From the IMG/VR virus record IMGVR_UViG_2850784384_000006: 25,436 bases of DNA. The stretch is one strand, 5' to 3'. The translations under genes were made by a program, and so were the position numbers. Below the pieces are notes generated by a model. It was not told where the DNA came from, searched no databases, and saw only the letters and a program-made list of their open reading frames with translations. This document shows, piece after piece, positions 1 through 25,436 of this stretch (position 1 is the first letter of the stretch; each line of letters starts with the position of its first letter). This DNA comes from a virus. Lineage: Duplodnaviria > Heunggongvirae > Uroviricota > Caudoviricetes.

Positions 1-276
1 TTACCGACTGCGGCCTGAGTTTTTTAAGTGACGTAAAATCGTGTTGAGGCCAACGCCCATAATGCGGGCAGTTGCCCGGCATCCAACGCCATTCATGGCC
101 ATATCAATGATTTTCTGGTGCGTACCGGGTTGAGAAGCGGTGTAAGTGAACTGCAGTTGCCATGTTTTACGGCAGTGAGAGCAGAGATAGCGCTGATGTC
201 CGGCGGTGCTTTTGCCGTTACGCACCACCCCGTCAGTAGCTGAACAGGAGGGACAGCTGATAGAAACAGAAGCCAC
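1..276 (-). CDS. insA: IS1 InsA (transposition regulator / N-terminal part of InsAB' transposase)
   Basis: 91-aa [46 protein letters not shown]... matches the IS1 InsA sequence as I remember it, with zinc-finger-like CxxC...CxxC; stop codon at 1..3. Confidence 0.9.
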
Positions 277-331
277 TGGAGCACCTCAAAAACACCATCA
301 TACACTAAATCAGTAAGTTGGCAGCATCACC
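1..331 (-). mobile_element. IS1 insertion sequence, partial (cut by window edge); insA-proximal terminal inverted repeat ends at 331
   Basis: Reverse complement of 299..331 reads GGTGATGCTGCCAACTTACTGATTTAGTGTATGA, which I recognise as the IS1 terminal inverted repeat; complete insA lies inside; insB would lie beyond position 1. Confidence 0.85.
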
Positions 332-346
332 GAAATGGACTATGAC
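318..346 (+). promoter_or_regulatory. Candidate hybrid promoter: -35-like TTGGCA inside the IS1 end (318..323), 17-bp spacer, weak -10-like TATGAC (341..346), reading into the acyltransferase gene
   Basis: Hexamers and spacing read directly from sequence; the -10 is a poor match to TATAAT, so this is speculative. Confidence 0.2.
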
Positions 347-393
347 ATAAAGATCTGATATTTTCCTCACAAAAACTTAGGGATTTTATTTTA

Positions 394-1395
394 ATGCATA
401 AGAGCAACTGCTTTGATACGGCAAGGCTTGTGGCAGCTATGATGGTTCTAATCAGTCACCACTACGCGCTCTCTGGACAACTCGAGCCGTATATATTCGG
501 CTTTGAAAGTGCTGGCGGCATTGCTGTTATCATATTCTTTTCCATATCAGGATACCTGATTTCAAAATCAGCAATCAGAAGTGATTCCTTTATTGATTTC
601 ATGGCTAAAAGAGCAAGAAGAATATTCCCTGCTCTTGTCCCTTGCTCTGTACTGACGTATTTTTTATTTGGGTGGATGCTTAACAACTTCAGTACAGAAT
701 ATTTTAGTCATGACATTATCCGGAAGACCATAAGCTCTATTTTAATGAGTCAGGCTCCAGATGCCGACATTACATCACATTTAATTCATCCCGGTATTAA
801 CGGCAGCTTGTGGACACTACCACTGGAGTTTATGTGTTACATAATAACTGGAGTGGCTGTTGCTCTACTAAAGAGCGGAAAAACGTTCATAGTTATACTA
901 TTGATTTTTGTTTCACTTTCATTAGTTGAAAGTGTATCTGAGAACAAGGATGTAATATTCTCCATTCCAGTATGGCTGTATCCTTTGCGGGGGATGGCTT
1001 TCTTTTTTGGTGCCACTATGGCGATGTATGAGAAATCTTGGAATGTAAGTAATGTGAAAATTTCCGTGATTTCTTTGCTTGCTATGTACGCATACGCGAG
1101 CTATGGCAAAGGCATTGACTATACAATGGCTTGCTATATTCTGGTTTCTTTCTCAACAATAGCTATATGCACATCCTTTGGAGATCCACTGGTTAAGGGT
1201 AGGTTTGATTACTCTTATGGTGTATACATTTATGCATTCCCCGTTCAGCAGGTTATTATAAATACATTGCATATTGGCTTTTACCCTTCGATGTTGTTAA
1301 GTGCCATTGTCGTTCTTTTCTTGGCTCATCTTTCTTGGAATCTAATTGAAAAAAGATTCCTTACACGAAGCTCGCCAAAATTATCCCTGAATTGA
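394..1395 (+). CDS. oac: Acyltransferase family 3 integral membrane protein, O-antigen O-acetyltransferase-like (serotype-converting Oac type)
   Basis: 333-aa ORF, hydrophobic throughout (multi-TM); N-terminal R...HH motif (RLVAAMMVLISHH) and FFSISGYLIS segment typical of acyltransferase-3; length and N-terminus resemble phage Oac as I recall it. Markedly AT-rich versus flanking phage genes. Symbol is tentative. Confidence 0.7.
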   Translation: MHKSNCFDTARLVAAMMVLISHHYALSGQLEPYIFGFESAGGIAVIIFFSISGYLISKSAIRSDSFIDFMAKRARRIFPALVPCSVLTYFLFGWMLNNFSTEYFSHDIIRKTISSILMSQAPDADITSHLIHPGINGSLWTLPLEFMCYIITGVAVALLKSGKTFIVILLIFVSLSLVESVSENKDVIFSIPVWLYPLRGMAFFFGATMAMYEKSWNVSNVKISVISLLAMYAYASYGKGIDYTMACYILVSFSTIAICTSFGDPLVKGRFDYSYGVYIYAFPVQQVIINTLHIGFYPSMLLSAIVVLFLAHLSWNLIEKRFLTRSSPKLSLN

Positions 1396-1403
1396 ATAAT
1401 AAA

Positions 1404-1419
1404 GGGGCCATCGAGCCCC
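1404..1419. terminator. Candidate weak bidirectional terminator hairpin (GGGGC-CATCGA-GCCCC) 9 bp after the acyltransferase stop
   Basis: 5-bp GC stem with 6-nt loop; followed by TGAATAAAT on plus and TTTATTATT on minus strand; no clean U-tract. Confidence 0.3.
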
Positions 1420-1685
1420 TGAATAAATCAAAGCCAGATATAACACTGCCTGGCAGTGGACACCGTTCTGATGCCTCGTCCTGCAAGGACGAGCGAAGGT
1501 GGAGTTCTTTTCCACGCAGCTATTTAGTACAGTACTGAGTCATATTGTTTATGTATGAGTTAACTTCCGTAATATCAATTAAATAAAATAAGTTGAGGCC
1601 ATTGTAGAAGTGAGCATTATATCCAGGTTATCTGGACCTGTTGAAAAATGCGTATTATTCCAACAATTACCCTAGATTAACAAGT

Positions 1686-2087
1686 CTATTTATTTGGATG
1701 CATAGGCCACTCGGGTTTTACTACATTAACACGCATAAGCAGTACGCGATATTTTTTCCATGCCAGTAACAGTTTCGTTTCATCATCTGTTGCCATACCT
1801 AAATCAACCGCATCCTGAAGCGGCGCTATTACATTCGTTGCCTCTGCTATCAGTGCAGATTTCTTTTCATCATTTATTAAGGCTAATTGTTCTGGTGTTG
1901 GAGAAGGACGGTCAACAATGACAGGGTGACCGTTCTCACCACAGGTAATCATTTTTGTTACACTCTGTGAGTTAATCAGTGTTTTCCACTCTGATTCCGA
2001 GATTTCCACTGCATCATCAGGAATATTGGTGCCGTGAAATTCAGTCGAATAAAATCCGTTTGTCGATGCAGAATAAAAATATGACAT
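1686..2087 (-). CDS. tfa: Tail fibre assembly protein (Tfa-like chaperone)
   Basis: ORF track gives 1686..2183; C-terminus ...APLQDAVDLGMATDDETKLLLAWKKYRVLLMRVNV... matches the conserved Tfa C-terminal motif (lambda Tfa has APLQDAADLE...LLEAWKKYRVLL). Start placed at internal Met (MSYFYS...) 2 nt after the tail-fibre stop; the longer start would overlap the fibre gene by 92 nt. Confidence 0.8.
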   Translation of the reverse strand: MSYFYSASTNGFYSTEFHGTNIPDDAVEISESEWKTLINSQSVTKMITCGENGHPVIVDRPSPTPEQLALINDEKKSALIAEATNVIAPLQDAVDLGMATDDETKLLLAWKKYRVLLMRVNVVKPEWPMHPNK

Positions 2088-2091
2088 TTCG

Positions 2092-2901
2092 TTAATATCC
2101 CATTGCAATGTAATACGCATCAGCAGATGAACCATATCCTGAACCGGGCGACACTGTAATATCAAATCCAGTGTTATGGACATTTGTCGCCGATACAGTC
2201 GGCTGCCCTGACGCGCCAGTAACGTTCAATGTAACTGTGACAGCAAGGACTCTTGAGAATGTCATCGGGAACCTCATCCCGTATGTTGAAGATACATTCG
2301 GGGAGCCATTCAACTGACCGCACTGTAAAATTAATCCAGACGGAAATTTTTGCGCAGCAGCCGTTGCGGTATTACTTGACGCGAACAGGCTCATATCAGG
2401 TATCTGATTCGCCCCTGTACCTACATTCCTTTTAGCCGCTTCTCCCAAACCAAGGTATGTGAGAATGTCAGCAATAGTATTTTTCCCAATAATGTCACGG
2501 CCAACAGAAGTTAAATCAGTCTGCGCTGCTGTATCATTTCCAGTGAAATATGGGAGTTTATTTGCACCTGTTGCGAGCCCAGCTAATGCCGACAGCGTGG
2601 CATCAAGCGCCTGGAAATCTTTCCCGAAAGCGGTCCCCATTTTGGATATAAACCCGTTCAGGTCTCCATCATCAAGCACATCCAGCCTGCTTTTGTTGGC
2701 GGTGTACTGCGCCAACGCTGCCGCGATAAAGCTGGCTTGCCGAATAGCTTTGTTGACCTGTGCGCTGGATGCTTTACCTGCCGTAAACCCTGAAAGCAGA
2801 GCCGGAAGTGCTTCCCAGTCAGCTTGTGAGGTGACGTTAGCGTTCGGATCAAGCGCGAAAGGTTTAAAGTTGTTTATTGCCATTAGAGTATTGTCCCCCA
2901 T
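2092..2901 (-). CDS. Tail fibre protein (host-range determinant)
   Basis: 269-aa Gly/Ser/Thr/Ala-rich ORF with low-complexity central region and beta-rich C-terminus, sitting between a DUF2612-like baseplate gene and tfa. Start could be 2901 or the Met at 2883. Confidence 0.6.
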   Translation of the reverse strand: MGDNTLMAINNFKPFALDPNANVTSQADWEALPALLSGFTAGKASSAQVNKAIRQASFIAAALAQYTANKSRLDVLDDGDLNGFISKMGTAFGKDFQALDATLSALAGLATGANKLPYFTGNDTAAQTDLTSVGRDIIGKNTIADILTYLGLGEAAKRNVGTGANQIPDMSLFASSNTATAAAQKFPSGLILQCGQLNGSPNVSSTYGMRFPMTFSRVLAVTVTLNVTGASGQPTVSATNVHNTGFDITVSPGSGYGSSADAYYIAMGY

Positions 2902-3563
2902 GCTCCAACATCGAACCCGCCGATGTATTCGTTATCCATATCAAACCCAAAGAATTTAGAGCCCTCGGATGGTGCTTCTACCGAAGGCGTTTCAACATCA
3001 CCGGCCCATACGCCAGCTGCTTTAACGGTGAGATAGCCCTGTTTGATAGCGGCAATCAGTTCAAGAGACACATCAGAAATATCAGTCTCGGGGAATACCC
3101 AAACCGATATCGTCATGTCCTGGTTGTCGACAATTTGCATCCTCAGGCCTGAGCCTTCAGTCGCAGCGTCAAGGATGGGAGGCAGAGAGTCGTTCCGACC
3201 GTCCCAGTTGTTGATAGCGATTTTCGCTTTCAGAATGATGCGGTACGTCTCATCGCTTAGCGTCGTATAGCCAGAATCAGGATCATATGGCCCTTTCCAG
3301 ATGCCCTGGTCATACCCAAGCCCGTCAGTGTCCCAGCTGAAATAAACTCCGCTAATTGGCTGGCTGACTATGCGACTGCGTCCGATCCACAGACCGAGGA
3401 TGTCGAGCTGTACACCGACAGCAGTATCAATATCGAAGGCTGTTATAAGCCCTGACATAGTGCTGGACACATCAATCAGCGGGCGGGTGCTCAGATCTAT
3501 ATGGTCAAAAAAGAGTGGCTTGGTAGCGTGGTAGTTAGTGATCAGTTCGGTGTATTTGCTCAT
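2883..3563 (-). CDS. Baseplate/tail fibre-associated protein (DUF2612-like)
   Basis: 226-aa ORF immediately downstream of the baseplate J-like gene (ATGA-type overlap at 3560..3563); resemblance and position typical of DUF2612 proteins. Confidence 0.55.
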   Translation of the reverse strand: MSKYTELITNYHATKPLFFDHIDLSTRPLIDVSSTMSGLITAFDIDTAVGVQLDILGLWIGRSRIVSQPISGVYFSWDTDGLGYDQGIWKGPYDPDSGYTTLSDETYRIILKAKIAINNWDGRNDSLPPILDAATEGSGLRMQIVDNQDMTISVWVFPETDISDVSLELIAAIKQGYLTVKAAGVWAGDVETPSVEAPSEGSKFFGFDMDNEYIGGFDVGAWGTIL

Positions 3564-4759
3564 GAGGTCACCGTGATACTGATATTCGCGGTGCTACAGG
3601 ACGCAGAAGCATCATAGGCAATATCAATGTTTGATGCCGATACGCTGCCAGACGACTTACCGATCAGCAGGTCGGTAATATCGTAATAGCGGGCATTCCC
3701 GCCGCTCACAACGCCGAGGTTTGCCGGGGAATAAATACGGCTCAGCAGAACGTCGTCGCCAATTGTTAGGCCATTTATATAATCGGCAACAGCCTGTTTA
3801 ATCTGCTCGCCGATTTGAGAGGTATAGCCGGTAAAAACTTTCAGGGTAATGGCTACGAAAATTGGCACATCGGTAGAGCGCGAAAAACTGATGACGTGTG
3901 GATTACCGTAAGTATCCGGCACCGTGACAGAAGTTTTACCGTAAGTTGCGGTTCCCTGCCCTTTACTCCCCCGGATTGTTTGGGCTATCTCGGTAACATC
4001 CCCTCCATCGACGATGGCGGAAATAGAGTGTGGCGGCAGCCCGTTGCTGTCGGTTGCCCCAGTGTCGTTCTCATATAGTTTGTGACGTGTCACGCCAGCA
4101 ACATTAGCGATAGCACCGTCGACACCTTCAAACGGTGTGATCGATGGTAGCGCGACGCTTTGCCCCTGCCGAATGCGCAGCTCTGCGTCGGTTTCGGCTG
4201 GTGAACCGACAGTAGCCGCAACTGGATTGGTTACCGACACCCAACCTCGGGTCGGGGTGTTGATAGTGGTAATAGTCCCGGCCAGCGCCGCAACCGAACC
4301 GCTATTCGCACATGTGGCCGTCACCAGCACAGTACCATCAACGCCGATCGCTACACTTGCGGGAAAATTCCAGATAATGCCGTTTTTATCCCGTGCGGAG
4401 CCATTCGTGATAGTCGTGCCTGCCGTACCGGTTAACAGAAGGTCAGCAGTAGAGTTTGTCGCTACTTTTCGCGTGATCCCGTTAATTTTCACATTGCTGC
4501 TAAGCGCTGCGGCCTGCGCTGTCGTCGGTGAAAAAGAGTTGTAGATCCCGATAGCGGTGTTGTTAGCGTCATGCACGGCAAGAGCCACCAGCGCGACCAT
4601 CTGCCCGTCTTTGCTGTCTGGTTCGAGGTAGGCATCACTACCGTAAATCTGCCTGAAATAGCTGGTCAGTGTATCTAGGATTGTCTGGTAATCAGGCGCA
4701 CTAATCCCCTGGGCGGTTACCGTTGCCGATAGCCCCAGCGTGTCGAGGTTCAAAGCCAT
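3560..4759 (-). CDS. Baseplate J-like protein (Mu gp47 / P2 gpJ family)
   Basis: 399-aa ORF, Gly/Thr/Ala-rich, abutting the spike-like gene (stop 4760, start 4759); resemblance and synteny spike - J - DUF2612 - fibre. Confidence 0.7.
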   Translation of the reverse strand: MALNLDTLGLSATVTAQGISAPDYQTILDTLTSYFRQIYGSDAYLEPDSKDGQMVALVALAVHDANNTAIGIYNSFSPTTAQAAALSSNVKINGITRKVATNSTADLLLTGTAGTTITNGSARDKNGIIWNFPASVAIGVDGTVLVTATCANSGSVAALAGTITTINTPTRGWVSVTNPVAATVGSPAETDAELRIRQGQSVALPSITPFEGVDGAIANVAGVTRHKLYENDTGATDSNGLPPHSISAIVDGGDVTEIAQTIRGSKGQGTATYGKTSVTVPDTYGNPHVISFSRSTDVPIFVAITLKVFTGYTSQIGEQIKQAVADYINGLTIGDDVLLSRIYSPANLGVVSGGNARYYDITDLLIGKSSGSVSASNIDIAYDASASCSTANISITVTS

Positions 4760-5707
4760 TTATGCCTCGCTTGTTACAGTCGTCTGGCCGTAGATTGTGT
4801 CAATGGAGGAAGTGAAGGTGACGCGACGGCTGGTGCCGTCATAATTGGTATCGAAGGAAAGAATCGACAGAACGCCCGGTGTATCCTGTATGCGTTCGCG
4901 TATAGCCAGGATGTAGACATCTGATCGCTGCTTCCCAAGCACTGACTGAACATACGGCGTGCCTTCCGTCAGATCGAGAAACCACTGACCGCGCCACAGC
5001 TCGAAACGGGTTTTTACGGCCTGGGCGACACTGATACCAGAAGCTGTTACGTCATTCGTTACCATCACCGGCCCAAGCATCGTCGCAGTACCGCCGCTTT
5101 CGCCCATTCCCTGAGACAAGTTGCCATTAATCGTTACGTTGCCGTTCAGCGTGATAGTCGGGGATGTGATTGTCGTTCCACCTTCAGCCGTAGCTGTAAG
5201 CTGGCCCGGTGTTTTAATGGTGATGTTATGTCCTGCGGCGACTTCTACAAACGCCGCACCATCATCGGTTCGCAGCTGCGCGGCGCTGGTACTGATACCG
5301 CTGATTTTCCGTGCTTGCGACTGCGGGCCAACGATGGCGAACGCATCAGATAAGTCATGCTGGCGCGGGTCGACGGTCTCCTGAACGCCGCCGCTCTGCC
5401 ACCAAAAATCGATGCAACGGTCAGCAAAAATCAGGAGGCACTCGTCGCCTTCTTTTACCGGAAAGGTCAGCGTGCAACCGCCGCCGCGCGGGAAGATGAC
5501 CGGCACATCCACCAGCGGTTTTAATTCGGTGGATCCATCGCCAACAATACCGCGTAGCGCCACCTCTACTGTGCAGGTAACAGTCTCAGGATCGAACGAC
5601 TGAATGATGCCGGGCATCGCTACGCGCATCTGGGTAGACACCGAATCGGCAATGGCCTGCGCGGTCTGCTGCTCACCGCCGATCTGTGATTGAGTTGGAA
5701 TTGGCAT
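4760..5707 (-). CDS. Baseplate central spike-like protein (phage Gp138 N-terminal domain type)
   Basis: 315-aa ORF; N-terminal region ...MPGIIQSFDPETVTCTVEVALRG...PLVDVPVIFPRGGG... resembles the Gp138_N OB-fold; Gly/Thr-rich repeats in the middle suggest beta-helix. RBS GGGGG 4 nt before ATG. Confidence 0.6.
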   Translation of the reverse strand: MPIPTQSQIGGEQQTAQAIADSVSTQMRVAMPGIIQSFDPETVTCTVEVALRGIVGDGSTELKPLVDVPVIFPRGGGCTLTFPVKEGDECLLIFADRCIDFWWQSGGVQETVDPRQHDLSDAFAIVGPQSQARKISGISTSAAQLRTDDGAAFVEVAAGHNITIKTPGQLTATAEGGTTITSPTITLNGNVTINGNLSQGMGESGGTATMLGPVMVTNDVTASGISVAQAVKTRFELWRGQWFLDLTEGTPYVQSVLGKQRSDVYILAIRERIQDTPGVLSILSFDTNYDGTSRRVTFTSSIDTIYGQTTVTSEA

Positions 5708-5718
5708 AAAACCCCCAT

Positions 5719-5740
5719 AAAAAAACCAGCCGAAGCTGGT
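5719..5740 (-). terminator. Rho-independent terminator on minus strand, immediately upstream of the spike gene RBS
   Basis: Minus-strand RNA reads ACCAGC-UUCG-GCUGGU followed by seven U (plus-strand A-run 5719..5725); 6-bp stem, tetraloop. Confidence 0.6.
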
Positions 5741-5929
5741 TTGGTATCAATTATCTCTTAGTAACTAAGCTACATCAGTGTGAAGTAAGGCTTTTCCGCT
5801 GCAATGGCACACATTCACAAGGTGTATTAGGATATGTTTGCAACAAGTAAGCATTGAAAATCAATTTCAGCCATGAAGCCGCCATAGAGTGGACCTGCAC
5901 CATCGCATTATTGACTACAGGAGTAACAA

Positions 5930-6220
5930 ATGGGATTTAGATTTCGTAAAAGAATCCGGATTGCGCCCGGACTCGCGATCAACATTAGTAAAAGCGGAGT
6001 AAGCACTTCAATTGGTGGTAAAGGTTCCACCATTAACATCGGGAAAAAAGGCGTAAAGATGACAAATGGCCTTCCCGGCACGGGGCTGTCGCATACCACT
6101 AACCTTTACTCTCCCGGGAAATCGACAGAAAAAAAACAACTTACTCATAAGCAAAAAATAATTAGAAACATCCTGTTCGTAATTATTGTGTTTATAATAA
6201 TTAAAGCTCAATATTTTTGA
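5930..6220 (+). CDS. Small DUF4236-like protein with C-terminal hydrophobic anchor (moron gene)
   Basis: 96-aa ORF MGFRFRKRIRIAPGLAINISKSGVSTSIGGKGSTINIGKKGVKMTNGLPGTGLS... is the characteristic DUF4236 repeat pattern as I recall it; C-terminal IIRNILFVIIVFIIIKAQYF is TM-like. RBS AGGAG at 5918..5922; opposite strand to all flanking phage genes; AT-rich; followed by a terminator. Confidence 0.7.
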   Translation: MGFRFRKRIRIAPGLAINISKSGVSTSIGGKGSTINIGKKGVKMTNGLPGTGLSHTTNLYSPGKSTEKKQLTHKQKIIRNILFVIIVFIIIKAQYF

Positions 6221-6225
6221 CGCAT

Positions 6226-6250
6226 GCCCGCCTATCTGGCGGGCTATTTT
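6226..6250 (+). terminator. Rho-independent terminator for the DUF4236-like gene
   Basis: GCCCGCC-TATCT-GGCGGGC (perfect 7-bp GC stem, 6226..6244) followed by TATTTT, 6 nt after the TGA stop at 6218..6220. Overlaps the stop codon of the convergent minus-strand gene. Confidence 0.65.
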
Positions 6251-6588
6251 ACTTTTCGGCAGTCGTATGTTGCATACTGACGCGGCGAATCCATGCTGGC
6301 TTGCAGCCACTGTGCGTTGAGAATGGCTTTGCCGTTTCGATTGATGTACTCAAGACCAACCCATCTTCCAGGCTGATCGGTAGCCATACGCCAATCCATC
6401 TTGATATTGTTATAATCGCCTTTGTTTTTCAGGAAGGTGATTTTTTGCATTTCTGGCTTTGCGCCATTGATTCTGGCTAAGCCATCATCTGCCCAATGGA
6501 TTTTAAAATCACCACATTGCTGATCCGCAAAAGCGGGTGCTGATATAAGCACCGCGAACACGGTAACAGTGCAAAGTAAATGTCTCAC
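6244..6588 (-). CDS. Small secreted (periplasmic) protein with cleavable signal peptide, function unknown (moron gene)
   Basis: 114-aa ORF with GTG start and SD GAGGTG 6 nt upstream; N-terminus MRHLLCTVTVFAVLISAPAFA/DQQ fits an SPase I signal with AxA site; two Cys in the mature part (possible disulfide). SD overlaps the stop of the upstream hub-like gene, suggesting translational coupling. Confidence 0.6.
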   Translation of the reverse strand: MRHLLCTVTVFAVLISAPAFADQQCGDFKIHWADDGLARINGAKPEMQKITFLKNKGDYNNIKMDWRMATDQPGRWVGLEYINRNGKAILNAQWLQASMDSPRQYATYDCRKVK

Positions 6589-6600
6589 GGCCCCACCTCA

Positions 6601-7665
6601 CTAATTCGTCGTCCCTTGCATTGCTTTCGGGCTATAAAGATCACGAGCGCCACGCGCAAAACACATCAAATCCATGTACCACGCCTGACCTCTGGTGTCG
6701 CCAGTATAGTCGATAGCTTTGACGATATAAACGCCATCCGTCGCAATGCTGGCAGCCTGTGACGTCGTGCCGGTCAGCACACGGTTGCCGTTCTCTTCTG
6801 TTTCGGTGATACGCCCGGGCGACTGTGCTATTTCGCTATTGCCGAGCGTGGCGCGGTACACCGAAGCCTGATCGAGCTGGATAAGACCATTAATACGGAT
6901 GTTTGGGTTTATCAGGCATCGCACGTTTACTCCGCCACCCATCGTTTGTTGCGGCATACCGATCAGGCCAGTATTGGCATTCAACACAATGGCTTCGTGA
7001 ATATATTTATCCTCCGGCACCATCTGGACCTGACCATCCACCAGTTGCCATGTCGCTTTGCACTGCGCAGCAATATTATCCATCACGTTGCGGCTGGATG
7101 AGTAAATCGCGCGGCCACGAGGAAACACGGTATCAGGAAAATCGCCGGTAATGCCCTGTGTCACGCCGAACGCGTTGAAATCCTGCATCGTCGCCCGGTG
7201 CAGATCCGCAACGGTATATCCAGCGGCAAGCGTGGTGATGGTGGTCGCATAGAGGAACGCTTCGTGATCACCAATGGCCTGAATCAACACCCAGGAATCC
7301 GTAATGTTGTCCTTCCCGGTGACGGTGAAGCGAATATCACCGTCAAAAATCAGGCCGTAGTTCTGACCGTTCACCTGCCCTATCTGGTCTGGTGAAATCT
7401 CCCGGGACACACCAACCTGGCTCGCATCAACATCCGGCGCTATACCGTCATACCCGGCAATGATGCGAATTTTGGCAAACTCCTGCCCAAGTATCTTGTT
7501 CGTGGTATCGGTCGAAAGGTTGTAAATTTTCACGTTCGCCACGCGCGGCCAGCGTGTGTCTGCCCACTCGATCTGGAACGTGACCTTAAAGTCAGACAGG
7601 GAAACGCCCTGCCCGTTCTGGTCCAACAGTTGCAGCTCAAAATGGCGCATCCAGTTAAGAGACAT
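6601..7665 (-). CDS. Baseplate hub-like tail protein (late control gene D / Mu gp44-like)
   Basis: 354-aa ORF between the TMP-proximal small tail genes and the spike/J module; assignment by position and general resemblance only. Confidence 0.45.
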   Translation of the reverse strand: MSLNWMRHFELQLLDQNGQGVSLSDFKVTFQIEWADTRWPRVANVKIYNLSTDTTNKILGQEFAKIRIIAGYDGIAPDVDASQVGVSREISPDQIGQVNGQNYGLIFDGDIRFTVTGKDNITDSWVLIQAIGDHEAFLYATTITTLAAGYTVADLHRATMQDFNAFGVTQGITGDFPDTVFPRGRAIYSSSRNVMDNIAAQCKATWQLVDGQVQMVPEDKYIHEAIVLNANTGLIGMPQQTMGGGVNVRCLINPNIRINGLIQLDQASVYRATLGNSEIAQSPGRITETEENGNRVLTGTTSQAASIATDGVYIVKAIDYTGDTRGQAWYMDLMCFARGARDLYSPKAMQGTTN

Positions 7666-7667
7666 TT

Positions 7668-18842: not shown

Positions 18843-19616
18843 TCAGGCGAGATAAGAATGAGGGTTGGGAAAAACGATTTCTTTATAACAGCGACAATTC
18901 GGGAGCTCGCCAGCGTGACCGGTCATGCCATCAAGCGTTGGAGGTTTGCCCCATTCGACAAACTTACCTTCCATCTCCCGATGAGAATGCCGGACGTCGC
19001 CATCTTCGGCTGTACGCCAGATATAACCATTCGAGCCGATTGACAGCGCACGCGCCTGATCGAGCGCGCCGGTTGCACGTCCAAGCTCGGTACGGGCGAT
19101 AAGGTTCGCTCGTGAGCGTGACACGTCACCGGACGCTGCTATCTCTTTCGCGAATGGTTCAGCGCGGCCACCAGCCACAACGGCCTCGATGGCCTTGTTC
19201 TGAATGTCATACACCCGATCGGCGGCCTCAAGAGGCAGTGACTTGATATACTTAATTTGCTCGGCGACGATGGATTTCATCACCTGGCCTACCGGGGCGC
19301 GGTCGACCATGTTGCGCAGCTCTGCGCTGATGTTCCGGCTGTGCTGACGCCACTGCTTTTCATTCTGGCGTGCAATGTCGGCGGTAAAGTTCTCAGCAAC
19401 CTTCGTCGCCCAGGGGGTGATGATTTCGCTGTAGCGCTCCAGCGCATCCATTATTTCGGTAACGCTATCATTTGAACCATCGTAGCGCCCATTTACGATA
19501 TCCCCGACCGCCCGCGCTATCTGCCGTAGGCTCGTTCGATATCGGATCTCCGCCTGGCGGCTCTGGCGGTTTGTCGCCAAGTTCGCCGATGCCTGGCGGC
19601 GCTTCGTCTTCGGCAT
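18843..19616 (-). CDS. Head morphogenesis protein (phage Mu F-like / SPP1 gp7-like minor capsid protein)
   Basis: 257-aa ORF with conserved C-terminal region ...YIWRTAEDGDVRHSHREMEGKF...GELPNCRCY... typical of Mu F-like proteins. Start uncertain: the 5' 149 nt overlap the portal gene; an internal Met near 19451 would remove the overlap. Confidence 0.7.
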   Translation of the reverse strand: MPKTKRRQASANLATNRQSRQAEIRYRTSLRQIARAVGDIVNGRYDGSNDSVTEIMDALERYSEIITPWATKVAENFTADIARQNEKQWRQHSRNISAELRNMVDRAPVGQVMKSIVAEQIKYIKSLPLEAADRVYDIQNKAIEAVVAGGRAEPFAKEIAASGDVSRSRANLIARTELGRATGALDQARALSIGSNGYIWRTAEDGDVRHSHREMEGKFVEWGKPPTLDGMTGHAGELPNCRCYKEIVFPNPHSYLA

Positions 19617-20934
19617 TCTCGATATCCTCGTCGGTAATGGATGCCCCGATGCCGGTGACGTCAGAGTTTTCGCGCAGGTCGGTCATCGCCGCCTTACGCG
19701 TCATCAATCCGTCGCCCAGCGCGGTACTAATCGCGTTGGTGGTGTTTACGGCCACCGTTGATCGGTCAACGTCTGACATTTGCCATAGCGGGTTAAACTC
19801 AAACGTGAAATCGTCCGGCAGCGGCTTTCCGAGTTCCGAGCGGTGCATAATGTCCAGTATCCGGCGCATCGGCAGCCGTAAGCGGCGCTCCTGCAATGAG
19901 CTCACCCGGTCGTAATAGTTGGCGAGGTCTGCATCACCAGTAGAGAAGCCTTTCGGGGATTGACCGAACAACCGCACCAGCGGGATACCAACGGCACCGC
20001 TAATCTGCTCAGCAAACTGCGAAAGAATGTCATCCAGACCACTAAAGCTGTACTGGTGGGTTTCGAACTTATCCCGCGAGTCCATGAGCGTCATACCTTC
20101 ATTGCTCTGGAACTGGCGGATCAGGTCGATGTTCTTCAGCAACGCCTCGAACGCCGGGCCTCCAAGCGCGATAAGCTCGCGCAACTTCTCCACGCTATAG
20201 GTACGCAGATGTGCTTTGTAGACCAGCTGCGCCGCGCCGACAGTGGCGCTGTCGAACGCAGTAAGCCGATCCCAGATACGCTCTACAACCGACATTCCCC
20301 ATTCGTTTTCGGTCATCTTCTGCTGGAATGGCAGCGTCACCCCGTCGAAGCGAATCAGGCGGCTGTGATGGATGCGCCAGGCCGGGATGCCCGTTGCAGT
20401 GGTCACCACGTCGTAAAACTCAGGTTTGCCGAGATCTGGCCCCATCTCTTTAATGCGGCGGGTCAGGACCGGGTTAATCATCCAGCGGTCGAGCGGGAGA
20501 ATGCCCTTAAACTTGCCTTCTCCAATGGTTTCGAGCCGCAGCGGGGTCATTGGTGCCTGCCCCTCGATCATGATGAAGCCGACCGCGCCGCCGTAGAGGC
20601 GAGACCATTTCAGCACGTCGTTCAGCGCATCCCAGATTTGCAACTCATCCAGTTGTGATTCGAGAATGCCACGATCTTTTGCATCAATTTCCGAAGTGAT
20701 GCGAATGCCTTTGCGGGTCATATCATCCGGGATAGCATCGACCGCTTCGCCGATAATCCAGGACGAACGATAGGACCATTCCACCAGCATGCGGTTACGA
20801 CTGGTGAAATTAGCCCGGTAGGTGGATGCTGAGTGCTGGTTAGGTGTCTGCATCCCCACGCGGGCAACAAAGTTCTCATAGCCATCAGCGGTGGCCTGTG
20901 CCGTTCGCCGCGTGGCTTGTTTGTTTCGTGCCAT
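19468..20934 (-). CDS. Portal protein
   Basis: 488-aa ORF directly downstream of terminase large subunit (1-nt overlap at 20934), acidic C-terminus; position and resemblance to DUF1073-type portals. Confidence 0.7.
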   Translation of the reverse strand: MARNKQATRRTAQATADGYENFVARVGMQTPNQHSASTYRANFTSRNRMLVEWSYRSSWIIGEAVDAIPDDMTRKGIRITSEIDAKDRGILESQLDELQIWDALNDVLKWSRLYGGAVGFIMIEGQAPMTPLRLETIGEGKFKGILPLDRWMINPVLTRRIKEMGPDLGKPEFYDVVTTATGIPAWRIHHSRLIRFDGVTLPFQQKMTENEWGMSVVERIWDRLTAFDSATVGAAQLVYKAHLRTYSVEKLRELIALGGPAFEALLKNIDLIRQFQSNEGMTLMDSRDKFETHQYSFSGLDDILSQFAEQISGAVGIPLVRLFGQSPKGFSTGDADLANYYDRVSSLQERRLRLPMRRILDIMHRSELGKPLPDDFTFEFNPLWQMSDVDRSTVAVNTTNAISTALGDGLMTRKAAMTDLRENSDVTGIGASITDEDIENAEDEAPPGIGELGDKPPEPPGGDPISNEPTADSAGGRGYRKWALRWFK

Positions 20935-22556
20935 CAGGCCTGTCTCCCTAGCAGCTCCCAGATGTTCAGGGCTGAATTCATTGGCGCGTAGCTGATCATC
21001 ACCGAGTCGGCAAGGTTTGGCGACCGGGTTCCATCAGGCTGTTTATCAATAACGATTTTTCCCACACCATTAATGGAATAGGTCGGCTGCGAAAGCTCGA
21101 TGATGAGTTTATCTTTGAGTGCCATGCTACTGCTGATTGAGATGATTTCGTCCGGGTTGTAATCCATACCTTCAACCACGGCGCGCCAGGTATTCTGAAA
21201 AAGTTTACGTAACCGCCACCAGCTCTGGGCTTTGGCGTTAGCGAAGAAGTCCTTGTTCAGGCGGGCGGCCTGTCCGTTGTCACCGCGCACCGCTTCGTCG
21301 TCCGGATCAAATACCGCGCCACTACCTCGAAACGGTGTGGCGAGTATTGACGGTCGGCGCGCAGCGTTACGCAGTTCGTTGATAGCGCGTGCATCGCCGC
21401 GAACGCCAGCGCCCAACCCGTCCTCGTCAAAGCGAAACTCTTCGAGGTTGTCCTGTTCGCAAAAGCCGAAAACCTTCTCGACGGACTGATAAATGTCGCT
21501 GCCCACACCGGACCATTCCCGCACATTCTCCAGGAGGAAGCCATGACGGGTGGAAAAGGAATTTTTGTCCCTGCCTTCGTCGGCGACGTCCATCGCGCCC
21601 AGTCGCTTGCCTGTTGGCTGGATGCCCAGCTTGATATGCGCGTCGACAGCAGCCTGTACCCATTCGGATGGAATCAGGACGCCTTCCGCTGATGCACTGT
21701 AGTTCAGGTCAAGTTCCTGTGCCACCACCACCGGATTGTCGATTTTCTCGCATTCCCTGCGATACCACTCTTCATCCTTGCGAGGATCATCCCGCCAGTG
21801 GAATGTGAATACCGGTATCTTCCCGCCATGACGCTTCTGAGCGAACGGGTTCGCCATGCCGTTAACTGAACTCAGGTCAATACGGCAACGCGTCGTTTGT
21901 GACAACGCCGCATCAATCAGCAGAGGACGCTGAAGGAATGCAGACTCATCAACCAGATAAAGCGTGGTACGGTCACCACGGCCAATATTATCGCCAGCCT
22001 CACCTTTGATAACGGCACCAGTTTCAGGAAACTCAACGCGCATGTATGGTGCGTGCTTCTTTTCGTCCCACGAACCTCGAAACTCTACAGGTAGTGTTTC
22101 CACGAACTTGCGCGCCTTCCAGAACAATGCTTTCGGGTCACCGGTGCTGTCGACGTATTCCTCTTTACGGGAGCCGAAACCGATAACCATTTCTTTGTTG
22201 AAGAGACAAAGCGAGCATGCCAGCCCGATCGCGGTCCAACTGAGCCCCATTTCACGGGATTTTTCGGTAATACCATTCTCCCGATTACCCCAGCGTTCCA
22301 TAATCCAGTGGATCCACTCCTCCTGCTTAGGGAAGAGTAAAAACGGAATGGTCACCGGCAGGCCATAATCAATATTACGCGGGTCCGTTGTCATGCCCCA
22401 GTCGATGATGAACTGAGCCGGATTGGTTCGGTAAAACTGTTTTAGTGCAGGCAATATTTCAGGATTCTGGCGAATGCGCTGTAGGCGTTCCATCCACCAT
22501 TCAAAAACCATCTGGTAATCAGGATGTTTAAAATCGAAGGGGAATGGTAACGGCAT
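20934..22556 (-). CDS. Terminase large subunit
   Basis: 540-aa ORF downstream of the small subunit; ATPase-like N-terminal region and nuclease-like C-terminal acidic motifs; length and position typical. Confidence 0.8.
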
Positions 22557-22558
22557 AC

Positions 22559-23164
22559 TTAGCCCATCATTTTTCTATACGCCTCTGCAGCCTGCTCCGG
22601 CGTTAAGTTGGTAATTTCTGTTCTGACTGGTCCTCCGTCAGCACCAGTCACTTCATTTTTGACATTGTCTTTAAACGCCTGAACAGAAACATGACGCCCG
22701 AGCAACTCAAGGTTTTTAACCTTATCAGGCCATTTGATTTTCTTCAGGAGAGCAGCACTATCTGCTGATGCCATCTCGACGACATCCATTCCTGATAGCG
22801 TTGTACGCCACACCTTAGGCCAGTCTTTAATCTGCTTCAGTTCGCCATTGGCAAGCAGAATGTCAAGCACGTCCATCTGATCGATTTCAGTCAGCCGTCG
22901 CAATACATAGGCGGCGTCTATACCTACCTCTTCATTGCGTTCAGCCTTTAGCTCAGCAATGCGATCTGCTATGTCAGGTTTTGACAGGTTCTCGCTACCA
23001 GTGGCGCGAGCAGTTTTCTCGCTGTAACCCGCCCTGATAGCTGCCTGAGTGGCGTTTAAATCTTTTAAATATTCCCTGCAGAACAGTTCCTGCTTAGGTG
23101 TGAGCTGTTTCAAATCACACCTCCGAAACATTGCTCCAATTTCTATGATTAACGATGTCAGCAA
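22559..23164 (-). CDS. Terminase small subunit
   Basis: 201-aa ORF containing ...[32 protein letters not shown]..., the conserved HTH signature of Terminase_2-type small subunits. True start may be the Met 12 codons in. Confidence 0.75.
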
Positions 23165-23430
23165 TCATGGTAGTGGATACGCCATATCTCTTTGCTAAAG
23201 ACCTAAGCCCATTACCTACACTCCCGCGCACATACTCGCGGCGAATGCAGATGACATCGCACTCTTTTAATTTCGCCATTCCGTTCTTTTCACCTGAACG
23301 GTCAGGGTATGAGTTTCTGCCTCGCCTTGACCTGTCACGATTATTGTCAGCGACAGTACCTATAATCAGATGGTCAGGATTCACGCATGATGGATTATCG
23401 CATTTATGCCTAACAACAAGGTCCTTGATG
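23115..23430 (-). pseudogene. HNH homing endonuclease gene, 5'-truncated by IS911-like insertion
   Basis: ORF contains HKCDNPSCVNPDHL (HNH His/Cys/Asn signature) followed by a basic AP2-like region; the first 8 codons of the track ORF 23115..23456, including its GTG start, are encoded by the IS end, so the native N-terminus is missing. Confidence 0.65.
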
Positions 23431-23502
23431 TGAAGTGGCACACTGAATTTGGCCACCTGAACAGAGGTGATATGCTCACCTCAGAACAACACAGGTGCTC
23501 CA

Positions 23503-24671
<1,169 letters not shown>

Positions 24672-24679
24672 CCACTTCA

Positions 24680-25436
24680 AATCCGAAGAAAATTGCCGGA
24701 CAAACCGCTCGCTGACATATCAACGAAAGAGGTGGCAGCAATGCTAAACACCTACGTAGCAGAAGGTAAAGCGGCTTCCGCAAAATTAATCAGGTCAACC
24801 CTTGTTGACGTTTTTCGTGAGGCAATAGCCGAGGGGCATGTAGCAACGAATCCGGTAACAGCAACCCGCACAGCAAAGTCAGAAGTAAGGCGCTCAAGGC
24901 TGACAGCTAATGAGTATGTCGCGATTTACCATGCAGCCGAACCTCTCCCAATCTGGCTGAGGCTAGCAATGGATTTGGCTGTCGTTACAGGGCAGAGAGT
25001 CGGCGATTTGTGCAGAATGAAATGGTCAGACATAAACGACAACCATCTTCACATTGAACAGAGCAAAACAGGGGCTAAGCTCGCCATTCCGCTGACGCTA
25101 ACGATTGACGCGCTCAATATCTCATTGGCTGATACACTACAGAAATGCAGGGAGGCCAGCAGCAGTGAAACTATAATCGCATCAAAGCATCACGATCCGC
25201 TTTCCCCGAAAACAGTATCGAAGTATTTTACAAAGGCGAGAAATGCATCAGGACTCTCATTTGATGGAGACCCGCCAACATTCCATGAACTGCGTAGCCT
25301 GTCGGCGAGGCTATACCGTAATCAGATTGGCGATAAGTTTGCTCAACGTCTTCTCGGACATAAATCAGATTCAATGGCGGCGCGGTATAGGGACAGCCGT
25401 GGACGGGAATGGGACAAAATTGAAATCGACAAATGA
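24680..25436 (+). pseudogene. int: Lambda-type tyrosine integrase, 5'-truncated by IS911-like element (C-terminal about 250 aa retained)
   Basis: Frame open from the IS boundary to TGA at 25434..25436; translation ...RLAMDLAVVTGQRVGDLCRMKWSDI...TFHELRSLSARLY...LLGHKSDSMAARYRDSRGREWDKIEIDK closely resembles the lambda Int catalytic domain (R, H-x-x-R, H, Y). No authentic start: the track ORF begins at a TTG 13 nt after the IS end. Confidence 0.85.

Follow-up and report, generated by a model that had tools for sequence, protein, structure and literature searches.

The closest described relative of the locus analysed here is that of oac1b, a divergent O-acetyltransferase gene of Shigella flexneri serotype 1b with 110 changes over 1002 bp, which Sun et al. 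2012 reported in the order torR-torT-IS1-oac1b-tail genes, accompanied by IS911 and an HK022-like integrase (PMC3630932; GenBank JN377795, JF450728). The prophage described there carries a truncated ycmA (also spelt ymcA in that paper) and is incomplete and non-inducible; no att site was found, and the insertion site was termed unusual (PMC3630932). When cloned, oac1b turns serotypes Y, X, 4a and 1a into 3b, 3a, 4b and 1b and confers the group 6 antigen, the readout being agglutination after transformation (PMC3630932). The oac gene (oacA) of Shigella phage Sf6, a P22-like podovirus whose int is intact and adjoins oac, provides a second point of reference, and oacD of SfII (SfII_25) a third; OacD acetylates O-6 of GlcNAc (PMC9558356), and oacD is followed by ISSfl9 and gtrII-gtrB-gtrA. 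Proteins of the acyltransferase-3 (AT3) family share an R/K-X10-H motif in TM1 and an RXXR motif in the first cytoplasmic loop, and in Oac R73, R75 and R76 are critical arginines (PMC9558356, PMC3630932). Since Sun et al. 2012 described both the torT-IS1-oac1b-tail arrangement and the function of the gene, the locus is already in the literature: that paper covered oac1b and what it does, and likewise the neighbouring IS1 and the defective prophage. The locus is relevant to typing and to O-antigen vaccines, since oac1b is the gene that defines S. flexneri serotype 1b (together with some 3b isolates) and genomic serotyping makes use of it. The present analysis adds minor refinements, namely a clean IS1 insertion that spares the putative promoter, an HK022-type attR beside torT, and Sf6-type int and tailspike stubs on the oac cassette.

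The window, by which we mean the whole stretch of 25,436 nt that was analysed, carries the following features at its left end:

1-331, minus strand: left part of IS1 (insA at 1-276, left inverted repeat ending at 331); the window begins inside the element.
318-346, plus strand: candidate hybrid promoter read from the sequence, with the IS1 outward -35 TTGGCA at 318-323, a 17-bp spacer and TATGAC at 341-346.
332-340, no strand assigned: right copy of the 9-bp IS1 target-site duplication, GAAATGGAC; in loci L003-L009 an identical 9 bp adjoins the opposite end of the element.
336-364, plus strand: Sf6-type putative oac promoter, with TGGACT at 336-341, a 17-bp spacer, TATTTT at 359-364 and a TG at 356-357 (extended -10); positional equivalent in Sf6 AF547987.
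379-383, plus strand: ribosome-binding site AGGGA, which aligns with that annotated in Sf6 X59553, 11-15 nt upstream of the ATG.
394-1395, plus strand: oac1b, O-antigen O-acetyltransferase of 333 aa with only an acyltransferase-3 domain (Pfam PF01757, PHROG O-acetyltransferase).
1403-1420, no strand assigned: GC-rich hairpin AGGGGCCATCGAGCCCCT, the oac terminator common to Sf6, aligning with the Sf6 'putative terminator for oac'.
1421-1440, no strand assigned: mosaic junction set by homology limits, consisting of an Sf6-like tailspike 3'-end stub and the 8-bp GCCAGATA (1433-1440).
1441-1685, no strand assigned: non-coding SfII-type spacer, found among phage records in SfII only and also in SfII-like E. 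coli prophages.
1686-2183, minus strand: tail fibre assembly gene, tfa (Pfam Caudo_TAP, PHROG 188).
2092-2901, minus strand: tail fibre gene with a gp53-like C-terminus (Pfam PF21882, PHROG tail fibre).

The open reading frame at 394-1395 matches Pfam Acyl_transf_3 (PF01757) over residues 6-309 of 333 (E=2.5e-25), and the AT3 domain spans the protein, with no other domain and no fused SGNH domain in the Pfam search; a search of NCBIfam with the same protein gave no matching model. The gene has 39.2% GC, against 52.7% in the remaining window, and its start codon is separated from the IS1 end at 331 by 62 bp (332-393), in agreement with the initial annotation, which had described an AT-rich acyltransferase-3 gene at this distance from an IS1 end. 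Exactly 110 of its 1002 nt differ from Sf6 oac (89.0% nucleotide identity), which equals the count given for oac1b in PMC3630932, with 31 amino acid differences between the proteins (90.7% identity), and window 330-1440 shares 88.5-88.7% nucleotide identity with the Sf6 oac region; beyond the oac/oac1b pair, the next best relatives have about 55% protein identity or less. The two genes also agree in length, putative promoter, ribosome-binding site, terminator and critical arginines, and the motifs R11-X10-H22 and R73-A-R75-R76 are present in Oac1b and invariant relative to Sf6 Oac. A crude Kyte-Doolittle scan of Oac1b gives at least seven strongly hydrophobic stretches; the published Oac topology has 10 TM segments. 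Judged by its sequence, window 394-1395 is the published oac1b of S. flexneri serotype 1b. The earlier proposal of a serotype-converting O-acetyltransferase is thus upheld, both by the identity to Sf6 Oac and by the correspondence to the functionally tested oac1b. Homology and the published assay suggest that Oac1b, a membrane protein, would acetylate O-2 of a rhamnose in the O-antigen repeat and thereby produce the group 6 antigen.

Alignment to characterised proteins had been put forward as a check, and when run it set the 90.7% amino acid identity to Sf6 Oac against 20% over 76 residues to OacD (E=0.047). SfII oacD occupies the same slot as oac1b, upstream of the same spacer of about 250 bp and tfa, but OacD is a different acyltransferase, and a kinship of Oac1b with it beyond family level was rejected on these figures. 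The ISSfl9 and gtrII-gtrB-gtrA that follow oacD in SfII are absent here. Unchanged, the Oac1b protein occurs in thousands of S. flexneri assemblies (1687 assembly-collection blocks; named S. flexneri, UniProt H9MZE4), and the window is identical to CP034060.1 across all 11,395 overlapping bases. In complete E. coli genomes the oac allele is of the Sf6 type only; one E. coli allele, P0125, is identical to Oac1b at 331 of 333 residues and is recorded under accessions EHS3090432.1, HBU6752480.1 and HCQ3881907.1.

Several records give a 100% match to IS1 across window 1-331, which encodes the InsA N- and C-terminal domains recognised by Pfam. Because the other IS1 end falls outside the window, we fetched eight genomic loci encoding an identical Oac1b protein, seven of which (L003-L009) include both IS1 junctions. 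In 7/7 of these the element is 768 bp long (complete in L004 at 9171-9938) and is flanked on both sides by the perfect 9-bp direct repeat GAAATGGAC, a length in keeping with the 8-9 bp that IS1 duplicates at its target. When IS1 and one copy of the repeat are removed in silico, the sequence becomes colinear with the Sf6 int-oac spacer, save for a spacer deletion of about 79 nt, and it likewise lines up with the Sf6-like prophage of E. coli CFSAN061762, which is free of IS1 and has the same att, int-remnant and oac order with nothing between. The target duplication points to simple transposition in a single ancestral event with no adjacent deletion, and on this evidence the IS1 beside oac1b is a simple insertion by which nothing was deleted. 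A single later insertion, 62 bp upstream of the oac1b start codon, would have duplicated GAAATGGAC at no loss to the sequence around it. Among the oac1b loci examined the insertion is fixed, and an IS1-free oac1b, sought with an exact 41-nt oac1b-specific pattern, was found in none of the viral, genome and metagenome contig collections.

The initial annotation had considered that IS1 might have replaced the original prophage-host junction or neighbouring genes such as a gtr cluster, and both suggestions fail on what lies to the left of the element. The interval between torT and IS1 is 382 bp and comprises an HK022-type att core, sib homology and an int remnant. From the attR core CCTTTTTCACCTAAAGG onward, the attP arm and sib show 89% identity to HK022 (outside the window, at 8845-9050 of L004), and it is at this att position that the 15-bp duplication annotated for Stx1a phage integration also falls. 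A further stretch of roughly 80 nt in the interval shares homology with the Sf6 integrase gene at its 3' end. E. coli 09-00049 has a P22-like prophage at torT that is bordered by the same att and int-remnant arm, with no oac. By homology, an HK022-type attR with sib is situated just beyond IS1, adjoining torT, and the prophage-host junction is intact, which leaves no room for a lost gtr cluster; the 9-bp target duplication leaves none either, and the IS1-free relative has no such cluster there. As identified by this likeness to HK022, an attR of the HK022 type is present at the canonical torT site, which corrects the 2012 statement that there was no att site. The initial annotation had proposed comparing 332-393 and 1396-1685 with related prophages to find the original att; 332-393 proved to be an Sf6-type oac leader and 1441-1685 an SfII-type spacer, with att lying beyond IS1 and outside the window. 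The predicted position of the gene, at the att-proximal end of the prophage beside tail fibre genes, was nevertheless correct, as tfa (1686-2183) and the tail fibre gene (2092-2901) follow it. We propose a model in which a defective prophage is integrated at the HK022 attachment site next to torT, with oac1b at its attR end, and in which the original order would have been torT, attR (HK022 type), sib, Sf6-type int 3' remnant, oac promoter, oac1b, terminator and tailspike stub.

Sequences on both sides of the IS1 junction could contribute to transcription of the gene. The Sf6 record AF547987 annotates a 'putative oac promoter' at -59 to -31, TGGACT-17-TATTTT (1504-1532 in L001); an earlier Sf6 record has no oac promoter annotated. 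Its equivalent here, at 336-364 to the right of IS1, begins 4 bp past the element and has stayed intact, most of its -35 falling inside the duplicated 9 bp, contrary to the earlier suspicion that IS1 had replaced the native promoter. This promoter scores 8/12, which is below the scan threshold, and has the conserved A2 and T6 in its -10 as well as the upstream TG. The -35-like TTGGCA (318-323) and the weak -10-like TATGAC (341-346) at 17-bp spacing, to which the initial annotation had drawn attention, are present as described; this hybrid candidate scores 9/12, and its -10 matches at 4/6 positions, without the conserved T at position 6. A consensus promoter scan reported neither candidate (336-364 or 318-346). 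The outward -35 box of IS1 is documented, and IS1 fusion promoters are known for bla TEM-1, acrEF and afaA (PMC8764528, PMC9330008), so the hybrid mechanism is a legitimate one. As in described IS1 hybrid promoters (Prentki et al. 1986; afaA, E. coli ST131), the -35 here is located in the inverted repeat, 8 bp from its end, and the -10 candidate falls right after the 9-bp duplication; what sets the present case apart is a poor match at the -10 candidate and, 18 bp further downstream, a native promoter that is still intact.

The explanation that best accounts for the locus as a whole, to which we assign a probability of roughly 0.85, is that oac1b resides in a defective prophage at the HK022 site and that IS1 inserted cleanly beside it. 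The promoter assignment is less secure. We somewhat favour the native Sf6-type promoter, and oac1b would then still be transcribed mainly from its own 336-364 sequence; on sequence grounds, however, either promoter may drive the gene, and the IS1-derived TTGGCA-17-TATGAC pair may add to or modulate the native output. That expression actually depends on this hybrid of the IS1 TTGGCA and the flanking TATGAC we consider unlikely, even though both hexamers are present at the optimal 17-bp spacing, fusion promoters of this kind have been documented, and the IS1 insertion is fixed in all oac1b loci examined. The published functional clone also appears to have contained the IS1 end: by our reading of the published coordinates it began 134 bp upstream of the ATG, in a multicopy vector, so that 72 bp of IS1 and the two candidate promoters were all part of it. 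On the other side, TATGAC lacks the T at position 6 of the -10 and the site went unreported by the scan, agreement with TATAAT at 4 or more positions is expected of a random hexamer with a probability of 0.038 (about 4% per position), and the native core promoter is intact, so that no replacement promoter is required. InsA binds the IS1 inverted repeats, as Zerbib et al. 1990 reportedly found, and would then tend to occlude the IS1 -35 in an IS1-rich genome.

An effect in the opposite direction, whereby IS1 lowers or modulates oac1b expression because the sequence upstream of about -39 was replaced and InsA/IHF sites and the divergent insA promoter were brought close, strikes us as slightly less probable again. 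IS1 ends only 4 bp from the native -35, the scan places a divergent IS1 promoter, CTGCCA-16-TATGAT, at 324-297 on the minus strand, and an IS1 upstream of osmB cut the osmB transcript level in E. coli ST131 (PMC8764528); but serotype 1b strains express the group 6 antigen (PMC3630932), and the sequence upstream before the insertion has no obvious A/T-rich UP element. More doubtful still is that the fixed insertion is adaptive, tying acetylation of the O-antigen to IS1 either by an InsA-sensitive hybrid promoter or by interfering with the native one; were it so, the level of group 6 modification, and with it recognition by phages and antibodies, would be set by the IS1 load of the Shigella genome. 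The reading of the gene as a non-LPS acyltransferase (for peptidoglycan or exopolysaccharide), next to an IS1 that erased a prophage end with a gtr cluster, could appeal to the generic character of the Pfam AT3 assignment and to the lack of an NCBIfam match. We give it almost no credence: it is refuted by the published functional assay of oac1b and by the 110-nt match, with Sf6 Oac at 90.7% identity and the next relatives at 55% or less, and a deletion by IS1 is at odds with both the 9-bp duplication and the intact attR.

The right-hand junction also supports the explanation preferred here. The hairpin at 1403-1420 has its T-run on the minus strand, and the terminator scan calls the minus strand. 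Homology to Sf6 continues through the terminator and the last few tailspike codons and stops at 1440, and homology to SfII begins at 1431, with GCCAGATA (1433-1440) common to the Sf6-like and SfII-like parents. In SfII, and likewise in E. coli prophages of the SfII type, it is the equivalent of the 1441-1685 spacer that separates oacD from tfa. In Sf6, the 3' end of int upstream of oac and the 3' end of the tailspike gene downstream are homologous to the sequences flanking oac1b here; whereas Sf6 has an intact int beside oac, about 80 nt of int and 13-20 nt of the tailspike gene remain here, about 79 nt are missing from the int-oac spacer, an IS1 has been inserted, and the remaining prophage has a myovirus-type tail. 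Since the oac cassette carries Sf6-type int and tailspike stubs, an origin in a P22-like phage is indicated. The stretch that runs from attR into the tailspike stub resembles the end of a P22-like podovirus, to which myovirus tail genes have become attached through microhomology. In such an exchange, the podovirus tailspike stub of 13-20 nt would have been joined at the 8-bp microhomology to an SfII-like spacer and the myovirus tail fibre genes. A search of Rfam over 1-2400 returned nothing relevant, yielding no more than an IS009 match below threshold, located in tfa, and an snoRNA match attributable to chance.

The tail fibre assembly gene has 94-98% nucleotide identity to SfII, SfI and SfIV, and gene callers choose a shorter start for it, giving 144-149 aa; beyond about 2879, no sequenced phage comes closer than Citrobacter phage Omnitron, which has about 92% identity. 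Compared with the published serotype 1b locus, both the oac1b gene and its torR-torT-IS1-oac1b-tail, IS911 and HK022-like int context are the same, and the strain of the window differs in a second IS911 inside a tail gene (the two copies being at 8111-9359 and 23431-24679) and in a 146-bp deletion, which also sets it apart from other strains. One genome, CP026871.1 (L003), has an IS911 joined at the equivalent of window position 2992 and has lost nearly the whole prophage, keeping little beyond oac1b, tfa and the tail fibre gene. The two IS911 copies, the 146-bp deletion and the near-complete loss in CP026871.1 therefore fit a conversion gene that outlasts its phage, as the initial annotation had anticipated. 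In ShigaPass data, oac1b is also lost through stop codons or IS1 disruption, with a serotype 1a phenotype as the outcome.

The prophage end adjoining torT is preserved in L004, a genomic locus encoding a protein identical to Oac1b, where it lies on the far side of IS1 from oac1b and takes the form of an HK022-type attR accompanied by a remnant of an Sf6-type integrase gene. The earlier description of the oac1b prophage reported that the att site was not found, and termed the insertion site unusual (Sun et al. 2012, PMC3630932). The features concerned, together with those of the prophage interior discussed below, are as follows.

L004 8789-9170, torT-IS1 interval, outside the window: HK022-type attR, comprising the core CCTTTTTCACCTAAAGG, the P arm and sib
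L004 8789-9170, same interval, outside the window: 3' end of an Sf6-type int, a remnant of about 80 nt
Window 5930-6220, plus strand: DUF4236 ORF of 96 aa, matching several PHROGs of unknown function
Window 8111-9359: IS911, first copy
Window 23431-24679: IS911, second copy

The IS1 copy of the window differs from the same-site copy in L004 at four positions (window 28, 31, 34 and 70), which suggests either that IS1 copies have undergone gene conversion or that they collapsed in the assembly.

Downstream of oac1b, the 8-bp sequence GCCAGATA (window 1433-1440) is common to the Sf6-like and SfII-like parental sequences and lies exactly at the mosaic joint, where a stub of the 3' end of the Sf6-like tailspike gene has been kept. 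The top promoter-like match of the region (TCAACA-17-TATAAT, 10/12; window 1616-1644, minus strand) falls within the SfII-type spacer and is directed antisense toward oac1b. Genes of this type also occur beyond S. flexneri, since an E. coli protein (P0125; EHS3090432.1, HBU6752480.1) is identical to Oac1b at 331 of 333 positions.

The two IS911 copies share 99.9% identity; the first interrupts a Dit-like tail gene and is missing in several other strains, and the second stands immediately ahead of the gene for the HK022-like integrase, located between 24693 and the end of the window. A further mark of prophage decay is the loss, relative to L004, of 146 bp at about window 5024-5031, which has merged the sheath-initiator (gp25-like) and spike/Apex genes into a single 315-aa ORF (4760-5707). 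In another locus encoding the identical protein (L003, CP026871.1), the prophage has been almost wholly deleted, with oac1b, tfa and the tail fibre gene kept beside the integrase, and IS911 directly abuts a DUF2612 gene remnant at the equivalent of window 2992.

Within the tail module, which is otherwise encoded on the minus strand, the DUF4236 ORF runs on the opposite strand and could be a moron. Inside the tail fibre assembly gene, window 1717-1893 (minus strand) gave a sub-threshold Rfam match to IS009, scoring 46.9 bits (E=4.6e-9) where the gathering score is 117.

Follow-up and report, generated by a model that had tools for sequence, protein, structure and literature searches.

The 25,436-nucleotide stretch of viral DNA analysed here (hereafter, the window) carries, at positions 5708-6600, two convergent small genes together with two predicted terminators, the whole being placed between the spike and the hub genes of a phage baseplate. 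This raises the question of whether the two genes form a single unit, and of what their products do for the phage or for its host. An earlier note on this DNA had read the block as a two-gene moron cassette expressed by the lysogen. The answer that we favour, at just short of an even chance, is that the SEN34-like hub-spike junction is an accessory hotspot built of three layers, and, with somewhat less confidence, that both proteins exclude superinfecting phages at the envelope.

Layout and composition of the hub-spike junction

The tail module of the window is SEN34-like and contractile, and belongs to a lambdoid temperate phage; in SEN34, YP3 and Magia, the homologues of the hub carry the annotation baseplate hub. 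The element itself is a decaying E. coli-type prophage. Its early region has been lost, and the two genes of the block are both still intact. A 146-bp deletion joins the spike gene of the window in frame to the wedge gene that follows it; by comparison with L001 and L006, the deletion lies between 8-bp repeats. An O-antigen-type acyltransferase moron is found downstream of the tail-fibre genes of the same prophage.

The features of the region are collected in Table 1; each of those described in the earlier note was found at, or a few bases from, the position given there. On both sides of the block the minus-strand genes overlap or nearly abut (2883..3563, 3560..4759 and 4760..5707; 6601..7665 and 7668..7973), in agreement with the tightly packed tail operon described previously.

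Table 1. Features of the hub-spike junction and of its flanks (positions in the window).
Feature	Position	Strand	Remarks
Baseplate spike gene	4760..5707	-	Borders the slot on the left; matches the spike N-terminal domain of Pfam (PF18352), E 1.3e-41
Slot-closing intrinsic terminator	5716..5742	-	Stem 5742-5723, 8 pairs, then T-run; immediately upstream of the spike RBS/start
Swappable cargo block (DUF4236 leader, gene and terminator)	about 5731..6245	.	Homology break points; GC 0.416
DUF4236 leader	5743..5929	+	AT-rich, non-coding; promoter presumed here; motif TTGACTACAGGAG ends at the RBS
DUF4236 gene	5930..6220	+	96-aa ORF; Pfam PF14020
DUF4236 intrinsic terminator	6226..6254	+	Stem 6226-6244, 7 G-C pairs, then TATTTTACTT
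Signal-peptide (SP) gene	6244..6588	-	114-aa ORF, GTG start; family phrog_3443
Hub-SP intergenic spacer	6589..6600	-	RBS GAGGTGG for the GTG start of SP; read from the sequence
Baseplate hub gene	6601..7665	-	Borders the slot on the right; matches the E217_GP41 baseplate hub of Pfam weakly
Promoter-like site within the hub gene, candidate only	6703..6731	-	TTTATA-17-TATACT, 9/12 matches

The base composition of the block differs from that of its surroundings. GC and GC3 are 0.392 and 0.39 for the DUF4236 gene and 0.458 and 0.47 for the SP gene, against 0.53-0.56 and 0.55-0.63 for the neighbouring structural genes, which bears out the description of the block as AT-rich. Of the 515-bp segments across the 25 kb, only 6% reach the AT content of the slot, the most extreme of them lying over a second accessory gene, an acyltransferase at 394-1395.

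The two genes converge, and the last stem base and the T-tract of the plus-strand terminator overlap the TAA stop codon of SP (6244-6246), as had been noticed from the sequence. This terminator is unidirectional, its minus-strand side being A-rich. The minus-strand terminator previously placed at 5719..5740 is also present; however, it does not belong to this cassette in particular. Irrespective of cargo, 82 of 85 loci have an equivalent hairpin and T-run ahead of the spike gene, with several differing stem sequences.

A variable slot next to a fixed gene

Alignment with related prophages allowed the boundaries of the variable DNA to be set. Homology to relatives having other cargo ends at about 5725/5730 on the left and at 6246/6247 on the right, the right end being exactly the SP stop codon. 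At least 27 unrelated cargo clusters occupy the slot across the 85 comparable loci, and in 66 of them the place of DUF4236 is taken by unrelated genes. Other cargo is found at the same site in backbones whose hub and spike are 95-100% identical. The cargos of relatives include Phd with Fic/Doc (toxin-antitoxin), a P22_AR_N antirepressor and EACC1 proteins, with weak HEPN_IX and PDC matches in others; the prophage of EPEC E2348/69 carries a two-gene HEPN-like cargo. The site can be empty: nothing separates hub from spike in Providencia phage PSTCR3, the two genes overlapping by 4 nt. Burkholderia phage Magia has a lone opposite-strand signal-peptide gene at the junction. The hub-spike junction is a real accessory-gene hotspot. 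Of 5,426 complete E. coli genomes, 409 contain a homologue of the hub of this module; in IMG/VR, relatives number 411. A literature search found no description of the hotspot, which is absence of evidence only, and the paper on SEN34 does not discuss the locus. Transposon-like ends were looked for at the DUF4236 cassette and none were found. On the reading favoured here, cargo is exchanged by homologous recombination within the conserved flanks.

The SP gene behaves differently. In each of the 92 related loci examined, it is the gene that immediately follows the hub; Omnitron, SEN34, GZ7 and Mulock, phages that were induced or isolated, are among these. With the variable block stopping at the SP stop codon, the earlier view of the two genes as one cassette has to be given up. 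Moreover, the DUF4236 protein is 96-100% identical beside SP alleles whose mature domains are 67-100% identical, and its cassette is also found beside a 296-aa lipoprotein form of SP. As DUF4236 is near-constant while the adjacent SP varies, the two genes reassort independently. A two-gene system was rejected on the same grounds, since the DUF4236 cassette pairs with many SP alleles as well as with the lipoprotein form. Over a wider range, an SP homologue is present in only 20 of 119 phage records having a hub homologue; PSTCR3, Magia and yong1 lack it despite homologous hubs.

These comparisons bear on the idea that both genes are conserved baseplate or tail-assembly components mistaken for cargo. 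SP always adjoins the hub in close relatives, isolated phages included, as such a component might. However, its Sec presequence, its conserved disulfide pair and the existence of lipoprotein variants speak against this; it is missing from PSTCR3, Magia and yong1 beside homologous hub and spike genes, unrelated genes stand in the place of DUF4236 at 66 of the 85 loci, and both genes deviate in GC. The idea is already largely refuted and is extremely improbable. A baseplate component would be expected to be cytoplasmic and to accompany every homologous baseplate, and SP is neither cytoplasmic by prediction nor always present; the constant conservation of both genes that would have spoken for a structural role gives way to a swapped DUF4236 and to an SP fixed to the hub only within its lineage. 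Neither protein looks structural. The export signal, the lipoprotein variants, the antisense position of DUF4236 and the absence of SP from homologous baseplates are all in line with the accessory, non-structural insert first proposed.

A moron, as defined by Juhala and Hendrix (summarised in PMC3594210), is extra DNA that close relatives lack, deviates in base composition, has its own promoter and its own terminator, and is expressed from the repressed prophage. The DUF4236 unit is extra DNA absent from close relatives; SP is absent only from the more distant PSTCR3, Magia and yong1. Deviant composition (GC and GC3) and terminators (6226-6254 and 5742-5716) are both found in the block. Hence, for the DUF4236 unit, the moron architecture proposed earlier holds as to presence and absence, composition, RBS, terminator and antisense orientation to the late operon. 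Its promoter is the part that did not emerge: strict and relaxed scans of four cassette versions returned no sigma-70 promoter. The leader has no sigma-70 consensus match, its best candidate being ATGGCA-18-TAGGAT, and the best score in this or in divergent cassettes is 7.5/12. The leader motif TTGACTACAGGAG is kept across three divergent cassette types. The candidate near SP (Table 1) lies in hub coding sequence, 115 nt upstream of SP, and promoter-like sites in the region are no commoner than in shuffled sequence. A small RNA was also considered for the leader (5743-5929), where Rfam isrK matches the minus strand with 23 bits against a gathering score of 50. This reading was rejected because the match is driven by the terminator and because the matched hairpin is partly deleted in some copies of the cassette.

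Predicted products and their relatives

The 96-aa protein matches Pfam DUF4236 (PF14020) with an E-value of 1.8e-20 and 73.6 bits (gathering cut-off 27), residues 3-55 covering profile positions 1-54 of 55. The same N-terminal domain is common to ten PHROG families. A single hydrophobic segment (residues 77-91) is followed by a 5-residue tail, and the AlphaFold2 model (pLDDT 81) has strands within residues 6-60 and a helix at 73-95. In the predicted architecture a linker joins a basic domain, a six-strand beta-meander, to a C-terminal transmembrane (TM) helix, and the net charge ahead of the helix is +14. The protein would accordingly sit in the inner membrane by a tail anchor, with its N-terminus inside; homologues have TM+SH3_3 or TM2 after the domain. 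An AGGAG motif (5919-5923) is placed 6 nt ahead of the ATG at 5930. The description of a plus-strand, DUF4236-like, membrane-anchored protein with its own RBS is therefore correct, and a dN/dS of 0.045 indicates a real gene under purifying selection. The literature on DUF4236 consists of one unrelated paper, and text matches to PF14020 are Plasmodium gene IDs.

DUF4236 genes are not confined to this slot. Divergent E. coli and Klebsiella phages have one in the same slot and in the same convergent orientation, and Pasteurella phage Pmp3 has one after the hub. Others occur within lambda-like tail modules of prophages of Pseudomonas syringae B728a and of Leclercia, between repressor and integrase in FP_Epona, and between the tail chaperone and tape-measure genes in phiCD146. 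The latter junction is the position of HK97 gene 15 (PMC3594210). The phiCD146 and Pmp3 copies run in the same direction as the tail genes, so that a role in the phage's own infection cycle may be considered.

On the minus strand, the signal peptide seen earlier was found in the 114-aa product as a Sec-type presequence (MRH / LLCTVTVFAVLISA / PAFA), with cleavage predicted before DQQC. Residues 2-114 match positions 2-114 of 115 of phrog_3443, a family without annotated function (E 6.9e-46). The predicted fold is an 8-stranded beta-barrel with a Cys25-Cys110 pair. The presequence is present in 35 of 35 aligned homologues; the cysteine pair is invariant in the same alignment and near-invariant in a wider one. 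In some relatives SP is fused to a lipoprotein bearing a lipobox, whereas the form in the window has no lipobox and would be a soluble substrate of SPase I. Here too the dN/dS (0.06-0.125) indicates a real gene under purifying selection. Several assignments of SP were tried and rejected. A spanin or lysis protein is opposed by the lack of a lipobox and by the lysis cassette found elsewhere in an intact relative, and a PAAR-like spike tip by the predicted fold and the export signal. A local avidin-like motif (IxRNGKxxLxxxWL) is present and, like avidin/streptavidin-type (calycin) barrels, SP is predicted to have eight strands; but the tryptophan of the motif is not conserved in the SP family, and the domain match is non-significant (i-E 4.9) and comes from a profile of a tandem-duplicated avidin chain. 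Homology to avidin is unproven.

SP lies within the late operon behind a good RBS, its translation is often coupled to that of the hub, and it is perhaps mainly a late lytic protein. This leads to the question of whether one or both proteins serve the lytic cycle of the phage, as lineage-specific auxiliary genes rather than morons expressed by the lysogen. SP could, for instance, be a late periplasmic factor shielding the infected cell or its progeny against re-injection into lysing cells, a modulator of peptidoglycan or of the SLT activity, or a lysis tuner. The lineage-wide position of SP right after the hub, with a strong RBS or an overlapping stop/start, would fit such a role, as would the SLT domain on the tape-measure protein of this phage type and the orientation of DUF4236 in phiCD146 and Pmp3. 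However, homologous baseplates work without SP, and the intact relative from strain TOK-001 has its lysis cassette (holin, lysozyme, Rz-like) away from the slot. Furthermore, DUF4236 is antisense to the late operon here and in all E. coli and Klebsiella versions, and the conserved terminator at the end of the slot is best explained by transcription being barred from the late genes. A purely lytic role is thus unlikely.

Possible roles and comparison with known systems

Among the functions considered for the two proteins, superinfection exclusion at the cell envelope is tentatively the most likely. An envelope location is a trait shared by exclusion proteins, and it is predicted for both products (TM helix of DUF4236, Sec export of SP). 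More generally, the cargo of the slot probably protects the host from other phages. Since morons cluster in tail operons generally, the position near injection genes is weak evidence of function. We infer promoter activity, expression in the lysogen and an exclusion phenotype for both genes.

The hotspot can be pictured as follows. The first layer would be an old, fixed, hub-adjacent gene for a Sec-exported, disulfide-bonded 8-stranded barrel, soluble in the periplasm here and tethered as a lipoprotein elsewhere. The second would be the swappable slot, from the SP stop codon to the terminator, filled here by a one-gene DUF4236 moron on the opposite strand. As a third layer, the pre-spike terminator may stop transcripts of the first two, made in the prophage state, from entering the late structural genes. 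During lytic growth, Q-type antitermination would read through it; the intact TOK-001 relative encodes a Q-like antiterminator (phrog_753, E 1.1e-57). In exclusion, the DUF4236 protein may block the inner-membrane channel made by the incoming tape-measure protein or spike. For the exported barrel, the periplasm or the outer membrane would be the site of action, and its target could be the receptor or an incoming tail component such as the SLT-bearing tape-measure protein.

An extended form of this proposal would make tail-anchored DUF4236 proteins a widespread class that blocks genome delivery from the cytoplasmic face, via the tape-measure/spike channel, across myo- and siphoviruses, Gram-negative and Gram-positive hosts, and tail and lysogeny modules; the hub-spike slot would then be an undescribed defence hotspot, and SP a periplasmic exclusion factor. 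In this breadth the proposal is doubtful.

Alternatively, the DUF4236 protein might be an abortive-infection or toxic effector which permeabilises or depolarises the inner membrane upon infection instead of blocking DNA entry. Small membrane proteins are common among abortive-infection effectors, and toxin-type cargo (Phd/Doc, HEPN-like pairs, EACC1 conflict-system components) uses the same slot. Nevertheless, the DUF4236 cassette has a single gene, with no sensor or antitoxin partner, and a search of PADLOC-DB 2.0 gave no match for DUF4236 (and for SP only a chance-level match to Cas11a, E 0.045). The gene is intact in many lysogens, purifying selection on it is strong, and nothing points to a tight regulator. 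Its beta domain is highly basic and, by prediction, lies in the cytoplasm rather than within the membrane. Altogether, an effector of this kind appears distinctly unlikely.

It may also be asked whether the proteins are lysogenic-conversion factors unrelated to defence, that is, envelope proteins altering host physiology (serum resistance, adhesion or stress tolerance). Lambda Bor and Lom, both envelope conversion proteins, are the model for this. The targeting of both products to the envelope, the acyltransferase moron carried by the same prophage and the survival of both genes in a remnant devoid of its early region agree with such a role. On the other hand, neither protein resembles known virulence or conversion factors, the hosts are commensal, environmental and animal isolates of several genera, and the other cargo types of the slot are typical of conflict systems. 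Conversion unrelated to defence is accordingly considered very unlikely.

If both proteins are exclusion factors, DUF4236, an orphan Pfam domain present in many phages and bacteria, would gain a function. With at least 27 cargo types in 85 loci, the slot offers a compact and readily searched supply of new defence or conversion genes carried by prophages. For annotation, the SP gene and the pre-spike terminator should be assigned to the conserved backbone and not to the mobile cassette.

Neither protein showed homology to the known exclusion families (HK97 gp15/YebO, T4 Imm, P22 SieA, Cor, Llp); searches of Pfam, NCBIfam and PHROG give only DUF4236 and phrog_3443. T4 pairs the inner-membrane protein Imm with the periplasm-facing Sp, which parallels DUF4236 and the exported barrel; in the window, however, the two are not a co-inherited pair. 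Imm binds the tape-measure protein and blocks the DNA-delivery conduit (bioRxiv 10.64898/2026.03.06.709160), and SieA of P22 is another phage inner-membrane protein blocking this conduit (PMC10883804). No homology to SieA, Imm or Sp was detected, and SieA has three TM helices. [quoted passage not shown] Like DUF4236, gene 15 encodes a small membrane protein, deviates in GC and is carried by the tail operon of a lambdoid temperate phage. Yet the two proteins have no sequence relationship, DUF4236 combines, by prediction, a tail anchor with a cytoplasmic domain rich in beta structure, and the phage tail in question here is contractile. On the outer side of the envelope, Llp of T5 and Cor of phi80 and N15 mask the receptor by acting at the periplasmic face of the outer membrane (PMC9586334, PMC3594210); both are small, exported or lipoprotein, and have their genes close to tail genes. 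The lipoprotein-tethered variants of SP recall them, but SP has no sequence similarity to either and, in the window, no lipobox.

As regards the site itself, it resembles the hotspots of temperate phages, such as the lambdoid moron sites, in its fixed position between conserved structural genes, its mutually exclusive cargo including toxin-antitoxin pairs and conflict-system genes, and its flank-mediated exchange. P2-type hotspots are comparable accessory and defence sites. The present one differs in its location, between hub and spike in a baseplate module of the SEN34/Brunovirus type, and in having as its boundaries a conserved exported "anchor" gene on one side and a conserved terminator on the other.

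Layout and decay of the tail operon

The late morphogenesis genes of a contractile-tail prophage form a minus-strand operon in the window, and those around the hub-spike block abut or overlap by 1-4 nt (ORF map). Between hub and spike, GC content falls as low as 0.42 (windowed GC, 5700-6450). Two small genes lie there, encoding a DUF4236 protein (GC 0.392) and a signal-peptide protein, SP (GC 0.458; no Pfam family in a Pfam scan); in the hub, spike, plug and baseplate J genes GC is 0.53-0.56. Because ORFs, family matches, terminators and GC were all found, the AT-rich block with two small genes described in an earlier note is confirmed, as are its two terminators, recovered by a terminator scan, and the overlap of the plus-strand one with the stop codon of the minus-strand gene.

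Features of the window discussed in the text
Feature	Position	Strand	Description
IS1 InsA ORF	1-276	-	window edge
Acyltransferase gene	394-1395	+	Acyl_transf_3; 333 aa; GC ~0.38
Spike ORF	4760-5707	-	315 aa; Pfam spike N-terminal domain, E 1.3e-41
isrK (prophage sRNA) match	5720-5802	-	Rfam, sub-threshold: 23.4 bits vs gathering score 50; E 0.003-0.017
Slot-closing terminator	stem 5742-5723	-	T-run running straight into spike RBS and ATG
Upstream motif	5907-5929	+	TTGACTACAGGAG, directly upstream of DUF4236 start codon
DUF4236 gene	5930-6220	+	96 aa; Pfam DUF4236, 73.6 bits vs cut-off 27
DUF4236 terminator	stem 6226-6244	+	7 G-C pairs and T-tract; overlaps TAA stop of converging SP gene
SP gene	6244-6588	-	114 aa; GTG start; phrog_3443 full-length, E 6.9e-46
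Hub	6601-7665	-	ORF call
Plug	7668-7973	-	Pam3_gp18, E 2.2e-25
Dit-like gene remnants	7975-8136, 9326-9829		
IS3-family copy	8111-9359		HTH_Tnp_1 and rve ORFs
IS3-family copy	23431-24679		HTH_Tnp_1 and rve ORFs
Truncated integrase	24693-25436		

The isrK match ends at the slot-closing terminator, and its hairpin is partly deleted in some cassette copies; it looks terminator-driven. The motif ahead of the DUF4236 gene recurs in E. coli LHM10-1 (5020-5040 of that locus) and Ecol_AZ147 (5003-5023). It is conserved across three cassette types, which share only ~70% identity in their coding regions, and may act in translation or regulation beyond serving as a plain RBS.

The "spike" ORF is an in-frame fusion of a 246-aa spike and the next, 117-aa wedge-type gene, made by a 146-bp deletion between 8-bp direct repeats; intact relatives (L001, L006) have two genes. 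The tail module of the window is therefore defective. Of the two IS3-family copies (1,249 bp each, 99.9% identical), the first splits a Dit-like baseplate gene and the second is flanked by the small terminase gene and a truncated integrase, so that the whole early, regulatory and lysis region is missing. Next to the IS1 ORF, past the tail-fibre assembly gene, the very AT-rich acyltransferase gene represents another moron-like accessory gene and may encode an O-antigen acetylase; one like it adjoins the tail-fibre genes in LHM10-1.

The hub-spike slot and its contents

Related DNA is present in 42 of 5,426 complete E. coli genomes, with the full block in 18 of these, and Citrobacter phage Omnitron is another relative. 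In pairwise comparisons with relatives of other content, homology breaks on the left at ~5725/5730, within the terminator T-run, and on the right at 6246/6247, the SP stop codon. The swappable block is therefore ~5731-6245, comprising a 187-nt leader, the DUF4236 gene and the terminator of that gene. The two genes do not form the single moron cassette proposed earlier: SP was kept in every variant compared. SP also directly follows the hub in more distant phages, namely SEN34 (Brunovirus), Mulock, GZ7 and RCIP0034 (these two of a Wanchaivirus-type group), ST405-OXA48phi1.2, vB_EcoM-683R1 and Yersinia phage YP3.

Where hubs are at least 93% identical (56 loci), identity is 96-100% for the DUF4236 protein, 67-100% for the adjoining SP mature domain and 57-100% for the spike; the same DUF4236 cassette also stands beside a 296-aa lipoprotein form of SP. 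The slot also carries divergent DUF4236 genes (~70% nucleotide identity, 104-105 aa), again in convergent orientation, in Klebsiella phage GZ7 and another 34 E. coli genomes. With 53 of 409 hub-bearing E. coli genomes carrying it in the slot, DUF4236 is a frequent yet replaceable occupant. No terminal repeats were found around the cassette, and exchange of cargo is best explained by recombination in conserved flanks. The DUF4236 genes of Ecol_AZ147 (5024-5341 of its locus) and GZ7 (2873-3190) show neither synonymous nor non-synonymous differences (dN = dS = 0), which indicates that the phage or the cassette has been shared between genera very recently.

Scanned with the SP alignment, IMG/VR yielded 411 confirmed relatives, and the order hub, SP, slot (275-1714 bp), spike was found in every locus examined (the best 80 of the 411). 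Clustering of slot DNA gave at least 27 cargo types among 85 loci. The DUF4236 cassette forms the largest group (19/85), next to a Phd antitoxin with a Fic/Doc toxin, a P22-type antirepressor with an Arc-like gene, EACC1 proteins, a Mu-F-like membrane protein, HEPN-like two-gene sets (such a pair also in this slot in EPEC E2348/69) and several other signal-peptide or membrane proteins. In Providencia phage PSTCR3, hub and spike overlap by 4 nt, which is the ancestral empty site. Burkholderia phage Magia has one opposite-strand signal-peptide gene at the junction, and Hafnia phage yong1 has other genes where SP would stand. Hub homologues occur in 119 phage records and SP in only 20, which argues that SP lies outside the baseplate, as an accessory gene that has become fixed within a single Enterobacterales sub-lineage; a structural role is essentially excluded. 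The signal-peptide proteins of PSTCR3 (1963-2436 + of its locus, between plug and hub) and Magia (3445-3816 -, between hub and spike) are unrelated to SP, so that exported proteins seem to have been acquired repeatedly beside hub genes.

The terminator before the spike gene, which the earlier note had assigned to the cassette, is indeed present but is a feature of the backbone: the spike RBS is directly preceded by a hairpin and T-run in 82/85 loci, whatever the cargo, with varying stems (AACCCGC/GCGGGTT, AAGCCGC/GCGGCTT, AAACCAGC/GCTGGTTT). Both are absent from the empty site of PSTCR3. The intact relative in E. coli TOK-001 is lambdoid (CI/Cro/CII, NinB, RusA), with a holin-lysozyme-Rz cassette elsewhere, and encodes a Q-like antiterminator (phrog_753, E 1.1e-57). 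Given this antiterminator and the recurrence of the hairpin, late transcription would read through the slot-closing terminator, and prophage-state transcription of SP or cargo would end there without entering the spike, wedge and fibre genes.

The SP and DUF4236 proteins

All 35 aligned SP homologues have a basic n-region, a hydrophobic h-region and an AxA-type c-region, in a segment highly divergent in sequence, and Cys25 and Cys110 are conserved. AlphaFold2 predicts an 8-stranded up-and-down barrel (pLDDT 83); a marginal profile match to avidin looks like an artefact of a tandem chain. The family is small (57 representatives among 1.84 billion proteins), and members with source names are all from Enterobacterales. 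It includes lipobox-bearing fusions of 265-296 aa (L094 1975-2865 -, and proteins P0207 and P0226; lipobox e.g. LVTGC), in which the barrel is the C-terminal domain after an uncharacterised domain of ~190 aa with no Pfam match. In RefSeq these sites are annotated only with a truncated ORF or a pseudogene. The dN/dS values (0.045 for DUF4236, 0.06-0.125 for SP) place both genes under purifying selection.

In the DUF4236 model (pLDDT 81), a linker joins six beta-strands (residues 6-60) to a helix (73-95). Residues 1-76 include 15 Lys/Arg and 1 Asp/Glu, and the sole hydrophobic segment (77-91) is followed by the tail KAQYF, which fits a predicted N-in, tail-anchored protein. Homologues of 91-108 aa share this architecture; others carry SH3_3 after the TM helix, or a TM2 domain. 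In Photobacterium/Vibrio loci (L106-L109; gene 6001-6504), the gene for a 167-aa DUF4236-TM-SH3_3 protein always has a conserved downstream neighbour, whose product of 179-191 aa matches no Pfam family. The two genes may form a module; their neighbourhoods are variable and mobile-element-like (NERD, AAA_22, LexA-like, DinI and ParA genes).

Short DUF4236+TM genes recur elsewhere in phages. In Faecalibacterium phage FP_Epona, such a gene lies between repressor and integrase, a classic site of prophage-expressed exclusion genes in Gram-positive phages. Others lie in lambda-like tail modules, between K-like and J-like genes (Pseudomonas syringae B728a prophage) or, on the opposite strand, between tape-measure and M-like genes (Leclercia prophage). 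In Pasteurella phage Pmp3 the gene, fused to TM2, follows the hub. In Clostridium phage phiCD146, DUF4236+TM lies between tail chaperone and tape-measure gene, the position of HK97 gene 15 (PMC3594210). Of the contextual evidence, this recurrence in tail and lysogeny settings speaks most strongly for an accessory role tied to envelope or injection.

Possible functions of the locus

The locus is best read as a hotspot in which a swappable DUF4236 moron lies between a fixed exported "anchor" gene (SP) and an insulating terminator. Both accessory hotspots of phages and morons within tail operons are already well known. The hub-spike hotspot, its conserved exported barrel and the recurrent link of DUF4236 to tail and lysogeny modules appear to be undescribed in the searchable literature.

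As to function, superinfection exclusion at the envelope is the favoured reading, proposed tentatively at somewhat less than even probability. It draws on analogy with HK97 gp15, which sits in the inner membrane and exerts a block specific to the tail or tape-measure region (PMC3594210), and with T4 Imm, which acts by binding the tape-measure channel (bioRxiv 10.64898/2026.03.06.709160). Several points weaken this reading: upstream scans detected no sigma-70 promoter for the DUF4236 gene, neither protein matches a defence system catalogued in PADLOC, the folds of both are generic, and SP, embedded in the late operon, may serve the lytic cycle. Rival readings are DUF4236 as an abortive-infection effector, an auxiliary function in the lytic cycle, and lysogenic conversion without a defence role.

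What the first reader, a model, noticed from the sequence alone, without database searches (positions are those of the whole stretch)
5930..6220. DUF4236-like small protein with C-terminal transmembrane anchor on the opposite strand to the tail operon
The Gly/Lys-rich N-terminal repeat pattern (FRFRKRIRIAPG...SKSGVSTSIGGKGSTINIGKKG) followed by a single hydrophobic helix at the extreme C-terminus suggests a tail-anchored membrane protein. Strong RBS and an intrinsic terminator indicate an autonomous transcription unit. Such small membrane proteins in prophages are often exclusion or abortive-infection factors, or toxin-like.
Basis: partly seen in the sequence, partly recalled or inferred. Interest (0 to 1): 0.5.

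Follow-up and report, generated by a model that had tools for sequence, protein, structure and literature searches.

The report
Prophage moron encoding membrane-anchored DUF4236 protein
A small, horizontally mobile gene wedged backwards into the tail genes of a decayed prophage encodes a membrane-anchored protein of an uncharacterised but very widespread family, and its recurring positions in phages suggest, without proving, that it blocks incoming phage DNA.

Summary
Window 5930-6220 (+) is a real 96-aa gene with a full-length Pfam DUF4236 match (E 1.8e-20), an AGGAG ribosome-binding site and a strong intrinsic terminator. It is under strong purifying selection (pN/pS about 0.06).

It has a C-terminal hydrophobic helix. 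Among 257 homologues, 68% are tail-anchored and over 90% are membrane-anchored. No convincing promoter was found, and the hydrophobic core is short (11 uncharged residues; family median 18).

The gene is a low-GC (39% versus 53-56%) cargo cassette in a variable slot between the tail spike and baseplate hub genes. Sister E. coli prophages carry Phd/Doc or unrelated small genes there.

Diverged homologues sit in the same slot in Hafnia, Klebsiella and Serratia. Others lie next to tape-measure or tail-tip genes in unrelated siphovirus prophages (the HK97 gp15 moron position), or between repressor and integrase in Firmicutes phages (the position I recall as the classical exclusion-gene slot).

Best reading, at confidence about 0.4: a prophage-expressed, N-in tail-anchored inner-membrane protein acting in superinfection exclusion or defence at DNA entry. 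Function is inferred from context only; the fold is a generic beta-meander and no literature exists.

Overall this is an ordinary kind of element, with modest novelty as a candidate new exclusion family.

The parts
5930..6220 (+). DUF4236 gene, 96 aa plus stop codon. Identical to copies in 11 IMG/VR viral contigs, and identical by translation to the RefSeq WP_000506880.1 genes of four E. coli strains.
   Evidence: ORF list. Pfam DUF4236 E 1.8e-20. pN/pS about 0.06 between allele groups. All homologues start MGFRF, which fixes the start codon. Identity to other copies.
5936..6094 (+). DUF4236 domain, residues 3-55. It is a highly basic (first 60 residues net +10) six-stranded amphipathic beta-meander with glycine turns, inferred to be cytoplasmic.
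   Evidence: Pfam stretch 3-55. AF2 strands at 6-12, 15-20, 23-30, 33-38, 41-48 and 53-60, mean pLDDT 83.8. Invariant P13, G14, N18, K21, G29, G32, P49, G50, G52. Charge.
6110..6145 (+). Polar, poorly conserved linker, residues 61-72. Three of the four amino-acid differences between the two E. coli allele groups fall at residues 67, 73 and 74, in or just after this linker (the fourth is G47S).
   Evidence: Block pLDDT 64. Variable in length and sequence in the alignment. Positions of substitutions.
6146..6214 (+). C-terminal helix, residues 73-95. The hydrophobic core IIRNILFVIIVFIII (residues 77-91, 6158-6202) is followed by only 5 residues, making it a tail anchor.
   Evidence: AF2 helix 73-95. 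Hydropathy. 175 of 257 homologues have one TM segment within 12 residues of the C-terminus. Short core caveat.
5919..5923 (+). Shine-Dalgarno AGGAG, 6 nt upstream of the ATG.
   Evidence: Read directly from the sequence. The motif TTGACTACAGGAG is conserved in the Klebsiella cassette.
6226..6254 (+). Intrinsic terminator of the DUF4236 gene, a GC hairpin plus T-tract. It abuts the stop codon of the convergent 114-aa gene.
   Evidence: Terminator scan. Fold -16.7 kcal/mol, z -4.0. Homologous cassettes in Hafnia and Klebsiella also end in a hairpin plus T-run.
5876..5929 (+). 5' leader/upstream block conserved with a Leclercia lambdoid-prophage cassette whose protein is only 59% identical. It travels with the gene; its role (promoter, operator or UTR) is unresolved.
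   Evidence: DNA alignment. No Rfam family reached its gathering score.
5838..5866 (+). Best sigma-70 promoter candidate, TTGCAA-17-TCAATT. It is weak and statistically indistinguishable from chance.
   Evidence: PWM scan score 6.9 against a median of 6.5 for random 222-nt windows. The consensus scan found none on the + strand.
5716..5742 (-). Minus-strand intrinsic terminator at the left edge of the cargo slot, immediately upstream of the spike gene's ribosome-binding site. The hairpin sequence differs between cargo types, but the T-run and the downstream RBS region are nearly identical across variants.
   Evidence: Terminator scan. Comparison of five cargo variants. Fold.
5723..6243 (.). The variable cargo slot (moron cassette) between the spike gene and the conserved 114-aa gene. 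In this region GC is 39% in the ORF and 41% in the upstream intergenic region, against 53-56% in the flanking tail genes.
   Evidence: Composition. Alternative cargos in sister prophages are a 181-aa, 128-aa or 53-aa hypothetical protein, or Phd/Doc.
6244..6588 (-). Convergent neighbour: a 114-aa protein with an N-terminal signal-peptide-like sequence (phrog_3443). A homologous gene of about 110-118 aa occupies this position in all cargo variants, so it is not part of the cassette.
4760..5707 (-). Left flank: gp138_N-type membrane-puncturing spike gene. In this window it is fused to the downstream sheath-initiator gene by a 139-bp deletion.
   Evidence: Pfam. BLAST against the intact TOK-001 prophage.
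6601..7665 (-). Right flank: baseplate hub gene (E217_GP41 / phrog_196).

Best explanation
The feature is a self-contained accessory gene cassette (a 'moron') carried in a variable slot of the tail operon of a now defective myovirus-type prophage.

Shown:
- It encodes a conserved, selected 96-aa protein with an N-terminal DUF4236 beta-meander domain, a polar linker and a hydrophobic helix at the extreme C-terminus.
- It has its own ribosome-binding site and terminator, and a foreign base composition.

Inferred:
- The protein is tail-anchored in the inner membrane, with the very basic DUF4236 domain in the cytoplasm (N-in) and only about 5 residues outside.
- The amphipathic sheet lies against the cytoplasmic face of the membrane and exposes its conserved Ser/Thr/Asn/Arg face.
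- The gene is transcribed from the repressed prophage, antisense to the late operon.

Most likely function, inferred from context only: a superinfection-exclusion or defence factor. It would interfere with the inner-membrane step of incoming DNA delivery (the channel formed by the tape-measure protein, spike or ejection proteins, or the DNA emerging from it). This would be analogous in role, but not homologous, to HK97 gp15, P22 SieA or T4 Imm.
For: 1. Real gene: Pfam E 1.8e-20 and pN/pS about 0.06.

2. Membrane anchoring is a family trait rather than chance. Of 257 homologues, 175 are tail-anchored, 42 have one TM segment plus a C-terminal domain and 21 have two or more TM segments. The TM sequences are not conserved, but their position is.

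3. N-in topology: the first 60 residues carry net charge +10, and the TM flanks carry +4 on the N side against +1 on the C side. The Vibrio and Photobacterium versions place an SH3b domain after the TM segment.

4. Moron features: GC 39% versus 53-56%, a terminator, and replacement in sister E. coli prophages by Phd/Doc or unrelated genes at exactly the same junctions.

5. Recurrent positions. The same slot and orientation occur in Hafnia, Klebsiella (including the cultured phage RCIP0034) and Serratia at 52-68% identity. Homologues lie between TAC and TMP in a metagenomic siphovirus, in Pantoea and in C. difficile phiCD38-2. That is the position of the HK97 gp15 exclusion moron (PMC3594210). 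Others lie between TMP and gpM in Leclercia and between gpK and gpI/J in P. syringae. In Roseburia and Faecalibacterium phages the gene lies between repressor and integrase.

6. Neighbours in 26 non-redundant viral loci are dominated by tail-tip and baseplate families. In 20 species genomes the neighbours include integrases, TMP/baseplate genes, N6 methylases and STAND NTPases.

7. The gene is retained intact in a prophage that has lost baseplate integrity and carries IS911 insertions.
Against: - There is no experimental or literature evidence for any DUF4236 function.
- No PADLOC or NCBIfam match was found.
- No promoter better than chance was found in this window, so expression in lysogens is unproven.
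- The hydrophobic core is unusually short, 11 uncharged residues.
- Some homologues lack a TM segment (phiCD38-2 gp15, Pmp2). Some lie on the same strand as the tail genes, or in strictly lytic jumbo phages. In the unbiased genome sample many neighbours are ordinary housekeeping genes.
- A cytoplasmic domain is not the obvious place from which to block entry.
Confidence: 0.4

Rival explanations
1. Abortive-infection effector or membrane toxin. The tail-anchored protein is kept inactive or at a low level in lysogens. On a trigger it oligomerises and depolarises or permeabilises the inner membrane, killing the cell. It may alternatively behave as a type-I-toxin-like addiction module.
Against: At 96 aa with a conserved 55-residue folded domain under strong purifying selection, it is unlike Hok, TisB or Ibs-type toxins. 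No partner antitoxin gene or sRNA was detected. Homologues fuse the domain to SH3b, TM2 or domains of up to roughly 500 residues. The gene persists as a single intact gene in decayed prophages. No PADLOC Abi model matches. The packing of the TM helix on the sheet is a common AlphaFold artefact.
Confidence: 0.2
2. A lysogenic-conversion factor unrelated to phage defence. As a membrane-anchored adaptor it would alter host envelope physiology, for example by binding anionic lipids, a host membrane complex or cell-wall machinery, and so benefit the lysogen under stress or in the host.
For: Moron architecture and retention in a defective prophage. The same prophage carries another conversion-type gene, an Acyl_transf_3 acyltransferase. 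The SH3b and TM2 fusions suggest envelope-directed roles. Many chromosomal homologues have housekeeping neighbours.
Against: This reading does not explain why close relatives repeatedly sit beside TMP, tip or spike genes, or in the repressor-integrase slot. No known domain points to a particular host pathway.
Confidence: 0.2
3. A phage-cycle function tied to the tail. This could be a membrane-associated assembly factor for the baseplate or tape-measure complex. It could also be a factor that protects progeny or the infected cell from the phage's own tails during lysis.
For: The gene is adjacent to TMP, hub or spike genes in at least eight different tail-module types. In some it lies on the same strand with no obvious terminator, as in phiCD38-2, P. 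syringae and Pasteurella Pmp2. Tail-tip and baseplate families dominate the neighbours in viral contigs.
Against: Near-identical E. coli prophages show presence/absence polymorphism, with other cargos in the slot. In the window family the gene is on the opposite strand, has its own terminator and has foreign GC. Homologues also occur in lysogeny modules, a Vibrio cassette array, a conjugative element and chromosomal islands.
Confidence: 0.1

Closest known systems
HK97 gp15 (YebO-like) superinfection-exclusion moron
   Same: Both are small prophage-encoded membrane proteins on a cassette inserted within the tail operon, with their own terminator (PMC3594210). [quoted passage not shown]
   Different: There is no sequence similarity: BLASTP finds nothing, gp15 hits Pfam YebO and the query hits only DUF4236. 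gp15 is 62 aa and lacks a folded basic N-terminal domain. The exclusion activity of gp15 has been shown experimentally, whereas none is shown here.
Other inner-membrane exclusion proteins: P22 SieA, T4 Imm, and the lactococcal Sie2009-type genes encoded between repressor and integrase
   Same: The proposed role is the same: prophage- or phage-encoded inner-membrane proteins that block DNA entry (PMC10883804, PMC11436027). DUF4236 genes sit between repressor and integrase in Roseburia phage Shimadzu and Faecalibacterium phage FP_Epona. From my own knowledge, this is the classical position of sie genes in Gram-positive temperate phages; this was not verified in a paper here.
   Different: These are different families with different topologies. 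Sequence relatedness to them was not tested directly, apart from the absence of any Pfam, NCBIfam or PADLOC hit other than DUF4236.
Pfam PF14020 (DUF4236) / PHROGs 18347, 27590, 17982 and others
   Same: The protein is a full-length, high-scoring member. RefSeq annotates the same gene as 'DUF4236 domain-containing protein'.
   Different: The family has no assigned function. This work adds three observations for the relatives sampled here (the closest few hundred): the domain is almost always at the extreme N-terminus, it is usually followed by a membrane anchor, and it rides on phage and mobile-element cargo positions.
SNIPE, a membrane-bound nuclease acting at the phage DNA injection site
   Same: It is a conceptual analogue: a constitutively membrane-localised defence protein that acts on phage genome injection and associates with tape-measure proteins (PMC13190303, abstract).
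   Different: SNIPE is a large nuclease. The DUF4236 protein has no catalytic domain, and no relationship between the two was detected.

Membership tests
Pfam DUF4236 (PF14020) | Score above the curated gathering threshold over the whole profile | tested here: met
   73.6 bits against a cutoff of 27; residues 3-55 cover profile positions 1-54 of 55; E 1.8e-20.
Tail-anchored membrane protein | A single hydrophobic helix at the extreme C-terminus with a very short segment after it | tested here: met
   Kyte-Doolittle 19-residue mean 2.05 at residues 77-95. AF2 helix at 73-95. Five residues follow the core. The core is short, 11 uncharged residues against a family median of 18.
Tail-anchored membrane protein | No N-terminal signal peptide, and the N-terminal domain is cytoplasmic | tested here: inconclusive
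   The N-terminus is a basic beta-strand, not a signal peptide. The first 60 residues carry net +10, which by the positive-inside rule favours N-in. The SH3b domain follows the TM segment in Vibrio homologues.
Tail-anchored membrane protein | Actual membrane integration | not testable with these tools
   This needs fractionation with carbonate extraction, or reporter fusions.
Phage moron (as described in PMC3594210, citing Juhala et al. 2000) | An extra gene inserted between genes that are adjacent in related phages | tested here: met
   The slot between the spike gene and the 114-aa gene holds different cargos in sister E. coli prophages, with near-identical conserved flanking sequence on both sides of the variable segment.
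Phage moron (as described in PMC3594210, citing Juhala et al. 2000) | Base composition different from the surrounding genes | tested here: met
   GC 39% against 53-56% in the flanking tail genes.
Phage moron (as described in PMC3594210, citing Juhala et al. 2000) | Own terminator | tested here: met
   Hairpin at 6226-6244 plus a T-tract, -16.7 kcal/mol, z -4.0.
Phage moron (as described in PMC3594210, citing Juhala et al. 2000) | Own promoter active in the repressed prophage | tested here: inconclusive
   The best candidate, TTGCAA-17-TCAATT, scores at the median of random windows, and the consensus scan found none. Homologous cassettes have better -10 elements 35-50 nt upstream of the ATG. 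Transcription was not measured.
HK97 gp15 / YebO exclusion family | Sequence homology to gp15/YebO (PF13974) | tested here: not met
   BLASTP finds no alignment. gp15 hits YebO, whereas the query hits only DUF4236.
Superinfection-exclusion protein (functional class) | Expression reduces infection by blocking adsorption or DNA entry | not testable with these tools
   There is contextual support only.
Known anti-phage defence systems (PADLOC-DB 2.0) | Match to a defence-protein model | tested here: not met
   No hit at E up to 1 for the query, and none for three homologues from other phages.
Type I toxin / small membrane toxin | Very short hydrophobic peptide (typically under 60 aa) with a cis- or trans-encoded antisense RNA | tested here: not met
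   The protein is 96 aa with a conserved 55-residue soluble domain. No Rfam sRNA reached its gathering score in 5500-6700. The only antisense transcript expected is the late-operon read-through.
Holin / lysis protein | Located in a lysis cassette next to an endolysin and expressed late | tested here: not met
   It lies between spike and hub genes on the opposite strand to the late operon. No endolysin gene was among the neighbours identified in 2.9-8 kb, and presence in this slot is variable.

The most novel reading that the evidence does not exclude
Membrane-anchored DUF4236 proteins would be a large, previously unrecognised family of exclusion factors. The family has about 12,900 clusters at 50% identity and is present in at least 515 species across many phyla and in at least 502 viral contigs. 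These factors would guard the cytoplasmic face of the inner membrane against incoming DNA from phages, and possibly from conjugative elements. The conserved polar face of the N-terminal beta-meander would be the recognition surface, and interchangeable membrane or periplasmic modules would provide localisation.
Probability: 0.3. Interest if true: 0.6.

Novelty: new member of a known kind. Interest (0 to 1): 0.4.

Why it matters
Small prophage-encoded membrane proteins are a poorly charted layer of phage resistance, and few families have been characterised (HK97 gp15, SieA, Imm, Sie2009, Cor, Llp). DUF4236 is abundant, spans many phyla and has essentially no literature.

The positional pattern found here turns an anonymous DUF into a cheaply testable hypothesis. 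The pattern comprises the spike-hub slot, the TAC-TMP slot, the TMP-gpM slot, the repressor-integrase slot, a Vibrio array of small same-strand cassettes, and islands flanked by integrases.

Cultured test systems are at hand: Klebsiella phages RCIP0034 and GZ7, C. difficile phiCD38-2, and E. coli lysogens.

If confirmed, it would add a widespread single-gene exclusion family. It would also help annotate thousands of prophage cargo genes. If refuted, this remains an ordinary hypothetical moron.

Tried and rejected
- **Defence and annotation libraries.** PADLOC and NCBIfam gave no hits.
- **Literature.** Only one incidental mention of DUF4236 was found. The 'PF14020' hits are Plasmodium gene identifiers. 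The phiCD38-2 and CDHS-1 transcriptome papers gave no information on the homologous gene.
- **Promoter.** Neither the consensus scan nor the PWM scan found anything above background in this window.
- **Structured RNA in the conserved leader.** Only sub-threshold Rfam hits were found, driven by the minus-strand terminator.
- **Antisense ORFs.** The 100-aa ORF at 6008-6310 and the 63-aa ORF at 5908-6099 were rejected as genes. The substitution pattern fits the + frame, and the + frame has thousands of homologues.
- **Invertible segment.** The chimeric database protein P0114 prompted this idea. No meaningful inverted repeats lie at the junctions, so it is probably an isolated rearrangement or assembly artefact.
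- **Essential tail component.** Rejected because of the presence/absence polymorphism.

Full report

Yes. It matches Pfam DUF4236 over essentially the whole profile: residues 3-55, 73.6 bits against a gathering score of 27, E 1.8e-20. It also matches nine PHROG families of unknown function, always through their N-termini.

AGGAG lies at 5919-5923, six bases before the ATG. A 7-GC-pair hairpin at 6226-6244 followed by TATTTTACTTTT is picked up by the terminator scan. It folds at -16.7 kcal/mol, z -4.0 against shuffles.

All surrounding structural genes are on the - strand. They are Baseplate_J (3560-4759), a gp138_N spike ORF (4760-5707), the E217_GP41/phrog_196 hub (6601-7665) and the Pam3_gp18 plug (7668-7973).

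The reading frame is under strong purifying selection. Two allele groups in E. coli prophages differ by 19-23 synonymous but only 4-5 non-synonymous substitutions, giving pS 0.24-0.35 and pN about 0.02. Every amino-acid change except G47S falls at residues 67, 73 or 74, in or just after the linker. The overlapping antisense ORFs are therefore not the gene.

**2. The protein**

AlphaFold2 with a 70-sequence alignment gives mean pLDDT 83.8. The model has six short beta-strands (6-12, 15-20, 23-30, 33-38, 41-48, 53-60) joined by glycine turns, a low-confidence linker (61-72) and a helix at 73-95. The 'Gly/Lys-rich repeat' is thus a beta-meander.

Reading the strands directly shows an alternation. 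One face is hydrophobic (F3, F5, I9, I11, L15, I17, I19, V24, I28, I35, I37, V42, M44, L48, L53, L59). The other face carries the arginines of strand 1 and the nearly invariant N18, S20, S25, S27, T45 and S54.

The first 60 residues have net charge +10; the family mean is +9.4.

The C-terminal segment IIRNILFVIIVFIII, followed by KAQYF, passes the classical Kyte-Doolittle criterion with a 19-residue mean of 2.05. However, its uncharged core is only 11 residues, at the short end of the family, whose median is 18.

The anchor is clearly a family trait. Among 257 homologues from two searches, 175 have one hydrophobic segment within 12 residues of the C-terminus. A further 42 have one segment followed by another domain, and 21 have two or more. 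Only 19 have none, and most of these are truncated or frameshifted. The hydrophobic sequences themselves are not conserved; only their position is.

The Vibrio and Photobacterium versions add an SH3b domain after the TM segment. From my own knowledge, SH3b domains are usually extracytoplasmic, often cell-wall-binding, modules. Together with the positive-inside rule, this argues for an N-in, C-out topology. That topology is an inference.

**3. The locus**

The ORF has 39% GC, against 53-56% in the spike and hub genes.

The window is a close relative of a prophage integrated next to tonB-yciI in E. coli TOK-001. The 1.1-kb query spanning the slot matched 42 of 5,426 complete E. coli genomes, and the slot between the spike gene and a conserved 114-aa signal-peptide gene is polymorphic. 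About 19 genomes carry the DUF4236 gene on the opposite strand. Others carry a 181-aa, 128-aa or 53-aa hypothetical protein, or a Phd/Doc toxin-antitoxin pair on the operon strand.

The left junction is precise. In the five variants compared, the cargo ends in its own minus-strand terminator hairpin, of which three different hairpin sequences were seen. This is followed by a near-identical T-run and RBS region of the spike gene.

The cassette here is therefore about 5723-6243. It comprises the minus-strand hairpin, a 180-nt upstream region, the gene and its + strand terminator.

The last ~55 nt before the ATG are more conserved with a Leclercia lambdoid-prophage cassette than the proteins are (59% identity). 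The gene therefore moves together with its 5' region.

I could not identify a convincing promoter. The consensus scan finds none on the + strand. The best PWM candidate, TTGCAA-17-TCAATT at 5838-5866, scores at the median of random windows. Homologous cassettes in P. syringae and Hafnia do have good -10 elements 35-40 nt upstream of the ATG. 'Autonomous transcription unit' is therefore supported for the ribosome-binding site and terminator only.

**4. Where relatives live**

The same slot and the same opposite orientation hold diverged homologues:
- Hafnia, 58% identity.
- Klebsiella, 52% identity.
- The cultured Klebsiella phage RCIP0034.
- Serratia, 68% identity.
- Several IMG/VR contigs, including 106-177-aa architectural variants.

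In unrelated tail modules the gene sits in these positions:
- Between gpK and gpI/J in a lambda-like prophage of P. syringae B728a.
- Between the tape-measure gene and gpM, on the opposite strand, in Leclercia.
- Between DUF6246, which sits where a tail assembly chaperone would, and the tape-measure gene, on the opposite strand, in Pantoea.
- Between the TAC-position gene gp14 and the tape-measure gene in C. difficile phiCD38-2, where gp15 is 213 aa and has no TM segment.
- After the hub in Pasteurella Pmp2.
- Upstream of a large, unannotated ORF that is probably the tape-measure gene in an Acinetobacter Vieuvirus.

The chaperone/tape-measure position is exactly where the founding moron, HK97 gene 15, lies. 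Its product is an inner-membrane superinfection-exclusion protein (PMC3594210).

In Roseburia phage Shimadzu and Faecalibacterium phage FP_Epona the DUF4236 gene lies between repressor and integrase on their strand. From my own knowledge, this is the classical place for sie genes in Gram-positive temperate phages.

Other contexts also occur:
- A Vibrio array of small same-strand cassettes, alongside DUF4238 and restriction-enzyme-like genes.
- A relaxase/ParAB element, next to RadC.
- The end of a prophage remnant.

Two aggregate measures were made. The Pfam families of 147 neighbours from 26 non-redundant viral loci are dominated by gp138_N, E217_GP41, Baseplate_J, TMP_3, Dit_like, gpM, gpL and gpK. 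In an unbiased sample of 20 species genomes with short tail-anchored homologues, the commonest neighbours are phage integrases (4). These are followed by tape-measure and baseplate families, N6 DNA methylases and STAND NTPases, mixed with housekeeping genes.

The family is large: 12,932 cluster representatives at 50% identity. It is present in at least 515 species of many phyla and in at least 502 viral contigs.

**5. Mechanism**

Shown: this is a selected, mobile cargo gene encoding a DUF4236 domain followed by a C-terminal hydrophobic helix.

Inferred: it is a tail-anchored inner-membrane protein, N-in. Its amphipathic sheet probably lies on the cytoplasmic membrane surface and presents its conserved polar face. 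It is probably expressed from the repressed prophage and silenced by convergent late transcription on induction.

Most likely role, at confidence about 0.4: exclusion or defence at the inner-membrane step of DNA delivery. This rests on three observations. The gene recurs in positions that other exclusion genes occupy. It is linked to the genes whose products cross the inner membrane (tape measure, spike, tip). It associates with mobile-element and island cargo.

The rivals are:
- An abortive-infection effector or membrane toxin (0.2).
- A non-defence lysogenic-conversion role in envelope physiology (0.2).
- A tail-related phage-cycle function (0.1). The presence/absence polymorphism argues against this one.

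**6. Comparison with known systems, and novelty**

The protein is a bona fide DUF4236 member and fits the definition of a moron, except that its promoter is unproven. It is not homologous to HK97 gp15/YebO and matches no PADLOC model.

No paper in the library characterises DUF4236.

The element is an ordinary kind of thing, a prophage moron encoding a small membrane protein. Its family has no assigned function. The positional pattern documented here makes a specific, testable prediction. I rate it a new member of a known kind, with interest 0.4.

**7. State of this particular prophage**

Relative to TOK-001, the window has a 139-bp deletion that fuses the spike and sheath-initiator genes into the 315-aa ORF at 4760-5707. 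It carries two 99.9%-identical IS911 copies that are 100% identical to Shigella flexneri copies. One interrupts the Dit-like gene. The other lies between the small terminase gene and the integrase gene.

The tail operon is therefore dead, while the DUF4236 cassette is intact. This is consistent with host-level usefulness but does not prove it.

Noticed in passing
window 5024-5031 (junction), ORF 4760-5707 (-): Relative to the intact E. coli TOK-001 prophage, a 139-bp deletion fuses the gp138_N spike gene to the downstream sheath-initiator (gp25-like) gene. This gives a 315-aa hybrid ORF, so the baseplate module is probably non-functional.
   Followed up: partly
window 8111-9359 and 23431-24679: Two 99.9%-identical copies of IS911 are present, 100% identical to copies on Shigella flexneri virulence plasmids. 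One interrupts the Dit-like baseplate gene. The other sits between the small terminase gene and the integrase gene, suggesting loss or rearrangement of the early region. The window is probably from Shigella flexneri.
   Followed up: partly
window 394-1395 (+): A 333-aa Acyl_transf_3 family acyltransferase lies beside the tail-fibre genes at the prophage end. It is 88.6% identical at the DNA level to E. coli prophage acyltransferase genes. It is a candidate O-antigen-modifying conversion gene and a second moron in the same element.
   Followed up: partly
window 5716-5742 (-); L002-L006 around 1609-1650: Every cargo variant of the spike-hub slot ends in a minus-strand intrinsic terminator just upstream of the spike gene. 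The hairpin sequence depends on the cargo, but the T-run and RBS region are nearly identical across variants. The late tail operon is thus interrupted by a terminator, which implies antiterminated late transcription. The hairpin may also mark the recombination junction for cargo exchange.
   Followed up: partly
window 6244-6588 (-): A 114-aa protein with a signal-peptide-like N-terminus (MRHLLCTVTVFAVLISAPAFA/DQQ) and 46% GC (phrog_3443, no Pfam hit) is conserved between hub and cargo slot in all prophage variants. An exported protein inside a tail operon is unusual, and it may itself be an accessory factor.
   Followed up: no
window 5876-5929; L022 6945-7000: The ~55 nt upstream of the DUF4236 start codon (GCCGCCATAGAGTGGACCTGCACCATCGCAT...) are better conserved between the E. 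coli myovirus-type cassette and a Leclercia lambdoid cassette than the encoded proteins are (59% identity). The block could be a regulatory site or leader; no Rfam family matched.
   Followed up: partly
protein P0114 (one 3.5-kb NCBI contig): A database protein fuses the first 39 residues of this DUF4236 protein to the last ~27 residues of the convergent 114-aa protein. This would require an inversion between the two genes. No supporting inverted repeats were found in the window, so it is probably a rare rearrangement or assembly artefact.
   Followed up: partly
L016 1-14504 (Vibrio diabolicus chromosome): The 167-aa DUF4236-TM-SH3b version sits in a long array of small same-strand genes separated by ~130-170-bp spacers. 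The array includes DUF4238, ankyrin, GNAT and an NgoFVII-like restriction enzyme. It looks like a chromosomal integron cassette array; attC sites were not checked.
   Followed up: no
L019 6288-7745 (metagenomic siphovirus, between TAC and TMP): Here the DUF4236 gene is part of a three-gene insert. A divergently transcribed 165-aa gene with weak HTH-like hits lies upstream. A 111-aa protein with a weak LptM-type lipoprotein signature lies downstream, making it another candidate envelope or exclusion factor.
   Followed up: no
phage records H63-H78 and H102-H103: DUF4236 domains also occur in strictly lytic large phages: the 310-360-kb Brevundimonas jumbo phages, and the 137-150-kb Klebsiella phages, where in some records the match overlaps or abuts an NrdA-like gene. 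The family is therefore not restricted to lysogenic-conversion cargo.
   Followed up: no

Follow-up and report, generated by a model that had tools for sequence, protein, structure and literature searches.

Prophages commonly encode small exported proteins whose function is unknown; roles have been assigned to few of them. P1 Sim is a soluble protein of the periplasm and is made with a cleavable signal peptide. The morons of HK97 and lambda, together with P2 tail-region cargo such as fun/Z, are precedents for cargo genes, and orphan toxin-tip and immunity arrays are known from the polymorphic toxin loci CDI and Rhs. The moron concept has been reviewed (PMC3594210). The T5 Llp/Cor proteins, lipoproteins of the outer membrane, jam FhuA on its periplasmic face, and Llp and Cor are both encoded directly downstream of the receptor-binding protein (PMC9586334). 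T4 Spackle, a 75-aa alpha-helical bundle from the early genes of a lytic phage, is a soluble periplasmic protein with a disulfide, which inhibits the tail lysozyme (PMC7677548).

We analysed a small gene in a stretch of caudoviricete DNA of 25,436 nucleotides, the whole of which is called the window here. A sequence-only reading of this stretch had described the product as a signal-peptide protein coupled to the baseplate hub gene, which might mask the phage's own receptor in the manner of Cor and Llp, or else act as a periplasmic inhibitor. The family is already catalogued as hypothetical (PHROG 3443); new are its fold assignment, the definition of a terminator-bounded cargo slot between hub and spike, the exchange of alleles as cassettes and the tandem arrays of the gene. 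The family is compact and specific to Enterobacterales, with a clear genomic position and a fold that is predicted with confidence. The window itself adds a modest result: its accessory gene is intact, within the otherwise decayed oac1b prophage of Shigella flexneri 1b.

The small gene and its exported product

The gene starts with GTG at 6588 on the minus strand and extends over 345 nt. The corresponding 345-nt CDS is annotated by RefSeq/PGAP in the 99.8% identical prophage of E. coli TOK-001 (WP_021241719.1). Exactly this ORF, including its GTG start, had been drawn in the sequence-only reading, where the strand was absent. Pairwise dN/dS values of 0.03-0.20 indicate purifying selection, the homologues found form 86 clusters, and the exact protein is present on at least 1000 public contigs; together, these values argue that ORF 6244-6588 is a real gene, far beyond chance.

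The hub stop codon TAG (6603-6601) is followed by TGAGGTGGGGCC and then by the GTG of the small gene, from which the Shine-Dalgarno core GAGGTG (6599-6594) is spaced by 5-7 nt. This core is good and couples the gene to the hub, as had been proposed, but it abuts the hub stop rather than strictly overlapping it. Coupling to a hub-like gene was borne out by the match of the upstream gene to PHROG 196 (E 3e-82); its Pfam match to E217_GP41 (PF22759, E 4e-6) lies just under the cut-off of that family. In most homologous loci the small gene starts at most 3 nt from the hub stop or overlaps it, so that tight coupling of the two genes appears to be a feature of the family. Translation of the small gene right behind the hub gene is well supported.

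The N-terminus of the small protein, MRHLLCTVTVFAVLISAPAFA up to the predicted cleavage site and DQQC behind it, combines a basic n-region, a hydrophobic core and a small-x-small site. A heuristic analysis of n/h/c regions and AXA sites in 40 homologues found this Sec type I pattern kept in every aligned family member (40/40), and a signal peptide, which had been read from the query with its site AFA/DQQ, is thereby predicted for the family as well. A lipobox, looked for in 40 family members, was found in none. The signal-peptide segment diverges in sequence and was modelled by AF2 as a separate helix with low pLDDT, and the mature part is conserved. The two cysteines that had been noticed in the mature part, C25 and C110, are invariant even across the widest alignment. 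Export to the envelope, probably as a soluble periplasmic protein, is well supported as a prediction, and it is equally well supported that the small protein is no virion component.

For the mature part, AF2 predicted an all-beta barrel (pLDDT 85-92). Since the two cysteines and L90 are the sole invariant residues family-wide, the model suggests a minimal barrel scaffold that is stapled by a disulfide and has a variable surface but no conserved pocket. As a prediction, it is best placed among the small barrels in the streptavidin-like fold class and not among the avidins. The local match to avidin among the weak hits of the PDB sequence search is striking (YINRNGKAILNAQWL versus avidin FIDRNGKEVLKTMWL); in the PDB profile search avidins reached E 0.4-1, with nanobodies scoring equally, none of the hits of either search was significant, and Foldseek searches against PDB and the viral BFVD gave nothing at E < 0.1. 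Avidin membership was rejected: hhalign comparison with single sequences and an avidin alignment yielded probabilities of 45-58% across three strands (beta5-beta7) only, and of the biotin-contact residues, the counterparts of avidin W70 and W97 differ between family members.

PHROG 3443 (function unknown) covers residues 2-114 of the protein with profile positions 2-114 of 115 (E 6.9e-46), and the annotation is everywhere hypothetical or, automatically, 'secreted protein'. Scans of the small protein against Pfam, NCBIfam and PADLOC gave no family match. With all 40 aligned members and E values up to 10, Pfam again gave none, PF01382 included, and the PADLOC defence models returned only a chance-level match to Cas11a (E 0.045). 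There was no Pfam-family or fold match to the periplasmic lysozyme and protease inhibitors MliC/PliC, Ivy, PliG and Inh. The homology and structure search that the sequence-only reading had recommended hence yielded no characterised homologue in family libraries, PDB or BFVD. An exhaustive profile search of 1.84 billion representatives yielded no more than 57 clusters at 50% identity. The small family is restricted to Enterobacterales, and a genome scan located 31 loci in Escherichia, Salmonella-type phages, Klebsiella, Citrobacter, Enterobacter, Serratia, Yersinia, Pantoea, Rahnella and others. Literature searches, which extended to the SEN34 paper, found no mention of the small gene.

Longer relatives of 290 aa occur at the same post-hub position (P0088 at 6001-6879 of L048, and also P0107 and P0143-P0152). 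They have a lipobox (LSGC or LVSC) with a residue other than Asp at +2, followed by an N-terminal domain of ~175 aa and then by the barrel domain, and are predicted to be outer-membrane lipoproteins. Their N-terminal domain has no homologues outside these fusions and no Pfam match.

The hub-spike junction as a cargo slot

Gene order in ~45 loci is tube, chaperone, tape measure with an SLT domain, Dit-like protein, plug, hub and small gene, downstream of which 0-1.8 kb of variable cargo precede the genes for spike (gpV-like), sheath initiator, baseplate J, wedge and fibre. The hub-spike junction is a terminator-bounded cargo slot with the small gene as its regular first occupant (Table 1). In the loci sampled, the small gene was never encountered outside this slot of SEN34/Brunovirus-like phages, and by an estimate, which is an inexact count, it is present in ~20 of the ~23 closest phages. 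It stands alone in the gap in Rahnella and Pantoea loci. The second position, held in the window by a DUF4236 gene, is taken elsewhere by Phd/Fic (L013), a DNA pol III theta-like gene (L014) or an unknown 145-aa protein (L010). The junction is a cargo hotspot that carries toxin-antitoxin and other genes. The hub of Providencia phage PSTCR3 overlaps the spike with no gene between them, and Hafnia phage yong1 and 'Elizabethkingia' phage EKP1 have unrelated genes in the gap. Because the small gene is absent from these three phages, it would be dispensable for virion production. Its classification as an accessory, moron-like gene of SEN34/Brunovirus-like temperate myoviruses of Enterobacterales is well supported.

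Two loci with Flavobacteriia host labels, L008 (OM284015.1, 'Elizabethkingia phage EKP1') and L044 ('Chryseobacterium sp. 18061'), encode hubs that are 52-63% identical to those of the Enterobacterales group, and L044 also carries the small gene. These host labels may be wrong or the assemblies contaminated.

Table 1. Features of the hub-spike slot and of the surrounding window.
Feature	Position	Strand	Evidence and remarks
IS1 InsA fragment	1-276		
O-antigen acetyltransferase	394-1395		90.7% identical to Sf6 Oac
Spike (gpV-like) gene	4760..5707	-	Right slot border; PF18352 E 1e-41; PHROG 120 on C-terminal part
Intrinsic terminator, hairpin + T7	5723..5742	-	Closes slot, 16 nt before spike start
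DUF4236 gene, convergent	5930..6220	+	PF14020 E 2e-20; 96 aa, C-terminal hydrophobic segment
GC-rich hairpin GCCCGCC-5 nt-GGCGGGC	6226..6244		Overlaps small-gene stop; -16.4 kcal/mol, z -3.2
Small exported-protein CDS	6244..6588	-	114 aa, GTG start, TAG stop; PHROG 3443 E 7e-46; dN/dS 0.03-0.20
Mature domain	6247..6525	-	93 aa, predicted eight-stranded beta-barrel, probable C25-C110 disulfide
Cys codons C25, C110	6514-6516, 6259-6261	-	
Signal peptide	6526..6588	-	Codons 1-21, predicted cleavage AFA/DQQ
Shine-Dalgarno core GAGGTG	6594..6599	-	Directly 3' of hub stop; read from sequence
Baseplate hub gene, E217 gp41-like	6601..7665	-	PHROG 196 E 3e-82; PF22759 E 4e-6
Two IS3-family copies	8111-9356; ~23430-24680		

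Of 45 related loci, 40 have the terminator that closes the slot, placed 10-25 nt ahead of the spike (gpV) start; where the slot is missing and hub overlaps spike, there is no such terminator. Its location inside the late tail operon implies either read-through or antitermination for the spike, or a deliberate down-tuning of the downstream baseplate genes. The GC-rich hairpin at the other end of the DUF4236 gene has its T-run on the plus strand only and is therefore assigned to this convergent gene as its terminator; for the minus strand it is probably leaky. GC content across 5700-6600 is 0.42-0.47, as compared to ~0.54 in the hub and spike genes, and the DUF4236 gene is low in GC.

A consensus scan marked one promoter-like site inside the hub gene (6731-6703), which is within chance expectation. 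An internal promoter in the hub 3' end found no further support: the entropy dip at the third positions of codons 321-335 is due to Trp, Met and two-fold-degenerate codons, and synonymous-site conservation in the hub 3' end showed no excess beyond amino-acid composition. The Rfam scan of the slot returned only sub-threshold, terminator-driven matches. Among these, isrK, a prophage-borne Hfq-binding sRNA of Salmonella, matched at 5720-5802 on the minus strand of the window with 23.4 bits versus a gathering threshold of 50 (E 0.015), a match that is probably driven by the terminator hairpin before the spike.

Exchanged alleles, tandem arrays and a decayed prophage

Alleles of the small gene can differ clearly between tail modules that are otherwise near-identical. 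For the loci L031 and L034, for example, identity is 96-99% in tape measure, Dit, plug, hub and spike and 76% in the mature small protein. In such pairs, dS is 0.15-0.3 for hub and spike versus 1.1-2.9 for the small gene, with dN/dS not exceeding 0.2. As the small gene combines high dS with low dN/dS, its alleles appear to be old and to have been moved by recombination; in-situ positive selection was ruled out by the saturated dS and the low dN/dS. The last ~12 residues of the hub co-vary with the small-gene allele, and the same stretch encodes the ribosome-binding region of the small gene. Judged from these comparisons, the exchanged recombination cassette consists of the hub tail and the small gene. 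Co-variation with eight neighbouring tail proteins gave only a linkage pattern and no cognate partner. The divergence of the small gene correlates best with that of the hub (Spearman 0.61), and once linkage was considered, there was no allele co-variation with tape measure, Dit, plug, hub, spike or baseplate J.

Tandem arrays of the small gene were present in two of the ~45 loci. Pseudescherichia vulneris (L021 629-2849, NZ_BBMZ01000043.1) has four divergent copies with a period of ~625 nt, each preceded by a hub 3' remnant of ~65 codons, and Serratia aquatilis (L027 24-4282, NZ_CP173186.1) has at least six tandem copies and an IS256-like transposase. Both arrays precede the spike gene, a hub 3' remnant stands before each copy, and the copies are 30-68% identical to the query. 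Their ORFs are mostly intact, with one per array frameshifted or truncated.

In the window, the first IS3-family copy interrupts a Dit-like baseplate gene (remnant ORF 9326-9829). We take both copies to be IS911, as recognised by their ORF-A sequence. The IS1 fragment, the acetyltransferase gene, the IS copies and the tail genes together match the oac1b remnant of Shigella flexneri 1b, which has been described as a non-inducible prophage remnant of this serotype (PMC3630932). Relative to the prophage of E. coli TOK-001, which is intact, a deletion of ~140 nt with its junction near 5024-5031 fuses the spike in frame to the sheath initiator, yielding 315 aa instead of 246 + 117 aa with loss of the Apex domain match. 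The tail module of the window is defective, and the small gene is intact in the remnant.

Two further observations concern the flanking genes. The tape measure gene (9829-11844, minus strand) is mosaic, as 10279-11329 lacks a megablast-level match to the otherwise 94-99% identical TOK-001. In TOK-001 (L001 303-2274), a recombinase gene and oppositely oriented tail-fibre-assembly genes lie beside the fibre gene, a layout which suggests an invertible host-range switch; in the window, this fibre end is replaced by oac1b and IS1.

Candidate roles and comparison with known systems

In the mechanism that we propose, the small gene would be translated right behind the hub gene, with a late tail transcript that must read through the slot terminator. 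Its product, equipped with a cleavable Sec signal peptide, would fold in the periplasm into an all-beta barrel of ~93 residues with one probable disulfide. There, it could serve the phage or the lysogen as a periplasmic binding or blocking protein acting at the envelope, with a fixed scaffold and a variable surface, and its target would be an envelope component or part of the incoming tail tip. A specificity-type binding or blocking role is suggested by the fixed scaffold, the variable surface, the long-lived alleles and their occasional accumulation; the shuffling of ancient alleles among near-identical tail modules and the arrays point to such a function in the envelope.

We tentatively consider superinfection exclusion, or the protection of progeny from adsorbing to debris, the most probable role of the small protein. 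Exclusion, as put forward in the sequence-only reading, is plausible, with receptor masking or a block of injection as candidate mechanisms: there are predicted lipoprotein relatives, allele polymorphism and tandem arrays suit a specificity-type protection, and the product is exported, non-virion and encoded by an accessory gene in a tail cluster. The Cor/Llp analogy of that reading was not supported with respect to lipobox, family link and adjacency to a receptor gene. Against exclusion or protection stand the missing homology to any characterised protein, the lack of a significant PADLOC match and the negative search for a prophage promoter in the hub 3' end by consensus scan and synonymous sites. 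Moreover, the alleles lack co-variation with tail proteins and the same allele is combined with different fibres, so that no cognate phage part is indicated. High slot occupancy and tight hub coupling would likewise agree with a function in the lytic cycle of the phage itself, in which the protein tunes lysis or envelope remodelling from the periplasm and the gene is quasi-core rather than a moron. Its estimated presence in ~20 of ~23 closest phages, its constant place as the first, translationally coupled gene after the hub and its divergence, which correlates best with that of the hub, are in line with this role, but it is absent from yong1, EKP1 and PSTCR3, its alleles are swapped independently of the remaining tail module, it is not near the lysis genes, and arrays of several paralogues are hard to explain for a housekeeping step. 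We regard such a lytic-cycle function as quite improbable.

A narrower version of exclusion, in which the outer-membrane receptor of the phage itself is bound by the protein on the periplasmic side and put out of use, is unlikely. The protein is small and exported and has two invariant cysteines like Llp/Cor (PMC9586334), the gene is inside the tail cluster, and the relatives of 290 aa that share its position are predicted to be lipoproteins of the outer membrane. However, ordinary members lack a lipobox (0/40), and there is no similarity to annotated PHROG or Pfam families. The gene is not adjacent to receptor-binding or fibre genes, which follow ~3 kb beyond it, as it sits between those for hub and spike; one and the same protein, P0045, is found with four different fibre genes, and the fibres of the TOK-001 relative, which its layout suggests to be switchable, would be a poor fit for a single mask. 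The idea of a periplasmic inhibitor, which the sequence-only reading had placed beside exclusion, is equally compatible with the findings. If it had an enzyme-inhibiting or immunity-like function in the periplasm that does not involve the receptor, the product might act like Spackle on the SLT lytic transglycosylase of the tape measure, or might protect from lysozymes, colicins or type VI effectors that target peptidoglycan; we rate this version as rather unlikely. The streptavidin-like barrel fold class (SCOP) also houses periplasmic protease inhibitors, which counts for an inhibitor, as do the SLT domain in the tape measure of these phages and the resemblance of tandem divergent copies with upstream-gene remnants to orphan immunity arrays. 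The predicted soluble periplasmic state with a disulfide is like that of Spackle (PMC7677548). Moron-like anatomy, survival of the intact gene in a decayed, non-inducible remnant with damaged spike and Dit genes, and the presence of another conversion gene, oac1b, in the same remnant would agree with a host-fitness or lysogenic-conversion factor without any phage-phage conflict, for instance in envelope stress, serum or host-defence resistance or colonisation. Such a factor is unlikely, given that the gene never left the hub-spike slot in the sampled loci, that conversion genes are not usually coupled so tightly to a late structural gene, and that no promoter was found. Least of all do we expect an avidin- or lipocalin-like binder of small ligands, e.g. 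a periplasmic biotin binder: avidin scores are insignificant and equalled by nanobodies, Foldseek found nothing at E < 0.1, PF01382 is missing, the mature domain is ~35 residues shorter than avidins, and the W70/W97-aligned residues vary, with only the two cysteines and L90 invariant and hence no conserved pocket.

More speculatively, and with a low probability, the cassette of hub tail and small gene might be a polymorphic specificity locus, whose barrel alleles neutralise matching features of incoming relatives or of envelope-attacking agents and whose orphan arrays are collected by lysogens. If this were true, the small proteins would form a new family with allele-specific exclusion or immunity functions in the periplasm and with a minimal avidin-like barrel as its framework. 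If the small protein is an exclusion or protection factor, it would constitute a new structural class beside Llp/Cor, Spackle and Sim. In that role it could help to explain why lysogens of Klebsiella, E. coli, Salmonella and Shigella resist related phages, a question of relevance to phage therapy.

Compared to the T5 Llp/Cor family (phi80, T1, N15), the present protein is likewise small and envelope-exported, has a predicted intramolecular disulfide, is encoded in or next to tail genes and is accessory to virion formation, and its rare relatives are lipoprotein fusions. It differs by its type I signal peptide, its hub-spike position, its larger size (93 aa mature) and its predicted eight-stranded barrel, and no sequence relationship was apparent via annotated PHROG, Pfam and NCBIfam families, a comparison at family level rather than directly with Cor or Llp. 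With T4 Spackle, it shares, by sequence prediction, the soluble periplasmic state, the cleavable signal peptide and the single disulfide. Spackle acts after adsorption on the incoming tail tip, and the present phage group has a tail SLT hydrolase domain. Unlike Spackle, the protein is all-beta in the AF2 model, belongs to temperate phages and a late operon, and has no family match. From avidin and streptavidin (PF01382) and other streptavidin-like or calycin barrels it is set apart by a shorter domain, a disulfide at another place, and unconserved biotin contacts and pocket.

At the level of the locus, the small gene resembles phage morons in being dispensable and placed between two essential late genes, in its lower GC content and downstream terminator and in the variable cargo beside it (Phd/Fic, theta-like, DUF4236). 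In contrast to morons, no promoter of its own was found, it is coupled to an upstream structural gene, and its position and occupancy vary far less than is typical of cargo. The orphan arrays of CDI and Rhs loci differ from the present ones, in that the variable tail of the structural hub protein comprises only ~12 residues without a toxin domain and that arrays occur in only 2 of ~45 loci. In both cases, however, each unit of an array joins a 3' remnant of a large upstream gene to a small divergent gene, and alleles are exchanged by recombination in the conserved part.
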